From assembly GCA_017625615.1 (NCBI GenBank), contig JAGAKP010000064.1, forward strand, positions 608-64,607: a DNA stretch of 64,000 nucleotides, read 5' to 3'. Positions 1-64,000 of this stretch are shown in pieces. The notes beneath the pieces are model-generated. The model searched no databases, had not been told where the DNA came from, and saw only the letters and a list, made by a program, of their open reading frames with translations. Source of the DNA: Clostridia bacterium. GTDB taxonomy: Bacteria > Bacillota > Clostridia > Oscillospirales > CAG-382. The translations under genes were made by a program, and so were the position numbers. The first letter of the stretch is position 1. Each line of letters starts with the position of its first letter.

Positions 1-2798
1 TCATCGGCGGGAGGCAAATATCCTTCCCTTTCTCCCTTGGCGCGGGTGACGGTCATATCCTCCGCGGCAACGGACAAAAATCTGCAGTATGGGGTGTCCT
101 GCCTTTCGGTGGCACGGCATATCCAGTCTGCGTGGCATCTGCCGGTACGCATATCTCCGTCAAGATCGGAAAATTCCTCGCATTTGGCGGTAATATACAG
201 TCTTTCTCTCGCTCGGGTAAGGGCTACGTAAAGCTTTCTCGCTTCCTCTGCGGTCTGGTCGCGGGTCTCCTTTATCAGCAGACTGTCGGTTACGCAGTTG
301 TTTTTGGTAAGCATACCGTTGTGCTGTGAAAACTTCACGCCGATACCGTCCTTGCGCAGGACGAAATCACCGCTGTCCCGCAGACGGAACTCTCTGTCCG
401 TATCGGCGATAAACACCACGGGAAACTCCAGTCCCTTGGAGCGGTGTATGGTCATCAGCTTTACGGTGTTTCCGCCGTCGTCGGGTGCCTTTGCCTCCTC
501 AAGGGTTTCGGTCTCCTCAAGATATTTCAAAAAGGCGCTCAGTCCCTTGTATGAGCTTTCCTCGTATCTGCGGGCGTAATCGTACAAAAGCATAAGGTTG
601 CGGTAACGCTTTTCGCCGCTTTCCTCGGCAAGCACCGCGGGAATAATACCGCTTTCGTTGTATAACTGCCATATAGATCTGTGGGCGGGCGTACCCTCGG
701 CGGATATCCTCCACAAATGTATTTTCGTAAGCAGTCCCTTGCATTTTCCGCTTATATCACGGCTTATATAGCCGCTTTCCGCCTTAACTATTCTTTGGGG
801 AATGGGAGTAGCACCCAATACCGAGGGGAAGGGACGGTAGCTTTTTCCCTTTTCGCGGTCCTCCCGCCAAGCCTTTGCCGCGCCGAGCACGCAATCGTAA
901 AGACAATCGCTTTTAACGCTTCGGCGTATCTTTAACATTTCGTCGGCGGTAAAGCCGAATAGGGGCGAGCGCATTACTGCCGCAAGGGGAATATCTGCAG
1001 TGGGGTTATCCACCGCCTTAAGTGCGCTTACGGCAAGGAGAATTTCCTGCCTGTCCAAAAGATTTTCGCTTTTTTCCGCACGGCAGGGGATACCCGCCTT
1101 TTCAAACACCTCGGTGAACACCGAAATATTGCTTTTGAGTGCTGTAAACAGCAACGCTATATCGCCGTAGCATATAGGCGTGCCGTCGTTTTTGGGCTTG
1201 CCGATAAGCGAAATTATTTCCTTTGCTATGTACTTTGCCTCCGCTGTCTGCTTTTCCTCGGCGGTCATTTCCTTTCCGCCCGTTACGGCGGTAAAGGTGA
1301 CGGGAGTATCGCCCGTGTTTTCGTTTTTGGCAAAAATAAGGGATTCCTCACCGTAATTCATTTGCTTGCAAAGCTGTGGGATACCCAAAAATACTTGGTT
1401 GCAAAAGCTTATAATGCTTTCATCACAGCGGAAGTTTTCCCGCAGTATCACCTTTTTGCTTTTGCTTCCTTCCTTTCCGTAGGTGTTGCAGTATCCTCTG
1501 AAAATATCGGGATGCGCGCTTCGGAAACGGTATATGCTCTGCTTTACGTCACCTACCATAAAGCGGTTGTCACCCGAAAGCAGAGTGAAAATTCTGTCCT
1601 GCAAGGGGTTCGTGTCCTGATATTCGTCAACGTAAATTTCGTCAAAGCCCTCACGCATATCAAGGCAAAGCTGCGTAGGGTTACCGTCCTTTTCAAGAAG
1701 TGACAGCATCAGATGCTCCTGGTCGGAAAAATCTATAACGCCGTTTTTCCTTTTGGCGGAATCGTATATATCCTCAAATTCCTTTAAAAATTCCTTTGCC
1801 GCCTTTATAAGACGAAGGCTCGTTTTCATATCCTCAATATGGGTTTCGGATGAAAAGAGAAAATATCTGCCTCGTATCGCCTTTATTTCGTCGAATATCT
1901 TGTTTTTGTATTGGGCTATGTATTCCTTTTCCTCGGGACTGTTAAAGCCCTTTAAGGGGAAGCGTGGGTTTTTAAGCGCGTTTATGCTTTCCTTAACGGC
2001 ACCGTAGCCTGCGGGGAAAAGGGATAAGGTGTCGTCAAGGTCCTCCGTAAATCCGTACAGCGCGGGAAGGAATACGCTTTCTCCCGCATCCTCGGCGTAG
2101 CGGCTCAAAAGCTCGCTTTCTTTTCTGGCGGTAAGCAGACATTCTCTTGCCTCGTTCATAATTACGGCGCATACGTCGGTGTCCTCGTAGCGGGGCTTTT
2201 GGCAGTCCTCTTCAAGGGATGCGATAAGGGTATCCAGAAACTCCCACGGATGGGGATATACCCGCAGTGACTTGTACATTCCAAGCATGGCGTCGGCAAA
2301 CCGCTTGTCGCTTTTTCTGCCCGAAAAAGCGTCTGCCAACAGCATAAAGCCCTCTTCTTCCTTTTCATAGCCTTGGTTAAGTGCTTTTTCCATGCTTTCG
2401 GCAAGGAGAAGGTTTGCTTCCGTTTCGTCTGCGGCGCGTATATCGGGAGTTATACCCAAAAGGGAAAAAGACCTTTTTATACGGGAAAAGCAAAATGCGT
2501 GTACCGTGGATATATCTGCGCCGGGCAGTGACATCAATTGTCTTGCAATATGTCTGTCGGCGGGGTTTTGCGCCTGCGCCTTCATCAGACCCTTGTACAG
2601 CTTTTCTCTCACGTCGGATGCGGCGGCTTTGGTAAAGGTCACTATAAGGTAACGGTTAATGTCCCTTCCGTCAAGTATGGAGCGGAGTATACGCTCGGTC
2701 ATAACGGTGGTCTTTCCGCTTCCCGCACCGGCGGAAACCACTATACTTACGTTTTTGGTTTCGATAGCCGCTTGCTGTGACGGTGTGAAATTTGGCAT
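1..2798 (-). CDS. addA: ATP-dependent helicase/nuclease subunit A (AddA). About 932 N-terminal codons are present; the 3' end runs off the window.
   Basis: The minus-strand frame is open from ATG at 2796-2798 to the window edge. It is absent from the ORF track because no stop lies in the window. My translation starts MPNFTPSQQAAIETKNVSIVVSAGAGSGKTTVM (UvrD-type Walker A) and later contains VDEYQDTNPLQ. It lies directly downstream of addB, as in Firmicute addBA operons. Confidence 0.85.
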   Translation of the reverse strand, partial: MPNFTPSQQAAIETKNVSIVVSAGAGSGKTTVMTERILRSILDGRDINRYLIVTFTKAAASDVREKLYKGLMKAQAQNPADRHIARQLMSLPGADISTVHAFCFSRIKRSFSLLGITPDIRAADETEANLLLAESMEKALNQGYEKEEEGFMLLADAFSGRKSDKRFADAMLGMYKSLRVYPHPWEFLDTLIASLEEDCQKPRYEDTDVCAVIMNEARECLLTARKESELLSRYAEDAGESVFLPALYGFTEDLDDTLSLFPAGYGAVKESINALKNPRFPLKGFNSPEEKEYIAQYKNKIFDEIKAIRGRYFLFSSETHIEDMKTSLRLIKAAKEFLKEFEDIYDSAKRKNGVIDFSDQEHLMLSLLEKDGNPTQLCLDMREGFDEIYVDEYQDTNPLQDRIFTLLSGDNRFMVGDVKQSIYRFRSAHPDIFRGYCNTYGKEGSKSKKVILRENFRCDESIISFCNQVFLGIPQLCKQMNYGEESLIFAKNENTGDTPVTFTAVTGGKEMTAEEKQTAEAKYIAKEIISLIGKPKNDGTPICYGDIALLFTALKSNISVFTEVFEKAGIPCRAEKSENLLDRQEILLAVSALKAVDNPTADIPLAAVMRSPLFGFTADEMLKIRRSVKSDCLYDCVLGAAKAWREDREKGKSYRPFPSVLGATPIPQRIVKAESGYISRDISGKCKGLLTKIHLWRISAEGTPAHRSIWQLYNESGIIPAVLAEESGEKRYRNLMLLYDYARRYEESSYKGLSAFLKYLEETETLEEAKAPDDGGNTVKLMTIHRSKGLEFPVVFIADTDREFRLRDSGDFVLRKDGIGVKFSQHNGMLTKNNCVTDSLLIKETRDQTAEEARKLYVALTRARERLYITAKCEEFSDLDGDMRTGRCHADWICRATERQDTPYCRFLSVAAEDMTVTRAKGEREGYLPPAD

Positions 2799-2816
2799 AG
2801 GTCTTTCTCCTTTCTT

Positions 2817-5800
2817 TTATTTTTTACGGCAGAACGGCTTGTATTCGCAATATCTGCAGGAGTTTATATTTCCGTCCTTTATGGGGTCTATGCACATATC
2901 GCCGGATATAAGTCTGTCGCCCATTTTGCGTACCGTGTCGGTAAGCTGTTCCTTAAGGGCGTCGAACTCCTCAAGTGTTTTTGCAGAGGTACCCCTTGCG
3001 GAAACGGTGCCATCCTTGTTTAATCTCACGGGGATGAACACTCCGCCTCCCTCCGCCTCCATAGCGCGGATGACCTCGGGGTCCGCAAGGACGAGCCCGC
3101 TTTTTTTAATGCTTTTTACCGCCGCCTCGTCAACGTCGGTATATTCCTTTTCGCCGTCTAATTTCGGCGCGGATGCGGGCATATACAAAACTCCCGCAGG
3201 CAAGGTGTTACCCGTTTTATCGGCGGCACAGCAGGCAAACAGATACATAAGCATCTGCAGATCAAGCCCCTTTTCCACCTTGTCCATGGAAAACTTCTTT
3301 TCTCCCGTTTTGTAGTCGATTACGCGGAGATACGTCTTTCCGTCTATAACGCAGGTGTCGGCACGGTCAACAATACCGCGCAATCGTACCGTTCCCTTTT
3401 GGGTGGGTATCTCCACGGCGGGAAGATCGCCCATACCTATCTTTATTTCAAATCCACTTGGCGCAAAGGCACTTTGCGCAAACTCTGCGGATATGTTTTT
3501 AATAATAAGATTAAGCGTTTTCTTGAACCGCTTTACCGCGTAGGAAAACCTCTTGTCCTGCGCGTATTCGCCTGCCACGGAAAGAATATAGCTTTCCGTA
3601 AGACGGTCCACCTCGGCGGCTGTTTCTTTTTCGGAAAGGGGAGTGAATACCCCGTCGGCAGTCCGCGCGGAAACGAATTCCTCAAGTATACTGTGTACGA
3701 ATGTGCCTATCTCGGGGGCGGCAAAGGCGGCTTTTTTATCCTCTCTCAGCTTTAACAGATACCGCGCAAAGAACGAGAAGGCGCAGGAGGCGTATTTGTC
3801 CGTTCGGCTGGGGGTAAGGGATATTATATTTTCCTCCATATCCACGTAAGCCTCGGGCAGGTAGATGGGCAGGGTGTCCTCCGCCTTCAGGAAGGGCGCC
3901 AGCTCCTCTTTAATATAAGGATTGGTTATTCCCCCCGCCATTCTTTTTGCGGCGGGAAGACAGTACAGCTTGTCCTCCTCCTTTTCGCCGAAGTGAGTGT
4001 CCGTAATTCCGAAAAGCTCCTTTAAGCGCATGACCGCAACTGACGGACGCAACGACGCTCCGCCGAGATCGCCTCTCGGGTAGGTTACGTACAGCCTTTC
4101 AGACGGCGCGGCAACGGAAGCGGTAAAATAAAACCGTTCCTCGGAAAGCTGTCGGAAAAGGGGAAGGGCAATTTCTATTCCCGCCTCTTCAAGCAGCTCG
4201 GTCTCTTTTTCATCAAAGAGAGTGCCGCCACGTACGGTTTTGGGAAATTCTCCGTCGGTAACTCCCATCAGTATGCAGGCACGGCAGTTTTCCGCGCGTA
4301 TGAGCCCCGCGTTGCCCACCGTAACGCTGTCGTTAACGGGAGGGATCGCGCCTACCTTGCGGGCGGTTATCATAAGCATAAGATAACGGTACAGCCCCTC
4401 GGCAGTCACCTTTTCATCACCGCAAACGTCGGTAAGACGGTCGAAAATATCTATCAAGGTGTCCCATATCTGTGCAAGGATATCGCTTTCCCGCTTCTTG
4501 CCCGCGTCCATAAGTCCACGCGCCCGCGCAAGGAGACGCTTGTCCGCACCTGCGTCAATAAGCAGGTTATACAACGCCTCCACACCGCTTTTCACCGTAA
4601 GGTCGGGTGAGGTCAGCGTTTCAAAGGCGGGCAGGAGTATATTCATCATTTTATCTCTTGCCTTGTTTACCGCTTCAAGGGTGTGTGCGGAATGGTCGGT
4701 GATACCGTTTACGTATCCCTCGGGATTCATCATCCATACCCTTCCGTCATACCACCGCTTTCCCCGTATCGCCCAGGTATCGGCGTAACGGGAAAGCAGG
4801 TCTCTTTCCCTTACGGTAAGAGCGCAAAAGCTGTTTTTTATGTATCTTCTCACGCTTGGAGGCGCAAAATCCGTGGCGGCTATCTCAAGGGCAGACAGCA
4901 CGAAAGCAACTATAGGCTTCGTGGCAAGCTCGTCCTTTACTGACATATAGCAGGGTATCCCGTCGGATGCAAACACCGTGTCTATAACTCCGTCGTATTT
5001 TTCCGCACCTGCGGTTATAACGGTTATATCGCGGTAGCGGTAGCCCTCACGTATAAGGGAATGTATAATACTGCTTACCGCCGACGCCTCCCCGAATATA
5101 TCCGAAGCGGAGATTATCCTTATTTCATCTGCTTTTCCTTCGTACGGAAGTGCAGACGCATCCCATAAAAAGTCCTGCGCGTATTCAATACACTTTGCTT
5201 TAGCCCGCTTGTTGTCGCCCATGACCGTATCGTCGCTTTTTTGGGCGTATTCCTTAAGTGCTTCGGCACAAAGGGTGGTCTCGCGGTACAATTCGGGATC
5301 CTCGCCGATGATAAAGGAAATATACGTTTCCTTGGCGGAATCGAGTATTATTTTTATTATTTCGGTTTCCTGCGCGGTGTAGGTGTAGCAGCTGTCTATG
5401 AATACTGCCTTGTTTTCAAAAAATCTCGGCGTGTCCTCCCGCAGCGCAAGATGGGTAAGCCCGTCGTCGGGGTCCCGCAGACCTGCGGGCGTACGGGTTT
5501 CGTATTCCTTAAGTATTATTGCAATATCCTTTATTTTTGCCTTAAGTCTCGGCGCGGAAATGTTTTCCGACGCCTTTTCAAGCCTTTCCCTTGTAATTCC
5601 CCGCATTTTAAGGCCCGTTACAAGGTCGCCCGCTTTTTTTATAAAATCCTTGTCGTTGCTCAAAAGCGAGTATTCGGTAAGCTCGTCCTTTACCGCGTTT
5701 ATGGCAGAGGCAAGAAGCACGTTTCTGCTGCCCTTGTCCATATATACGCCGGTAAGCCCGCCGTATTCGCGGGAAATGCGGTTTGGCAGACGCTCAAAGT

Positions 5801-5987
5801 TAAGCACCTCGCAGTACATATTAAAGGTGTCACCCAGCGCAGAGGAAAGCTTGCGCTCGTAGGCTACCGATTGCTGCTCGGGTACGATAACTATGCATTG
5901 CTGCCTTGCGGATATGCACTCTCTTATTCTGTTTATAATATATTCGGTCTTTCCGCTTCCGCTTTTTCCTATAATACGGTGCAGCAC
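2817..5987 (-). CDS. addB: ATP-dependent helicase/nuclease subunit B (AddB)
   Basis: 1056 aa. N-terminal P-loop GKSGSGKT. The C-terminal nuclease region ends with CRYCEYKPFC (CxxCxxxxxC), the AddB Fe-S cysteine pattern. It is adjacent to addA. Confidence 0.85.
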   Translation of the reverse strand: MLHRIIGKSGSGKTEYIINRIRECISARQQCIVIVPEQQSVAYERKLSSALGDTFNMYCEVLNFERLPNRISREYGGLTGVYMDKGSRNVLLASAINAVKDELTEYSLLSNDKDFIKKAGDLVTGLKMRGITRERLEKASENISAPRLKAKIKDIAIILKEYETRTPAGLRDPDDGLTHLALREDTPRFFENKAVFIDSCYTYTAQETEIIKIILDSAKETYISFIIGEDPELYRETTLCAEALKEYAQKSDDTVMGDNKRAKAKCIEYAQDFLWDASALPYEGKADEIRIISASDIFGEASAVSSIIHSLIREGYRYRDITVITAGAEKYDGVIDTVFASDGIPCYMSVKDELATKPIVAFVLSALEIAATDFAPPSVRRYIKNSFCALTVRERDLLSRYADTWAIRGKRWYDGRVWMMNPEGYVNGITDHSAHTLEAVNKARDKMMNILLPAFETLTSPDLTVKSGVEALYNLLIDAGADKRLLARARGLMDAGKKRESDILAQIWDTLIDIFDRLTDVCGDEKVTAEGLYRYLMLMITARKVGAIPPVNDSVTVGNAGLIRAENCRACILMGVTDGEFPKTVRGGTLFDEKETELLEEAGIEIALPLFRQLSEERFYFTASVAAPSERLYVTYPRGDLGGASLRPSVAVMRLKELFGITDTHFGEKEEDKLYCLPAAKRMAGGITNPYIKEELAPFLKAEDTLPIYLPEAYVDMEENIISLTPSRTDKYASCAFSFFARYLLKLREDKKAAFAAPEIGTFVHSILEEFVSARTADGVFTPLSEKETAAEVDRLTESYILSVAGEYAQDKRFSYAVKRFKKTLNLIIKNISAEFAQSAFAPSGFEIKIGMGDLPAVEIPTQKGTVRLRGIVDRADTCVIDGKTYLRVIDYKTGEKKFSMDKVEKGLDLQMLMYLFACCAADKTGNTLPAGVLYMPASAPKLDGEKEYTDVDEAAVKSIKKSGLVLADPEVIRAMEAEGGGVFIPVRLNKDGTVSARGTSAKTLEEFDALKEQLTDTVRKMGDRLISGDMCIDPIKDGNINSCRYCEYKPFCRKK

Positions 5988-5993
5988 TGTGTT

Positions 5994-6563
5994 TCACTCC
6001 TTTGTAAGAAAGCCCATCCATTCAAGTATTTTAAATCTGAATTTATATTTTACCTTGTCCGTTTTCGTAAATACGTTTGCCTCGTCCTCGGTCATGCCCG
6101 TGTCCTCAAGTGCGTTTTGCGCGGTGGCAGAGGAAAGGCACAACGGGGGAAACAGCACGCACCACCAGTTTTGCCCCTCGCCGCTTCCTATAATAAGGCG
6201 CAGTGAGGTGTATGTCCCTGCGGGGAACATCACCCCGTCGTATTGGCGGGTATCGTAGTATTCCTTGCCGTATTCGGCGCGCACGCTTTCAACGCCCTCA
6301 ACCGTACTTGCAATACGTATCATTTCCCTTTCAAGGGTCTCCACGTCGGTAATGGTGTCCAGATATACGCTGTTTTGTATAATGGCGTCTCTCACCGCCA
6401 GCTTTACGTTCTGGTCGTATTCCGAATCGCTGTTGGCAAGTATGTGCAGCCTTACGGTGGTATCGTATATGCTTTTTTCACCTCTCGGCATGGCAACGTC
6501 GGATACGGTGACGGTCAGCACCACCGCGGCAATACATAAAAACAGCTTTAATTTTGTTATCAT
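5994..6563 (-). CDS. spoIIR: Stage II sporulation protein R
   Basis: 189 aa with a signal/TM segment, then VRLHILANSDSEYDQ and GEGQNWWCVLFPPLC. Both are hallmark SpoIIR blocks; B. subtilis has RLRILANSDS and GANWWCVLFPPLC. Confidence 0.85.
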   Translation of the reverse strand: MITKLKLFLCIAAVVLTVTVSDVAMPRGEKSIYDTTVRLHILANSDSEYDQNVKLAVRDAIIQNSVYLDTITDVETLEREMIRIASTVEGVESVRAEYGKEYYDTRQYDGVMFPAGTYTSLRLIIGSGEGQNWWCVLFPPLCLSSATAQNALEDTGMTEDEANVFTKTDKVKYKFRFKILEWMGFLTKE

Positions 6564-6683
6564 ATTTCTTTTCCTTCCTTTCGCCTTGATTATGGACCGA
6601 AAGAAAGGGGTATATACAAATTTTACACCAATAAGGGTTTGCAGTCAAGGACAAAATGAGGAACTCAGAACGATAAACGAGAA

Positions 6684-6722
6684 AACCACCCCAAGAAACC
6701 TTTGGTTTCTCGGGGACCCCGG
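6684..6722 (-). repeat. REP-like hairpin element, diverged copy (sense orientation on the minus strand)
   Basis: The reverse complement reads CCGGGGTCCCCGAGAAACCAAAGGTTTCTTGGGGTGGTT. Architecture matches the 59076 and 44350 units. There is a compensatory AAGCC/GGCTT to AAACC/GGTTT change in the stem. Confidence 0.7.
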
Positions 6723-6817
6723 AATGAGAAACGAGGAACGAGAAATTATGGTTGGTTTTTGTCCGCAGGACAAAAACCTTCCGAACCTTTTCACTATTAA
6801 CTTTTACCTTAAAAATT

Positions 6818-6844
6818 TCTCCCCGAAAAATTTTTTCGGGGAGA
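6818..6844 (-). terminator. Intrinsic terminator hairpin downstream of the 6869..7186 gene
   Basis: TCTCCCCGAAAAA/TTTTTTCGGGGAGA is a perfect inverted repeat flanked by A/T runs. Confidence 0.6.
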
Positions 6845-6868
6845 AAAGGTGGTGCGTAACAAACCGTT

Positions 6869-7186
6869 TCAAACTACTTTTTCATATTTGCAATAACACG
6901 CAATTCCGTTTTCGTCAAAAGTGATCATAAAATATTCCGGCGGAGTTGTGCCGAGATAGCCTGTTTTTGCTTCGGAGATCAGGTACCCGCAAGCGCAATT
7001 ACGGTACAAGCCGTCCTCGCCCAGTTTACCTTGCGGTCTATCGAACTCGCCGTATTTTTCGATTATTTCGGCAGACGTTAAACCGATAATGTCATCCTCT
7101 TTGAAGCGTCTTCCGCTACAACCGAAAAGAGAAAATATTACAGCAAAAATTAATAATAATAAAAGGGACTTGTTTATGTTTTTCAT
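6869..7186 (-). CDS. Small lipoprotein, function unknown
   Basis: 105 aa. Signal peptide with lipobox LFGC. AAGGAG RBS upstream of the ATG. Confidence 0.6.
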   Translation of the reverse strand: MKNINKSLLLLLIFAVIFSLFGCSGRRFKEDDIIGLTSAEIIEKYGEFDRPQGKLGEDGLYRNCACGYLISEAKTGYLGTTPPEYFMITFDENGIACYCKYEKVV

Positions 7187-7259
7187 TTTATTTCTCCTTA
7201 AATATTATTTTGTTGTTGGGAAGCGCATAATGCCCTATTGCACTATGCGCGCTATTTAC

Positions 7260-7304
7260 GGGGTCCCCAAGAAGCTGAAAAGGCTTTTTGGGGTGTTAAT
7301 TATT
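7260..7304 (+). repeat. REP-like hairpin element, diverged copy
   Basis: GGGGTCCCCAAGAAGCTGAAAAGGCTTTTTGGGGTGTTAATTAT shares both flanks and the stem core with the other copies. Confidence 0.65.
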
Positions 7305-7483
7305 ACCGTACACTCTTGCGTATGCCCGCGAAGGGCGGGTTTTGTGATAACGTATACGCATAAATCGTCCTTCTTTTCAATGTTGTAAGGGCTCGTTTTA
7401 TCCCTCCACTATATAAGTGTTCAAAAGGAGCAAAACGTCTATAAAAAAGTTTAAATAACTGTAAATATTTTCCTTCAAATAAA

Positions 7484-7511
7484 TGATAACATATACACGT
7501 ATATGTTGTCA
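7484..7511. promoter_or_regulatory. 28-nt near-perfect palindrome; candidate operator with no assigned regulator
   Basis: TGATAACATATACACGTATATGTTGTCA. 12 of 14 half-site positions are self-complementary. It sits in a 514-bp non-coding gap. Confidence 0.35.
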
Positions 7512-7700
7512 ATACGCGCAATTGTTAAAACACTGTGAATATATCGCGATTTTTGAAGACAGCCAAAAACGGAGCGTTAAACCGTCCTTTGCAGTTTGAT
7601 ATTTGCCGCGCCTTTTTAAATTTTAACCCAAATTCACTTGACAAATTTGCCCAAATGGTGTTTACTGTAAAGAGAATATTTACAGAGGTGTATTTTTAAA

Positions 7701-8165
7701 ATGATCATACGCAATTCCGTTAAAGGAATTATTATTAAAGGAAACAAGCTGTTGGTTGCCGAAATGGAAAACAACGGTACCTATTATACTCTCCCCGGCG
7801 GAAAGCAGCATCCCGACGAGCTTATTTTCGATACGTTAAAGCGTGAAATGGCAGAGGAAGCGGGATACGTTATCGAGCCCAAGGAGATAATGTTCATCCG
7901 CGAGACCTTCGAGGGCGAGGAAACGCACCGCGTTGAGTTTATGGTGCGTTGCGAGATAGTCGGCGAGATCGAAAATAACGTCTTCAAGTACGACGATTAT
8001 CAGGTCGGCACAAAATGGCTGAACATAGACAACATTTCCGCAGAGCCCCTTTATCCTCTTGAGATACGCCGTCTTATAAAAAATCATTATCTCGGCAAAT
8101 CCGCTGACGTTTATCAGGGCGTTATGAATCAGCGTTCGGTATCCTTCGGTAAAAACGATAAATAA
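7701..8165 (+). CDS. NUDIX hydrolase
   Basis: 154 aa. Complete Nudix box GKQHPDELIFDTLKREMAEEAGY (Gx5Ex7REUxEExGU). Confidence 0.85.
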   Translation: MIIRNSVKGIIIKGNKLLVAEMENNGTYYTLPGGKQHPDELIFDTLKREMAEEAGYVIEPKEIMFIRETFEGEETHRVEFMVRCEIVGEIENNVFKYDDYQVGTKWLNIDNISAEPLYPLEIRRLIKNHYLGKSADVYQGVMNQRSVSFGKNDK

Positions 8166-8173
8166 AAACCCTT

Positions 8174-8213
8174 TTCCGCCGAGAAATATATTTGCTCGGC
8201 GGAAGTTTGTTTG
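8174..8213 (+). terminator. Intrinsic terminator after the NUDIX gene
   Basis: TTCCGCCGAG-loop-CTCGGCGGAA followed by GTTTGTTTG. Confidence 0.7.
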
Positions 8214-8226
8214 TAAGGAGTTATAT

Positions 8227-9483
8227 ATGAAAAAGCTTTTACTCTTTATTCTGTCTTTTTCTCTTCTGCTTTGCGCCTGCACTCCCGAGGAGGGCGTATC
8301 CGAAACCGTTTCGGATACCGTTTCCGAGGAAAGCGAGGCGTTCACGCCCGCTCCTCTGGATAATTCAATGCTGGTGGTATTCGGAGATTCCATTACCGCG
8401 CTTGGCTCTTGGGGAAAGTCCGTTGCCGAAAAATGCAATATGCGCTTTTTCAACGGCGCAAAGGGCGGCATAACCAGCGCAGAGGGGCTTGCCCGCTTCG
8501 ATACCTTCGTGGCGTCCCGCTCGCCCGATTACGTTACTCTTTGCTTCGGTATGAACGACCTGCTTATGACTGCACCCAACACCCCCAAGGTCACTCCCGA
8601 GCAGTTTAAGATCAATATGAAAAAACTGGTGGAAAAAACGGTGGCAATAGGTGCCGTTCCCATACTCCTTACCACCAATTCCATAGATTACGCCAAGTTT
8701 TATGCGGCGCAGGGACAGACCGAATCTATGTACGGCGGACGGGATATAAAGGAATGGGTAAATACCTATAACGAAATGACCCGTCAGGTGGCTGCCGAAA
8801 CGGGATATCCTCTTATCGACCTCTTTGCCCAATGCTCTCTCCATCCCGAAACGCAGATAGTATGCTCCGACGGAATACATCTGGGTGACCTCGGCAACCG
8901 CATTTTCGTTGAGCAGATAAGTGCTTATCTTTTGGAAAATTTCCCCTCCGATCCCGAAGCGCCCAAGGTGAACTACGATAATTCCGTAACCCTTTCCTCG
9001 GGCGAAGATGCATCCCTTATTTCCTTTGAAAAGGATATGTGGTACGTTGAGGGAAGCACTATGACGATAACCGGCGGTGAAAAGCTGGTTATGAAAAACA
9101 CCAACGGCTTGTGGCCCGATGCGCAGTATTCCCTTACCGAGGGTGTAAAGGTGCCCGTGGCGGATGCGGTGCTTACCGTCCGCCTTTCCACCGCCAACGT
9201 AAACACCAGTGTTATTCTTTATCTTGACGGTGCCTATCCCCACGCCTACAGCGAAGGACAGTACGTTATCATAAATCCCTTCCTGAACTGCGATACCGAT
9301 TCTTATACCGGCGATATCCTTGCAAATCAGACCATAGACGTGGAGATACCGCTTTCATCCCTTAACATATCTTCCTCCTGCATACACGACGGATACGTTG
9401 TTTTTTCGGGCGTGAAGATATACGTTGCAGGCACATCCTTTCAGCCCGTTACGGTGGAGGAAATGTCGGTTTACGTTAAATAA
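8227..9483 (+). CDS. Lipoprotein with an N-terminal SGNH/GDSL hydrolase domain and a C-terminal beta-rich domain
   Basis: 418 aa. Lipobox LLCAC. SGNH blocks VVFGDSIT, GMNDL and DGIHL. Confidence 0.75.
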   Translation: MKKLLLFILSFSLLLCACTPEEGVSETVSDTVSEESEAFTPAPLDNSMLVVFGDSITALGSWGKSVAEKCNMRFFNGAKGGITSAEGLARFDTFVASRSPDYVTLCFGMNDLLMTAPNTPKVTPEQFKINMKKLVEKTVAIGAVPILLTTNSIDYAKFYAAQGQTESMYGGRDIKEWVNTYNEMTRQVAAETGYPLIDLFAQCSLHPETQIVCSDGIHLGDLGNRIFVEQISAYLLENFPSDPEAPKVNYDNSVTLSSGEDASLISFEKDMWYVEGSTMTITGGEKLVMKNTNGLWPDAQYSLTEGVKVPVADAVLTVRLSTANVNTSVILYLDGAYPHAYSEGQYVIINPFLNCDTDSYTGDILANQTIDVEIPLSSLNISSSCIHDGYVVFSGVKIYVAGTSFQPVTVEEMSVYVK

Positions 9484-9489
9484 AACAAC

Positions 9490-9527
9490 AATCACCCCAA
9501 GAAGCCATTGGCATCTTGGGGTGATTC
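9490..9527. repeat. REP-like hairpin element, symmetric variant, between convergent genes
   Basis: AATCACCCCAAGAAGCCATTGGCATCTTGGGGTGATTC. Confidence 0.7.
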
Positions 9528-9557
9528 TTTGCATTTTATTCAATTATATTATATTGC

Positions 9558-11414
9558 TTATCGTGAAATCAAGCTTATTATATCTTTTTTCAGGTGCGTT
9601 TTTATGCATTTAAGCAGTGAATAGACGTACAACAGCAGTAATACCGCGAACACTACCGCCACGTGCAGGACGTTAAACCATATAAATTCACCCAGATACA
9701 GGGACGCGGCGGCAGACAGTACCGCGTATATCACAAGAGAAACGCACACGGAAATACCAAGCCGTACCAGATATTCCCACAAGAGCATCTTTTTAAGCCT
9801 TTTTCTGCCTATTTTAAATATCTGCAAAAAGCCTATCTCTCTTGAACGGTAGTATAACTCCACACTTACCTTTGAGCGTATGAATATGCAGGCTATCATA
9901 AAGCATAAAACAAGAATAATATACAACGCCGCCACGACTATATTGAGGCTGAAGCGTATGCTATCCACCTCACGGGTTATTTTGTTAAGACTGAAGGTAG
10001 CCGCAGGATTCGAGTGATGCCGTCCGTCCTCCTTATTCAGCTTGATGTGTATATCCAAAAGCTGTTGACGCGCCTCGTCGTTCTGCATAAGGCCGTCAAG
10101 GGACGCCAGTATCGTTCCCGAATCGTTAAAAGAAAGCTTGCCGATTTCAGATATTACCGAATAATCGATGAATATCATCTCTCCTCGGTTGCGGAAGTAG
10201 TGAGCGTCGCTGTCGAATACGCTTTCCGAGCTTTTAAGAAAACCTATGGACGCATCGTCATCAAAAGAGTTCAGACAACCCGCCACGGTAAACTCTCTGC
10301 CGGCAAAGGTTATTTTTCTGCCCGCTATAATGTTTTCATCAAAAACCGCGCCGAATTTACTCTCGGCGTATTCGTAGGACACTATTACCTCGTCCTTGCT
10401 TTCGGGGAAATGACCGTATTTCAACATACCCGCCGTTGCCAGCACGCTGTCCTCTTTTTCGGCGTAGTATAATGCCTTTACTCCGTCCTCCTTCAGCGTA
10501 TAGGGGTAATACAGCGTAAGGGAGTTATACAGCTCATCGCCCATTAAGGCTATTTCTCTTTCGGTTGTATTAAAAACGTCCGGCGGGAAGATATGCTTGT
10601 AATATCCCGTGAGTATTTCTTCCGTTTGGTTTGTCAGCGTGGATACGAGCATTATAAGCACGGCAAGAAGCGCCGCGGGAACAAACTGCCATATTTTCCA
10701 CTGCCGTTTCCCTCTGGCGTATACTATTTTCACGGGGGCGCGGCTATTCTTTTTCTGTGCTTTTTCGTCGCATTTTTCGGGTACTACGGCTTTTCTCAGG
10801 TCAATACTTTCGGTTTTGCCTATCTTTCCGTAATCCAGATGAATGATCTCGTCTGCTATGGTATCGAAATAATGCTCGTGGGTGGCAACTATCACCGCAC
10901 AGCCTTCGCCGCACAATTCCGCAAGAAGCTGTGCCGTAAGGGCGGAATTCGTCCCGTCAAGGGATGCGGTGGGCTCGTCTGCCAGAATTATCTTTACTCC
11001 GGTTATAAGCGCTCTTGCCACGGCTATGCGCTGTCTTTCTCCGCCGGAAAGCTGGGACGGATATTTATCGTAAAGCTCACGTACACCCAGTCTTTCGGTT
11101 ATCTCGTCCGCTTTTTGTATATCGTCGTTTATCAGTAACAAATTATCCTTTACCGTGAGGTCGGATATAAGCAGGCTTTGCTGGAACACGTATCCCACCT
11201 TTTCGGTAAGTACGGTTTTGCCGTTTTCACCGTTAATAAATATCTCGCCCTCGTAATCGCTGTCAAGACCGCCCATAATATTAAGCAACGTGGTCTTTCC
11301 GCAGCCGCTTACTCCTTTTATAACGTACAATTTTCCGTATTCAAAGGTGTAGGTCACTCCGTCCAGCACGGTGCGGTCGTATTTTTTCGTAACATTTTTA
11401 ATTTCAAGTGCCAT
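9558..11414 (-). CDS. Fused ABC transporter: N-terminal ATPase plus C-terminal FtsX/MacB-type permease
   Basis: 618 aa. Walker A GVSGCGKTT, signature LSGGERQR, Walker B ILADEPT. This is followed by a TM, a large extracytoplasmic domain and 3 C-terminal TMs. GGAGG RBS. Confidence 0.8.
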   Translation of the reverse strand: MALEIKNVTKKYDRTVLDGVTYTFEYGKLYVIKGVSGCGKTTLLNIMGGLDSDYEGEIFINGENGKTVLTEKVGYVFQQSLLISDLTVKDNLLLINDDIQKADEITERLGVRELYDKYPSQLSGGERQRIAVARALITGVKIILADEPTASLDGTNSALTAQLLAELCGEGCAVIVATHEHYFDTIADEIIHLDYGKIGKTESIDLRKAVVPEKCDEKAQKKNSRAPVKIVYARGKRQWKIWQFVPAALLAVLIMLVSTLTNQTEEILTGYYKHIFPPDVFNTTEREIALMGDELYNSLTLYYPYTLKEDGVKALYYAEKEDSVLATAGMLKYGHFPESKDEVIVSYEYAESKFGAVFDENIIAGRKITFAGREFTVAGCLNSFDDDASIGFLKSSESVFDSDAHYFRNRGEMIFIDYSVISEIGKLSFNDSGTILASLDGLMQNDEARQQLLDIHIKLNKEDGRHHSNPAATFSLNKITREVDSIRFSLNIVVAALYIILVLCFMIACIFIRSKVSVELYYRSREIGFLQIFKIGRKRLKKMLLWEYLVRLGISVCVSLVIYAVLSAAASLYLGEFIWFNVLHVAVVFAVLLLLYVYSLLKCIKTHLKKDIISLISR

Positions 11415-11433
11415 TTACTGACCGCCTCCTTCT

Positions 11434-13341
11434 TTACAGCAGGTCCCGCGAGGTAATAATATTTTCGTACCACGTTCTTGCTTTTGCTCTGCGCAGGAAT
11501 ACGTTTATGGATACCGCCGCGCTTATGCACAGCACCGCAATGAATATAGATATCATCAACGGGCTGAACGTGAATATCTGGAATCCGACAAATACGTTGC
11601 GGTAATTTATGTAATTAACGATTTGGGCAATACCAAAGGAAATGCCTGCGGATATTAAGCATATAACCGCCAGCCGCGCCGAATTAAGCAAAGCAAACCC
11701 GCGCACAATATCCTTTATTCCGTATCCCGCATAGTTGAATGCGGATATAAACCCGCTGTTGTATGCCAACTCCGTACCTATAATGTTTGCATAAAACAAA
11801 ACGGATATAAGAAGTATCAGAAAAGCAAGGGGGAAGCTTATCACCGCCAGTATCTGTGAGCCTTCTTCAACGCCTACGGATAACGGCGGTTCGTATATTA
11901 TACCGTAGTCCTTGTCATATATCTCGGTGAATTCCCTAAGGCTTTCGTAGCTGTCGAAAAACAGATAATACTCCCGCTGACCGAAATAATAACATTTTTC
12001 ATCGTATATCAAATCGTCCGTTACCAGACTGTTTATGAAAAACAGATTCGTATAGTTTTCGGGCACATAGCTCGCTTTATCTGCTATATTTGTGTCTATA
12101 CTCCGCATATATTGCTTTTCAAAATCGTTAAGCCTGTCCATTACGCCGACGATACGCATATCCACCTGCCCCAAGCTATACATCTTAACGGGTATGGTGG
12201 TTCCGATAAGAGATTCCCAATTTCCCGGTGCAAGCCTTTCCGCCATTTCAGCGTAAAGAATAATATCGTATTTTTCTTCAAACCAGGTTCCTACCGCAAG
12301 TCTGTCTGACAGCCTGAACGTTTCTTTGTCAAAAGGCAGCAGGTAAAGTATGTTCTCGTATGTTTTATTAAACTCTTCATCTGCATAAGGTGCGTACGGT
12401 ACGCTGCCGTTGTAATCCATCATTATATCTATTATTCCGTGCTGTCCCACAAGGGAAGTGAAGTATTCCGCATCCTTTGATTTTGTAAAAAATCGCAAAG
12501 CGTTTATTTTATATACGTGTTCTATGTTGGCGTTCAGCTTTCCTTGTGGCGTATCCGCCATCATACACATAAGCATGGCAAGGGTAAGAAACACAGTAAG
12601 CAGAATATCCGTCTTTTTTCCTCTGCGCTGGGAGGAAAACCAACCGGAAAGATATTTTAAAAGGTTCTTTTTCTTTTCGCCGCTTTTTATGGGGTAGGCG
12701 GGTACGGAATCGGTCTTTTCCTTCTTTTCCGCTTTGCGGGTGTGTTTTTCAAAGGTAATAATATTGTCCGCATATTTTTCCGCGGCGGTATCGTGGGATG
12801 CGCATATAACCAACGCGGTCTTGCTCAGTTCCTTTATACATTCAAAAACCTTTTCCTTGTTTTCGCCGTCCAGCGCGGCGGTGGGCTCGTCCAGAAACAT
12901 AACGCTTTTTTTGGTAAGCAACGCCCGCGCCAGCGAAAGACGCTGTCTTTCCCCGCCGGATATTACCGTGGGCAAAAGGTCTTTTTGCGCCGTAAGTCCG
13001 AATTTTTCCAGCACTTGGTTTATTTTGTCTTCGTCGTCCAGCGCTACCTTAAGGTTATCCTTTACGGTAAGGTAATCTATAAAATACGGATCCTGGGTAA
13101 TATAATCCATACCGCCCCCGAAGGTGTTGGGGTCAACACGGCTTATAAAATCCGTTTTTCCCACCGTTATCACACCGCTGTCAAAGGGTATCATACCCGA
13201 AAGCAGATTTATAAGGGTGGTCTTTCCGCTGCCGCTTTCGCCTAACAGCAGATAAAAGCCGCTTTCATCAAAGGTGTAATTAAAATTCTCAAGCACCGTA
13301 ATATCGCCGTATGTTTTTGTTAAATCAACGCATTTTATCAT
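11434..13341 (-). CDS. Fused ABC transporter (ATPase plus FtsX-type permease), paralog of 9558..11414
   Basis: Walker A GESGSGKTT, LSGGERQRLS and MFLDEPT, with the same TM layout as the paralog. I chose the ATG at 13341 (MIKCVDLTKTYG aligns with the paralog's MALEIKNVTKKYD). The ORF track extends to an alternative start at 13353. Confidence 0.75.
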   Translation of the reverse strand: MIKCVDLTKTYGDITVLENFNYTFDESGFYLLLGESGSGKTTLINLLSGMIPFDSGVITVGKTDFISRVDPNTFGGGMDYITQDPYFIDYLTVKDNLKVALDDEDKINQVLEKFGLTAQKDLLPTVISGGERQRLSLARALLTKKSVMFLDEPTAALDGENKEKVFECIKELSKTALVICASHDTAAEKYADNIITFEKHTRKAEKKEKTDSVPAYPIKSGEKKKNLLKYLSGWFSSQRRGKKTDILLTVFLTLAMLMCMMADTPQGKLNANIEHVYKINALRFFTKSKDAEYFTSLVGQHGIIDIMMDYNGSVPYAPYADEEFNKTYENILYLLPFDKETFRLSDRLAVGTWFEEKYDIILYAEMAERLAPGNWESLIGTTIPVKMYSLGQVDMRIVGVMDRLNDFEKQYMRSIDTNIADKASYVPENYTNLFFINSLVTDDLIYDEKCYYFGQREYYLFFDSYESLREFTEIYDKDYGIIYEPPLSVGVEEGSQILAVISFPLAFLILLISVLFYANIIGTELAYNSGFISAFNYAGYGIKDIVRGFALLNSARLAVICLISAGISFGIAQIVNYINYRNVFVGFQIFTFSPLMISIFIAVLCISAAVSINVFLRRAKARTWYENIITSRDLL

Positions 13342-13352
13342 ATCAATACACA

Positions 13353-13385
13353 AAGCCGCGTGCCGCTTTTTGCGGTACGCGGCTT
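13353..13385 (-). terminator. Hairpin between the 13416..14174 gene and the ABC genes; possible terminator or attenuator
   Basis: AAGCCGCGTGCCGC-TTTTT-GCGGTACGCGGCTT is an imperfect 13-14 bp stem. The T-run on the minus strand is weak. Confidence 0.35.
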
Positions 13386-13415
13386 CCCTTTCTTTAAAAA
13401 ATATGTGCTCGGCGT

Positions 13416-14174
13416 TTATTCAATTATATCGCTTATATCCTCGTCGCCGCTGGTATCGCCGTAGATATAGTCGGTATCGTACAGCGGGCTGAACTCGATA
13501 TGGTCAATGCCCACGGGCAGTGAATGGGATGCGGACAGCACCGTTTCCGCGTCCTGTCTGTAAAGGGTGCAGACGCGGTTGTCTCCGTAGGTTATTTTAA
13601 GTCCGTTAATATACTCCAGCAATTCCACGGGAATGAGATAATCGCTTTCCTCAAACAGCACGGGGGAGGAAAGTCTGCAGGGCGCGTCGTTTACCCATAT
13701 AGAGGAGGAATTGGAAAAGCATTTGATATAATCTCCCGTGTCGGGCAGGATGATAGCAACGCTGTCACCGTCCCCCGCGATGGACATGGGGCAAAGCTTT
13801 GTAAGTGTGGAGAAGGGAACGTACAGACCGTAGGAATTGTTGGCTTGAGCGGCGGACACCGTAAATATCTTGGTTTCGCCCATATAACCCTCTACGGAAT
13901 ACACCTTGTCACTTTCCGCAACGGAATTGAATGAAAGTATACCGTAGGCGGCAATAATCCCGATAACGCCCAGATACACTGCCATCATTACCGCAAAAAC
14001 CGCAAGCGCCTTTTCCCGTCTTGCGCGCTTTTGCTGTATGGCTTTTACTCTGCGTGCGTCGCGGGCGGTCTTTTCTTCCTCGGTAAGCCATCTTTTCTTA
14101 ACGGGCTCCGCGGAAGCGGGTTTCTTTTTGGTGAACACCTTTATCTTTTTGGGCTTGTTTACCTTTTCTGCCAC
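13416..14174 (-). CDS. Membrane-anchored protein, function unknown (Lys/Arg-rich N-terminus, one TM, extracytoplasmic domain, acidic tail)
   Basis: 252 aa. GTG start with an AAGGAGG RBS 8 nt upstream. TM segment LAVFAVMMAVYLGVIGIIAAYGIL. Confidence 0.5.
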   Translation of the reverse strand: MAEKVNKPKKIKVFTKKKPASAEPVKKRWLTEEEKTARDARRVKAIQQKRARREKALAVFAVMMAVYLGVIGIIAAYGILSFNSVAESDKVYSVEGYMGETKIFTVSAAQANNSYGLYVPFSTLTKLCPMSIAGDGDSVAIILPDTGDYIKCFSNSSSIWVNDAPCRLSSPVLFEESDYLIPVELLEYINGLKITYGDNRVCTLYRQDAETVLSASHSLPVGIDHIEFSPLYDTDYIYGDTSGDEDISDIIE

Positions 14175-14284
14175 GGATATACCTCCTTTCGTAAGGCTAT
14201 TATATCACAATAAGTCGGCTTTTGGAAGTGGTTTTAACAAGAATTAATAAAAACACATAAAATGGCTTTGGGGAGGGAAGGTAT

Positions 14285-16381
14285 ATGCAAAGCAGATTTT
14301 CAGAAAACGCCCAAAGGGTTATCGAGCTTGCCGTAAAAACGGCTTCGGAAATGGGACACATATACGTAGGCACCGAGCATTTGCTGTACGCCTTGGCGGT
14401 ATACGAAAAGGATACGGTGTTCCTCACCGCAGGGCAGGTCATGGAGGGTATCGACCGTATCACCGAGCGGGGAGAAAAGACCTTTCTTTCCGCCGAGGAT
14501 ATGACACCCGCCCTTAAAAAGGTGCTATCCCGCGCTTCGGAGCGGGCAAGCGGGGGCAGGGACGTGGAAAACACCGATATATTTATTTCGCTTCTGCTTT
14601 CGGATTGCGTTGCCACGCGGCTGCTTGAGGATATGGATATAGACACGGAGGATCTTAAACGGGCTTTGGAAAGGAAAAGACGTACTGATATGAGCGCAAA
14701 AAAGGATATACGCATATCCACACCCACTCTCGACCGTTATTCGGTGTCCCTTACTGACAAGGCGGCACGGGGCGAGATAGATCCCGTGGTGGGCAGGGAA
14801 AGGGAGGAGGAGCGCATAATACGCATACTTCTCCGCCGCCGCAAAAACAATCCCCTCCTCATCGGCGAGGCGGGTGTGGGCAAGACTGCCGTGGCGGAAT
14901 CCATCGCCTTGCGTATTTCAAAAGGTGAGCTTCCCGAGGAGATGCTTTCCCGACGGATACTGTCCCTTGATATGGCGTCCTTGGTGGCGGGCACCAAATA
15001 CCGCGGCGAATTTGAGGAAAAGCTCCGCGCCGTTATACGGGAAGCCACCGAGGATAAGGACGCCATACTTTTTATAGACGAGATCCACACCCTTGTGGGC
15101 GCAGGCGCGGCGGAGGGGGCGGTAGACGCTTCAAACATCCTCAAGCCCGCCCTTGCCCGAGGAGAGATACAGCTTATCGGCGCGACCACGCCCAAGGAGT
15201 TTAAAAAGAGCATTGAAAAAGATTCCGCACTTTCCCGCCGTTTTCAGCAGGTGTACGTGAACGAGCCTACGGTGGAGGAATGTAAAAGAGTGCTGTACGC
15301 CTTGAAGGGCAGGTACGAAAAGCATCACGGAGTGGTCATCACCCACGAGGCGGTAACCGCGGCGGCGGAATATTCACACCGTTATATTTCGGGCAGATAT
15401 CTTCCCGATAAAGCTATCGACCTTATGGACGAAGCCGCCTCCGCCAAGCGTATGAGCGGCGGAAAGTCGGTTACCGACAGAGATATCGCCCTTCTCACAG
15501 AGGAGGTTTCGGGCGTGCCCGTAGATTTTATAACCGGCGGCGAATCGGGAACGGAGCATATCGAAAAGGTCCTGAGAGAGCGGATAATCGGTCAGGAAAA
15601 GGCGGTCGCTGCCATCGTTTCCGCCGTTCGCCGACGGGCGTCCCGCATATCCGATCCCTCCCGTCCCGCAGGGAGTATGCTCTTTTACGGCCCCCACGGC
15701 GTAGGCAAGACCGAATGTGCAAGAGCTCTGGCTTTTGCCCTCGGAGGAAGCGACAAATGCTTTATTTCCATAGATATGTCTCAATACACCGAGCAGCATT
15801 CGGTGTCCCGTCTTATCGGCGCACCTCCCGGCTATACGGGAAGCGGAGAGGGCGGATTGCTTACCGAGGCAGTCCGGCGCACACCCTTTTGCGTGGTGCT
15901 CTTTGACGGAGTGGAAAAGGCACACCCCGACGTAAAAAATCTGCTTCTTCAGATACTCGATCGCGGCACTCTTACCGATTCCGACGGGCTCACCGTCTCC
16001 TTTTCGGACGCTACCGTCATTCTCACCGCATCCCTTGACGGATGCTCTGCCACGGCGGGCTTTTCCGCAAATGGGGACAGAGACGGAATATCGGGCTTGC
16101 TGAGCGCAGAGCTTACCGACCGTATCGAGGACACCGTAAGGTTCGAGCCCCTTGACACCTCTTCTCTCGAGCGTATATGCGCCCAAAGGGTGCGTATCCT
16201 TTCGGACACGGCAAAAAGCCGTGGGATAGATATATCCCTTCCCGAGGACGCCATCGCCGCGGCGGTGGACCGCTGCGGAGGAAGCGCGAGAGCTCTGTGC
16301 CGTGCCGTTACGCGGCTCACTCAGGATGCGGTTTGGGAAAAACAGCACGAAAAAGTAAGAGAATATCAAAAAAGTACTTGA
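14285..16381 (+). CDS. Clp/Hsp100 double-AAA+ ATPase (ClpC/ClpA-like), short form
   Basis: 698 aa. Clp_N-like start AQRVIELAVKTASEMGHIYVGTEHLL. D1 has GEAGVGKTA and ILFIDEIH. D2 has GPHGVGKTE, but its Walker B reads VVLFDGVEKAHPDV. Confidence 0.8.
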   Translation: MQSRFSENAQRVIELAVKTASEMGHIYVGTEHLLYALAVYEKDTVFLTAGQVMEGIDRITERGEKTFLSAEDMTPALKKVLSRASERASGGRDVENTDIFISLLLSDCVATRLLEDMDIDTEDLKRALERKRRTDMSAKKDIRISTPTLDRYSVSLTDKAARGEIDPVVGREREEERIIRILLRRRKNNPLLIGEAGVGKTAVAESIALRISKGELPEEMLSRRILSLDMASLVAGTKYRGEFEEKLRAVIREATEDKDAILFIDEIHTLVGAGAAEGAVDASNILKPALARGEIQLIGATTPKEFKKSIEKDSALSRRFQQVYVNEPTVEECKRVLYALKGRYEKHHGVVITHEAVTAAAEYSHRYISGRYLPDKAIDLMDEAASAKRMSGGKSVTDRDIALLTEEVSGVPVDFITGGESGTEHIEKVLRERIIGQEKAVAAIVSAVRRRASRISDPSRPAGSMLFYGPHGVGKTECARALAFALGGSDKCFISIDMSQYTEQHSVSRLIGAPPGYTGSGEGGLLTEAVRRTPFCVVLFDGVEKAHPDVKNLLLQILDRGTLTDSDGLTVSFSDATVILTASLDGCSATAGFSANGDRDGISGLLSAELTDRIEDTVRFEPLDTSSLERICAQRVRILSDTAKSRGIDISLPEDAIAAAVDRCGGSARALCRAVTRLTQDAVWEKQHEKVREYQKST

Positions 16382-16405
16382 CTTTTCCCGATTATATGCT
16401 ATAAT
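16378..16405 (+). promoter_or_regulatory. Candidate sigma-A promoter for ylxM-ffh
   Basis: TTGACT, 16-nt spacer, TATAAT, with TGC immediately upstream of the -10 (extended -10). The -35 overlaps the clp stop codon. Confidence 0.5.
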
Positions 16406-16409
16406 AAGT

Positions 16410-16447
16410 GCCTGTAAAGAAAAAAACTTTACAGGCGTTTATTTTAT
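16410..16447 (+). terminator. Intrinsic terminator after the clp-like gene
   Basis: GCCTGTAAAG-AAAAAAA-CTTTACAGGC followed by GTTTATTTTAT. Confidence 0.7.
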
Positions 16448-16470
16448 AACACAAAAGGGCGGGATATGGT

Positions 16471-16782
16471 ATGACCGACAGAGAGCGTATATTGGTGCTG
16501 TTCGATTGCTATTCCCGCGTGCTTTCCTCACGTCAGAGAGACGCTTTGGATCTTTATTATAACGAGGATCTGTCTCTTGCGGAGATCGCGGAGCAAACGG
16601 GTATAACCCGTCAGGCGGTGCGTGATCTTATCAAGCACGGCGAGGAAAGGCTTTACGAGCTTGAAGAAGGTCTTCACGTATATGAAAGAGGGCAAAGGGT
16701 AAAAGCCGCGGCGGAAAAAATAATTTCCATCACCCGTTCCGACGAGGTACGCGCTGTTGCCGAAAGCCTGCTGGGAGAATAA
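16471..16782 (+). CDS. ylxM: YlxM/UPF0122 helix-turn-helix protein (SRP operon)
   Basis: 103 aa. LSSRQRDALDLYYNEDLSLAEIAEQTGITRQAVRDLIK matches the YlxM pattern. It is immediately upstream of ffh. Confidence 0.85.
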   Translation: MTDRERILVLFDCYSRVLSSRQRDALDLYYNEDLSLAEIAEQTGITRQAVRDLIKHGEERLYELEEGLHVYERGQRVKAAAEKIISITRSDEVRAVAESLLGE

Positions 16783-16783
16783 A

Positions 16784-18121
16784 ATGTTTCAAAGTCTTGT
16801 AGATAAAATGTCAAACGCTTTAAAGAAGTTCCGCAACAAGGGCAGACTTACCGAAGCCGACGTTAAGGCGGGCATGCGTGAAATAAAGCTCGCTTTGCTT
16901 GAGGCGGACGTAAACTTTAAAGTCGTTAAGGATTTCGTTGCAAAGGTATCCGAGCGTGCCGTGGGCGCAGACGTTATGCAAAGCCTCGTCCCCGCACAGC
17001 AGATAGTAAAAATAGTCAACGAGGAGCTTATCGCTCTTATGGGCGGAAGCAACTCAAAGCTTACCATATCCTCCGCACCTCCCACGGTAGTGCTTATGTG
17101 CGGTCTTCAGGGAAGCGGTAAGACCACCCACTGCGCCAAGCTTGCGCGTATGTACAAAAAGCAGGGCAAAAATCCCTTGCTTGTAGCCTGCGATATCTAC
17201 CGTCCCGCCGCTATAGACCAGTTGAAGATAGTAGGCGAGCAAGCAGGCGTTCAGGTATTTGAGCGCGGCACGCAGGACCCCGTAAAGACTGCAAAAGAGG
17301 CTATGGTACACGCCCGTAAATACGGTCACGATATGGTTTTCGTGGATACGGCGGGCAGACTTCATATAGATGAAGTTCTTATGGCGGAATTAAAGCGTAT
17401 CCGCGACGAGGTCAATCCCACCGAAACGCTCCTCGTAGTCGATGCTATGACCGGTCAGGACGCGGTAAACGTAGCCGAAAGCTTTAATAACCTGCTGGAT
17501 ATAACCGGCGTTATACTCACCAAGCTGGACGGCGACACCCGCGGCGGTGCGGCACTTTCCGTAAGATACGTTACGGGCAAGCCAATAAAGTTTATCGGTG
17601 TAGGAGAAAAGATCGATAATATTGAGCCCTTCCACCCCGACAGAATGGCGTCCCGTATCCTCGGTATGGGCGACGTGCTTTCCCTTATCGAAAAAGCAGA
17701 GCAGCAGTTTGACGAAAAGAAGGCGGCGGAGCTTGAAAAGAAGTTCCTCGAATCCTCCTTCACGTTGGACGATTACCTTGATCAGTTCAGACAGATCAAA
17801 AATATGGGCAGTATGGAGCAGCTCCTTGGTATGATGCCGGGAGTAAAGCCCTCACAGCTCAAGGATGCGAAAATTGACGAAAAGCAGATGGCGCACATGG
17901 AGGCGATAATCCTTTCCATGACACCCAAGGAGCGCGCCAAGCCGGATATAATAAACTCCTCACGCAAAAAGCGTATAGCCGCGGGAAGCGGCAGAACGGT
18001 TGAGGAGGTCAACCGCCTGCTCAAGCAGTACGAGCAGGTAAACAAGCTGATGAAGCAGATGGCAAAGCAGCAGACCGGCAAGGGAAGCAAAAAGATGCGC
18101 TTCGGCAACTTCGGATTTTAA
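16784..18121 (+). CDS. ffh: Signal recognition particle protein Ffh
   Basis: MFQSLVDKMSNALKKF start. GLQGSGKTT, DTAGR and TKLDGD GTPase motifs. Met-rich M domain. The ORF track's 16757 start overlaps ylxM and was rejected. Confidence 0.95.
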   Translation: MFQSLVDKMSNALKKFRNKGRLTEADVKAGMREIKLALLEADVNFKVVKDFVAKVSERAVGADVMQSLVPAQQIVKIVNEELIALMGGSNSKLTISSAPPTVVLMCGLQGSGKTTHCAKLARMYKKQGKNPLLVACDIYRPAAIDQLKIVGEQAGVQVFERGTQDPVKTAKEAMVHARKYGHDMVFVDTAGRLHIDEVLMAELKRIRDEVNPTETLLVVDAMTGQDAVNVAESFNNLLDITGVILTKLDGDTRGGAALSVRYVTGKPIKFIGVGEKIDNIEPFHPDRMASRILGMGDVLSLIEKAEQQFDEKKAAELEKKFLESSFTLDDYLDQFRQIKNMGSMEQLLGMMPGVKPSQLKDAKIDEKQMAHMEAIILSMTPKERAKPDIINSSRKKRIAAGSGRTVEEVNRLLKQYEQVNKLMKQMAKQQTGKGSKKMRFGNFGF

Positions 18122-18220
18122 TAAACCCGTAGGGGCGATTCACGAATCGCCCGCATACTTAATGTTAAATAAAAAATAAAATTAAAATAAAAAAACAAAC
18201 CTTTATGGAGGAAAAACATC

Positions 18221-18463
18221 ATGGCAGTAAAAATCAGACTCAGAAGAATGGGCGCAAAGAAGGCCCCCTTTTACAGAGTAGTAGTAGCAGATTCCCGCTA
18301 CCCCAGAAACGGTAGATTTATCGAAGAGATCGGTTACTACGATCCTATGAAGGAGCCTGCAGAGATCAAGATCGACGGCGACAAGGCTAAGGATTGGATC
18401 TCCAAGGGCGCACAGCCTACCGATACCGTAAGAGCCCTTCTCAAGAAAACCGGCGTACAGTAA
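18221..18463 (+). CDS. rpsP: 30S ribosomal protein S16
   Basis: [26 protein letters not shown]. Confidence 0.95.
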
Positions 18464-18536
18464 GAAATTAATATTCGCGGGGACGGTACACCCGTCCCCC
18501 GAACAAATGCCGATTTTTTGAAAGGACGGTTTACAG

Positions 18537-18767
18537 ATGAAGCAGATACTTGTTGATATCGCTTCCGCTATCGTGGAAAAGCCCGAAGAGGTTGCGGTAT
18601 CCGAAAAAGTCAGCGGCGATACGGTCATACTGGAACTTTCCGTTGCCAAGTCCGATATGGGCAAGGTAATAGGCCGCGGCGGCAGGATCGCAAAGTGCAT
18701 ACGCGTTGTTATGCGTGCGGCTGCAGCCAAGGAAAACAAGCGCGTTATCGTAGATATTGTTGACTGA
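18537..18767 (+). CDS. KH-domain RNA-binding protein (YlqC family)
   Basis: 76 aa. GKVIGRGGRIAKCIR (GxxG KH motif). Conserved position between rpsP and rimM. Confidence 0.85.
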   Translation: MKQILVDIASAIVEKPEEVAVSEKVSGDTVILELSVAKSDMGKVIGRGGRIAKCIRVVMRAAAAKENKRVIVDIVD

Positions 18768-19267
18768 TGAAAAGATTTCTCGAAGCAGGCAGGCTTAATT
18801 CCCCCCGCGGAATTAAGGGCGAGCTTAAATTCTCCTGCTGGTGTGACAGCCCCGATTATCTTGAGGGAGTGGAATATCTCTATCTCGATCCCAAGGGCGA
18901 AAAAAGATTAAAAATAGTTAATTACCGTCCCAATATTCCCTCCATCGTTTTCGAGGGATACGAGGACCGTACCGCCTGCGCGGTGCTTACCGGCAGAACG
19001 GTATATTTTGACCGTTACGACCCTGCTCTCCCCGGGGACGTAATTTATAACGACGATCTTATCGGGCTACCCGTTTACGACGCGGAGACCGAGGAGAATA
19101 TCGGTACCCTTCAGCGTATCGACGAGACCATCGGCGGATTTTTATATTATATCGCAGGGGGAGAAAAGGAATATCTTATGCCCGCAGTGGACAGATATAT
19201 AGTGTCCGTTGACCTTGAACGGGGCATACGCGTCCACGTGGACGAAGGACTCAGGATAGGAAGCTGA
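18767..19267 (+). CDS. rimM: 16S rRNA processing protein RimM
   Basis: 166 aa. The start overlaps the KH gene stop (ATGA). Conserved synteny just before trmD. Confidence 0.8.
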   Translation: MKRFLEAGRLNSPRGIKGELKFSCWCDSPDYLEGVEYLYLDPKGEKRLKIVNYRPNIPSIVFEGYEDRTACAVLTGRTVYFDRYDPALPGDVIYNDDLIGLPVYDAETEENIGTLQRIDETIGGFLYYIAGGEKEYLMPAVDRYIVSVDLERGIRVHVDEGLRIGS

Positions 19268-19272
19268 TATTT

Positions 19273-19974
19273 TTGCATTACGAAGTTCTTACGCTGTTTC
19301 CCGAAATGCTGGATAATTATTTTAACACCAGCATTATCGGCAGAGCCCGCGCAAAGGGCATTTTCACACTTAATACAAACGATATCAGATCGTATACCAA
19401 AGATAAGCACCGCCGTGTGGACGATTCTCCCTACGGCGGCGGCTTTGGTCTTGTTATGGCCTGCCAACCTATCGTAGATTGCATCCGCGACGTTAAGAAG
19501 CGTCTTAACGGCACGGTGAGGACAATATATTTTTCGCCTCAGGGAAGCCTTTTTAACCAGCAGAAGGCGCGTGAGCTTTTGCAGTACGATAACCTCATTC
19601 TCCTTTGCGGACATTACGAGGGTATCGACGAGCGCGTTATCGAGTTGGAGATAGACGAGGAGATCTCTATCGGCGATTACGTTCTTACAGGCGGTGAAAT
19701 TGCCGCCGAAATAGTGGTGGACGCCACCGCAAGAATGCTTGAGGGAGTCCTTAAGGACCCCGAATGCTACGAAAAAGAAAGCTTATCGGACGGATTGCTT
19801 GAATACCCCCAGTATACCCGTCCCAGAGTTTTTGAAGGACTTGAAGTGCCCGAGGTGCTTGTAAACGGCAACCACGCCGAGATAAAAAAATGGCAGGCGG
19901 AGCAATCCCTGCTTCGTACCCGCCGTAAGCGCCCCGACCTTTTAAAGTCGGAAAACGAGGAAGACAAGAAATGA
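19273..19974 (+). CDS. trmD: tRNA (guanine37-N1)-methyltransferase
   Basis: 233 aa with a TTG start. LTLFPEML, DDSPYGGG and CGHYEGIDERV motifs. Confidence 0.9.
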   Translation: MHYEVLTLFPEMLDNYFNTSIIGRARAKGIFTLNTNDIRSYTKDKHRRVDDSPYGGGFGLVMACQPIVDCIRDVKKRLNGTVRTIYFSPQGSLFNQQKARELLQYDNLILLCGHYEGIDERVIELEIDEEISIGDYVLTGGEIAAEIVVDATARMLEGVLKDPECYEKESLSDGLLEYPQYTRPRVFEGLEVPEVLVNGNHAEIKKWQAEQSLLRTRRKRPDLLKSENEEDKK

Positions 19975-21737
19975 AAGCACGCGGCAAAAACGGCTCGTAT
20001 TTCTCACGGCTCATCGGCGGGAGCCGTATTTGGTCGCGCTTTTTTTCGGTAGACTCTGTTTCCTCTCACCGTGAAAACGGCTCTCTCCGCGAGGAGAATA
20101 TGTTTTCGCAAAGCCTTCTGGGCTCACTTTACGGCACCGCTGCGCGCTTTGCCGCACGGGCGCGGACCTTTTGCGCCTCTTATGCAGAAAAAAGCAAAAT
20201 ATTCTCCGCTCTTTCCTCCTTTTTCAGAGGACTGATGGATACCTCCGTCAGCAGTGTCGGAGTATTTTTGTTTTTCACGGCTATGTATTCCGCCGCAATG
20301 TACGTCGTAAAGCTGTATGCGGGCAGACCTGCGGATACCTTTGATCTTATATATTCCGTAGTCATCGCCCTTATGGGAATTTTCCTTCTTCCCGTCCGCC
20401 GCAGTCTGCTGGGCTGTGTACGGCAGGGAATACTCACCTCGTATATTACCGAGGAGATGCTTGCAGTAAGCTCCTTTGCTCTGGATACGGAAAAGCAGGG
20501 AAAAAAGCACGTCGGTTGGGCGGTGCTCTTCGGCACCGTGGCGGGACTTGCGGGATTTCTGTTTTCACCGCTGGATATAGTGCTTTTCCTTCTTGCAGTT
20601 GCTCTCTGCGCGGTTGTAATATATTCACCGGAGGGCGGCTTGTATATCTCCGCGTTTTTGCTTCCCTTCGTGCCGTCGTACGTTTCCGCCTCGGTGGCTG
20701 TGCTGGCAGGTATAAGCTATCTGCTCAAGCTTCTTGTGGGCAAGCGTAATTTTTATCTCACTACGGCGGATATTTTCGTTTTCCTGTTCACCCTTGCTAT
20801 GGGTGCGGCGGGAATCACCACTCCCTTTGGCTCCGAAAGCACTGCGGTCACCGTCCTTACGGTAGCCGTGTTATATATACTTTGCGTAAACCTTATGCGC
20901 AGCGGGGATCAGCTTTTCCGCCTTATGCGCGCTTTGAACAGCGGCGCTCTGATGCTTGCGCTGTGCTGTATCTTTTCCTTCTTTTTCCCTGATGAATTGG
21001 GCGCTTTCGGTGCCGCCGTCAGTGAAAAGATAAACTACGTCACAATGCTTCCGCTTCTTTTGCCCGCCTCCCTTTGCGTCACCTTTGTGCGCGGTGCGTT
21101 CTCGTCGGGACTTATTACCGTCTTTGCCATATATACGGCGGTGGCGCTCACCTTTTCCGAATGGCTGTATATCGCCGCCATCGTCATCACCGTGCTGTTC
21201 CTCGTTTCCTCCTTCCGCAAGCGCGTGGGTATAATCCTCGGCGGTGCACTTTCCGTGGGAGGGGTAATGGTACTCTTCGGAACGGGTATAATAAATGGAG
21301 AAATGCTTAACGTGACTCTCGGCTCTGCCGCAGAAACGGCAACCGCGTGGAAATACGCTCCGTGGGGCATAGGATTTGGTGAAAAGGCATTTAACTTCGC
21401 CTTCCGCAGCACGGGCTACGGAGACGCCGTACCCACCGACCTGTATTCGGCAATAACCGTTGCGGGCGGCGTGCTTTCACTTTTGCTGTTTGCGGTAATG
21501 CTCACCCTTCTTCTTCGCCGCGGAATGTCGGTAATGAAGGGCAAAACCGTTAAAATATTCAAATATCCCGCCGCGGCGGCGCTTTCCGCCGTCTGCGCCT
21601 TTGTGCTGTACGGATTTTTCGGCGGAACATGGGATTTGTTTGCAAATATACTGCTTTTCGCCGTTACGTGCGGATGTATGAGCTGTCTTCCCAGAGTTTA
21701 TGAAAGAGAGGTAGGAGAGGAATATGAAATTAAGTAA
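19971..21737 (+). CDS. Polytopic membrane protein; possibly O-antigen-ligase/Wzy-like, unverified
   Basis: 588 aa with at least 10 hydrophobic segments. The start overlaps the trmD stop (ATGA). Confidence 0.45.
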   Translation: MKARGKNGSYFSRLIGGSRIWSRFFSVDSVSSHRENGSLREENMFSQSLLGSLYGTAARFAARARTFCASYAEKSKIFSALSSFFRGLMDTSVSSVGVFLFFTAMYSAAMYVVKLYAGRPADTFDLIYSVVIALMGIFLLPVRRSLLGCVRQGILTSYITEEMLAVSSFALDTEKQGKKHVGWAVLFGTVAGLAGFLFSPLDIVLFLLAVALCAVVIYSPEGGLYISAFLLPFVPSYVSASVAVLAGISYLLKLLVGKRNFYLTTADIFVFLFTLAMGAAGITTPFGSESTAVTVLTVAVLYILCVNLMRSGDQLFRLMRALNSGALMLALCCIFSFFFPDELGAFGAAVSEKINYVTMLPLLLPASLCVTFVRGAFSSGLITVFAIYTAVALTFSEWLYIAAIVITVLFLVSSFRKRVGIILGGALSVGGVMVLFGTGIINGEMLNVTLGSAAETATAWKYAPWGIGFGEKAFNFAFRSTGYGDAVPTDLYSAITVAGGVLSLLLFAVMLTLLLRRGMSVMKGKTVKIFKYPAAAALSAVCAFVLYGFFGGTWDLFANILLFAVTCGCMSCLPRVYEREVGEEYEIK

Positions 21738-22215
21738 AAAGGTATTCAATTCATTGGATGCGGTAATTATCGCCGTGTTTGTCCTGCTTTTCGTATTTCT
21801 GGCAGTAAAGAACATTTCCGAGGTAAACTGGGGCACCGAAAATATAACCGTTACTCTTGCGGCGGAAAAGGTGCCGGATAACGTTATTCCCGAAATAAAG
21901 GAAGGGGACAAGCTGTACACCGCCTCGGGCGAGCTTATCGGTACGGTAAAGCGCGTTTATATCACCCAAGCCACCGAAACCTATGCGGATACCCGCGTTG
22001 ACAGCGGCAATCGCTGGCCGCTGGTCACCGTTGACGTGCCCGACCACAGCCGTATATCCCTTACTCTGGATATAGAAGCCGTGTCCGATTCCCGCGGTTA
22101 TTCGGTAAACGGTGTAAGCATTAAGGTTAACCGAAAACTGGAATTTTATATTAATGGCTTTTCCGCCGATGGATATTTTACGTCTGTTTCGGAGGTGAAG
22201 GCAAATGAAAAATAA
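21724..22215 (+). CDS. Membrane-anchored protein, DUF4330-like (from memory)
   Basis: 163 aa. N-terminal anchor LDAVIIAVFVLLFVFLAV. Overlaps both neighbouring genes. Confidence 0.45.
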   Translation: MKLSKKVFNSLDAVIIAVFVLLFVFLAVKNISEVNWGTENITVTLAAEKVPDNVIPEIKEGDKLYTASGELIGTVKRVYITQATETYADTRVDSGNRWPLVTVDVPDHSRISLTLDIEAVSDSRGYSVNGVSIKVNRKLEFYINGFSADGYFTSVSEVKANEK

Positions 22216-22732
22216 GCTTAAAAAGTTCAACGTTCTTGATTTTATTATAATTCTTCTGGTTGCCGTTATCATCGCAGGTGCATTCTTCCGCGGCGAGATA
22301 ATCCGTCTCGTTTCGGGTGAGGAAACGGTCACTATGGAGATAACCTTTGAGACCGAGCCCCTTTCCACCCTTTATTACAGCTATTTCGTTGACGGTGATA
22401 ATATTTATATTTCGGATACGGATAAGCTTTTGGGCAGTATGGGCGATCTTTCAAAAACGCTGGCACCCGTGCTGGTTCAGATGGACGACGGCAGCTACGA
22501 GGAGGATATCGAGCTTGAACGAAGCGTGGTATCGGGAACCCTCACGGTTGAGGGATATATGCGCGACGGAGTCTTCTCTCTTACCGACGGAACGGTTATC
22601 GCCGCAGGCGATAAGCTGACCGCAGAGGGCAGTCTTATAGCCTTCGAGATGACGGTGACGAGCGTTTCAAAGGCAGAAAATACGCAAAAGACACCCCTTT
22701 TGCCCTCAGAACAGTCGAATACCTCAAAATAA
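22205..22732 (+). CDS. Membrane-anchored protein, DUF4330-like paralog
   Basis: 175 aa. FNVLDFIIILLVAVIIAGAFF is the N-terminal pattern typical of DUF4330. Confidence 0.5.
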   Translation: MKNKLKKFNVLDFIIILLVAVIIAGAFFRGEIIRLVSGEETVTMEITFETEPLSTLYYSYFVDGDNIYISDTDKLLGSMGDLSKTLAPVLVQMDDGSYEEDIELERSVVSGTLTVEGYMRDGVFSLTDGTVIAAGDKLTAEGSLIAFEMTVTSVSKAENTQKTPLLPSEQSNTSK

Positions 22733-22735
22733 TGC

Positions 22736-22764
22736 TTGACAACGGCAGGCAATTCAATTATAAT
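22736..22764 (+). promoter_or_regulatory. Sigma-A promoter for ptsH
   Basis: TTGACA, 17-nt spacer, TATAAT. Both hexamers are consensus. About 40 nt upstream of the ATG. Confidence 0.7.
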
Positions 22765-22804
22765 TATAACATTACATTAGTCATTTTTAACGGAGGAAGA
22801 TAAA

Positions 22805-23068
22805 ATGCTTTCAAAGGAGATCACATTGGTAAACAGCGTGGGACTTCACGCACGCCCTGCCACTTTCTTTATACAGAAAGCAAACTCATACAGATGCTCC
22901 GTGTGGATAGAAAACAACTCCCGTCGCGCCAACGCAAAGAGCCTGCTGGGTGTTCTCTCCCTTGGCGTCCGCCAGGGCGATTCTGTCACACTCATTGCAG
23001 ACGGAATGGATGAAAACGAGGCTATCGAGGGACTCTGCACCCTTATACTCAGCGGATTTGCAGATTAA
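22805..23068 (+). CDS. ptsH: Phosphocarrier protein HPr
   Basis: 87 aa. GLHARPA (His15) and NAKSLLGVLSLG (Ser46 region). Confidence 0.9.
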   Translation: MLSKEITLVNSVGLHARPATFFIQKANSYRCSVWIENNSRRANAKSLLGVLSLGVRQGDSVTLIADGMDENEAIEGLCTLILSGFAD

Positions 23069-23100
23069 AAAACTGTAAATAAAAACGTCATCTCAATGTT

Positions 23101-23138
23101 AAGGGGAGGGGCTTGCCCCTCCCGTTTTTGTTTTTTTT
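23101..23138 (+). terminator. Intrinsic terminator after ptsH
   Basis: GGGGAGGGGCTTGCCCCTCCC followed by GTTTTTGTTTTTTTT. Confidence 0.85.
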
Positions 23139-23150
23139 CGGTGATTATTT

Positions 23151-24956
23151 ATGACCAAGGAACAGTTACTTGAAAAAGCCCGTCTTCTCCCCCCGACACC
23201 GGGCGTATATATAATGCGTAATACCGCGGGCAAGGTCATTTACGTAGGTAAATCAAAGGCGCTGTGCAACCGCGTCAGCTCCTATTTTGCCCAGACTCAT
23301 ACGGGTAAGACTGCCCGTATGGTGGCGTCCGTCCACGATTTTGAGGTGTACCACACCGCCACCGAATTAGAGGCGTTACTGCTTGAAAATTCGTTTATAA
23401 AGCAGTATATGCCAAGATACAATATAAAGCTTAAGGATTCCTCGGGATACCCTTATTTGAAAATAACCGACGAGGAATATCCCCGCCTTACCACAGTGTA
23501 CAAGCGCGAGGACGACCGTTCCCGCTATTTCGGACCATTTTCGTCATACGTTGTGGCGCGTAATATTGCGGATACTGCCCGCCGTACCTTCGGCATACCC
23601 ACCTGCAACCGTGTTTTCCCCCGCGATATCGGCAAAAGCAGACCTTGCCTCAACGCGCAGATAGGCTTGTGCGTTGCCCCCTGCTCGGGAAAGGTTACGG
23701 CGCAGGAGTATAAAGAGGTGTTTGCAAACGCATCCCGCTTTCTCGGCGGTGAATATACCTTCCTCATAAAAGAGCTTACCGAGAAAATGAATACGGCGGC
23801 GGAGGATATGTATTACGAGCGCGCCGCCAAATACCGCGACCAGATAAACGCGGTGAAAAAGCTTGGGGATAAACAGCATATCGTTGGCGCACCTGATTTT
23901 GACGGCGATTTTATCGGAGTTTACCGCGACGATCTCGGCTCTGCGGTAAATCTTTTCTTCGTCCGCCGCGGTGCCGTTGCAGACAGAGAGTGCCTTTATT
24001 TCGGCGCAGACGAAATTCTGGATTCGGGCACGCTGGTCTCCCTGCTTCAAAGATTATACACTCTGCGCGGCTACATTCCCGCGGATATTTATACCGCATT
24101 TGAAGTTGAAAAAGAGGATATCGACCTTTTCGAAGCGTGGGCAAAGGATTTTACGGGACTTAAGACCGTATTCCACGTGACCCGCCGAGGAGATAAAAAA
24201 ATACTTGCGGAAATGGCGTCCACCAACGCAAAGGAATTACTGCTTCACAAGCGTAAAAGCGAGGAAAAGGACGTGGGCGTTCTTGCAAATCTTGCTTCCT
24301 TTTTGTGTCTCGAGACGGTGCCCGAGCGTATTGAGGCGTACGATATCTCCAATTCCGGCGAGGAATACACCACCGCGGGTATGACGGTGGTAATAAAGGG
24401 CAGATTTGCCAAAAAGCAGTACCGCACCTTTAATATCCGCGAACACGCCCAAAACGATTACGGCGCAACGGAGGAGGCTTTGTCCCGCCGCTTTTCCCAC
24501 ACCGAATGGGAATTGCCCGATCTTATTTTGATGGACGGCGGCGTACAGCACGTTGCCGTGGCAAAAAGGGTGCTTGCGGAAAAGGGACTTTCATACATTC
24601 CCGTTTTCGGTATGATAAAGGACGAGCACCACAAGACCCGCTCTCTTACCGACGGGGTAAACGAAATAGGTCTTACCACCAGACAGGATCTTTTCGTGTT
24701 CATATACCGTATTCAGGAGGAGGTCCATCGGTTTTCCCTTGACCGAATGGATAAAAAACGCCGAAAATCCGTAAGCACAAGCTCTCTCACCGCCATAAAG
24801 GGCGTTGGCGAAAAGACCGCCGCGGCAATTCTCGGCCACTTCGGCTCATTCAAGGCGGTAAAGCAGGCAACAAAAGAGGAACTGCTTAAGGTAAAGGGAC
24901 TTAGCGAAAAAACAGCAGACAGCATTATCAGCTATTTTGAAGGAGATAAAAAATGA
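23151..24956 (+). CDS. uvrC: Excinuclease ABC subunit C
   Basis: 601 aa. GIY-YIG start GVYIMRNTAGKVIYVGKSKAL, UVR domain, C-terminal HhH. Confidence 0.95.
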   Translation: MTKEQLLEKARLLPPTPGVYIMRNTAGKVIYVGKSKALCNRVSSYFAQTHTGKTARMVASVHDFEVYHTATELEALLLENSFIKQYMPRYNIKLKDSSGYPYLKITDEEYPRLTTVYKREDDRSRYFGPFSSYVVARNIADTARRTFGIPTCNRVFPRDIGKSRPCLNAQIGLCVAPCSGKVTAQEYKEVFANASRFLGGEYTFLIKELTEKMNTAAEDMYYERAAKYRDQINAVKKLGDKQHIVGAPDFDGDFIGVYRDDLGSAVNLFFVRRGAVADRECLYFGADEILDSGTLVSLLQRLYTLRGYIPADIYTAFEVEKEDIDLFEAWAKDFTGLKTVFHVTRRGDKKILAEMASTNAKELLLHKRKSEEKDVGVLANLASFLCLETVPERIEAYDISNSGEEYTTAGMTVVIKGRFAKKQYRTFNIREHAQNDYGATEEALSRRFSHTEWELPDLILMDGGVQHVAVAKRVLAEKGLSYIPVFGMIKDEHHKTRSLTDGVNEIGLTTRQDLFVFIYRIQEEVHRFSLDRMDKKRRKSVSTSSLTAIKGVGEKTAAAILGHFGSFKAVKQATKEELLKVKGLSEKTADSIISYFEGDKK

Positions 24957-25495
24957 GAATTATTACCGGAAAAGCCAGAGGCGCACGCCTTAACACCCTC
25001 CCCGGCGAGGCAACCCGCCCCACCTCGGAAAAGGTAAAGGAGGCTATTTTTTCCGCAATACAGTTTGATATAGGCGACAGAAAGGTGCTCGACCTTTTCG
25101 GCGGCTCCGGTCAGCTCGCTCTTGAGGCACTTTCCAGAGGAGCGGAAAGCGCGGTTATCGTAGATTCCTCCCGCGCCGCAAGCGAGGTCATCCGCAACAA
25201 CGCCGCAAAAACAAAGCTTATTGCCGATTGCCGTATCGTAACCGCAGATTGGAAGGATTACCTGCGTATGGCAAGCGGAAAGCAAAAGTTTTCTCTCGTC
25301 TTTCTGGACCCCCCTTATAAGGAAGGCTTTATCGACGAGGTGCTGAAGCGTATGTTTGCCTCCGATATTCTTGAGCAGGATTGCATAATCATCGCAGAAT
25401 CCGCCTCCGACGGCGTTCCCGTCCCTCCCGACGGATGGGATTGTAAGGGATACCGCTACGGCTCCACCGCCGTCACGGTAATGAGAAGGGAATAA
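24953..25495 (+). CDS. rsmD: 16S rRNA (guanine966-N2)-methyltransferase RsmD
   Basis: 180 aa. MRIITGKARG, RPTSEKVKEAIF and FLDPPY. Confidence 0.85.
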   Translation: MRIITGKARGARLNTLPGEATRPTSEKVKEAIFSAIQFDIGDRKVLDLFGGSGQLALEALSRGAESAVIVDSSRAASEVIRNNAAKTKLIADCRIVTADWKDYLRMASGKQKFSLVFLDPPYKEGFIDEVLKRMFASDILEQDCIIIAESASDGVPVPPDGWDCKGYRYGSTAVTVMRRE

Positions 25496-25499
25496 AAAA

Positions 25500-25976
25500 A
25501 TGGCAAAGGCTATTTTGCCGGGCAGCTACGATCCCGCAACGGCAGGCCACATCGATATCATCCTGCGGGCAAAAGAGCTTTACGGCGACGTTACCGTGGG
25601 AATCCTCTTTAACCCCGATAAAGAGTACCTTTTTACTCCCGAGCAAAAGAAAGGGATATTGGAAAGATCCCTTTCCGGCACGGGTATACCCGTTATAATA
25701 TGGGACGGTATGCTTTTCGAACTTTGCAACAGGGAAGGGTATACCCATATAGTAAAGGGAGTCCGCAGAGGAGATATGGAGTACGAGGAGGAAATGGCGC
25801 GCTTTAATTCCGCCCGCTGTGACGCCGTAACGGTAATGCTCCCCGCAAAGGAGGAGTATGAGTTTGTAAGCTCTACTTTGGTGCGTGAGTATCTTGCCGA
25901 GGGAAAGGATATTTCCTCCCTTTGCCCCGCGGCAGAAATAATAAAGGAATATTATGATAAAAATACAAAAATGTAG
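25500..25976 (+). CDS. coaD: Phosphopantetheine adenylyltransferase
   Basis: 158 aa. PGSYDPATAGHIDII (T/HxGH). Forms the usual pair with rsmD. Confidence 0.9.
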   Translation: MAKAILPGSYDPATAGHIDIILRAKELYGDVTVGILFNPDKEYLFTPEQKKGILERSLSGTGIPVIIWDGMLFELCNREGYTHIVKGVRRGDMEYEEEMARFNSARCDAVTVMLPAKEEYEFVSSTLVREYLAEGKDISSLCPAAEIIKEYYDKNTKM

Positions 25977-27249
25977 TCTTACCCATATCCGCGAGCCACT
26001 TATTTCCCCCTTCGGGTTCAAGGGCGGATATCTTACGGAATTATGGCAAAGCGTTGTAAAGATTCAGGCAGACGGAGTTACCGCCATTTCACCCTGCACC
26101 CAAAGCGTGCTGTGGTCGGACCCCAAGGTCTTTAACCTTTTCCCCGCAGAAAAAGGGGATAAAATAATGCTTTCGGTTACCGAAAAGGCTTGTGATATGC
26201 TTGAGGGAATGAGTTTTTCCTCTCCCGACGAGCTTATTCCGCAGATCTTGCCCGAGCTGAAAAAATACGCCTTTTCTCTTACGGGCTTTTCCGTAGCGGA
26301 AACCTTTTTGCTCAACGCCCTCGTGGGCGTGGATATTGCCCTTTGGTCGGTATATTGCAGGATAAAGGGAATAAAAACCTTTTCCCAAATGGTGCCCGAC
26401 TACGCAAAGGGAGCAATGACCGCCCGCCACCAAAGACTTGCCCGCATACCTCTTGTGTCCTACGGCGTTTCCCTTACCGATGTAAAGCGTCTTGCGGACA
26501 CGGGCACCGCGCTTATGAAGATAAAGATCGGCGCCCCCTCAGGCGAAATTGCGGGAAGCGAAGAGGATATGCGCATTATGGTGGAAAAGGATATCCGCCG
26601 TATTGCAGATATTCACGGCATAGTAAAGGACCACACGACACCGCTCACCGAAAACGGAAAAATAATGTATTATCTTGATGCCAACGGCAGATACGATACC
26701 GCTTCCCGCCTGGAGGCACTGCTTGAGGGGATAGAAGCGCTCGGCGCGTCCGACCGTATCGCCCTTATCGAAGAACCGTTCTCCGCGGAAAAGGAGATAT
26801 ACGTCGGTGATTATCCATATACCTTTAACGCAGACGAATCTGCCCATTCGGTGGAGGACGTGTGTCACCGCATCGCCTTGGGCTACAAGGCGGTGGCGTT
26901 AAAGCCTATTGCAAAAACTCTTTCCGTGTCCTTCGGTATGATCAAAGCCGCCCGCCAAAGCGGCTGCGGCGTGCTGTGCGCCGACCTTACGGTAAACCCC
27001 TTCCTTGCAGAATGGAACAAGCAGTTTGCCGCCCTTTCTCCTGCGCTTTCCACGATGAAGGTGGGCTGTATAGAGATAAACGGCGACGCGAACTACGTAA
27101 ATTGGGCGCAGATGCGTGCTCTCGTTCCCGAAGGATACGCCGTTACTGAGGAAGCCAATGGCGCTTTTGAATTAAAAGATGAATTTTTTAGCAGTTTTCC
27201 CTGTCTTTTGGGCGAAAACGGCTACGATAAATATTTCAGAGAGGTATAA
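25954..27249 (+). CDS. Enolase-superfamily enzyme (MR/MLE-like), substrate unknown
   Basis: 431 aa. KIKIG (KxK), LDANGRY, IEEPF, NADES and ALKPIAK occur in the expected order for the barrel metal and base residues. Confidence 0.6.
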   Translation: MIKIQKCSLTHIREPLISPFGFKGGYLTELWQSVVKIQADGVTAISPCTQSVLWSDPKVFNLFPAEKGDKIMLSVTEKACDMLEGMSFSSPDELIPQILPELKKYAFSLTGFSVAETFLLNALVGVDIALWSVYCRIKGIKTFSQMVPDYAKGAMTARHQRLARIPLVSYGVSLTDVKRLADTGTALMKIKIGAPSGEIAGSEEDMRIMVEKDIRRIADIHGIVKDHTTPLTENGKIMYYLDANGRYDTASRLEALLEGIEALGASDRIALIEEPFSAEKEIYVGDYPYTFNADESAHSVEDVCHRIALGYKAVALKPIAKTLSVSFGMIKAARQSGCGVLCADLTVNPFLAEWNKQFAALSPALSTMKVGCIEINGDANYVNWAQMRALVPEGYAVTEEANGAFELKDEFFSSFPCLLGENGYDKYFREV

Positions 27250-27251
27250 AA

Positions 27252-28238
27252 ATGGAAAAAATAGCACTTATTATGGGCGAATCTGCCCGCAATCTGGTCA
27301 TCAGTCCCCGTTCGATCAAGCGTATGGAATCTCTCGGTGAAGTAGTGTTTGGCGAGGGAAGCGACCGTGAATCCGTTAAAAAGGCTATCGCAGGCGCAAC
27401 CATCGCCATAACCACTTGGGGTAATACCCAATTGGACGCGGACATTCTTTCCGTCTGTCCCGATCTTAAGCTTGTGTGCCACGCCGCAGGAAGCGTAAAG
27501 CCTATCGTTTGCGACGACCTTCGGAATAAGGGCGTGCGCGTTACCGCATCTGCCGCTATGCTTTCCATGGGCGTGTCCGAAACTGCTCTGGGCTTTACCA
27601 TAGCCGCATCCAAAAATTTCTTTGCCCTTAACGAAAACCTGCACAACGGCGGCTGGGCAGAGGGTAAGGAGAACATCCGCGAATTGTACGAGCTTAATAT
27701 CGGCGTTATCGGCGGCGGCTGGGCAGGCAGACATTACATAGAGCTTATGCAGGCCTTTGACGTGGATATTTTCCTTTACGATCCCTTCGTTACCGAGGAG
27801 CAGTGCGAAAAAATGGGCTGTAAAAAGGCTTCTTTGGAAGAGGTTTTGAAGGAATCGGATATTATTTCCATTCACGCACCCTCCATTCCCGAAACCAATA
27901 ATATGTTCAACGCGGAAACTCTCGCCCTTATGAAGAAGGACGCAGTGCTTATCAACACCGCCCGCGGCAGTATTATAGACGAAAAGGCGCTTTACGAGCA
28001 TATGAAGGCGGGCAACCTCAAGTACGCTTGCCTTGACGTGTTCGAGCCGGAGCCTCCCGCGGCAGACCATCCTCTCCGCTCCCTTCCCAACGTTATTATG
28101 ACACCTCACCTTGCAGGTCTCGCCGCAAACGGACTCAAGAAGATCGGCAAGCACTGCTGTGAGGAGATAGAGAGATTCCTCAAGGGCGAAAAGATGATGT
28201 GCGAGGTCACCAAGGAACAGCTTGCCAGAATGGCGTAA
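27252..28238 (+). CDS. D-isomer-specific 2-hydroxyacid dehydrogenase family protein
   Basis: 328 aa. GVIGGGWAGR NAD motif, INTARGSIID, and catalytic-His region MTPHLAG. Confidence 0.8.
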   Translation: MEKIALIMGESARNLVISPRSIKRMESLGEVVFGEGSDRESVKKAIAGATIAITTWGNTQLDADILSVCPDLKLVCHAAGSVKPIVCDDLRNKGVRVTASAAMLSMGVSETALGFTIAASKNFFALNENLHNGGWAEGKENIRELYELNIGVIGGGWAGRHYIELMQAFDVDIFLYDPFVTEEQCEKMGCKKASLEEVLKESDIISIHAPSIPETNNMFNAETLALMKKDAVLINTARGSIIDEKALYEHMKAGNLKYACLDVFEPEPPAADHPLRSLPNVIMTPHLAGLAANGLKKIGKHCCEEIERFLKGEKMMCEVTKEQLARMA

Positions 28239-28294
28239 TGCCTTTTAAAAGAGTTCGGCGGTATAATTATTATTAAAAAACGGAGGCGGTTTTC

Positions 28295-30142
28295 ATGCTG
28301 TGGTATATATGCTTTTACTCTGCGGCGGCAGTCCTTGCGATAGCGTTGTGCGCTATCGTGCTGATGAGCGTTACCGTACGGAAAAAGCGCAAAAGCGTAA
28401 ACTCAATGCAGGTACTCTTTGCGGCTATCTTCGTTGCGGCGTTGCTTCTCGTGCTGCCCGCGTTTTTCGTCGCTTACGGGCAGGATCTGTTCGGCCCCGC
28501 AAAATCCTTTGTATACGCATTCCAAAAATCCCTGCAGGTATTTGCCACCAAGGACGTTTTCTCGGTGGTTTACGACAGCGTAGACAGCATCCCCGCCGAT
28601 ATCCGCCAAGGATATTACGCGTTTACTCTTGCTATCCAGTTTTTTGCCCCTCTTTTAACCTTCGGCTTTTTGCTTTCCTTTTTCAAAAACCTTTATTCCA
28701 TCTGCAAATACACACTTTTGTTCTGGAAGGAGGTACACGTTTTTTCCGAGCTTAACGAAAAAACTCTCATACTCGGAGAAAGCATACTTGATTCTTCCTA
28801 TGAAAAGCAGAAAAAACAAAAAAATATTTTCCGCTTTATAAAGGCGCGCTTGCTTGAGCCTATTATAATTTATACCGACGTTATCGAAAAAAAGAAAAGC
28901 GAGCGGTACGAGCAGGCGGAGCGCGCACGGAATATGGGAGCAATGCTCTTTAACAAGGATCTTACCTTCATCAATTTCGGCTTGCCCTTTTCCCGACGGG
29001 TGATCAAGTTTTACGTCATAAGCGACGATGAAAACGAAAAGGTACGCCATTCCGCCCATATAATAAAAGCATACGATAAGCCCGGTGTAAGTCTTTATCT
29101 GTTTTCCGACGATATCCGCAGTGAAAAGCTGTTGGCTTCCCAAAAAATAGAAAAAATGAAGGTACTGCGTATCAACGACGTACAGTCCCTCATTTATCAC
29201 AATCTTTACGATCACGGCGAAAGACTTTTTGCCCACGCGGCAAAATATAACGAAAAAACCGTTTCCGCCGTCATTATCGGAATGGGACAGTACGGCACGG
29301 AAATGTTCAAGGCGCTTACTTGGTATTGCCAGATACCGGGATACGGTCTTAAAATAAACGTATTCGATATAGACAAAAGCACCTTGGAAAAGCTTACGGC
29401 GGCGTGCCCCGAGCTTATGGAAATGAACCGCAATACCGTCGAGGGCGAGGCTCATTACGATATAACCGTTCATTCGGGTGTTGACGTAAACACCTACGAA
29501 TTTATAAAAAGAATGAAGGAAATAAAGGACGCCACCTACGTTTTCGTGGGACTTGGCGATGACGGCAGAAACATATCCGCCGCCGAAAAGGCAAGAAGCA
29601 TATACGCAGGCATCTGCCCCGACAAAATGCCTGTTATCGAAACCAAGATATACAGCACCGATATCAGAAAGCAGATGGAATCCGACGGTAACGACCTTAC
29701 TATGATCGGCGACCTTCAAAGCTTTTACTCGGTGGATACGGTTTTGAATTCACGGCTTGCCGATATGGGCTTTGAGGTCCACCTGCGCTACGCCGACCAA
29801 GCCGCCCTTAAGGAAGACGGCGGTATGCGCGCGGAATTGCGTAAATTCTGGTGCAGTGAATACAACTTCCGCTCCTCCGTTGCCAAGGCAATGCACGAGG
29901 ACTTACGTGTACGCCTTACCGAAAAGGGACTTATGGATGCCGTTCCCGGTCAGCAAAAGAGCTGGAAGGACAGAACCGAGGCGGAACAGCTTGAGATAGG
30001 TAAGGTGGAGCACGTCCGCTGGAACGCATATATGCGCTCGGAGGGGTACGTGTGCGCCCCCAAAAACCACCTTGCAAAGCATCACCACAACCTCGTTTCC
30101 GTTTTCAAGCTGTCGGACGAGGATCTGCGCAAGGACGGTTGA
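28295..30142 (+). CDS. Membrane protein with cytoplasmic Rossmann-like module(s) and a RyR-like C-terminal half-repeat
   Basis: 615 aa with 3 N-terminal TMs. VIIGMGQYGTEMF (GxGxxG). C-terminus VEHVRWNAYMRSEGY...HHHNLVSVFKLSDEDLRKD resembles the RyR-domain core (EH.RW...GW...HP.LVPY..L...EK). Confidence 0.6.
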   Translation: MLWYICFYSAAAVLAIALCAIVLMSVTVRKKRKSVNSMQVLFAAIFVAALLLVLPAFFVAYGQDLFGPAKSFVYAFQKSLQVFATKDVFSVVYDSVDSIPADIRQGYYAFTLAIQFFAPLLTFGFLLSFFKNLYSICKYTLLFWKEVHVFSELNEKTLILGESILDSSYEKQKKQKNIFRFIKARLLEPIIIYTDVIEKKKSERYEQAERARNMGAMLFNKDLTFINFGLPFSRRVIKFYVISDDENEKVRHSAHIIKAYDKPGVSLYLFSDDIRSEKLLASQKIEKMKVLRINDVQSLIYHNLYDHGERLFAHAAKYNEKTVSAVIIGMGQYGTEMFKALTWYCQIPGYGLKINVFDIDKSTLEKLTAACPELMEMNRNTVEGEAHYDITVHSGVDVNTYEFIKRMKEIKDATYVFVGLGDDGRNISAAEKARSIYAGICPDKMPVIETKIYSTDIRKQMESDGNDLTMIGDLQSFYSVDTVLNSRLADMGFEVHLRYADQAALKEDGGMRAELRKFWCSEYNFRSSVAKAMHEDLRVRLTEKGLMDAVPGQQKSWKDRTEAEQLEIGKVEHVRWNAYMRSEGYVCAPKNHLAKHHHNLVSVFKLSDEDLRKDG

Positions 30143-30182
30143 CCTTCGTTTCCTATCCGAAAACACAAAGGAGAGATAATAA

Positions 30183-30464
30183 ATGTATACACCCAAGCCT
30201 ATAGATACGAGCAAAATATCACTGCCCGAGGAGCTTTTACAGCTTACCGAGGAAATTGCCGAAAACGTCCACGATAACTGGTCCATAGGCCGCATTTCCG
30301 AGGGCTGGACCTACGGCGAACAGCGCGACGACGTAAAGAAGACCCACCCTTGTCTCGTGCCCTATTCCGACCTTTCCGACAGCGAAAAGTCATACGACCG
30401 CACCACCGCTCTCGAGACACTTAAGCTTATCGTAGCGTTGGGATACAGAATCGAAAAAGACTGA
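30183..30464 (+). CDS. Stand-alone RyR (ryanodine-receptor repeat) domain protein
   Basis: 93 aa. EEIAENVHDNWSIGRISEGWTYGEQRDDVKKTHPCLVPYSDLSDSEKSYDRTTALETLKLIVALGY matches the RyR-domain consensus almost residue for residue, as far as I recall it. Confidence 0.85.
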   Translation: MYTPKPIDTSKISLPEELLQLTEEIAENVHDNWSIGRISEGWTYGEQRDDVKKTHPCLVPYSDLSDSEKSYDRTTALETLKLIVALGYRIEKD

Positions 30465-30468
30465 TATA

Positions 30469-30512
30469 ATCACCCCAAGAAGCCTTGCGGCTTCTTGGGG
30501 ACCCCGATAATC
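30469..30512 (-). repeat. REP-like hairpin element, inverted copy identical to the 59076 unit
   Basis: The reverse complement is ATTATCGGGGTCCCCAAGAAGCCGCAAGGCTTCTTGGGGTGATT, a 44/44 match to the unit at 59076. Confidence 0.85.
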
Positions 30513-30514
30513 AG

Positions 30515-30546
30515 AAAATCCGCAGTCGATTTGACTGCGGATTTTT
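30515..30546. terminator. Bidirectional intrinsic terminator between convergent genes
   Basis: AAAATCCGCAGTC-GATTT-GACTGCGGATTTTT. Confidence 0.8.
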
Positions 30547-30554
30547 ATCCGAAA

Positions 30555-30797
30555 TTATACTATTTCCTGTTCTATATCGTCGAAAATATCGGAATTGAAA
30601 AACTCGCGCAAAGAGATATTTAAACCGTCACAAAGCTTTTTAATGGAAACGATGCCGGGATTGTTGCTTCTATCGTTAAGCATACTGTATACGGTGGAAG
30701 GCGCAACACCGGAAATATTGGAAAGTGCGTTTACTGCTATCTTGCGCTGTTCGCAAAGCTGTAATATGCGCTTTGCCACCGCTTCTTTAGTGGTCAC
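30555..30797 (-). CDS. XRE-family HTH transcriptional regulator
   Basis: 80 aa with a GTG start. HTH region ALSNISGVAPSTVYSMLND. Confidence 0.8.
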   Translation of the reverse strand: MTTKEAVAKRILQLCEQRKIAVNALSNISGVAPSTVYSMLNDRSNNPGIVSIKKLCDGLNISLREFFNSDIFDDIEQEIV

Positions 30798-30827
30798 TGT
30801 GCGACCGCCTTTATAAAACCAAAAAGA

Positions 30828-31034
30828 TCACCTGTTTATTTTCGGATTATCAGTGCGTTCAAGCAGGTAATCTACGGAAACATCAAAATAATCTGCTATT
30901 CGTATAAGCGTGGCATAATCCGCTTCTCTTTCGCCGGATTCATAGCGGCTTATGCTGTTTTGATTCATATTAAGATCCATAGCTAACTTGAGCTGTGAAA
31001 CCTTCCGTTGCTTTCGTAATTCTTTTAACCGCAT
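30828..31034 (-). CDS. XRE-family HTH transcriptional regulator
   Basis: LKELRKQRKVSQLKLAMDLNMNQNSISRYESGE is a classic Cro/C1 HTH. ATG at 31034 was chosen because GGAG lies 9 nt upstream. The ORF track starts at a GTG at 31040. Confidence 0.85.
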   Translation of the reverse strand: MRLKELRKQRKVSQLKLAMDLNMNQNSISRYESGEREADYATLIRIADYFDVSVDYLLERTDNPKINR

Positions 31035-31055
31035 TGCCACCGTCTCCGATTGTTC

Positions 31056-31084
31056 TTGACAATATTATACCAATTTGGTATAAT
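31056..31084 (+). promoter_or_regulatory. Sigma-A promoter of the lipoprotein gene
   Basis: TTGACA, 17-nt spacer, TATAAT. Both hexamers are consensus. Confidence 0.7.
31064..31084. promoter_or_regulatory. Candidate operator 1: 9-bp inverted repeat overlapping the promoter spacer and -10
   Basis: ATTATACCA-ATT-TGGTATAAT, perfect arms. Confidence 0.55.
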
Positions 31085-31086
31085 AC

Positions 31087-31109
31087 AAATATCCCATTTC
31101 GGGATATTT
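31087..31109. promoter_or_regulatory. Candidate operator 2 or 5'-leader hairpin
   Basis: AAATATCCC-ATTTC-GGGATATTT, perfect 9-bp arms, just downstream of the -10. Confidence 0.5.
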
Positions 31110-31127
31110 CAAAAAACGGAGGATAAT

Positions 31128-32225
31128 ATGAAAAAGCTAATTGTTTTATTGTTGTCGGCGCTTCTCGTGCTTACAAGCTGCGGAGGGGGAGATGTATCCG
31201 AACTTTCGCAGGATACCGTATCTTACGGCGAGCAAAGTGAAGTAAGCGAATCCGAAGAAGTGAGCAAAGGAGTATCTGCGGAAGAAAGCGTGCCTGAAGA
31301 GGAAAGCGAGGTTTCCGCGGAGGATACAACTGTTCCTGAGGAAAGTGAAGTGTCCGTGCCTGATGAAACGTCAAAAGAATCTGAGGAGTACATTCCGGAG
31401 GAAACTTCAAAAGAATCTGATGTATCCGAGTCAGAAAAAACAGATGCCGCCGTTGACCAAGCATTAAAGCTTATCGAAGAGGGCAAAATAAAAGAGAGCT
31501 ACGAGGTTTTGTACAAAAGCGGAACCGATGCGGCAAAGGAAATGCTGAAAGACTTCGTGGTGGTATACCGGAAGTGCGAAACCTACGACGATTTTTCTGA
31601 GCTCCAATCGTATGATGAATATTCTTATGATGAAAATGGTTTTTTGATTTATGAATATTCAAAAACATGGCACTCTGTTGAATATACGTATGTAAATGAC
31701 GAGAACGGTAATCCTATTGTGTGTACCCAGAAAGATTGCGAAACGGGAGACGTTGAAACTTACGAAGCCGTAAACACATATGACATTAACGGACATTTAA
31801 TAAAGATTGCGGTGGGTAACCATATCGAAGAGTACGAATATGATACTTATGGCAATGTTATACTTAAACGTACAAATAGAGACAGTATGGGGATTGGAAG
31901 ACCTGATACCGAGTATTACAAATATGAATATAATGCGTTAGGTGATATTGTAAAAAAGTATTATTCTTTTATAAGTGAGCCGGAAACTGTAGATTACTAT
32001 GAAGAACATTTTTATGATAATGAAGGTGTTTTGATGAAAACCGAATATTATCAAAACTTGGCTTTCGGACAAGCGGATAATTTCGTACACATCGAAACAG
32101 TCACTTATCATTATGATGAAAACGGCTTATTGATTAAAACTATTGATACTTATTTAGGCAACCCAACCGAAACTATGACCACCACATATTCCGATTATCT
32201 GTTTTTCTACCGTCCGCAGAAATAG
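31128..32225 (+). CDS. Lipoprotein with an acidic Ser/Glu-rich linker and YD/RHS-like repeats
   Basis: MKKLIVLLLSALLVLTSCGG (lipobox LTSC) with a GGAGGA RBS. Reiterated E/S-rich segment (ETSKESEEYIPEETSKESDVSESE). Then YSYDENGFLIYEY, YEYDTYGNVILK, YEYNALGDIVKKY and YHYDENGLLIKT. The ORF-track start at 31050 was rejected. Confidence 0.7.
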   Translation: MKKLIVLLLSALLVLTSCGGGDVSELSQDTVSYGEQSEVSESEEVSKGVSAEESVPEEESEVSAEDTTVPEESEVSVPDETSKESEEYIPEETSKESDVSESEKTDAAVDQALKLIEEGKIKESYEVLYKSGTDAAKEMLKDFVVVYRKCETYDDFSELQSYDEYSYDENGFLIYEYSKTWHSVEYTYVNDENGNPIVCTQKDCETGDVETYEAVNTYDINGHLIKIAVGNHIEEYEYDTYGNVILKRTNRDSMGIGRPDTEYYKYEYNALGDIVKKYYSFISEPETVDYYEEHFYDNEGVLMKTEYYQNLAFGQADNFVHIETVTYHYDENGLLIKTIDTYLGNPTETMTTTYSDYLFFYRPQK

Positions 32226-32231
32226 CAAAAC

Positions 32232-32264
32232 AAAACCCGCAGTTTTCAAAAACTGCGGGTTTTC
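32232..32264 (+). terminator. Intrinsic terminator after the lipoprotein gene
   Basis: AAACCCGCAGTT-TTCAAA-AACTGCGGGTTT. Confidence 0.85.
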
Positions 32265-32362
32265 GCTGTCATGGGGTTGGACTTTTCGGAGTCTCCAATA
32301 AACCGTTTTTAAACGAAATGATTTGTCTGTTACGGGCGCATCGTGATGCGCACCTACTGTTT

Positions 32363-34381
32363 TTAAAACTCAAAATATTTAACGCTCAGGGCGTCCATAT
32401 AAACGTCGGCTTTTCCGTCCTTGAAGGTTATGTCGCCGTAAACGCCGTCGGGCACCTCTGCCGTAACGGAAGCCTTTCCGCCTTCCTTTGCGGCGTTGAC
32501 CAGTATAAACAGCTTTTTGCCGTCTGCCTTTTTGCGTATACCGCCCATAACCGCCTTTTCCTCTACCAAGCCGTGAATTGCCTGCGAGCACTTTTCGGTG
32601 CGGAGTGAGGGAATATTCGTTTCAACCACGGGAGGACGGCAGGTCTCCGTGCCCACGTAGAAGTATTCGCCCAAGGCGTCTCTCGTTCTTACACAGCTTA
32701 TATAGAAATCCTTATAAGGATTTGCGTTGAAATGTGCGGGAGATATCCAGCCAAGCTGCTCGCCGTAAACAAGGCTTTGGGCAATAAATATTCGGGCACC
32801 CGTCCAGTCCTCGTCCTTATCGGACTGATAGCTTCTGCCGAACATCGAAATATATTTTGAATATATTACGGGGAATGCAGGCACCTGCTCGTTTCTTATC
32901 CACAGCCAGGAGAGGTATCCGCCCATGTGGGATATAAAGGGGTCTGCGGTACATTCGGTGGTAAGCATGGCGTCCTCGGGAAGACCGCGGTACACTCTGT
33001 CAAGAAGCGCTCTGTATGAGCGGCACCACCACTGACCGCCTCCCGCCACGTGGGGATGCGTTCTGTCACAACAGGCGTAAGGCTGTGCCGCGGCGATCTG
33101 ATCCATATACACGCCGTCAAAGCCCTCGTCGTTTATCAGTCTGCCCACGGTGTACGCCATTTTCTCCTGCCACAAGGCGGTGGAGGGGCACATAATGGAA
33201 AGGCATACCTTGCTTCCGTCCTCCTCCTTGGAGGAATAGGTTTCGGTAAAGCAAACGCCGTGTCTGTCCTTGGTGGCGTTGGGCTTTGCCACCGAGGTAA
33301 ACTGAAAATCCTCTGCCTTTTTATCGCGGGTGTCCCAAAGTCTGCCGTTTATATAGGGCATAACCTTTACCCCTGCGGCTTTAAGCTTTTTCATACCCTC
33401 CTTGGCAACCTCACGTACGGGGAAGTAGTGGGGGTAATCGTTATCAAAGGGCGCGTTGTGCCACAGATAAAGGTGTACGGGGCTTGCCGTGCCCAAGGTC
33501 TTGGTCGCCTCGATAATATCGTCTGCAAAGGAAGCGTCCTCGTTTATATGCACAAGCCACCAGTGGGGCGCCTTTACGAACCACTCGGGATGTTTGCGGG
33601 AGGAGGAAAGGAACTCCGCTTCCTTTTCCGCCCAATCTCTGTATATAAGTGCGGCGTCGTACCAGTCGCCGTCGAAGAGCTGCCACACGCATTTTCCGCA
33701 AAGGGACTGGGAATTACAGCAAACGTCAATGTTGGTGAGAGTCTGTCCCGCCACCATGGACATATAATTTTCCCCTGCGTTCTTTTTAAAGCTGAATCTC
33801 TTGTATGCGGGCGCGGGGTCGTGAATACCGTAATATATACCTCTGCCGGTGCGTACGTTGTAAAACGCCATATACTGCATGGAAACGCCGTAGGAGGGGT
33901 AGTTCTGTCCGTTTTCCAGCCCTCTCTTTTTCTCGGTGGTATATACCTCGCCGCAGCCGTAGGGGTAGAACATACGCACGTTTTCGCCCGTGTCGAAGGA
34001 CAGCATGGGGTGGTCGCATGCGGATACGGTGTATTGGGTATTTACGGAGCTTACCTGCGTCTGCCATTCAATACGGTTGTGGGTGCATACCGCGGTAAGG
34101 GTTACGGAAATACCGGGTATTTTTTTGTTGCCCGAAAGGATAATGATAGCACCCTCTTCGGTCTTCAGCGTTTCGACCTGCTTCCAATCCTTGTGGGAGG
34201 TAAGGGTTACCCAGCTTCCGTCGGAAAGGTTTTCCGCGTACAGACGGAACAGAGTGCACGCGTGGGTGAGAAGGTTCTTTTTGTTTTCCTTGTCGCGAAT
34301 GGAGTACAGACGGACTCCGTCGCCCGTTTTTTCAATAGCCAATGCAAGATATCCTGCGGAAAATCTGAAAATACTGTTCAT
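32363..34381 (-). CDS. Uncharacterized large cytoplasmic protein, possibly glycoside-hydrolase-like (TIM barrel)
   Basis: 672 aa, no signal peptide. Segments such as GVKVMPYINGRLWD and FDGVYMDQIAAAQPYACCD suggest a barrel enzyme. The family was not recognised with certainty. Confidence 0.4.
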   Translation of the reverse strand: MNSIFRFSAGYLALAIEKTGDGVRLYSIRDKENKKNLLTHACTLFRLYAENLSDGSWVTLTSHKDWKQVETLKTEEGAIIILSGNKKIPGISVTLTAVCTHNRIEWQTQVSSVNTQYTVSACDHPMLSFDTGENVRMFYPYGCGEVYTTEKKRGLENGQNYPSYGVSMQYMAFYNVRTGRGIYYGIHDPAPAYKRFSFKKNAGENYMSMVAGQTLTNIDVCCNSQSLCGKCVWQLFDGDWYDAALIYRDWAEKEAEFLSSSRKHPEWFVKAPHWWLVHINEDASFADDIIEATKTLGTASPVHLYLWHNAPFDNDYPHYFPVREVAKEGMKKLKAAGVKVMPYINGRLWDTRDKKAEDFQFTSVAKPNATKDRHGVCFTETYSSKEEDGSKVCLSIMCPSTALWQEKMAYTVGRLINDEGFDGVYMDQIAAAQPYACCDRTHPHVAGGGQWWCRSYRALLDRVYRGLPEDAMLTTECTADPFISHMGGYLSWLWIRNEQVPAFPVIYSKYISMFGRSYQSDKDEDWTGARIFIAQSLVYGEQLGWISPAHFNANPYKDFYISCVRTRDALGEYFYVGTETCRPPVVETNIPSLRTEKCSQAIHGLVEEKAVMGGIRKKADGKKLFILVNAAKEGGKASVTAEVPDGVYGDITFKDGKADVYMDALSVKYFEF

Positions 34382-34404
34382 TGCTTTTCCTCCGTTTTGT
34401 TTTG

Positions 34405-36585
34405 TTATTCCGAAAGCAGTTGCTTTAAATGTCCGTATCTGTGGGATTTTTTATCGTTTTCCACCATTATCGAAACGCATCTCTGCTTTCCCACGAGGAT
34501 AAGCAGTTTTTTTGCGCGGGTAACGGCGGTATAAAAGAGATTTCGCGTCATCAGCGGGTAAGGGCAGTCGTAAACGGGCATTAATACTACGGGGTATTCG
34601 TTACCCTGACTTTTGTGCACCGTCACCGCGAAGGCGTGCTCAAGCTCGTCAAGGAGTGCAAAATCGTATTCCGCCACGCGGTCGTCAAAGTTAATGACCA
34701 TAGTTTCACTTTGTGTGTCTATGGATATTATCCGCCCCACGTCGCCGTTGAATATGCCTTGTCCCTTAATACCGTCCTTGTCCCATTCGATATCGTAGTT
34801 ATTTTTTGTCTGCATTACCTTGTCCCCCTCGCGGAAGAGGACGTTTCCTATCTTCTTTTCCCGCTTTTTAAAGCTTTTTGGGTTTAACCCCTCCTGAAGC
34901 ACCGCGTTAAGGACTTTTGTGCCAAGCTCTCCTTTTCGGGTGGGGGTAAGTATCTGTATATCCGAAAAGCTGTCAAGCGAATAGGTCTTGGGAAGCCTGT
35001 CCCTGCAAAGGGAAAGAAGAAGCTGCTGTACGTCCGTGTAATTTGAACGCTCCATAAAGAAGAAATCGTTGTCCTTTGCGTTAAGCACGGGCATATTACC
35101 CTTGTTTATATCGTGGGCGTTGGTTACTATAAGGCTTTGCTCTGCCTGACGGAATATGTGCTTCAGCCTTACCACGGGGAAGGCTTCGCTTTCGATAATG
35201 TCCTTTAAGCACTGTCCCGCGCCTACAGGGGGAAGCTGATCAACGTCACCGATAAGCACCAAGGTGCTTCCTCTTTTGACCGCCTTGAGTAGTGAAGAGA
35301 ACAGCAGCAGGTCCACCATAGACATTTCGTCTATTATCACCACCGAAGCGGGGAGAGGGTTTCCCTCGTCTCTGCCGAATTTGGGACGGTGGGCAGTGTC
35401 AAACTCCGTTTCAAGCAACCTGTGTATCGTTTTTGCGTCCGCTCCGCTTGCTTCGCTCATACGCTTGGCGGCTCTGCCGGTGGGGGCGGCAAGACAAAAG
35501 GATATTTTAAGGGATAAAAGCAGTTCCGTAAGCGCCTTTATAACGGTGGTCTTACCGGTACCGGGTCCGCCGGTAATCACGGTAACACCGTTGGTAATTC
35601 CGCTTACTATCGCCTGCACCTGCTCGTCTGCGTAGGTGATGCCGTATTTTCCCTCAAGGTCCTTTATGGCGCTTTCCACACCCTCGTATCTTTCGGGGCG
35701 GGGAGTATCCCTTAAAAGTCTTAATTTCGCGTTTATATAGCTTTCCGCTTCTCTGTATTCGCGGAGATAAATATATTCCTCGTTAGCCCGTACAAGCTCG
35801 CCTCTTTCGCACATCCGCGCAATTGCGGTAGCCACCGACATTGGCTGTACGTTAAGCGCCTGCGCCGTTTTTGCAATAAGGTCCTTTTCGGGCAGACAGC
35901 AATGCCCGCCTGCGTATGCGGCGTTGGACAGCACGTATTCCGCGCCCGCCTCAATACGCTGGGGACTGTCTGCGGGAAATCCCAATTGCTGTGCCACCGT
36001 GTCCGCCTTTTCAAATCCAACACCCTCAATATCGGATATAAGTCTGTACGGGTCCTTTTCTATTATGGTCACTGCGGCGGCGCCGTATCTGCGGTATATG
36101 CGCGCGGACACGGAGGGACCGAAAAAGCGGGAGCAAAACATCATAACGCTCCGCATACCGAACTGCGCGGCGTAGCTTTCGGAAATCTCCTTTGCTCTGC
36201 GGGGAGAAATTCCCTTTATATCGCACAGCCATTTGGGGTTGTTTTCCATTACGTCAAAGGTGTCCGCGCCGAATGCTTCAACAATCCTCGCGGCGGTGAC
36301 GGGACCTATACCCTTGACAGCCCCCGAAGAAAGGTATTTGTATATAGCCTCCGAATCGGTGGGAAGCTTTTTTTCAAAGTATTCGACCTTCAGCTGACGT
36401 CCGAAGGTGGCGTGGACCTGCCACACGCCCTGGGCTTTAATGCTTTCGCCTTCGTTGAGATAAGGCATTATTCCCACAAGGGTAACAAGCTCTCCTCCGC
36501 AGGCGCACTCGCATACGGTATATCCGTTGTCCTCGTTGGTAAAAACTATATTTTCCACAATTCCCTCAAGCGTTACCTGCTCCAA
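34405..36585 (-). CDS. recD2: RecD2-type ATP-dependent DNA helicase
   Basis: 726 aa with a TTG start. N-terminal OB/HhH region. VITGGPGTGKTT, VVIIDEMSMVD, and C-terminal AVTVHKSQG. Confidence 0.9.
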   Translation of the reverse strand: MEQVTLEGIVENIVFTNEDNGYTVCECACGGELVTLVGIMPYLNEGESIKAQGVWQVHATFGRQLKVEYFEKKLPTDSEAIYKYLSSGAVKGIGPVTAARIVEAFGADTFDVMENNPKWLCDIKGISPRRAKEISESYAAQFGMRSVMMFCSRFFGPSVSARIYRRYGAAAVTIIEKDPYRLISDIEGVGFEKADTVAQQLGFPADSPQRIEAGAEYVLSNAAYAGGHCCLPEKDLIAKTAQALNVQPMSVATAIARMCERGELVRANEEYIYLREYREAESYINAKLRLLRDTPRPERYEGVESAIKDLEGKYGITYADEQVQAIVSGITNGVTVITGGPGTGKTTVIKALTELLLSLKISFCLAAPTGRAAKRMSEASGADAKTIHRLLETEFDTAHRPKFGRDEGNPLPASVVIIDEMSMVDLLLFSSLLKAVKRGSTLVLIGDVDQLPPVGAGQCLKDIIESEAFPVVRLKHIFRQAEQSLIVTNAHDINKGNMPVLNAKDNDFFFMERSNYTDVQQLLLSLCRDRLPKTYSLDSFSDIQILTPTRKGELGTKVLNAVLQEGLNPKSFKKREKKIGNVLFREGDKVMQTKNNYDIEWDKDGIKGQGIFNGDVGRIISIDTQSETMVINFDDRVAEYDFALLDELEHAFAVTVHKSQGNEYPVVLMPVYDCPYPLMTRNLFYTAVTRAKKLLILVGKQRCVSIMVENDKKSHRYGHLKQLLSE

Positions 36586-36593
36586 AGCTTATT

Positions 36594-36848
36594 TCACCCC
36601 TTTTTGTATATTTTTCCGTATTCCTCGGTAATATTTTTAATAATTTCTTCGCAGTCCGCGGCGGTACGGCATATAATAACCTTACTGCCCCGCAAGGATC
36701 CGGTATACAGCATTTCTCTTGCGGTCACGGCTGTGTCCGTCTCACGGGGAATATATATCTCTGTTATTTCGGTGCGCTTCTTTTCAAGTATGAAAGTAAG
36801 CAGAAGACACGCCGCCGTGCACGTAACGAAAGCAATGAATATTTCCAT
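36594..36848 (-). CDS. Small membrane-anchored protein, unknown function
   Basis: 84 aa with one N-terminal TM. Immediately upstream of recD2. Confidence 0.4.
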   Translation of the reverse strand: MEIFIAFVTCTAACLLLTFILEKKRTEITEIYIPRETDTAVTAREMLYTGSLRGSKVIICRTAADCEEIIKNITEEYGKIYKKG

Positions 36849-36971
36849 TAAGTATATCCTCCGTTAATTATAAAATAAACTATGTATCTTTTCAAGTAAA
36901 ATTATTATATTTTACTTTACTTTTTTACTTTGAAATGTTACAATAAACTGAATAATAGTATGAGGAACGTT

Positions 36972-37478
36972 ATGAGCAAAGTTACACTTATTCCCGACAA
37001 GATGTTTAATAATATATACGAAATAACTCCCGAGCTGCTCAAGCAGGACGGAATAACCACCGTTATCTTCGATCTGGACAATACCGTTGCGCCTTACAGC
37101 GTGGCGTACCCCACCGAAAAAATGGCACAGTATCTGTTTTCTCTGCGGGATAACGGCATAAACGTGGCGTTCGCATCCAACAACAACGGCAAGCGTATCG
37201 AAAAGTTCAACCGTCCTCTCGGCTTTTTCACCGTGTGCAAGGCAAAAAAGCCCTCCCGCCGCGCAGTACGCAGAATTATGCGTGAGTTCGGCGCCACCAA
37301 GGCGGAAACGCTGGTGGTAGGCGACCAGCTTTTTACAGACTGTCTTTGCGCCCACCGCGCAGGCATACGCGCCTATATCGTAAACCCCATCGACCCTCAG
37401 GACGAGGGCTGGTTCGTAAAGCTCAAGCGTTGGTTTGAAAAGCCCCATCTACGTTATTTTAAAAGGAGAAAAGCCTGA
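36972..37478 (+). CDS. YqeG-family HAD phosphatase
   Basis: MSKVTLIPDKMFNNIYEITPELLKQDGITTVIFDLDNTVAPY (DxDxT). GDQLFTDCLCAHRAG near the C-terminus. ATG at 36972 is preferred over the alternative start at 36930. Confidence 0.8.
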   Translation: MSKVTLIPDKMFNNIYEITPELLKQDGITTVIFDLDNTVAPYSVAYPTEKMAQYLFSLRDNGINVAFASNNNGKRIEKFNRPLGFFTVCKAKKPSRRAVRRIMREFGATKAETLVVGDQLFTDCLCAHRAGIRAYIVNPIDPQDEGWFVKLKRWFEKPHLRYFKRRKA

Positions 37479-38332
37479 TGAATGCATTATTCGGCCCCGG
37501 CGGCAACTGTGATGAATTTGCGAAAAGCGGCTTGAAGGGCACTCTTTTCGCGCCCCAATGGGTAAAGGCTTACGGTCTTGACGCATACGAATACGAGGCG
37601 GGCAGAGGTATACACACGTCTCCCGCAATGCTGGCGGAAATAGGCGATAACGCCCGTAGCCTCGGCGTGAAAATGTCATTTCATACACCGTATTTTATAT
37701 CTCTTTCCTCGGTGGAGAGAGAAAAGCGTGTAAAAAGCGTGGGCTATATAATGGAATCTGCCGCCGCGTCACAGCTTTTGGGTGCGGAAACCATGGTGGT
37801 CCATTGCGGCTCCTGCGCCAAAATAAGCCGTGAAACGGCTATGGAATACGCCACCGAAACTCTGCTTATGGCAGACAAGGCGTTAAAGCAGGAGGGCTTT
37901 ACCGTAAAGCTCGGTATAGAAACTATGGGCAAGATCAATCAGCTCGGCACTCTTGACGAGGTGCTTACTCTCTGCACTTTGTCGGATAATTTCGTGCCCG
38001 TGGTGGATTTCGGACATCTCAACGCAAGAACTCTTGGCAGTATAAAGGAAGACGGAGATTACGAATATATCTTTGATGAGATCACCCGCCGTCTCGGCAA
38101 GGAGTACGCACAAAACCTCCACTGCCATTTTTCAAAAATAGAGTATACGGGTATGGGCGAGAAAAAGCACCTCACCTTTGAGGATCCCCTTTACGGCCCC
38201 TCGCCTGAAAGTCTTGCGCAGGTCATCGCCCGCAAGGGACTGTCGCCCACTATTATATGCGAATCCGCGGGAACGCAGTCGGCGGATGCAAAATATCTTA
38301 AAGATCAGTATGAAAAAGCAAAAAATAATTAA
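37478..38332 (+). CDS. Xylose-isomerase-like TIM-barrel protein, AP endonuclease family 2 (endonuclease IV-related)
   Basis: 284 aa. FHTPYFISL, VVHCGS, LGIETMG and VDFGHL are the ordered metal-ligand-like blocks of this fold. Confidence 0.55.
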   Translation: MNALFGPGGNCDEFAKSGLKGTLFAPQWVKAYGLDAYEYEAGRGIHTSPAMLAEIGDNARSLGVKMSFHTPYFISLSSVEREKRVKSVGYIMESAAASQLLGAETMVVHCGSCAKISRETAMEYATETLLMADKALKQEGFTVKLGIETMGKINQLGTLDEVLTLCTLSDNFVPVVDFGHLNARTLGSIKEDGDYEYIFDEITRRLGKEYAQNLHCHFSKIEYTGMGEKKHLTFEDPLYGPSPESLAQVIARKGLSPTIICESAGTQSADAKYLKDQYEKAKNN

Positions 38333-38984
38333 GCTTTTAAAAAACGTTTTTCTTGCCCTCGTACTGCTGTGCGCCGTGGGAATACTGGTGCTTTCGGTAT
38401 GTAATCTTACGGTTATATGGTCGTCGGAGGGAGAAATAAACCTTGAAGAAACTCCAAAATGCGACGCAATACTTATCCTCGGCGCAAAGGTCACGGGTGA
38501 TACTCCCTCTGCCATTTTAAGGGACAGGCTGGATAAGGGCTGTGAACTGTACTTTGCGGGAGTGGCGGACCGTATAATTATGTCGGGCGACCACGGCAGA
38601 GTAAATTACGACGAGGTAAACGCAATGAAGGCGTACGCCGTCTCAAAGGGCGTGCCCGAGGAGCATATATTCACCGACCACGCAGGGTTTGATACCTACG
38701 ATTCGGTCTACCGCGCAAAAAAGATATTTCTGTGCGAAAAAATCGTGGTGGTAACACAGCAGTTTCATATAAACCGCGCCGTCTTTCTCGCCTCATCGGT
38801 GGGACTTGAAGCATACGGCGTTACCTGCTCGGAGGAGGGCTACCGTCCCACCCGCTTCACCACCAACGTGCGCGAGCCGCTTGCAAGAGTAAAGGCAGTG
38901 GCAAACGCGGTATTCAAGCCAAAGCCGACTTATCTCGGCGAAAGTATTCCCATATACGGAGAAGCCTCCGCAAGCTGGGATTAA
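38310..38984 (+). CDS. sanA: SanA/YdcF (DUF218) family membrane-anchored protein
   Basis: MKKQKIIKLLKNVFLALVLLCAVGILVL anchor. CDAILILGAKV...RLDKGCELY...IIMSGDHG...YDEVNAMKAYAVSKGVPEEHIFTDHAGFDTYDS. The in-frame ATG at 38310 was chosen over the ORF-track start at 38178. Confidence 0.8.
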   Translation: MKKQKIIKLLKNVFLALVLLCAVGILVLSVCNLTVIWSSEGEINLEETPKCDAILILGAKVTGDTPSAILRDRLDKGCELYFAGVADRIIMSGDHGRVNYDEVNAMKAYAVSKGVPEEHIFTDHAGFDTYDSVYRAKKIFLCEKIVVVTQQFHINRAVFLASSVGLEAYGVTCSEEGYRPTRFTTNVREPLARVKAVANAVFKPKPTYLGESIPIYGEASASWD

Positions 38985-39000
38985 AGGAGAAAAAGGAAAA

Positions 39001-39960
39001 ATGAAGTTTCATAAAATAACCGTACACGCAAATTCTCTCGGCGTGGAATTTATACAGGGCGTGCTTATCTCTGCGGAGGCGGAATGCTTTGAGATAGTGG
39101 ACCCCACCGACCTTCAGGAATTGTTGGATACACAGTACGTCCCCTTCGATTACGTTGACGACGCACTGCTTGAAACCAAGGACGAGGAAGCAAAGGTGCG
39201 CGTGTACCTTGCGGATAACAGCCAAGGCAGAGAAAAAATGCAGGCTGTCCTTGACGGAATAGAGGCACTCCGCGGCGAAACGGAATTCGACCTCGGCTCT
39301 CTCAAAACCGAAATAAGCGAGACCGACGACAGCGAATGGGCGGATAACTGGAAGGAATTTTTTCATCCTCTGCCTATCGGCGAAAAGTTCGTGGTAAAGC
39401 CCACCTGGGAGGACTGGGAAGGGAAGGACAGAATAGTTCTTGAGATCGACCCCGAATCCTCCTTCGGAAGCGGTCAGCACGAAACCACCTCTCTGTGCCT
39501 CGAATCCCTTGAATATCTGCCTCTTGAAGGGGTAAGCGTTCTCGATATGGGCTGCGGCAGCGGTATTCTCGGTATCGGTGCACTTCTTCTGGGCGCGTCC
39601 GACGTGCTTGCTGTGGATATAGACAAAAACGCAGTTGATATCGCCGTAAAGAATGCGACTCTCAATAAGGTTGAAAACTTCACGGGTCTTTGCGGAAACA
39701 CCCTTTCCGATAAGGACGTTTACGAAAAGGTCACATCCAAAAAGTACGGAATAATCCTTGCAAATATTGTTGCAGACGTTATTATCGCAATGGCGCCCAC
39801 CTTCAAAAAGGTTTTGGAGGAAACGGGTACCCTTATCTGCAGCGGAATAATCTCCCCCCGCAAGGGCGAGGTTATACAAGCGCTTTTGGAAAACGGCTTT
39901 GCCCTTACGGGTATTAACGAAAAGAACGATTGGGTAGCAATAACATGTACCAAAGCATAG
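39001..39960 (+). CDS. prmA: Ribosomal protein L11 methyltransferase
   Basis: 319 aa. IDPESSFGSGQHETT and LDMGCGSGILGI. Confidence 0.9.
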   Translation: MKFHKITVHANSLGVEFIQGVLISAEAECFEIVDPTDLQELLDTQYVPFDYVDDALLETKDEEAKVRVYLADNSQGREKMQAVLDGIEALRGETEFDLGSLKTEISETDDSEWADNWKEFFHPLPIGEKFVVKPTWEDWEGKDRIVLEIDPESSFGSGQHETTSLCLESLEYLPLEGVSVLDMGCGSGILGIGALLLGASDVLAVDIDKNAVDIAVKNATLNKVENFTGLCGNTLSDKDVYEKVTSKKYGIILANIVADVIIAMAPTFKKVLEETGTLICSGIISPRKGEVIQALLENGFALTGINEKNDWVAITCTKA

Positions 39961-41942
39961 AGCAGGAAATGCGGGAGCTTGAAAAGGCTCTTGAATATCA
40001 TTCCAAACGGTATTACGAGGATGATGACCCCGAAATATCCGATTACGAATACGACGCAATGTTTGACCGCCTTAAAAAGCTGGAGCAGGAGTATCCGCAG
40101 TATGCGTCTCCCGCTTCAATGACACATCGCGTAGGCGGTGCGGTGGCAGACAGATTTGAAAAGGTGCGTCATTCCGTTCCCATGGGCTCCCTTACCGACG
40201 TATTCTCGCCCGAAGAGGTGATCTCCTTTTGCGGAAAGGTAAAGGAAGCCTACCCTCAGGCGGATTTTGTGGTAGAGGCGAAGATCGACGGACTTTCCGT
40301 TTCCCTCACCTATGAAAAGGGAGTGTTCGTCCTCGGTGCCACCCGCGGTGACGGCGAATACGGCGAGGACGTTACCGCAAACCTTAAAACAGTACGCAAT
40401 ATTCCCCTTAAATTGGATATAGCCAACCCGCCCGAAACCCTCGTGGTACGCGGCGAGACCTATATGCCCAAGGCGGTGTTTGCTTCTCTCAATAAACAGC
40501 GCGAGGAGGAGGGGATACCCCTTTTCGCAAACCCCCGTAACGCGGCGGCGGGCTCGCTCCGTCAGCTTGACAGCCGTATATGCGCCTCCCGCAAGCTGGA
40601 TATTTTCGTATTTAATCTGCAGGTTTCGTCGGATGACGTCCCTTCAACCCACAGAGAATGCCTTGATGCTCTTGAGGATATGGGCTTTACCGTTTCCCCC
40701 TTCCGAACGGTGTGTAACACCGCAGAGGAGGTAGGGGAGGTAATAAGGGAGATAGGCGAAAAACGTGCATCTCTGCCCTACGATATTGACGGTGCGGTGG
40801 TAAAGGTAAATTCCCTTGACCTTCGCGACCTTATGGGCGAGACTGTTTCGGTTCCCCGTTGGGCTGTGGCGTATAAATATCCCCCCGAAACCGCATCCAC
40901 CGTACTCCGTGATATTATCATTCAGGTGGGCAGAACGGGCGTCCTTACCCCCAAGGCCATATTTGATACGGTCCGCCTTGCGGGCACCAACGTAACTCAG
41001 GCAACCCTTCATAATATAGATTATATTCGGGAAAAGGATATTCGTGTAGGCGATACGGTCTTCGTCCGTAAAGCGGGCGATATTATTCCCGAGGTTGTGG
41101 GCGTGGATATAAAATCCCGTCCCGAAAACACCCATCCCTTTGAAATGCCTTCTCTTTGTCCCGTGTGCGGAAGCAAAACGGAAAGAGAGGAGGGCTTCGC
41201 CGCAACCCGCTGTACAAACGCCCTTTGTCCCGCGCAGGTAAGACGCGCCCTTGAGCATTTCGTCTCCCGCGATGCGATGAATATAGAAACCGTGGGCAAA
41301 AGCGTTGCCGCCCTCCTTATAGATTCGGGTATGGTAAAGGATATCGCAGACCTTTACGTGCTGGAAAAGGATGCGGTTGCCGCCTTGGAGGGCTTGGGCG
41401 AAAAAAGCGCACTCAATATCCTTGATTCGGTGGAAAAATCAAAAAATGCAGGCCTTGCAAGGCTTATATACGCTCTCGGCATCCGCCATATCGGTGAAAA
41501 GGCAGGCGCAGTCCTCGCTTCCGAATTTGGAAATATGGATGCTCTTATGGCGGCGGACAAGGAAGCTCTTTGCGGGGTAAAGGATATAGGTCCCGAATCC
41601 GCAGAGGCGATAACCGAATTTTTCGCTTCCGGGAAAAACCGTGATATTATAGAACGGTTAAAGGCTTACGGCGTTTCCATGGAGGATAACAGCGTCAAAA
41701 ACGGCGACGTGCTCAAGGGCAAGACCGTGGTAGTCACGGGCACGCTCGTCAGTATGAAGCGCTCGGAAATAGAGGAGCTTATCCGTTCCTACGGCGGAAC
41801 CGCTTCGGGAAGCGTTTCCAAAAAGACCTCCCTCGTGGTGGCAGGCGCAGAGGCGGGCAGTAAAAAAGCAAAAGCGCAACAACTGGGAGTTCCCGTTATA
41901 ACAGAAACAGAATTTTTAAAAATGCTTGATATAAAGGAGTAA
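39945..41942 (+). CDS. ligA: NAD-dependent DNA ligase
   Basis: YYEDDDPEISDYEYD. Adenylation Lys in EAKIDGLS. Zn finger CPVCGS...CTNALCPAQ. C-terminal BRCT. ATG at 39945 is preferred over the alternative start at 39930. Confidence 0.95.
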   Translation: MYQSIEQEMRELEKALEYHSKRYYEDDDPEISDYEYDAMFDRLKKLEQEYPQYASPASMTHRVGGAVADRFEKVRHSVPMGSLTDVFSPEEVISFCGKVKEAYPQADFVVEAKIDGLSVSLTYEKGVFVLGATRGDGEYGEDVTANLKTVRNIPLKLDIANPPETLVVRGETYMPKAVFASLNKQREEEGIPLFANPRNAAAGSLRQLDSRICASRKLDIFVFNLQVSSDDVPSTHRECLDALEDMGFTVSPFRTVCNTAEEVGEVIREIGEKRASLPYDIDGAVVKVNSLDLRDLMGETVSVPRWAVAYKYPPETASTVLRDIIIQVGRTGVLTPKAIFDTVRLAGTNVTQATLHNIDYIREKDIRVGDTVFVRKAGDIIPEVVGVDIKSRPENTHPFEMPSLCPVCGSKTEREEGFAATRCTNALCPAQVRRALEHFVSRDAMNIETVGKSVAALLIDSGMVKDIADLYVLEKDAVAALEGLGEKSALNILDSVEKSKNAGLARLIYALGIRHIGEKAGAVLASEFGNMDALMAADKEALCGVKDIGPESAEAITEFFASGKNRDIIERLKAYGVSMEDNSVKNGDVLKGKTVVVTGTLVSMKRSEIEELIRSYGGTASGSVSKKTSLVVAGAEAGSKKAKAQQLGVPVITETEFLKMLDIKE

Positions 41943-41947
41943 TTTTT

Positions 41948-43330
41948 ATGAAAACAGCATATCCCGTTTATATGGAAGCCGACGTTGTCGTATGCGGCGG
42001 CGGTACTGCAGGTTCCTTTGCGGCTATAGCAGCTGCAGAGCAGGGCAAAAAGGTTTTGGTTATCGAGCAGTTCGGCTCCTTGGGCGGAACGGCTACCCTC
42101 GGCCTCGTAACCCCCGTAATGCATACCTATATGCGTACGAATCCCCAGTGCTCTTATATTCAGAAAAAGCTTGTGGAAAAGCAGCTCAAATACGCAAGCT
42201 GTAACGCTCAGGGCAATATGTTCGATCCTCTTGCTCTCCGTCTCGCTCTCGAGGAGCTGTGCGTTGAAGCGGGCGTAAAGCTCCTTTATCACACCTATAT
42301 CGCAGGCGTGGAAAAGGAAGGCGATACCGTTACCGCCATCAGAATAGTAAACAAGGCAGGCGAGCAGCTCGTTAAGGGTAAGGTATTTATCGACGCTACC
42401 GGCGACGGTGACGTAAGCGTAATGGCAGGCGCAGGCTATACCAAGGGTAACCCCGAAACGGGTATCAACCAGCCTATGTCTCTCCGTTACATACTTGGCG
42501 GTATAGATATTCCCAAGGCAGGCGAATTTATGCGCTCAGAAGCGTTACGCACCGGTCTGGGCGGCGCTTCCTGTGATCCCGACCATCCTTATACCACCCT
42601 TTACGGCGGCGGCGTTGCATCCAAGCCCTGGGCACTTACCGAATGGTTTGACGCAGGCATAGCCTCCGGCGAGCTTGAGGAAATGGATAAGGCTTATTGG
42701 CAGGTATTCACCATTCCCGGCAGAAAGGACGGACTTGCCTTCAACTGCCCCGAATTCTTTGAAAATATCGACGCTACCAATCCCGACGATCTTACCATCT
42801 CCCAGCTTAAGGGTAAAAAGGCTATATTCCGTCAGCTTATGTACTACAGAAAGCATTTCCCCGGCTTTGAAAACGCTTACGTTGCAGAGATATCCGCATT
42901 GGTAGGTATAAGAGAAAGCCGCGAAATTCAGACCGAGTACGTTATATCAGCCGTTGACCTTTACGCGCAGAGAAAGTTTGACGATATGTTCTGTCAGTCC
43001 AACTATCCCATCGACGTACACGGCAAGGCGCACAACTGCTCCTTTGACGGTATCGAAAAGGACGAGGCACGTCCTTGGTACGATATTCCTTACCGTTCCA
43101 TCGTAGTTAAGGGCGTGGATAACCTTCTCGTTGCGGGCAGATGCTTAGGTGCAGAATTTATAGTTCAGTCCTCTCTCCGCGTACAGCATTCCGTACGCTC
43201 CTCCGGTGAGGCAGCAGGTATCGCCGCTTGTATGGCTATCGACGCAGGCGTTCCCGCACGCGAGATAGACGGTAAAAAGGTGCGCGAAGCTATGATAAGC
43301 CTCGGCGCAGATTATCAGGATCTTGATTAA
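41948..43330 (+). CDS. FAD-dependent oxidoreductase (FAD_oxidored-like)
   Basis: 460 aa. Dinucleotide fold VVVCGGGTAGSFAAIAAAEQGKKVLVIEQ. Confidence 0.7.
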   Translation: MKTAYPVYMEADVVVCGGGTAGSFAAIAAAEQGKKVLVIEQFGSLGGTATLGLVTPVMHTYMRTNPQCSYIQKKLVEKQLKYASCNAQGNMFDPLALRLALEELCVEAGVKLLYHTYIAGVEKEGDTVTAIRIVNKAGEQLVKGKVFIDATGDGDVSVMAGAGYTKGNPETGINQPMSLRYILGGIDIPKAGEFMRSEALRTGLGGASCDPDHPYTTLYGGGVASKPWALTEWFDAGIASGELEEMDKAYWQVFTIPGRKDGLAFNCPEFFENIDATNPDDLTISQLKGKKAIFRQLMYYRKHFPGFENAYVAEISALVGIRESREIQTEYVISAVDLYAQRKFDDMFCQSNYPIDVHGKAHNCSFDGIEKDEARPWYDIPYRSIVVKGVDNLLVAGRCLGAEFIVQSSLRVQHSVRSSGEAAGIAACMAIDAGVPAREIDGKKVREAMISLGADYQDLD

Positions 43331-43353
43331 TTAACCTTTAAGGGGAAAATATT

Positions 43354-44235
43354 TTGCTTATATACGATAGAGCAGGCAATATCGTACCTTCTACGAAAAT
43401 GCCCGATAAATTAATGCGTTTTATGTACGGCAGAGCTTTGGGACGTCCCGTCCTGTGGCTTTCCGCTCGCCGAAATTCCTCCCGTTTGGTGGGCACTTAT
43501 ATGAACAGCCCTCTTTCACGGCGGAATGTAAAGGCGGCTGTGCGGGATTACGGCATAGACCTGAGCCAGTACGAAAAGCAGGAATTCAAAAGCTATAACG
43601 ATTTCTTCACCCGTAAGATAAAGCCCTCCTGCAGACCTATTGATATGACTCCCGAGCATCTTATCGCTCCTTGCGACAGTAAGCTCCGCGCCTTTCCCAT
43701 AAACGCGGCAAGGGATTATATCATAAAGGATGCCCCTTACACTGTCAGTGAGCTTTTGGGCGGCGACAGCGTGTGCGAGGAATATATAGGCGGACTTTGC
43801 CTTATCTTCCGTCTGTCCGTGGACGATTACCACAGGTACTGCTATATAGACAAGGGTACCCGCAGCGGATACCGCAAAATAAAGGGCGTGCTGTACACCG
43901 TTTCCCACGTGGACGGGCTGGGCAGAAATTATTTCAAGCGCAATTCCCGCGTGTATACCACCCTCCATACCGAAAACTTCGGTGACGTTATCCACGTAGA
44001 GGTGGGTGCAACGCTGGTGGGCAGAATACGCAACCGCGTTGCCACCGAATTTAACCGCGGTGACGAAAAGGGATATTTTGAATTCGGCGGGTCCACCATC
44101 GTGCTCCTTATCAAAAAGGGCGTGGTGGAATTGGACGAGGATATCGTCCGCAATTCTCAAAACGGAAACGAAACGCAGGTCAAGATCGGCTCTAAAATAG
44201 GCAAAAAAATCCCCCCACAAAACAACGCCAGATGA
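43354..44235 (+). CDS. psd: Phosphatidylserine decarboxylase proenzyme
   Basis: 293 aa with a TTG start. C-terminal self-cleavage motif region GYFEFGGSTIVLL (G-S-T). Confidence 0.8.
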   Translation: MLIYDRAGNIVPSTKMPDKLMRFMYGRALGRPVLWLSARRNSSRLVGTYMNSPLSRRNVKAAVRDYGIDLSQYEKQEFKSYNDFFTRKIKPSCRPIDMTPEHLIAPCDSKLRAFPINAARDYIIKDAPYTVSELLGGDSVCEEYIGGLCLIFRLSVDDYHRYCYIDKGTRSGYRKIKGVLYTVSHVDGLGRNYFKRNSRVYTTLHTENFGDVIHVEVGATLVGRIRNRVATEFNRGDEKGYFEFGGSTIVLLIKKGVVELDEDIVRNSQNGNETQVKIGSKIGKKIPPQNNAR

Positions 44236-44320
44236 TTTTGCGCGCTGACGTCAGCCATACCGTGGCGATATTTTGCGGGGACCCCGAAAAGATCTACCGA
44301 AGATTTCATAAAAACAAACA

Positions 44321-44348
44321 ACAGCACCGTTTTTCACGGTGCTGTTTT
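44321..44348 (+). terminator. Intrinsic terminator after psd
   Basis: ACAGCACCG-TTTTTCA-CGGTGCTGT followed by TTT. Confidence 0.8.
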
Positions 44349-44349
44349 A

Positions 44350-44446
44350 ATTATCGGGGTCCCCGAGAAGCCGTAAGGCTTCTTGGGGTGATTATCGGGG
44401 TCCCCGAGAAGCCGTAAGGCTTCTTGGGGTGATTATCGGGGTGATT
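44350..44446 (+). repeat. REP-like hairpin element, 41-bp unit in tandem (2 full copies plus a 15-nt partial)
   Basis: ATTATCGGGGTCCCCGAGAAGCCGTAAGGCTTCTTGGGGTG appears twice, then ATTATCGGGGTGATT. The stem has a G-U pair and a GTAA (GNRA) loop on this strand. Confidence 0.9.
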
Positions 44447-45312
44447 TATTTCTTTGCTATAGCTTTTGTTTCTTCTTCCGTCAGCTCGGAAAGCAGGAAT
44501 TTATCTCCGTCGTAGCGGGAAATTTTGTTTTCGGGCAGTAATTTCAAAAACTCAAAGTAGTCCATTTCGCAAAGAGGGCTTTTTTCTCCCCGTATTCCGA
44601 GCATAACCACCCATTTTTCGCACTTCAGCGGTTCTCCTTTTTCGGGGTCGGTTACACCGAAGGGAACGGAGGGCTTATTTGGCAAAAGGGTGGGAATACC
44701 GCTCAGTACGATATATCTTCCGAAAACGCCGTTATCGCCCATATACAGGTCGGGACCAGGGCAATAAACGTCCATAGACTGCTTTTCGTGAAGCCACGTA
44801 GCGTAGCGTCCCGTGTCCGCCAAAAACGCTTCCGCTTCTTCCTTGCCCACGGCAAGGGGCCACATAGCGGAATACAGTGTCAAGGTGTCGAACTCGCCGT
44901 CAATAACCTGCTTTGCAAAGTGCTTTACGGTCCTGTCATTGAAGGATATCATTTCGTCAAGACCCGCCATAAAGTCCTTAAGGCTTGTTTTACTACCGTC
45001 ATCAACGGTTTTTGCTCCCCAATATGTGGCAATTCTCTCGATAGCACCGTAAAAATCCTTTATTTCCTCGGTGGTGGAGGGCATGGGAAGCCGCAGATTT
45101 ATGCTTTTCTTTTCGGCGGGATTCCATATAACGCTGAATCCTCTGCCGATACGCCTTGGATTATAAGCTAAAAATTCGGTTTCGCCGAGCTCGCCTATAT
45201 TCAGTCGGTCGCTTTCAAAATTACCGTAATGCAGGCTGTCGCCGAGTATGACCTCAAGAGGCACGGTTTTATTTCCAAAGAGCTTTTGCTTTATCAATAC
45301 GTCAATTGCCAT
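44446..45312 (-). CDS. Conserved hypothetical protein (DUF4299-like, from memory of family size and lineage)
   Basis: 288 aa, soluble. RBS AAGGAAA. Confidence 0.45.
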   Translation of the reverse strand: MAIDVLIKQKLFGNKTVPLEVILGDSLHYGNFESDRLNIGELGETEFLAYNPRRIGRGFSVIWNPAEKKSINLRLPMPSTTEEIKDFYGAIERIATYWGAKTVDDGSKTSLKDFMAGLDEMISFNDRTVKHFAKQVIDGEFDTLTLYSAMWPLAVGKEEAEAFLADTGRYATWLHEKQSMDVYCPGPDLYMGDNGVFGRYIVLSGIPTLLPNKPSVPFGVTDPEKGEPLKCEKWVVMLGIRGEKSPLCEMDYFEFLKLLPENKISRYDGDKFLLSELTEEETKAIAKK

Positions 45313-45327
45313 TGTCGTTTCCTTTTT

Positions 45328-46032
45328 CTATGAATTTATAATACCGTAAAGTGCGTCCGTCTGCTCGGCAGTGGCTTCGGGCAAATGTCCGAATGGGAAG
45401 TAAATGCCCATATTTTCGTACTTTACGGTGCATATCTTGCGGAAGGGGAGCAATTCGACCTTGTCCACGATAGGATGCTTTTTTATTATCTCCCTCAGCT
45501 TGAACGCGTTTTCCTTTGTGTCGTTTACTGTGGGAATTATCACCTGACGCAACGTTACGGGAATATTTTTTTCCTGCAGATATTCCAGAAAAGCCTTTAC
45601 TTTATCTATACCGCATCCCACGTTTTCGCGGTAGGATACGTCATCGGTATATTTATAGTCAAGGAGAACTCTGTCGGTTACTTCAAGTAATTTTTTAACC
45701 CGCTGGTTTAAAATACTTCCCGAGGTATCAAGGCAGGTGTTTATACCCTTTTCACGGCATTTTTCAAATATTTCCCTTGCAAACTCCGCCTGCAGTAACG
45801 GCTCCCCGCCTGAAAGGGTTATGCCCCCCTCCGTGCCGAAATATTCCTTGTACCGCACGGCTTTATCGGTTATTTCCTGCGCCGAATACTCTTTTCCGCC
45901 TTGCATATCCCACGTGTCGGGGTTGTGACAGCATTTGCACCGCAGATTACAGCCTTGGAAAAACACGACGAACCTCACACCGGGGCCGTCCACCGTGCCA
46001 AGGCTTTGTATGGAGTGAACTCTGCCCGTCAT
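45328..46032 (-). CDS. pflA: Pyruvate formate-lyase activating enzyme (radical SAM)
   Basis: 234 aa. [30 protein letters not shown] (CxxxCxxC). Confidence 0.9.
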
Positions 46033-48260
46033 ACGCTCTGGTGGAAGGTACGGCTTATAACCTCTCTCTGCTGCTCGCGGGAGAGCTTGTTGAAGTTAAC
46101 GGCGTAGCCGGAAACGCGTATAGTCAGGTTGGGGTACGCCTCGGGGTCCTCGTAAGCCTTTATAAGGGTCTCGCGGTTAAGCACGTTTACGTTGATATGA
46201 TGCGCCTTTTTTGCAAAATATCCGTCAAGTATGGAAACCAGATTGCTCTGTCTTTCCCCGTCGGTCTTGCCAAGTGCGTCGGGAGCAATTGAGAAGGTAT
46301 TGGAAATACCGTCGCGGCAGTCCTCGTAACGGATCTTTGCCACGGAATTGAGGGATGCCAGCGCACCGTTTTCTTCGCGGTTGTGCATGGGATTTGCACC
46401 GGGCGCAAAGGGAGCGCCTGCTTTTCTTCCGTCGGGAGTGGCACCCGTATGCTTGCCGTACATTACGTTGGAGGTAATGGTGAGAACGGAAAGGGTGTGG
46501 GTAGCGTTTCTGTATGCGGGAGTTTTGCGCAATTCGGTTATTACCTTGTGGGTAATATCACGGGCGATAAGGTCAACACGGTCATCATCGTTGCCGTATT
46601 TGGGGAAATCTCCCTCGGTCTTGAAGTCTACTATATATCCCATCTCGTCCTTTATGGGGTGGACGGATGCGTGCTTTATCGCGCTGAGGGAATCTGCCAC
46701 AACGGAAAGTCCCGCAACGCCGAATGCCATAAGACGCTGTACGTCGGTATCGTGTAACGCCATCTGTGTTTTTTCATAGGCGTATTTATCGTGCATATAG
46801 TGGATAAGGTTCATGGTGTTTACGTACAGCTTGCTGAGCCATTCAACGTAAATATGGTAACGCTCCATAACCTTGTCGTAATCAAGGGTGTCTGCGTCCA
46901 TTACATCCATCTGAGGACCGATATGTATACCGCTGGTGGTATCAAATCCGCCATTTATGGCGATAAGAAGCAATTTTGCAAGGTTGCATCTTGCGCCGAA
47001 GAACTGCATCTGCTTGCCTACCTCCATTGCGGAAACACAGCAGGCGATGGCGTAATCGTCACCGTGGAGAGGGCGCATAACATCGTCGTTTTCGTACTGA
47101 ATGGAATCGGTATCCGCGCTTACCTTAGCACAGAATTTTTTAAAGCCCTCGGGCAGTCTTGCAGACCAGAGCACCGTAAGGTTGGGCTCGGGTGAGGAGC
47201 CGAGAGTATAAAGGGTGTTGAGCATGCGGAAGGAGCTTTTGGTAACCAGCGTTCTTCCGTCGTTACCCATACCGCCAACCGCCTCGGTTATCCACATAGG
47301 ATCTCCGCCGAAAAGCTCGTTGTATTCGGGGGTGCGCAGATGGCGTGCTATGCGAAGCTTTATAACGAAATCGTCTATAAGCTCCTGGGCGGTCTCCTCG
47401 GTAAGGATACCTCTTTCAATATCGCGCTCTATATAAATATCAAAAAAGCTGCTTACTCTGCCCAATGACATTGCGGCGCCGTTTTGCTCCTTTATTGCAC
47501 CGAGATATGCAAAATAAGTCCACTGTACGGCTTCTTTTGCGTCCTTTGCGGGTGCGCTTATATCAAAGCCGTACATCGCCGCCATTTCCTTCATATAGCC
47601 GAGGAAGGCTATCTGCTGATAAAGCTCCTCGGAAAGACGTGCGCTGTCAACGGTGTAATCCTTTTCGGCAAGTGCTTTTTTGTCCTTTTGCTTTTCTTCA
47701 ATGAGCTTGTCCACACCGTAGAGGGCAACTCTGCGGTAATCGCCGATAATACGTCCTCTGCCGTATGCGTCGGGCAAGCCCGTTATAATATGGCACTTGC
47801 GCGCCTTTCTCATTTCATCGGTATAAACGCGGAACACGCCGTCGTTGTGGGTGGTGCGGAACTTAAACTCGTCCTCCACCTTGTCGCTCAGTCTGTAACC
47901 GTATGCGGCGCAGGCTTGTCTTGCCATACGTATACCGCCGAAGGGGTTAACTCCCCGCTTCAAGGGGCTGTCGGTCTGCATACCGAATATAAGCTCGTTT
48001 TCCTTGTCAATATAACCGGGCGCATAGCTGGTAAGAGAGGATACGGTATCCGTGTCCACGTCAAGAACGCCGCCGCGCTGTCTTTCCAGACGGAAAAGCT
48101 CGTTTACCTTTTCCATAAGGGCGTTGGTGCGGGGCGTAGCCGATGCAAGGAAGGAGGCGTCGCCTGCGTATTCCTTGTAATTTTTCTGAATAAAATCCCG
48201 TACGTTGATCTCATCCTGCCATATACCGGAGTTAAAACCTAACCAATTTTCGTGTTGCAT
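46029..48260 (-). CDS. pflB: Formate C-acetyltransferase (pyruvate formate-lyase)
   Basis: Start [23 protein letters not shown] at ATG 48260. Active-site ACCVS. Glycyl-radical motif TIRVSGYAV. The ORF-track extension to 48371 runs through the riboswitch and was rejected. Confidence 0.95.
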
Positions 48261-48292
48261 TTTCGTTTCCTTTCCACTGATCTTCGCCCTAT

Positions 48293-48337
48293 AAACAAAA
48301 AAGGCAAAATCAGTTCTAAAAATGAATTGATTCTGCC
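48293..48337 (-). terminator. Intrinsic terminator forming the expression platform of the ZTP riboswitch
   Basis: On the minus strand, GGCAGAAUCAAUUC-loop-GAACUGAUUUUGCC (14 bp, 1 mismatch) is followed by UUUUUUGUUU. The 5' arm overlaps the aptamer's 3' pseudoknot strand. Confidence 0.75.
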
Positions 48338-48412
48338 CAGACGGTCGGCTTATATTATCCTTGCACTCCACAGCGGTAAATCCGCTTTCTTCCGTCAGTT
48401 ATACAAGGTCCT
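48331..48412 (-). promoter_or_regulatory. ZTP riboswitch aptamer (pfl motif)
   Basis: The minus-strand RNA reads CCUUGUAUAACUGACGGAAGAAAGCGGAUUUACCGCUGUGGAGUGCAAGGAUAAUAUAAGCCGACCGUCUGGGCAG. It has the conserved ACUGACGGAA 5' core, a P2 hairpin, P1 CCUUG/CAAGG, and the signature 3' GCCGACCGUCUGGGC. The CCGUC in that 3' element can pseudoknot with GACGG. It lies in the pflB leader, the context that gave the motif its name. Confidence 0.8.
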
Positions 48413-48419
48413 TACGTGT

Positions 48420-48448
48420 ATTATACATCAGATGAATAAAATTGTCAA
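48420..48448 (-). promoter_or_regulatory. Sigma-A promoter driving the ZTP riboswitch and pflBA
   Basis: On the minus strand: TTGACA (48448-48443), 17-nt spacer, TATAAT (48425-48420). Confidence 0.7.
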
Positions 48449-48452
48449 TCGG

Positions 48453-48788
48453 TTATTTTACTTTTTCCAGCTCCCAGGAGCCGATATACATATATTCTCC
48501 GTCCCTTTCCACGGCGTTTGTACCGAACAGAGGTATATCGCCAAGTCCGTAGCTTTCCGCAAGGAAGGTATCGTTGCAGGCTACGTCAAGAGTACCTTCG
48601 GAAAAGGCGTAGGTAAAGTCAACGTGCACTCCGTCAACGCTCACTCTTCCCGTGCCGTCGGCATAAAAATATACGGTAACATCCTCTCCGTTTTTCCACG
48701 CCGTATCGGAAAGAGAATCCTCCCCGTTTCCGCAAGAGCAGAGAAGTATTGATAAAAGCATTAAAATCGCCAAAAGCTTCGTTTTCAT
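48453..48788 (-). CDS. Small lipoprotein, unknown function
   Basis: MKTKLLAILMLLSILLCSCGNGED (lipobox). The internal ATG at 48788 is preferred over the ORF-track start at 48842. Confidence 0.55.
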   Translation of the reverse strand: MKTKLLAILMLLSILLCSCGNGEDSLSDTAWKNGEDVTVYFYADGTGRVSVDGVHVDFTYAFSEGTLDVACNDTFLAESYGLGDIPLFGTNAVERDGEYMYIGSWELEKVK

Positions 48789-48948
48789 TTTCCTTGCCTC
48801 CTTACCCTTAAGTATTATGAAGCAAAGGGAGGAAAATGTCAATATAAAAGAAAAAAACAGAGTATTTTTGCTTTTTATACTTTACAACCCCCTTGGTTTT
48901 ATGTTACAATATAATGCTAAAATATCCGTTTTGGGTGGTGAAAAAGGT

Positions 48949-49659
48949 ATGATAAACAGATTTTTGGAAATTATTGAGGATTCCTCCCGTATCGTATTCT
49001 TCGGCGGTGCAGGTGTTTCCACGGAAAGCGGCATCCCCGATTTCCGCGGTGAGGGCGGTCTTTACGGCCTCGTGCCCGAGCAGATGATAAGCCACAGCTA
49101 TTTTGTTTCTCATCCCGATAGATTTTATGAATTTTACCGCACCAAGATGATATATCCCGAGGCTCGCCCCAATAACGCCCACAAAGCGCTGGCGTACCTT
49201 GAGGAAAAGGGGAAAATGCTTTCCGTCATCACACAGAATATAGACGGACTTCATCAGCAGGCAGGCAGTAAGACCGTCCGTGAGCTTCACGGCTCGGTAC
49301 ACCGCAACTACTGTATGCGCTGTGGCAAGTTCTATGACGTAACGCATATACTTAACTCGGACACCGTGCCCGTCTGTGAGTGCGGCGGCACCGTCAAGCC
49401 CGACGTGGTCCTTTACGAGGAGCCTTTGGACAGCTCCATTCTCAACGCCGCCATCAGGGATATCAGCGAATGCGATACTCTCATCGTCGGAGGTACCTCT
49501 CTGGCGGTATATCCCGCCGCAGGACTTATAAACTATTTTTGCGGAAAATATCTGGTGCTTATAAATAAATCTCCCACTCCCGCAGACCGTATGGCAGACC
49601 TCGTTATACGGGAAAATATCGGGGAAGTAATGGGAAAGATCTTACAGGAGAAAAAGTAA
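48949..49659 (+). CDS. cobB: NAD-dependent protein deacylase (sirtuin, CobB/SrtN type)
   Basis: MINRFLEIIEDSSRIVFFGGAGVSTESGIPDFRG. QNIDGLH. Zn cysteines CMRCGK...CECGG. ATG at 48949 is preferred over 48817. Confidence 0.85.
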   Translation: MINRFLEIIEDSSRIVFFGGAGVSTESGIPDFRGEGGLYGLVPEQMISHSYFVSHPDRFYEFYRTKMIYPEARPNNAHKALAYLEEKGKMLSVITQNIDGLHQQAGSKTVRELHGSVHRNYCMRCGKFYDVTHILNSDTVPVCECGGTVKPDVVLYEEPLDSSILNAAIRDISECDTLIVGGTSLAVYPAAGLINYFCGKYLVLINKSPTPADRMADLVIRENIGEVMGKILQEKK

Positions 49660-50714
49660 TGAAGAAAACGGTTCTGCTCCTTTTCGGAGGAGCTTCAAGC
49701 GAATACGCGGTGTCCTGCGTGTCAGCCGCCTGCGTTGCCGATAATATAAATAAAGAGCTTTATCAGGTCTGCCTTCTGGGCATCACTGCCGACGGAAAAT
49801 GGTACCTTTACAGCGGCGATACCGACAGTATGCGTGACCTTTCATGGGTAAACAAGGAAGAATATCTCACCCCCGCGGTCATCTCTCCTTCAAAGACACA
49901 TCAGGGCGTCCTTCTTGAGGACGGCACCGTTATTCACGTAGACGCGGTATTTCCCGTGCTTCACGGCAAAAACGGTGAGGATGGCACCATGCAGGGACTT
50001 CTCGCCCTTTCGGGTATTCCTTACGTTGGCTGTAACACATATTCCTCTGCCGTTTGTATGGATAAGGTCACTACCAAGATCCTTTGCGAAAAGGTGGGTA
50101 TCCCCGTGGTTCCCTATGCATACTTCCGCAAAAACGGATTTGACGTGCAAAAAGCGGTTGAGGAATGTGAGCAAAAGCTTTCTTACCCCATGTTCGTAAA
50201 GCCCGCCAACGCAGGCTCCTCCGTAGGTATAACCAAGGCGAATAACCGTGATGAGCTTGTAAAGGGCTTTGAGGTTGCCTTTGATAACGATTATAAGGTG
50301 CTGGTTGAAACGGGAATTTCCTCCGCCCGTGAAATAGAGGTGGCAATGCTGGGCAATAAGGATGCCGTTGCCTCCGTCTGCGGAGAGATAGCACCCGGCG
50401 CCGATTTTTACGATTACGAAACCAAATACGTTTCGGATACCGCCAGCTATTACGTTCCCGCACGCATTTCGGATACTCTTTCCGATACCATCCGTGCCTG
50501 CGCGGAAAAAATATACCGCACCCTTGACTGTGCAGGTCTTTCCCGCGTGGACTTTTTCCTTGACGAAAACGACGTTTTGTACTTTAACGAAATAAACACC
50601 ATTCCCGGCTTTACTCCCATCAGTATGTATCCCGGTCTTATGGGTAAATGCGGATATTCCTACTCCGCTCTTATCGAAAAGCTTATCGAAAACGCCTGCG
50701 AGGAAAAGCTATGA
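49659..50714 (+). CDS. ddl: D-alanine--D-alanine ligase
   Basis: 351 aa. LLFGGASSEYAVS, HGKNGEDGTMQGLL and EINTIPGFT. Confidence 0.9.
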   Translation: MKKTVLLLFGGASSEYAVSCVSAACVADNINKELYQVCLLGITADGKWYLYSGDTDSMRDLSWVNKEEYLTPAVISPSKTHQGVLLEDGTVIHVDAVFPVLHGKNGEDGTMQGLLALSGIPYVGCNTYSSAVCMDKVTTKILCEKVGIPVVPYAYFRKNGFDVQKAVEECEQKLSYPMFVKPANAGSSVGITKANNRDELVKGFEVAFDNDYKVLVETGISSAREIEVAMLGNKDAVASVCGEIAPGADFYDYETKYVSDTASYYVPARISDTLSDTIRACAEKIYRTLDCAGLSRVDFFLDENDVLYFNEINTIPGFTPISMYPGLMGKCGYSYSALIEKLIENACEEKL

Positions 50715-51502
50715 TCGGTATATTTGATTCGGGACTTGGCGGACTTACCGCCGTCGAGGAATTGCGCAAGGCTATGCCCGAAGCCGATTTCGTTTATTTC
50801 GGCGATACCGCCCGTATTCCCTACGGCACCCGCACGGTAGAGACCATACGCGCCTACGCCTTGCAGGATTGCCGCTTCCTTATGTCACAGGGCGTTACCT
50901 CAATTCTCATTGCCTGCGGCACCGTGAGCACCAACGCGCTGGACGTTATCCGCTCCACCTTTCCCGTGCCCGTGGTGGGCGTGGTAGAGGGCGCGGCAAA
51001 AAAAGCGGCGGAGATCGCTTCAAAGGGAAAGGGAAGAGTATTGGTTCTCGGAACTCCCGCCACCGTAAAGAGCGGCGCCTTTGAAAAGGAACTGCGAAAA
51101 AACGGATGTGACGGCGTTATGAGTATTGCCTGCCCCATGTTCGTTCCCCTTGCGGAAAACGGTTACACCACCGTGAAGCATATTGCCGCAGTGGAAATTG
51201 CAAGAGAATATCTTGCACCGGCTGTGGATTTTTGCCCCGACGCAGTAATTCTGGGCTGTACCCATTATCCTCTGCTTTCGGAGGTAATTTCCCATTTCCT
51301 GCCCGACAGCGTCCTCGTATCCTCGGGAGCGGAGGCTGTGGCGGAATTAAAAAAGAGCTTAACGAGCCGCGGCGCTCTTTGCGGCGGCGGAAAGGGTAAA
51401 TATTACGTGTCCGACGGTCTTGAGGGCTTTGCGGAAAGCGCCCGCCGCTTTTTGCAGACTCCCGTTACCGACGTGACCGCCATTGATATTAACAGCTATT
51501 AG
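50711..51502 (+). CDS. murI: Glutamate racemase
   Basis: MIGIFDSGLGGLTAV. Catalytic Cys blocks IACGTVS and LGCTHYP. The start overlaps the ddl stop. Confidence 0.9.
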   Translation: MIGIFDSGLGGLTAVEELRKAMPEADFVYFGDTARIPYGTRTVETIRAYALQDCRFLMSQGVTSILIACGTVSTNALDVIRSTFPVPVVGVVEGAAKKAAEIASKGKGRVLVLGTPATVKSGAFEKELRKNGCDGVMSIACPMFVPLAENGYTTVKHIAAVEIAREYLAPAVDFCPDAVILGCTHYPLLSEVISHFLPDSVLVSSGAEAVAELKKSLTSRGALCGGGKGKYYVSDGLEGFAESARRFLQTPVTDVTAIDINSY

Positions 51503-51508
51503 TAAATT

Positions 51509-51955
51509 ATGAAGATCCCCGTAACAGTAAGTATAAAGACCGAACGTAAAAGCCACGACCCCATGCATATCGAAAACCCCCGCACGGAGGTACGCACCGC
51601 TACGGTAAACGGCTACCTTTCCCGTACAAGAAAGGGACTGACCTGCGTGTTTTCCGAAGAAAACAGCGATACCGTCACCACCGTTTCCACCTTGGGAAAA
51701 AATATGGTTTCGGTAAATAAAATAGGCGATTTCAATTCTCTTATGGTCTTTGACCCCGAAAAGAGTTATTCCTGCGTGTACCACAACGGAAATATGCCCA
51801 TGCAGCTTAAGGTAAGCACCAAATCATTGCGTAACGGACTTACGGCGCAGGGCGGAAAAATAGATATTGACTATACCGTGGAGATAGTCGGCAACCTTGC
51901 GGAGCATACGAAAATGTCCTTTTCCGTGCTTCCTCAAAGCGGACTGGTCTCCTGA
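51509..51955 (+). CDS. Small conserved protein (DUF1934/YwiB-like, tentative)
   Basis: 148 aa, beta-rich, no TM. Confidence 0.4.
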   Translation: MKIPVTVSIKTERKSHDPMHIENPRTEVRTATVNGYLSRTRKGLTCVFSEENSDTVTTVSTLGKNMVSVNKIGDFNSLMVFDPEKSYSCVYHNGNMPMQLKVSTKSLRNGLTAQGGKIDIDYTVEIVGNLAEHTKMSFSVLPQSGLVS

Positions 51956-51967
51956 AAAGAGGACGTA

Positions 51968-52864
51968 ATGAGCGATAAAAGCCCCAAAAAGCTTCCCGCC
52001 AATATAATACCTGCCCTTTCGGGTGCCACCCGTGAGGAGCTTTCGGTTGCTCTGTACCTTTGCATAAAGGACGAGTATACTCTTTCCGAAGCTGCAAGAG
52101 ACCTTGGCCTTACCGAGGAGGAGGTACGGTACGCCGTTTCCTTCTGGCGCGGCGCAGGCGCTTTGTTCGGCACCGAAAAGAAAGCGCCCCTCCCTCCCGA
52201 AAGCAGAGATCAGCGCTACGATGCGGACACCGTGGCTTCCTCTTTGGAAACTGACGACGGCTTCCGCACCGCCTGCGATTCTCTTCAGTCCCTTTACGGA
52301 AAAATGTTCACCCGCTTTGATTACGACAGTCTGCTGTATCTTTACGACCATTGCGGACTTACCGCCGAATATATGTGTACCCTCGCTTCCCATTGCGTAG
52401 GCAGGGGAAAGACCGCCTTGAAGTATTTTACCAAAACCGCTCAGGGCTTGGTTTCCGAGGGCGTGGATACATACGAAAAATTGGAAAAGCATCTTGAAAA
52501 GCGCAACAGAGCAGTTGACCGTATTTTCAGGCTCCGCACCCTTTGCGGCTTTGGCGACCGTGCCTTTACCGCCCGTGAGGAGGAATACGTAAACGATTGG
52601 TTTGCGGAAAAGGACCTTTCCTTTGACCTTGTAAAGCACGCCTATGAAATAATGATAAACTCCATCGGCGAGGTAAAATTAAGCTATATGAACAAGATCC
52701 TTTGCCGCTGGCACAAGGACGGGCTTCTCACCGTGGCTGACGTTGAGACGGCAAAAAAGAATACCGAAAAGCCCCAACAGCAAGGCGGGACAAGCTTTGA
52801 CGACGACGAATTTTTCGCCGCCGCAGTTGCCCGCACCAAAAAGAAAAGGGAGGAACGTAAATGA
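51968..52864 (+). CDS. DnaD-domain replication initiation / primosome protein
   Basis: 298 aa with two DnaB_2/DnaD-type repeats (YLYDHCGLTAEYMCTLASHCV..., FDLVKHAYEIMINSIGEVKLSYMNKILCRWHKDG). Confidence 0.7.
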   Translation: MSDKSPKKLPANIIPALSGATREELSVALYLCIKDEYTLSEAARDLGLTEEEVRYAVSFWRGAGALFGTEKKAPLPPESRDQRYDADTVASSLETDDGFRTACDSLQSLYGKMFTRFDYDSLLYLYDHCGLTAEYMCTLASHCVGRGKTALKYFTKTAQGLVSEGVDTYEKLEKHLEKRNRAVDRIFRLRTLCGFGDRAFTAREEEYVNDWFAEKDLSFDLVKHAYEIMINSIGEVKLSYMNKILCRWHKDGLLTVADVETAKKNTEKPQQQGGTSFDDDEFFAAAVARTKKKREERK

Positions 52865-53790
52865 CAGTAAACGAGGCTATGCTGCAAAAGAACGCACAGC
52901 GCGAAAAGGCGCTTTCCGATGCGGCACGCAAAACCGAAGAGCTGGACGAAAAATATCCCGATATAGCGGAAATAGATAAAGAGCTTTCCTCCGTTTCCGC
53001 GCAGATAATTTCCGCGCTTTCCTCCGAAAACTGCTCGGAAAGAATAGAAAAAATAAAGGAAAGAAATCTTTTCCTGCAGGAAATGCGTAAGGAAAAGCTT
53101 ATTTCCTACGGCATTTCTCCCCAATACGATACTCCCGTTTTTTCCTGCCCCCTTTGCTCGGACACGGGCTATGACGGAAAGACCTTCTGCTCCTGCGTAA
53201 TAAAAGCGTGTGCCCGTGACGCGTACCTTTCCAGCGGTCTCGGCAAAGCGTTGCTTGACCAGACCTTCGAGAACTTTTCTCTTAAATATTACGGCGGCAA
53301 GGCAAGAGAGGATATGTCCGACGTACTTGACATCTGCCTCGATTACGCTTCCTCCTTCGGCAACGGCGCAAATCTGCTTTTCACCGGCGGTACGGGCTTG
53401 GGAAAAACTCACCTTTCCTCCGCTATCGCACAGAGAGTTATAGATAAGGGCTACACCGTGGTGTACGAATCCGCGCAGAACGTTTTTGATGATTTTGAGA
53501 CGGTACGCTTCGGCAGGGGAACGGCGGATACCTCTAAGTATCTCAACTGCGATCTGCTGATAATGGACGATCTCGGCAGTGAATTTTCCACGCAGTACAC
53601 CGCATCCGTGCTGTATCAGATCATAAATCAGCGTCTTATGAACGGAAGATCGGTTATTTTAAGCACGAATCTGGGCGCCAAGGAGCTAAGCAAGCGTTAC
53701 GGAGAGCGTATATATTCCCGTCTTCTCGGCTCCTTTGATACCTGCGTTTTTGCGGGCAGCGATATTCGGCTTATAAAGCTTGGAGAATAA
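52861..53790 (+). CDS. DnaC/DnaI-family helicase-loader ATPase
   Basis: 309 aa. N-terminal Zn-like CPLCSDTGY...CSC. Walker [13 protein letters not shown] and Walker B LLIMDDLG. Confidence 0.8.
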
Positions 53791-53791
53791 A

Positions 53792-54232
53792 ATGAAAAAA
53801 ATAAATATGTATACCGACGGCGCCTGCAGAGGTAATCCGGGACCCGGCGGATACGGAGTTATACTTGAGTATAACGGACACCGCAAATGCCTGTCCGGCG
53901 GCGAAGCGTCTACCACCAACAACCGTATGGAGCTTATGGCGGCTATCGTGGGAATGGAGGCGCTCAAGGAGGAGTGCGAGATCACTCTGTGCAGTGATTC
54001 CAAGTATCTTATAGACGCCATCGAAAAGGGCTGGCTGGAAAGCTGGCACGATAGGGGCTGGGTAAAGGCAGATAAAAAGCCGGTGCTCAATCCCGACCTT
54101 TGGCAGAAAATATATTCTCTTCTCCACAAGCACAAGGTACACACCGTCTGGATAAAGGGACACGACGGCCACCCCGAAAACGAGGAGTGCGACCGTATGG
54201 CAACCGCCGAGGCGGATAAATTCAAGGGGTGA
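53792..54232 (+). CDS. rnhA: Ribonuclease HI
   Basis: [29 protein letters not shown] and [18 protein letters not shown] at 53792 is preferred over the alternative start at 53780. Confidence 0.9.
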
Positions 54233-54236
54233 AAAT

Positions 54237-55031
54237 ATGAAATATATATACGATCACGATATGCACATCCACTCCCGTCTTTCCCCCTGCTCGGGCGACG
54301 AGAATCAGACACCCCGCCGTATTCTTGATTACGCCTTGGCAAACGGGCTTACCACCGTCGCGGTTACCGACCATTTCTGGGACCCTTCGGTCGGGGAGTG
54401 CTCCAATTGGTACAAGCCTCTCAATATAGAGCATCTTTCAAAAAGCCTGCCCTTGCCGCAGGACGATAAGGTACGCTTCCTTTTCGGCTGTGAAACGGAT
54501 ATGGATATGAAGGGCAATATCGGTCTTGCCAAGGATAATTTTGACGTATTCGATTTCGTCATCGTTTCCACCACCCATTTCCATATGGAGGGCTTTACCG
54601 TCCCCGCGGGAATGACCAAGGAAGAGCGCAAGGAAAGATACGTCCGCAGATTTCATCAGCTTTTAAATTCGGATATCCCCTTTCATAAAACGGGCATAGC
54701 CCACCTTACCTGCAATCTTATCGACCGCTCCTCTCAAAAGGCGCATATAGAAACGGTTGATATGGTTTCGGATAACGAATTTTACGAAATTTTCTGCGGC
54801 GTAGCGCGTTCAGGCTTAGGCGTGGAATTGAATATTTACGTAAATTGGTATAACGGGGACGAGCTTTCCCGCGTGCTCCGTCCATATCGTATAGCAAAGG
54901 AATGCGGCTGTAAGTTTTATCTCGGCTCGGATTCCCACCACAACACCAACCTTTTAAACGCTCCCCAAAAGCTTACAAGCACTCTGGATGCGTTCCCGTT
55001 GGAGGAAAAGGATAAGTTTATAGTAAAATAA
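54237..55031 (+). CDS. PHP-domain metal-dependent phosphoesterase
   Basis: 264 aa. DMHIHSRLSPCS, AVTDHF and later His/Asp blocks (GSDSHH). Confidence 0.65.
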   Translation: MKYIYDHDMHIHSRLSPCSGDENQTPRRILDYALANGLTTVAVTDHFWDPSVGECSNWYKPLNIEHLSKSLPLPQDDKVRFLFGCETDMDMKGNIGLAKDNFDVFDFVIVSTTHFHMEGFTVPAGMTKEERKERYVRRFHQLLNSDIPFHKTGIAHLTCNLIDRSSQKAHIETVDMVSDNEFYEIFCGVARSGLGVELNIYVNWYNGDELSRVLRPYRIAKECGCKFYLGSDSHHNTNLLNAPQKLTSTLDAFPLEEKDKFIVK

Positions 55032-55174
55032 ATACTACAGACCGAGGACTAACTCATTTGGATGCAGAAGAAATCTTTTACGAGCGGGAGCTGTAGTCAA
55101 CTACAGCGAGCGAAGTAAAAGTTTCTACAAAAACGTATAATAATATTTTTGAAATCCGTGAGGATTTCTACTAT

Positions 55175-55214
55175 AAAAGCAGACTTGAATCGATGTTGAA
55201 ACAAGCCTGCTTTT
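55175..55214. terminator. Bidirectional terminator between the PHP gene and spoVT
   Basis: AAAAGCAGACTTG-loop-CAAGCCTGCTTTT with T-runs on both strands. Confidence 0.6.
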
Positions 55215-55260
55215 CTTTATATATTATTGCGTTTTTGGTTCTGCGCCGAATGAGGATGTC

Positions 55261-55794
55261 CTATATTTCGAGCTGTCCCGATAAAAACATTGCTCCCGTT
55301 GATATTACTTGTTTCTCGGCCTCTGCGGGAGCGGAAAAGCCCTCGGTGCGGAAGGACATTACTCCGCCTACCACGGTGCCGTCCGCCACCACGGGGCAAA
55401 AATGGGATATGCTTCCTTCGCCCGTTTCGGTTATGGATGCGCTTCCGTTTTCCGCCGTGTAGCATTTGCGGGAATCCATCAGCTCGGACAGTGTGCGGGA
55501 TACGTTTTTGCCAAGCACCGCCCGCTTGTCCTTGCCTGCCGCCGCCGTCACGGTGTCGCGGTCGCATACCGCCACGTTAACTCCCGCCGCGCGGGACGCC
55601 GCCTCCGCAAACATAGCAGCACTCTCCCCCACTCCACCTATGGGGGAGTATTTTTTAAATACCACTTCGTTTTCCCGCCCCGTAAATATCTCAAGCATTT
55701 CGCCTTCTCTTATCTTCATCGTACGCCGAATTTCTTTGGGAATAACAACTCTGCCCAAATCGTCAATTCTCCGCACAATTCCCGTCGCTTTCAT
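55261..55794 (-). CDS. spoVT: Stage V sporulation protein T (AbrB-family regulator)
   Basis: MKATGIVRRIDDLGRVVIPKEIRRTMKIREGEMLEIF is almost identical to the B. subtilis SpoVT N-terminus. GAF-like C-terminal domain. Confidence 0.9.
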   Translation of the reverse strand: MKATGIVRRIDDLGRVVIPKEIRRTMKIREGEMLEIFTGRENEVVFKKYSPIGGVGESAAMFAEAASRAAGVNVAVCDRDTVTAAAGKDKRAVLGKNVSRTLSELMDSRKCYTAENGSASITETGEGSISHFCPVVADGTVVGGVMSFRTEGFSAPAEAEKQVISTGAMFLSGQLEI

Positions 55795-55884
55795 ATATAA
55801 AATCTCCTTGTTTTTACAGTTGTGGTGTTAGTATTTGTAAAATCAAGGTGAATTATACAAGCGGTTTGCGTTTGAAATTTTTAT

Positions 55885-55913
55885 TTGCATTGGTGGAAAA
55901 ACTGTGTTATACT
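55885..55913 (+). promoter_or_regulatory. Sigma-A promoter for tdk
   Basis: TTGCAT, 17-nt spacer, TATACT, with TGT just upstream (extended -10). Confidence 0.55.
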
Positions 55914-55964
55914 GTTTTCAGTAAGCTCTGGCAAGCCGCTGTGTGCGGCGGAAAGGACTAAAAA

Positions 55965-56537
55965 ATGGCAAAATTATATTTCAAATACGGCGCGATGGGC
56001 TCATCCAAATCCGCAAGCGTGCTTATTACCAAATTCAATTACGAGGAACGCGGTATGGGCGTGTGGCTGATAAAGCCATCACTTGATACGCGCGACGGTG
56101 TGGGCACCGTCAAAAGCCGCATCGGTCTGGAGGCGGACGGATACGCAGTCACGCCCGAAGCCGACATTTTTGCCGAATTCGTTTCCCGCAAGGATATACA
56201 CGTAATTATTGCCGATGAATGTCAGTTTTTCACCGCGGCGCAGGTGGATCAGCTCCGCCGTATAGTGGACGAATTTGATATCCCCGTTCTTTGCTTCGGC
56301 TTACGCACGGATTTTCTTACTCATCTCTTTGAGGGAAGCCGACGCCTTTTCGAGGTGGCGGATTCTATCAGCGAGATCAAAACCATTTGCTCTTGCGGAA
56401 ACAAGGCTATCGTCAACGCCCGCATAGACGGAGAGGGCAACGTCCTCACCGACGGCGGACAGATCATGATCGGCGGCAACGATTCGTATATCGCTATGTG
56501 CCATAGCTGCTGGAAACGGGCAATAGAAAAGGATTGA
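55965..56537 (+). CDS. tdk: Thymidine kinase
   Basis: 190 aa. YGAMGSSKSA P-loop, IADECQFF, Zn cysteines CSCGNKA...CHSC. Confidence 0.9.
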   Translation: MAKLYFKYGAMGSSKSASVLITKFNYEERGMGVWLIKPSLDTRDGVGTVKSRIGLEADGYAVTPEADIFAEFVSRKDIHVIIADECQFFTAAQVDQLRRIVDEFDIPVLCFGLRTDFLTHLFEGSRRLFEVADSISEIKTICSCGNKAIVNARIDGEGNVLTDGGQIMIGGNDSYIAMCHSCWKRAIEKD

Positions 56538-56540
56538 TCT

Positions 56541-57065
56541 ATGAAGTACGTATTTCACGAATATCCCGAAAAAATACGCCGAGAGTTCGCAAAGCGCTTC
56601 GTGATGACTTGGGATGAGTTTCACGCCATCCATCCCCAATACTACGATATTACTTGGTATGAAAACGCATTTTTGTGGGATATAATGAGCCCCGAGCTTC
56701 CCAAAATATCCTTTAAAAGCGCATTGGAAAAACTGCGCCGTCTCAACTGCGACGTTATCGTTATGTCCGAAAAAATCGGCGGAAATTATTTCGGCAGAGG
56801 ATTGGCTTGCGACGGTGAATATGTGGACGAGTTCGTTATTTGCTGTAATTCCGCCTCTCTTGCAGACGTTGTCGAAAGAGATTGGCTCGGCGCGTTTGAG
56901 GCAGACCTTGAGGAGCGCGCATTTACGCCCGTCCTCCCGCCCGAAATATACGTTTTCGATGAGGATATGAATTGGTTTGTCGCCTTCACCCACGAATTTG
57001 ACGAGGTGTCGGAGGACGTAATGGTAAATGCCAAAACCCGTCTTTGCATCGCTTACGGATTTTAA
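56541..57065 (+). CDS. Hypothetical cytoplasmic protein
   Basis: 174 aa, 3 nt after tdk. I could not assign a family with confidence. Confidence 0.45.
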   Translation: MKYVFHEYPEKIRREFAKRFVMTWDEFHAIHPQYYDITWYENAFLWDIMSPELPKISFKSALEKLRRLNCDVIVMSEKIGGNYFGRGLACDGEYVDEFVICCNSASLADVVERDWLGAFEADLEERAFTPVLPPEIYVFDEDMNWFVAFTHEFDEVSEDVMVNAKTRLCIAYGF

Positions 57066-57068
57066 TAT

Positions 57069-57104
57069 TAAAAACCAAGCGGAGTGAATTTTCACTCCGC
57101 TTTT
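57069..57104 (+). repeat. 36-bp direct repeat, copy 1; contains an intrinsic terminator hairpin (57079..57104)
   Basis: TAAAAACCAAGCGGAGTGAATTTTCACTCCGCTTTT. The stem is GCGGAGTGA/TCACTCCGC followed by TTTT. Identical to 59040..59075. Confidence 0.9.
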
Positions 57105-57118
57105 GCGTACAATGGTAA

Positions 57119-57157
57119 TTTACTTTTTGATTTGTATATGGTATTATTAACTATAAT
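57119..57157 (+). promoter_or_regulatory. Candidate promoter(s) of the TIR gene within the cassette
   Basis: AT-rich 76-nt upstream region. Either TTTACT, 17-nt spacer, TATTAT (with TGG upstream), or TTGATT, 19-nt spacer, TATAAT. GGGAGGG RBS at 57170-57176. Confidence 0.4.
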
Positions 57158-57180
57158 AACAAAAGTTATGGGAGGGCGCT

Positions 57181-59034
57181 ATGAAATATTTTATCAGTCA
57201 TTCCTCAAAGGACAAGTCAGCGGTAGAAAAGCTCGTGGAGATCATGTCGCAGTATGAGCCCGATTCGGTAAACCGCGAAAATCTTTTTTGCTCATCTATA
57301 CCTGAAAACGGTTCGGACTTCAAGGAAGAATTGATATTCAATATAAACGAGAATATCTCCAAGGCGGAGAACATCATTCTGGTCATTACCGAAAGCTACC
57401 TGCGCAGCACTTATTGCTTTTATGAAATGAGCATTGCACGATACCTGAAGGCGGCAGACCGGAAGATAATTCTCATAGTGTCAAACGAATCCATAGCCTC
57501 CCGTATCGACGATATTTTCCCCTCCAAGGCGTTTTTGCATATTAACGCCGAAACGGAGATCGCTTCGGAAACACTTGCCGCTTCTCTTGGGTTTAAAACC
57601 GATTTCAAACCGTTTTTCTCTTCTTTGACGGGCGTAAAAGCGCCTGCGGTGCCGTATATCGGAATGCCGCGTGACGCTTACGCACTTAAATATAAATTCA
57701 TTGAAGAGTACGGTGTTGAAAAAATCGGGTTCGATTATCCCTCAACTCCGGACGAGGTTGAGAAAAAGCTTCAAAATGCGCGGGAGATATACTTTGTTTC
57801 CACTACGGGCAGCGGCTTTTTGAAGACTTACAAAGATATTCTGACCTCTTGCGTTGCAAGAGGAAGCGACCTTCGCCTGGTAATCGGCGATAAAGGTTCC
57901 GCCTTCAGCTCAGACGTTGCGGAAATAGAGGCTTTTGACGGTGATTCCGTTCGCAGTCAGTTAAAGAAAAACAACGAGTTGCGTATTGAAAGCGAATTTT
58001 TGGCTACCTTTCAATATCTTAACGAAATATACGTATCTTCCCGTAACCAAGCCTCGGCGGGCAAGATATACTGCGGGTCAAGCTATACCTTGATTCGCCA
58101 GACCGCCTTTATCGCGCGGAACAAGGACGGCTCCTTGTGGGGTTGGATCACCTGCACCATGCCTCCCGTAAGAAGCGCCGACAAGACTCCTTCCGTGGTT
58201 TTTGAGGGAGATCTTAACAATACTCTTGTAAACGACGTGTGGAAGTATGCTTCGTCTTTGTTTTCCTTGTCAAAGCATAAGGGCAGCGTCGTGGAGATCG
58301 ACGGCACCACTCCTCCCGAAAGGCTTGATTCGAGCGATATGGGCAAAGGATTTTCCGAAACGCTGGAAAGATACGAGTCGTATTGGCGGGAACGCTATAA
58401 AGCGGCGCAGGACTATATGGAAACGAAGAACGATTTGTTTGACGGCGTGCTCATAGAGGTTGCCGCTCAGCATCCTCTTAAAAACTGTAGAGTGCCTAAC
58501 AAAGAGTTTGAGGCAAGATTAAACCGCGCGATAGAGCTTTACAACAAGTATACCGCCGACGGAGAAGAGGTTTCCGTTTACGTGCCGGGCAGCCGCCATA
58601 CCTTCAACGGAGTTGCGGACGAGGTGTCATTAAGCGATGCAGGCAGGGAATATCTTGTTGGAAAGGGAATCCCCAAAGAGCGTATTTTTGGTGATGACGC
58701 CAATTTGCAGTACAAAGGCGTCCACGGCGTGTATAATTCGGCAGACGAGTGCTTCGTTGCTTCGGAGATATTTAAAAACGGACAGTTTGGACGGCTTGTG
58801 TCCGTGTGCTCTCCCAATCAGATAATGCGCAAGTCGATGCTGTACGTTGAGTTTGGATGTATTCCTCTCTGCTACGGAGTTACTACCGAAAAAATGTACC
58901 ACAAAAACGTCGTTAACGAAATTTTCGGTTCTCTCAACCGCGTGCTGTACACAGACCATTCCTGGCAGGACGAAAACAGCGATTGGTTCAAATATTTTCG
59001 CGAGACCCGAAGACCGAAATCGGAAGATGAATAA
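57181..59034 (+). CDS. Three-module TIR-domain protein: N-terminal TIR, unassigned middle module, C-terminal DUF218/YdcF-like domain
   Basis: 617 aa. TIR: MKYFISHSSKDK...NIILVITESYLRSTYCFYEMSIA, with a candidate catalytic Glu at residue 82. C-terminal: RLNRAIELY...VYVPGS...SLSDAGREYLVGKGIPKERIF...LVSVCSPNQIMRKS parallels the SanA gene at 38310. No TM or signal peptide. Confidence 0.75.
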   Translation: MKYFISHSSKDKSAVEKLVEIMSQYEPDSVNRENLFCSSIPENGSDFKEELIFNINENISKAENIILVITESYLRSTYCFYEMSIARYLKAADRKIILIVSNESIASRIDDIFPSKAFLHINAETEIASETLAASLGFKTDFKPFFSSLTGVKAPAVPYIGMPRDAYALKYKFIEEYGVEKIGFDYPSTPDEVEKKLQNAREIYFVSTTGSGFLKTYKDILTSCVARGSDLRLVIGDKGSAFSSDVAEIEAFDGDSVRSQLKKNNELRIESEFLATFQYLNEIYVSSRNQASAGKIYCGSSYTLIRQTAFIARNKDGSLWGWITCTMPPVRSADKTPSVVFEGDLNNTLVNDVWKYASSLFSLSKHKGSVVEIDGTTPPERLDSSDMGKGFSETLERYESYWRERYKAAQDYMETKNDLFDGVLIEVAAQHPLKNCRVPNKEFEARLNRAIELYNKYTADGEEVSVYVPGSRHTFNGVADEVSLSDAGREYLVGKGIPKERIFGDDANLQYKGVHGVYNSADECFVASEIFKNGQFGRLVSVCSPNQIMRKSMLYVEFGCIPLCYGVTTEKMYHKNVVNEIFGSLNRVLYTDHSWQDENSDWFKYFRETRRPKSEDE

Positions 59035-59039
59035 CAGCA

Positions 59040-59075
59040 TAAAAACCAAGCGGAGTGAATTTTCACTCCGCTTTT
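59040..59075 (+). repeat. 36-bp direct repeat, copy 2; contains an intrinsic terminator hairpin (59050..59075)
   Basis: Identical 36-mer to 57069..57104, followed directly by the REP doublet. Confidence 0.9.
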
Positions 59076-59160
59076 ATTATCGGGGTCCCCAAGAAGCCGC
59101 AAGGCTTCTTGGGGTGATTATCGGGGTCCCCAAGAAGCCGCAAGGCTTCTTGGGGTGATT
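59076..59160 (+). repeat. REP-like hairpin element, 41-bp unit in tandem (2 copies)
   Basis: ATTATCGGGGTCCCCAAGAAGCCGCAAGGCTTCTTGGGGTG appears twice. 12-bp stem CCCCAAGAAGCC/GGCTTCTTGGGG with a GCAA (GNRA) loop. Confidence 0.9.
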
Positions 59161-59163
59161 TCT

Positions 59164-60432
59164 TTATATAACGACCGTGTTGAAGGAGCGGGGGGAAAGT
59201 ACGATGCTTTCTCCGCCCACGGTTACGGTCTTTTCAAATTCAAAGGGGTTTACTATCACTGCCGCGATGGTTCCGTCGGGGTTTCTGAAGGCGGTGGTGT
59301 TGGAGCTCATTTCTCCCGTTACCTCAAGAAGGACCGCGCCCTTTTTAACGAAGTGGGAAAAATGCTTCATCATATAAAACTCGGGGTTATATACCGCTTT
59401 GCCGTCCTTTACGGATATAAGTGAGTTTTGCTTCCAACCCCACGTGCTGGTGGCGCCGCTTTTAAGTGCCATATTCCAATATACGTTTGCCCGTGCGCCG
59501 TTGTGGGTGTAATGGTGAATGAGATGGCACAGATACATTGCGTAATCCCAGGAGTTCTCACCGTCACCGCACTGACATTCGCTTTGAATGATATCAAGGT
59601 CGGGGAAGTCCTCCTTCGCCTGCATAACGGCGTATTTTCCGTTCCACTGGAACGCCGCTCCCTTTACGCACTTTCTTAATTTTTCGTTTTGCATAAGATA
59701 TCCCAGATATTCGCCGTGCAAGCCGAATTCGCTGTAGGGGTCGGGACCGTTACAGGTGCCGTAATACAGGTCGGCAAGTCCTTCTATCTTGTCTGCCAGA
59801 CAGCACATAAAGCTTTCCAGCTCCTTGGGGTCAAATACGCAGGAAGGGAACTTCTGGTCCGCGAAAATCTCGTTTTGCGGGCAGACTGCGGCTATTTTAA
59901 TATTCTCCTTGGCGTATTCCTCCAAAAATCTTCTGAAGTAAACGGCGTACGCCTTAAGATTTTCCTTCGTCTGCACCAGCCTGCCGTAGTTGTACGCCTT
60001 GGGAAACTTCATCCACGTGGGCGGACTCCACGGTGAGGCAAAAAAGCGTATTTCGGGGGAGCGCTCCTGCGCCTTTTTGACGGCGGGGATAATATATTTT
60101 CTGTCTCTGTCTATGGAAAAATGCTCCATAGCGTAGTCGCCTTCGGTTTCGTTGTAGCTGTACCAGCTTTCCGCAAAATCGTTTGCACCGATGGAAAGAC
60201 GGCAGTATTCAAAGGCGCACCCATCCTCGGAGAAAAGCTCGTCAAAGGCTTTTTCGCGCTCGTTTTCCTCCATTTCAAGAAGTGCCGCCGCGCATATCTC
60301 GCTTATACAGCAGCCCCAGCCGAACAAGGGCTTGCCTTTTTCTTTTCCTATTATTATTTCCGTTCCCTTTTGGGATGATGTCACGGTGTTTTTTATCCAT
60401 TTATTCTTTTCGTCAGAGCTGATAACGTACAT
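59164..60432 (-). CDS. Glycoside hydrolase family 30 (glucosylceramidase / xylanase-like)
   Basis: FASPWSPPTWMK and PQNE blocks are typical of GH30. ATG at 60432 has AAGGAG 6 nt upstream. The ORF track starts at 60450. Confidence 0.8.
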   Translation of the reverse strand: MYVISSDEKNKWIKNTVTSSQKGTEIIIGKEKGKPLFGWGCCISEICAAALLEMEENEREKAFDELFSEDGCAFEYCRLSIGANDFAESWYSYNETEGDYAMEHFSIDRDRKYIIPAVKKAQERSPEIRFFASPWSPPTWMKFPKAYNYGRLVQTKENLKAYAVYFRRFLEEYAKENIKIAAVCPQNEIFADQKFPSCVFDPKELESFMCCLADKIEGLADLYYGTCNGPDPYSEFGLHGEYLGYLMQNEKLRKCVKGAAFQWNGKYAVMQAKEDFPDLDIIQSECQCGDGENSWDYAMYLCHLIHHYTHNGARANVYWNMALKSGATSTWGWKQNSLISVKDGKAVYNPEFYMMKHFSHFVKKGAVLLEVTGEMSSNTTAFRNPDGTIAAVIVNPFEFEKTVTVGGESIVLSPRSFNTVVI

Positions 60433-60589
60433 AACGGTCTCCTTAAACATACGGATTTACGACATTATATCACAAAGCGGCGTGAAAAGTAAAGCGGTTT
60501 GCGTTTTTGCCATAATGATATATTATAGGTGCGGGATACGTTGCTTATATGTGTAAAACGTTGAAAAAACTGTTTTTTGAAAAGTGCTA

Positions 60590-60618
60590 TTGACTTTCAC
60601 TTTTGAATGTGTTATTAT
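60590..60618 (+). promoter_or_regulatory. Sigma-A promoter of the structured RNA upstream of hppA
   Basis: TTGACT, 17-nt spacer, TATTAT, with TGT immediately upstream (extended -10). Confidence 0.65.
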
Positions 60619-60624
60619 CGTCTA

Positions 60625-60770
60625 AGATCGAAATAAGTGGTGGAGTCTGTCACCGACGGGGACCGGATCATTGGTTTCCGACGGTTTATCTCGATTAACG
60701 GACAGGTCATTTTTTGACCTGCGCCCGTAGGTATATGAGACAGAGCCGCTTACCAAGCGGCTTGTTTTTT
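60625..60770 (+). ncRNA. Structured leader RNA or sRNA with an intrinsic terminator (candidate riboswitch, class unassigned)
   Basis: Predicted helices: AUCGAAAUAA/UUAUCUCGAU; GGGGACC/GGUUUCC; ACGG-CAGGUC/GACCUG-CCGU. Terminator AGCCGCUU-ACCA-AGCGGCU followed by UGUUUUUU at 60744..60770. hppA starts 174 nt further on. Confidence 0.5.
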
Positions 60771-60943
60771 GCGTAAAAACCGTTTTATATATCAACAAGG
60801 CGTTAGTAACGTGATGCGGCAGAACCCGAGCTTTACACAAAAAAGTTCAGGTTTTGCCGCATTTTGTTATATTAAAATTGCTTTCGGGGTGTTTGGACGG
60901 ACGTGTCGCTTTTTCGAAAAATAATACTTTTCGGAGGGTTGTT

Positions 60944-63037
60944 ATGACACCTACCTTAACAATGTTTTACCTCGTGTCCGTAGTTGTATCCGCTATTGCA
61001 TTTGCTTTTGCGGCATACCTCTATTTCTGGGTTAAACGCCAGCCGCAGGAAAACAAAAGAATCACAGAAGTCGCCGGCCTCATTCGCGACGGCGCAAACA
61101 CCTTTATGCGCAGAGAATACAAGATCCTTGCTATCTTTGCCGCAGTTATCGCAGTACTCATCGTAGTATTCCTTCCCACTCCCATCTGGCAAGCAGGCGA
61201 AAACTGGTGGAAGAACGTAGCTATGGCTATTTCTTACGTCGGCGGTACCGTGCTTTCCGCTATTGCAGGTAAGCTCGGTCTCGTAGTTGCTTCTCTTTCC
61301 AACGGCAGATCTGCCGAAGCTGCAAAGAAGGGTATCAAGCCCGCATTCCTTATCGGCTTCCGCGGCGGTTCCGTAATGGGTCTGCTGGTAGTTGGCTTCG
61401 CTGTTCTCGGCGTTGCCGCAGTTCTTGCTATCGTTAAAGAAGCTTCCATTCTTCTCGGCTTCTCCTTCGGTGCTTCCTCTCTCGCTCTGTTTGCAAAAGC
61501 AGGCGGCGGTATCTTCACCAAGACTGCTGACGTTGCAGCTGACCTTACCGGTAAGGTTGAGCTTGGCATCGCAGAGGACGATCCCCGTAACCCCGCAGTT
61601 ATCGCAGATAACGTTGGTGACAACGTAGGCGACGTTGCAGGTATGGGCGCTGACCTTTTCGACTCTAACGTAGCGGCTCTTACCTCCGCTCTCGTTATTG
61701 CACAGTCTCTTACCGGCGGCGACGATAAGAGCGTTATCATGGTTCTTTGCTATGCTGCTCTCGGTCTTCTCGCTTCTATCATCGGTATTGCTACCGCTCG
61801 TATCACCAAGAACGGTACTCCTACCGGCGCACTTAACTCTTCTACTTACGTTACTTCCGCTGTATTTATGGCTCTCACTGCAGGCGCAACCGCTCTCTTC
61901 GGTTTCTCCTGGCACATCTGGGGCTGTGCTACCATAGGTCTCGTTGTCGGCGTTATCATCGGTCTTGCTACCGACTACTTCACTGACGATACCAAGCCTA
62001 TCGTTAAGAAGGTTGCTCACGCTTCCAAGAGCGGCCCCGCATTCACCGTTCTTTCCGGCGTATCCTACGGCTTCATCTCTGCGCTTCCCGCAATGATCGG
62101 TATCGCTATCTCCGCTCTCGCAGCTTACAAAATCTGCGGCACCGAAGCTCTTATCGAGCAGTACGGCGCAAACTATCCTCTCTTCGGTATTTCCATGGCA
62201 GCAGTGGGTATGCTTTCCATCGTTGCTATGATCATCTCTAACGACGCATACGGTCCTATCGTTGATAACGCTCGCGGTCTCGCAGAAATGGGCGGCTTGG
62301 GCGAAGAGGCTATCCGCGTAGCTGACGAGCTTGACTCCGCAGGTAACACCGTTAAGGCAGTTACCAAGGGCTTCTCCATCGGCGCAGCAGGTCTTACCGT
62401 TATTTCCTTGCTCGGTACCTTTATGTCTGAGGCTAACGCTGCAGGCGCAAACATCACCGGCTTTGATATAATGGATCCTACCGTATTCTTCGGTATTCTC
62501 GTTGGTGCGGCAGTTCCCGCAGTATTCTCCGCAATGCTCATCCTCGGCGTTGACAAGAACGCGCAGAAGATGGTTGCAGAAATTCACCGTCAGTTCAACT
62601 CCATCCCCGGCCTTAAGGAAGGCAAGGAAGGCGTTGTTCCCGAATACGACAAGTGTATCGACGTTGCTACAACCGGCGCTCTCCGTGAGCTTATTCCCGC
62701 AGGTCTCGTTGCCATCCTCGCTACCATCGCAGTTGGTTTCATCGGCGGTCCTACCGCTATCGGCGGCTTCCTTCTCGGTAACATCGTTTCCGGTCTGCTT
62801 CTCTCCCTCTTTATGTCCAACGCAGGCGGTCTGTGGGACAACTCCAAGAAGTACGTTGAAGCAGGTAACGAAGGCGGCAAGGGCAGTGAGGCTCACAAGG
62901 CAGCAGTTATCGGTGACACTGTAGGTGACCCCTTCAAGGATACCGCAGGTCCTTCTATCAACACTCAGATCACTGTCGTATCCCTCGTTGCATCTCTCCT
63001 TTCTTCTGCATTCGTTGCATTCTCCTTCTTTGGCTGA
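60944..63037 (+). CDS. hppA: Membrane-integral pyrophosphatase (pyrophosphate-energized pump), K+-independent-type signature
   Basis: Start MTPTLTMFYLV with a GGAGGG RBS. DNVGDNVGD and GNTVKAVTKG motifs. About 16 TMs. The ORF-track start at 60854 was rejected. Confidence 0.95.
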   Translation: MTPTLTMFYLVSVVVSAIAFAFAAYLYFWVKRQPQENKRITEVAGLIRDGANTFMRREYKILAIFAAVIAVLIVVFLPTPIWQAGENWWKNVAMAISYVGGTVLSAIAGKLGLVVASLSNGRSAEAAKKGIKPAFLIGFRGGSVMGLLVVGFAVLGVAAVLAIVKEASILLGFSFGASSLALFAKAGGGIFTKTADVAADLTGKVELGIAEDDPRNPAVIADNVGDNVGDVAGMGADLFDSNVAALTSALVIAQSLTGGDDKSVIMVLCYAALGLLASIIGIATARITKNGTPTGALNSSTYVTSAVFMALTAGATALFGFSWHIWGCATIGLVVGVIIGLATDYFTDDTKPIVKKVAHASKSGPAFTVLSGVSYGFISALPAMIGIAISALAAYKICGTEALIEQYGANYPLFGISMAAVGMLSIVAMIISNDAYGPIVDNARGLAEMGGLGEEAIRVADELDSAGNTVKAVTKGFSIGAAGLTVISLLGTFMSEANAAGANITGFDIMDPTVFFGILVGAAVPAVFSAMLILGVDKNAQKMVAEIHRQFNSIPGLKEGKEGVVPEYDKCIDVATTGALRELIPAGLVAILATIAVGFIGGPTAIGGFLLGNIVSGLLLSLFMSNAGGLWDNSKKYVEAGNEGGKGSEAHKAAVIGDTVGDPFKDTAGPSINTQITVVSLVASLLSSAFVAFSFFG

Positions 63038-63054
63038 TACCAAGTGGAAATAAT

Positions 63055-63093
63055 AAAAACGGCTTTCATAAGAAAGCCGTTTTTTGTTGTTTT
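63055..63093. terminator. Bidirectional terminator between hppA and comFC
   Basis: AAAAACGGCTTTC-ATAA-GAAAGCCGTTTTT followed by TGTTGTTTT. Confidence 0.85.
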
Positions 63094-63123
63094 GGGTGTC
63101 TTCTGCGACGAATGAACGCGCCG

Positions 63124-63828
63124 TTACGGTGTGCGGGCTAATACTGCTTTTACAACCTGCTGTACTCCCGCCTCGCGCAATATATCCGCACATTCGTCCA
63201 GCGTTGCGCCGGTGGTGGTCACGTCGTCCACCAGAAGTACGCGGCGGTAATTTTTTGCGTTTTCGGAGGCGTAGAATATATTTTTTACGTTTTTTCTTCT
63301 TTGAGTCGCGTCCAGAAGCTTTTGGTCAGTCCTCTTTTCGCTTTTGCGCTTCAGCAGAGTACAAAGGGGTATTCCCAATCCCTCGGCAACCCCTGCGGCT
63401 ATAAGATATCCTTGGTCACCGCCGTAGGAACGCACGTTTTTTGGCTTTCGTGGTACGTAGGTCACGCAATCAAAGCCCACGCTCTTTTCGCGTTTTACCT
63501 TTTCCGCAAGCAGCTTCCCGAAGAATTTGGCGACGCGCTTGTCGGGATTTCGCTTTAATCCGAGAATTGCTCTCTTTTCCTCGGGCGTGTGGTAATAAAA
63601 CAAAAATACTGCGTTTCCGCTTTTTTCGCAGGAGCAGCTTTTACGTCTGCTTCCGCATTGAGGGCAATCCTTTACCAGCGAAACCTGAAACTCCTTTACG
63701 CATTTAGCGCAAAAGGGCATACGGCTGTCCGCCGCTCTGTCACCGCAGATACAGCAAAAGGGCGCGAAGAACAGGTCTGCAAGCCTATTCGGGTGCTTTT
63801 TTGCTTTTGGTACGGCGTACTCTTTCAT
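63124..63828 (-). CDS. comFC: ComF-family phosphoribosyltransferase-like competence protein
   Basis: N-terminal CxxC pairs (CCICGD...CAKC; CPQCGS...CSC). PRTase motif VLLVDDVTTTGATL. ATG at 63828 was chosen over the ORF-track start at 63915. Confidence 0.8.
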   Translation of the reverse strand: MKEYAVPKAKKHPNRLADLFFAPFCCICGDRAADSRMPFCAKCVKEFQVSLVKDCPQCGSRRKSCSCEKSGNAVFLFYYHTPEEKRAILGLKRNPDKRVAKFFGKLLAEKVKREKSVGFDCVTYVPRKPKNVRSYGGDQGYLIAAGVAEGLGIPLCTLLKRKSEKRTDQKLLDATQRRKNVKNIFYASENAKNYRRVLLVDDVTTTGATLDECADILREAGVQQVVKAVLARTP

Positions 63829-64000
63829 GCACACTCCAACCGTCCTTTCCGCTCCGCTCCAGCGCGCCGAAAAGACGTGTCTTAAGGTGTCTGTCCTTTT
63901 TGGACATCTCGTCAAGCATCACCTTCGTGTCCTCTCTGCGGGTAGTGCCGTCTGCAGGGCAGTATTTGGGGGATACCTCAATTTTATTTTTGTTTATAAA
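63785..64000 (-). CDS. 3' end of an unidentified CDS entering from the right edge. Position suggests a ComFA-like helicase, but this is unverified.
   Basis: Open minus-strand frame from the window edge to TAG at 63785-63787 (...KYCPADGTTRREDTKVMLDEMSKKDRHLKTRLFGALERSGKDGWSVHERVRRTKSKKAPE). It overlaps the comFC start by 44 nt. Confidence 0.3.
   Translation of the reverse strand, partial: FINKNKIEVSPKYCPADGTTRREDTKVMLDEMSKKDRHLKTRLFGALERSGKDGWSVHERVRRTKSKKAPE

Follow-up and report, generated by a model that had tools for sequence, protein, structure and literature searches.

A single strain-variable gene in the 64,000-nucleotide stretch of Clostridia bacterium DNA analysed here (the window) likely encodes an NAD-destroying TIR enzyme linked to a two-domain sensor, composed of a phospholipase D (PLD)-like fold devoid of the HKD motif and a DUF218/YdcF-like domain. 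The joining of a predicted TIR NADase to a previously undescribed two-domain sensor makes it probable that this protein represents a novel type of abortive-infection defence against phages.

The gene occupies positions 57181..59034 of the forward strand and encodes 617 amino acids from an ATG start, exactly at the coordinates given in the initial annotation. The expression signals described there were also recovered. Direct reading of the sequence identifies a ribosome binding site (GGGAGGG, 57170..57176, forward strand) 4 nt before the ATG, while a consensus scan places a promoter-like site (TTTACT-17-TATTAT with a TG-extended -10; 9/12 matches, a pattern match only) at 57119..57147 on the same strand. 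A terminator-like scan finds a hairpin at 59048-59073 followed by a T-run, again as a consensus match only. A comparison of the window allele with that of one other strain reveals 45 synonymous and 9 non-synonymous codon differences (pN/pS 0.055). Hence, this is not a chance open reading frame, and the gene is under strong purifying selection. Neither a transmembrane (TM) segment (maximum Kyte-Doolittle 19-mer score 0.93) nor a signal peptide was found in the 617-aa protein, which is cytoplasmic as judged from its sequence.

Residues 1-140 (57181..57600, forward strand) form, by sequence comparison, a TIR domain whose closest relative is SpbK, and are predicted to act as an NAD+ glycohydrolase effector. 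The elements on which a TIR signature had been proposed (FISHSSKDK, NIILVITESYL and RSTYCFYEMSIA) are all present, and the profile comparison suggested for it places residues 4-103 above the Pfam TIR_2 (PF13676) gathering cut-off, at 31.6 bits against 28. TIR_2 is matched by 32/34 family members, with a best E-value of 1e-11. The PADLOC spbK profile matches the 617-aa protein at 1.1e-11, and the SpbK chain of PDB entry 9phb matches the TIR domain at 3e-5. SpbK is the experimentally characterised abortive-infection TIR NADase of the Bacillus subtilis element ICEBs1 (PMC12847820; PDB 9phb). The similarity is limited to the TIR domain, with query residues 2-85 matching PADLOC profile positions 150-229 of 308. 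ThsB profiles gave weak matches, scoring at most 26.8 bits versus 42.7 bits for SpbK in PADLOC.

Glu82 (codon 57424-57426, forward strand) had been put forward as the candidate catalytic residue, and the alignments support this assignment. The 32 TIR-bearing homologs conserve E82 without exception, and it corresponds to SpbK E192 in the 9phb alignment, in which S8/S9 and Y78 correspond to S121/S122 and Y188. In SpbK, E192 was mutated to alanine, and the NAD+ contacts S121/S122/Y188 were modelled (PMC12847820). TIR NADases of the SpbK/AbTir/SARM1 type are expected to have a conserved Glu in the alphaC region (xCxxE), and this is present as E82.

The TIR domain is followed by a middle module (residues 152-383; 57634..58329, forward strand) said to contain no nameable motif; indeed, it has no family match in Pfam, NCBIfam, PADLOC or PHROG, and a PDB sequence-profile search returned spurious low-complexity matches only. 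Structure modelling and Foldseek searches, proposed alongside the initial annotation, were run module by module, and yielded PLD-fold matches for the middle part and YdcF/DUF218 matches for the C-terminus. The AF2 model of the middle module has a pLDDT of 89.8, and 15 of its first 18 best-scoring matches in the PDB are PLD-fold proteins (probability ~0.9-1.0), including PLD, NgoAVII R, FAM83, the TrmB sugar-binding domain, F13, PPK1, NucT and Zucchini. The assignment to the PLD superfamily rests on modest TM-scores of 0.32-0.41, with E-values of 3e-4 to 3e-2. The catalytic HKD motif HxK(x)4D is absent from the module, and the family alignment contains no invariant His or Lys in this region. 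The strand at the HKD position instead reads LRQT, and the invariant residues are T208, T209, E250, R306, Q307, T308, T326 and P329. The module is a predicted non-catalytic sensor or ligand-binding domain. A resemblance to DUF5919 had been suggested but could not be substantiated, with no HMM match for either the query (E<=10) or the 34 family members (E<=1) and no literature; the HKD-less PLD fold is preferred.

Profile and model comparisons indicate that the remainder of the protein (residues 394-617; 58360..59034 including the stop codon, forward strand) comprises a long helix leading into a divergent, Rossmann-type DUF218/YdcF-like domain. Residues 442-565 score 24.5 bits against Pfam DUF218 (PF02698), slightly short of the gathering cut-off of 27.6. 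The profile matches 23/34 family members at E<=1 (best E-value 2.1e-6), and in precomputed tables few relatives are assigned PF02698. Further comparisons support the proposed DUF218/YdcF/SanA fold. Aligning the C-terminal profile to the SanA protein encoded in the window (38310-38981) with hhalign gives 89% probability (E 2e-6, 123 columns) and recovers the same sequence blocks on which the likeness to that SanA had been based. The AF2 model of the module (pLDDT 95.5) matches a viral YdcF family protein in BFVD at E 1.7e-7 (TM 0.56/0.69, rmsd 3.9), along with three further DUF218 matches. Among the PDB matches listed for this model there is no DUF218/YdcF-family entry, only generic Rossmann proteins (LmbT, ALDH and ShosT; best E 0.017), and a PDB sequence-profile search with the module found nothing. 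Only the viral model library returned the DUF218 fold for this model.

This C-terminal module is the best-conserved part of the family. Approximately 44 positions are invariant across phyla and in relatives down to ~30-35% full-length identity, and these columns are rich in polar residues (H, S, D, E, C, N, Q, R, K). Catalytic sites and ligand pockets typically show invariance of this kind. The fold and motif positions are common to the DUF218/YdcF/SanA/ElyC family (PF02698), but the residues at the motifs are peculiar to the subfamily (LIEVAAQHPL, YVPGSxH, GVYNSADEC and CSPNQxxRK). Furthermore, the domain is here cytoplasmic rather than membrane-anchored, fused to a TIR domain, and below the Pfam threshold.

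The pseudo-PLD and DUF218 pair defines a small unnamed family, with 326 representatives among 1.84 billion proteins, that is patchily distributed over Bacillota, Actinomycetota, Bacteroidota MAGs and other phyla. Its N-terminal partners, fused or operon-linked, comprise TIR, DUF4062/NIR, Nuc_deoxyrib_tr-like domains, a single TM helix and a Trans_reg_C winged helix-turn-helix (wHTH). DUF4062/NIR is an NADase defence effector (10.64898/2026.05.01.722283, 10.64898/2026.09.04.749371, 10.64898/2026.06.25.731849); it scores well above threshold in relatives sharing the sensor module, and has no Pfam match in the 617-aa protein itself, even at E<=10. Effector swapping is a hallmark of defence systems, and the presence of interchangeable effectors on a constant sensor strengthens the reading, already offered in the initial annotation, of a sensor and a TIR effector combined in one polypeptide. 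The wHTH variants, for example Ruminococcus albus WP_013483453.1 (also P0032 and L033), lack an obvious killing effector. Two adjacent genes encode the unit in Streptomyces, Kitasatospora, Pyrinomonadaceae, Anaerolineales and Collinsella, one for the effector with the PLD-like domain and one for the DUF218-like domain; the Actinobacterial version pairs DUF4062-PLD-like with DUF218-like. The commonest stand-alone DUF218-like protein is encoded after a TM plus PLD-like gene, between transposases. A cryptic PLD-like domain was also considered for the 605-aa cyanobacterial partner of a stand-alone DUF218-like gene and was dismissed (hhalign probability 0.1%). A search of 50,697 phage records gave no match, and no PHROG was matched either.

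The gene constitutes a 1.97-kb cassette between two copies of a perfect 36-bp direct repeat (100% identity, spacing 1971 bp). The left copy (TAAAAACCAAGCGGAGTGAATTTTCACTCCGCTTTT; 57069..57104, forward strand) marks the left boundary and coincides with the hairpin that terminates the upstream 174-aa gene, while the right copy (59040..59075, forward strand) marks the right boundary and provides the terminator of the TIR gene. A single open reading frame lies between the copies, and the promoter-like site is also located within the cassette; together with the binding site and terminator, this bears out the description as a stand-alone transcription unit. The site is occupied in the window and in three other strain loci (L081, L089 and L091), and empty in a further three (L086, L087 and L092), each with exactly one copy of the repeat. 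The cassette is thus subject to precise presence/absence polymorphism within one species, and the gene occupies a site that varies between strains, not a conserved operon. A supposed alternative cargo in L090, a 596-aa unknown protein, proved to be this very gene, bearing a nonsense mutation in its third codon position (position 3 of the protein). In another strain, an Abi_2 gene adjoins the locus.

Flanking direct repeats were not found around four other homologs, and are specific to the locus of this species. The hairpin of the repeat also occurs as a single copy in four unrelated metagenome contigs, and in the one contig examined (L108) lies between convergent ORFs, as for a bidirectional terminator. 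It is therefore a terminator common to the lineage, and the idea of a dedicated, cassette-specific attachment site was abandoned. Nor does composition indicate a foreign origin, as the GC content of 42-50% is not clearly different from that of the flanks. A second variable spot next door was considered as a pure defence hotspot, but carries a 1110-aa thioester-domain adhesin in L086; as this adjacent spot holds an adhesin in some strains, the region is variable in general and not defence-specific.

Homolog neighbourhoods had been proposed for a test of enrichment in defence islands, which for classical islands proved only modest. Most homologs are lone genes amid housekeeping genes. The flanks of 32 TIR-type loci do contain, as raw counts, four further TIR_2 proteins, Csn2, IetA, HEC-06, PDC-S05, PDC-S23 and Fic, and at one locus (L098) a TIR-STAND protein and a ThsB-like TIR are encoded within ~6 kb. 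Relatives adjoin transposases, and one is a megaplasmid gene neighbouring toxin-antitoxin and partition genes. Some stand-alone DUF218-like genes follow dnaD/dnaC-like genes or argS, settings that look like housekeeping. No association with envelope genes was seen for the DUF218-like domain of this family.

On the basis of sequence and models, we consider it reasonably probable that this is a stand-alone, single-polypeptide anti-phage protein in which a pseudo-PLD/DUF218 sensor governs a TIR effector, with a small molecule as the likeliest trigger. The HKD-less PLD-fold and DUF218/YdcF-like unit would keep the TIR domain silent until infection. Upon activation, probably by oligomerisation, the TIR effector would cleave NAD+ via Glu82 and so starve the infected cell. 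The likeliest trigger is a small metabolite, phosphorylated or nucleotide-like, and not a phage protein; the pseudo-PLD domain may bind this metabolite, while the enzyme-like DUF218 domain may co-bind it or turn it over. By analogy, such a 'safety-catch' logic would resemble that of MisB in Metis or VstB in Vesta. A bolder version of the proposal, which we regard as doubtful, is that the pair represents a new small-molecule surveillance module in which the PLD domain binds a phosphorylated or nucleotide metabolite derived from infection and the DUF218 domain is an enzyme that clears basal ligand, so gating interchangeable effectors.

The same effector could instead respond to a phage structural or replication protein recognised by the C-terminal unit, with both folds acting as scaffolds without an enzymatic role. 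We judge this unlikely, even though the portal YonE of SPbeta triggers SpbK, the closest TIR relative (PMC12847820), a phage portal is the assembly site of Swarozyc (DUF4062 + AUX), and HKD is gone from the PLD-like domain. The ~44 polar-rich invariant columns of the DUF218-like domain are unlike a rapidly evolving surface for protein recognition, a wHTH can also be under the module's control, as it is in the ligand-sensing TrmB regulators, and the DUF218-like unit is separable into its own small gene. It is far less probable still that the protein performs Thoeris-like signalling in cis, with the TIR domain making a signal (of cADPR type or an ADPR conjugate) that activates the PLD-like/DUF218-like part as the effector. 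The weak ThsB profile matches point in this direction, as do database descriptions according to which DUF218/YdcF folds bind small nucleotide-like ligands; E. coli YdcF reportedly binds S-adenosylmethionine. However, neither an HKD-less PLD fold nor DUF218 has a known killing activity, and a generator and receptor in one chain would defeat signal amplification. The TIR position is moreover taken in relatives by TM helices and the NADase-type DUF4062, which are effector-like and not signal generators, and the similarity to SpbK (42.7 bits) exceeds that to ThsB.

A role outside immunity, either as an accessory metabolic or regulatory enzyme (in nucleotide/NAD or envelope-precursor turnover) or as a selfish toxin or addiction-type module, seems rather improbable. 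It would account for the mostly housekeeping neighbours, the stand-alone DUF218-like genes adjoining replication or tRNA-synthetase genes, the action of the canonical DUF218 proteins SanA and ElyC in envelope biogenesis, and the non-defence cargo in the adjacent variable spot. Unlike SanA and ElyC, however, the protein is cytoplasmic, without a TM segment or signal peptide, and its N-terminal repertoire (TIR, NIR, NDT-like and TM) is that of conflict-system effectors. The precise within-species gain and loss, the nonsense allele, the patchy distribution across phyla, and the presence of relatives beside transposases and on a megaplasmid likewise argue against such a role.

Known systems share parts of this design. 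Like SpbK, the protein is the product of a single gene carried on variable DNA, with sensor and TIR in one chain. In SpbK, a small N-terminal portal-binding sensor precedes a C-terminal TIR, whereas here the TIR is N-terminal and followed by ~470 aa of PLD-like and DUF218-like sequence without similarity to the SpbK sensor. Swarozyc, Evangelion, Vulcan and Vesta similarly couple a TIR-like NADase effector to a variable auxiliary sensor in one or two genes. The auxiliary part is a portal-binding AUX domain in Swarozyc, a short unannotated C-terminal segment in Evangelion, HEAT repeats in Vulcan, and an uncharacterised domain with an alkaline-phosphatase partner in Vesta; the corresponding papers (2026 preprints) contain no mention of a PLD-like or DUF218 module. 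The window protein also differs from the DUF4062/NIR systems in carrying a canonical TIR. The Vesta arrangement, NIR plus ligand-binding domain with a separate alkaline phosphatase, is mirrored by the Actinobacterial DUF4062-PLD-like and DUF218-like gene pair, and the split two-gene form of the family matches both the VstA/VstB and MisA/MisB layouts.

Metis (MisA/MisB/MisC), which senses m6dAMP, combines the small-molecule-processing MisB with a ligand-sensing effector, either an NAD+-degrading enzyme or a TM protein (10.1101/2025.11.05.686725). Its PUA, calcineurin-like phosphoesterase and HAD phosphatase folds are entirely different from those of the present protein, and the similarity to the proposed design is only one of analogy, not homology. 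TrmB (PDB 2f5t, 3qph, 5bpd) is a non-catalytic PLD-superfamily ligand sensor fused to a wHTH, and the wHTH members of the family show the same order of parts; the similarity is at fold level only (E ~1.5e-3, TM ~0.4), and TrmB has neither a DUF218 partner nor a TIR. Thoeris ThsB also possesses a TIR with a conserved Glu, but its weak profile matches score lower than those to SpbK, and there is no separate ThsA-type effector gene here because the cassette holds one ORF.

The initial annotation knew of no described system joining TIR to DUF218, and the literature covered by our search likewise contained no paper linking DUF218/YdcF to TIR or phage defence; apparent matches for DUF218 and phage defence concerned DUF2188, retrieved by the start of the word. 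The sensor, an inactive PLD fold with a DUF218/YdcF-like domain, appears undescribed. TIR-based NAD+ depletion is already a known route to abort phage infection, in which specificity is set by the sensor. The DUF218 proteins (SanA, ElyC, YdcF) form a large family whose biochemical function has been elusive for years, and a soluble subfamily wired to a measurable output, the predicted NADase, would give a tractable read-out of binding or conversion. Strains naturally with and without the cassette offer experimental handles, as does the wHTH-type relative WP_013483453.1 of the cultured strain Ruminococcus albus 7, encoded on its megaplasmid pRUMAL01. As the family joins canonical TIR and DUF4062/NIR NADases on one sensor, it also provides a natural system for the study of effector exchange. 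If the pair does serve as a small-molecule surveillance module, it would represent the first biochemical and immune role for a DUF218-fold domain, and a new multi-effector defence family.

The cassette gene was confirmed as a 617-aa ORF at 57181..59034 (+), exactly as the initial annotation had placed it, and the promoter region, RBS and terminator proposed there were all found, promoter and terminator as consensus matches only. The terminator hairpin of a preceding 174-aa gene (57077-57102, consensus match) lies 5' of the ORF, followed by a promoter-like site (57119-57147; TTTACT-17-TATTAT, its -10 extended by TG) and the RBS GGGAGGG (57170-57176). A hairpin identical to the upstream one, then a run of Ts, stands downstream (59048-59073). 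The protein has no hydrophobic stretch able to span a membrane, in keeping with the cytoplasmic location assigned to it. The window allele is ~97% identical to a strain allele (55 differences/1851 nt); 45 codons differ synonymously and 9 non-synonymously, for a pN/pS of 0.055. The ORF is a real gene.

Contigs carrying a thymidine kinase sequence identical to that of the window, and DNA ~97-100% identical to it in this region, were taken as strains of the same species. The cassette site is occupied in the window, L081/L085, L089, L090 and L091, and empty in L086, L087 and L092, where the 174-aa gene is followed by a single repeat copy and then directly by the GH30 gene. This repeat, present in the window as a perfect 36-bp direct pair (57069-57104 and 59040-59075), is the terminator hairpin itself. 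Break points in alignments of occupied versus empty sites fall exactly on the repeat; hence 1,971 bp, consisting of one repeat copy, promoter and gene, have been precisely gained or lost, with recombination at such repeats a plausible route. The 26-nt hairpin core occurs singly in four otherwise unrelated metagenome contigs (L106-L109, JAEIGA01...), in L108 between convergent ORFs, which makes the hairpin a terminator common in the lineage rather than a dedicated attachment site. The cassette does not stand out as foreign by its GC content. A second GC-rich hairpin, CCCCAAGAAGCC-GCAA-GGCTTCTTGGGG, is perfectly duplicated in tandem (59076-59157, 2 x 41 nt) in the stretch that separates the right repeat from the convergently oriented GH30 gene (59164-60450, -). 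The same tandem hairpin, with one copy diverged, is found at the empty site of L086 (7142-7225) and is therefore not part of the cassette. In the L090 allele (3659-5512) codon 3 has become a TAA-type stop (Y3*), and a product re-initiated at Met22 would lack the first TIR strand. Y3* may be a sequencing error, being read from one metagenome contig, or a costly gene may have been inactivated naturally.

A second variable spot (55755-55965), between spoVT (55261-55794, -) and tdk (55965-56537), lies ~1.3 kb upstream of the cassette and is empty in the window. L086 and L087 hold here a 3.9-kb insert (L086 1818-5854) whose product is an adhesin-like protein of 1110 aa with a thioester domain (TED); a 64-nt duplication of the 5' end of spoVT, 80% identical, flanks the insert. 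L090 (1-2238) carries an Abi_2 abortive-infection gene and a 240-aa ORF just upstream of tdk. The adhesin insert and Abi_2 together indicate a generally plastic neighbourhood, not purely a defence island. In another species (L083, 7303-9860), the 64%-identical homolog P0006 adjoins, divergently, a spoVT/abrB-type gene, and the window has a spoVT-type gene ~1.4 kb upstream of the TIR gene. This shared proximity could be coincidence or the remnant of a shared insertion neighbourhood.

The TIR signature noted in residues 1-140 scores above the Pfam TIR_2 cut-off (31.6 versus 28 bits). The best PADLOC profile is spbK (1.1e-11), with ThsB profiles ranking below, and SpbK (9phb) is the sole significant relative among solved structures. 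In the 9phb alignment E82 stands opposite chain residue 216, which we take to be SpbK E192, allowing a 24-residue construct offset; S8/S9 fall on S121/S122 and Y78 on Y188. SpbK E192, S121/S122 and Y188 have been modelled around NAD+, and an E192A mutant was made (PMC12847820). E82 is invariant in 32/32 TIR-bearing homologs, as are F4, S6, H7, D11, T70 and R75, and thus stands as the candidate catalytic Glu.

The middle module (residues ~152-383) has no matching family in Pfam, NCBIfam, PADLOC or PHROGs. An earlier comparison with DUF5919-type modules was not upheld, as DUF5919 never appeared among the profile matches. An AF2 model built from a 22-sequence alignment (pLDDT 89.8) retrieved phospholipase-D-superfamily (PLD) folds as 15 of the first 18 Foldseek PDB matches (E-values 3e-4 to 3e-2, TM-scores 0.32-0.41). 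These include bacterial PLD, NgoAVII R protein, FAM83 pseudo-PLD, vaccinia F13, PPK1, NucT and Zucchini, as well as the sugar-binding or C-terminal domains of TrmB and TrmBL2. Neither His nor Lys is invariant in the family, and LRQT stands in the place expected of an HKD strand; the invariant residues are T208, T209, E250, R306, Q307, T308, T326 and P329. We read the module as a probable non-catalytic PLD-fold domain.

The C-terminal module (residues ~394-617) is the best-conserved part of the protein, with a mean column identity of 58%, ~44 invariant columns and blocks that include LIEVAAQHPL, YVPGSxH, SLSxAG, GVYNSADEC, CSPNQxxRK and DHSWQ. Pfam DUF218 reaches 24.5 bits, just below its 27.6 threshold, yet 23/34 family members match. 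Comparison with the window SanA by hhalign recovered the same blocks as had been proposed from sequence (89% probability, 123 columns). The AF2 model (pLDDT 95.5) retrieved only generic Rossmann folds from the PDB, and from a viral model library clear YdcF/DUF218 matches (E 1.7e-7, TM 0.56/0.69, rmsd 3.9 Å). On the strength of these conserved blocks and matches, the module is a DUF218/YdcF-like domain of a divergent, soluble kind whose pocket residues are its own, which bears out the fold originally assigned. The window SanA (38178/38310-38984, +), a bona fide SanA-type DUF218 protein and the reference for this comparison, has an N-terminal TM helix and an ordinary envelope-type architecture, whereas the C-terminal module is cytoplasmic. 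Proteins of YdcF/DUF218 fold resembling it structurally occur in giant viruses (Edafosvirus, Marseillevirus, Megaviridae) and in a Synechococcus phage (BFVD entries A0A3G4ZZ27, A0A879R232, A0A481YW40, A0A5J6VMX6).

Full-length TIR-type relatives share 29-66% identity (tblastn best segments; P0001 is a 99% near-identical copy), occur in gut/rumen Clostridia, Erysipelotrichales (Solobacterium), Bacilli and two Bacteroidota MAGs, and are all annotated as unnamed or hypothetical. An exhaustive profile search of 1.84 billion proteins (E<=1e-3) found only 326 representatives of the middle module. Among the best 150 of these, it is preceded by TIR in 58, by a DUF4062-like domain in at least 24 and by a single TM helix in ~48 (34 classed as TM plus 14 short N-termini, counted by assumption since short N-termini read in related loci hold a TM helix). 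Nucleoside-2-deoxyribosyltransferase-like N-termini (sub-threshold Pfam matches) and a Trans_reg_C winged helix also occur among the 150. In the Streptomyces and Pyrinomonadaceae proteins the Pfam DUF4062 match reaches 88 bits. The DUF218-like module is either fused behind the middle module or the product of the next gene, the latter giving an effector + PLD-like gene followed by a DUF218-like gene (~225 aa) in Streptomyces, Kitasatospora, Pyrinomonadaceae, Anaerolineales and Collinsella. Stand-alone DUF218-like proteins form at least 732 clusters, all annotated as hypothetical; the most abundant, P0114 (151 data blocks), is preceded by a 240-aa TM + PLD-like gene, with IS21-type and mutator-type transposase genes flanking. 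A relative of ~565 aa in Ruminococcus albus 7 (WP_013483453.1; L100 8539-10236), 37.5% identical over residues 190-613, is probably of the wHTH type, judging by its resemblance to L026. It lies on the 420-kb mobilizable megaplasmid pRUMAL01 near parAB, mobC, a PIN/Phd toxin-antitoxin pair and IS200/IS605 genes, and its cultured host offers a possible experimental handle.

A few stand-alone DUF218-like genes have no detectable PLD-like neighbour and adjoin dnaD/dnaC-like genes, argS or a ~600-aa cyanobacterial gene. In some Clostridia (L047 7624-10675, L053 3005-5549) the gene directly follows dnaD/dnaC-like genes or argS, a hint at a possible additional function beyond conflict systems. In cyanobacteria (L074 8124-10636, L075 8226-10642) a DUF218-like gene (~230 aa; 47% identity with the module of the window protein) lies 5 nt 3' of a 570-605-aa gene with no Pfam match or detectable PLD-like domain (hhalign probability 0.1%), whose product may be another partner type. 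Two homologous loci, each 3' of a gene resembling tRNA (uracil-5)-methyltransferase, have a short ORF without Pfam match (66 aa, L096 7795-7995; 89 aa, L098 7724-7993) that stops 5-7 nt short of the TIR-PLD-DUF218 gene; no comparable ORF occurs in the window cassette.

One and the same position on a constant module is thus shared by TIR, DUF4062, TM helices and a deoxyribosyltransferase-like domain. DUF4062 is experimentally a TIR-like NADase effector in Swarozyc, Evangelion, Avs2, Vulcan and Vesta (10.64898/2026.05.01.722283, 10.64898/2026.09.04.749371, 10.64898/2026.06.25.731849). Such interchangeable N-termini are a classic effector-swapping signature of defence systems, and we therefore infer that the N-terminus is the effector and the PLD-like + DUF218-like pair the sensor and regulator, supporting the initial proposal of a sensor part and TIR effector in one chain. 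All functional statements here are deduced by sequence analysis, structure prediction and comparative genomics. The predicted TIR NADase would act via E82 and would be held off until the C-terminal unit is triggered. A protein trigger, for which SpbK and Swarozyc provide precedent, is a serious rival. We nevertheless favour a small-molecule trigger, by analogy, because the folds of both sensor domains have ligand-binding or enzymatic origins and the pocket residues of the DUF218-like domain do not vary between phyla. TrmB, moreover, uses a PLD fold as sugar sensor beside a wHTH, an arrangement that recurs in the wHTH members of the present family. The two-gene layout likewise resembles Vesta, in which NIR (a DUF4062 NADase domain) and a ligand domain are encoded with a phosphatase, and Metis. 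In the latter the conserved enzyme MisB destroys a basal signal and the effector can be an NAD+-degrading enzyme or TM protein (10.1101/2025.11.05.686725).

The working mode suggested for the window protein is that of single-protein sensor-NADase abortive infection (SpbK, Swarozyc, Vulcan type), but it belongs to none of these systems: the likeness to SpbK is limited to the TIR, and it lacks the DUF4062 of Swarozyc and Vulcan. Unlike Thoeris, it has no ThsA-type partner gene. The sensor module has no family in PADLOC, NCBIfam or Pfam. Literature searches found no paper linking DUF218 or YdcF to TIR or phage defence, in line with the initial statement that no described system is known to join TIR to DUF218. 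These mismatches and the unmatched sensor point to a putative TIR-effector abortive-infection protein with a new sensor. Enrichment of homologs in defence neighbourhoods is the weak side of the proposal and modest at most. Most homologs examined are solitary among housekeeping genes. A scan of two ORFs on each side of 32 TIR-type loci (114 ORFs, some loci interrelated) matched four further TIR_2 proteins, Csn2, IetA, HEC-06, PDC-S05, PDC-S23, mad2 and Fic, as raw counts. At one locus, genes for a TIR-STAND protein and a ThsB-like one lie within ~6 kb. The association with defence genes is no more than suggestive. There is a realistic chance that the PLD-like + DUF218-like pair defines a new small-molecule surveillance module, which, if true, would give DUF218 a biochemical role.
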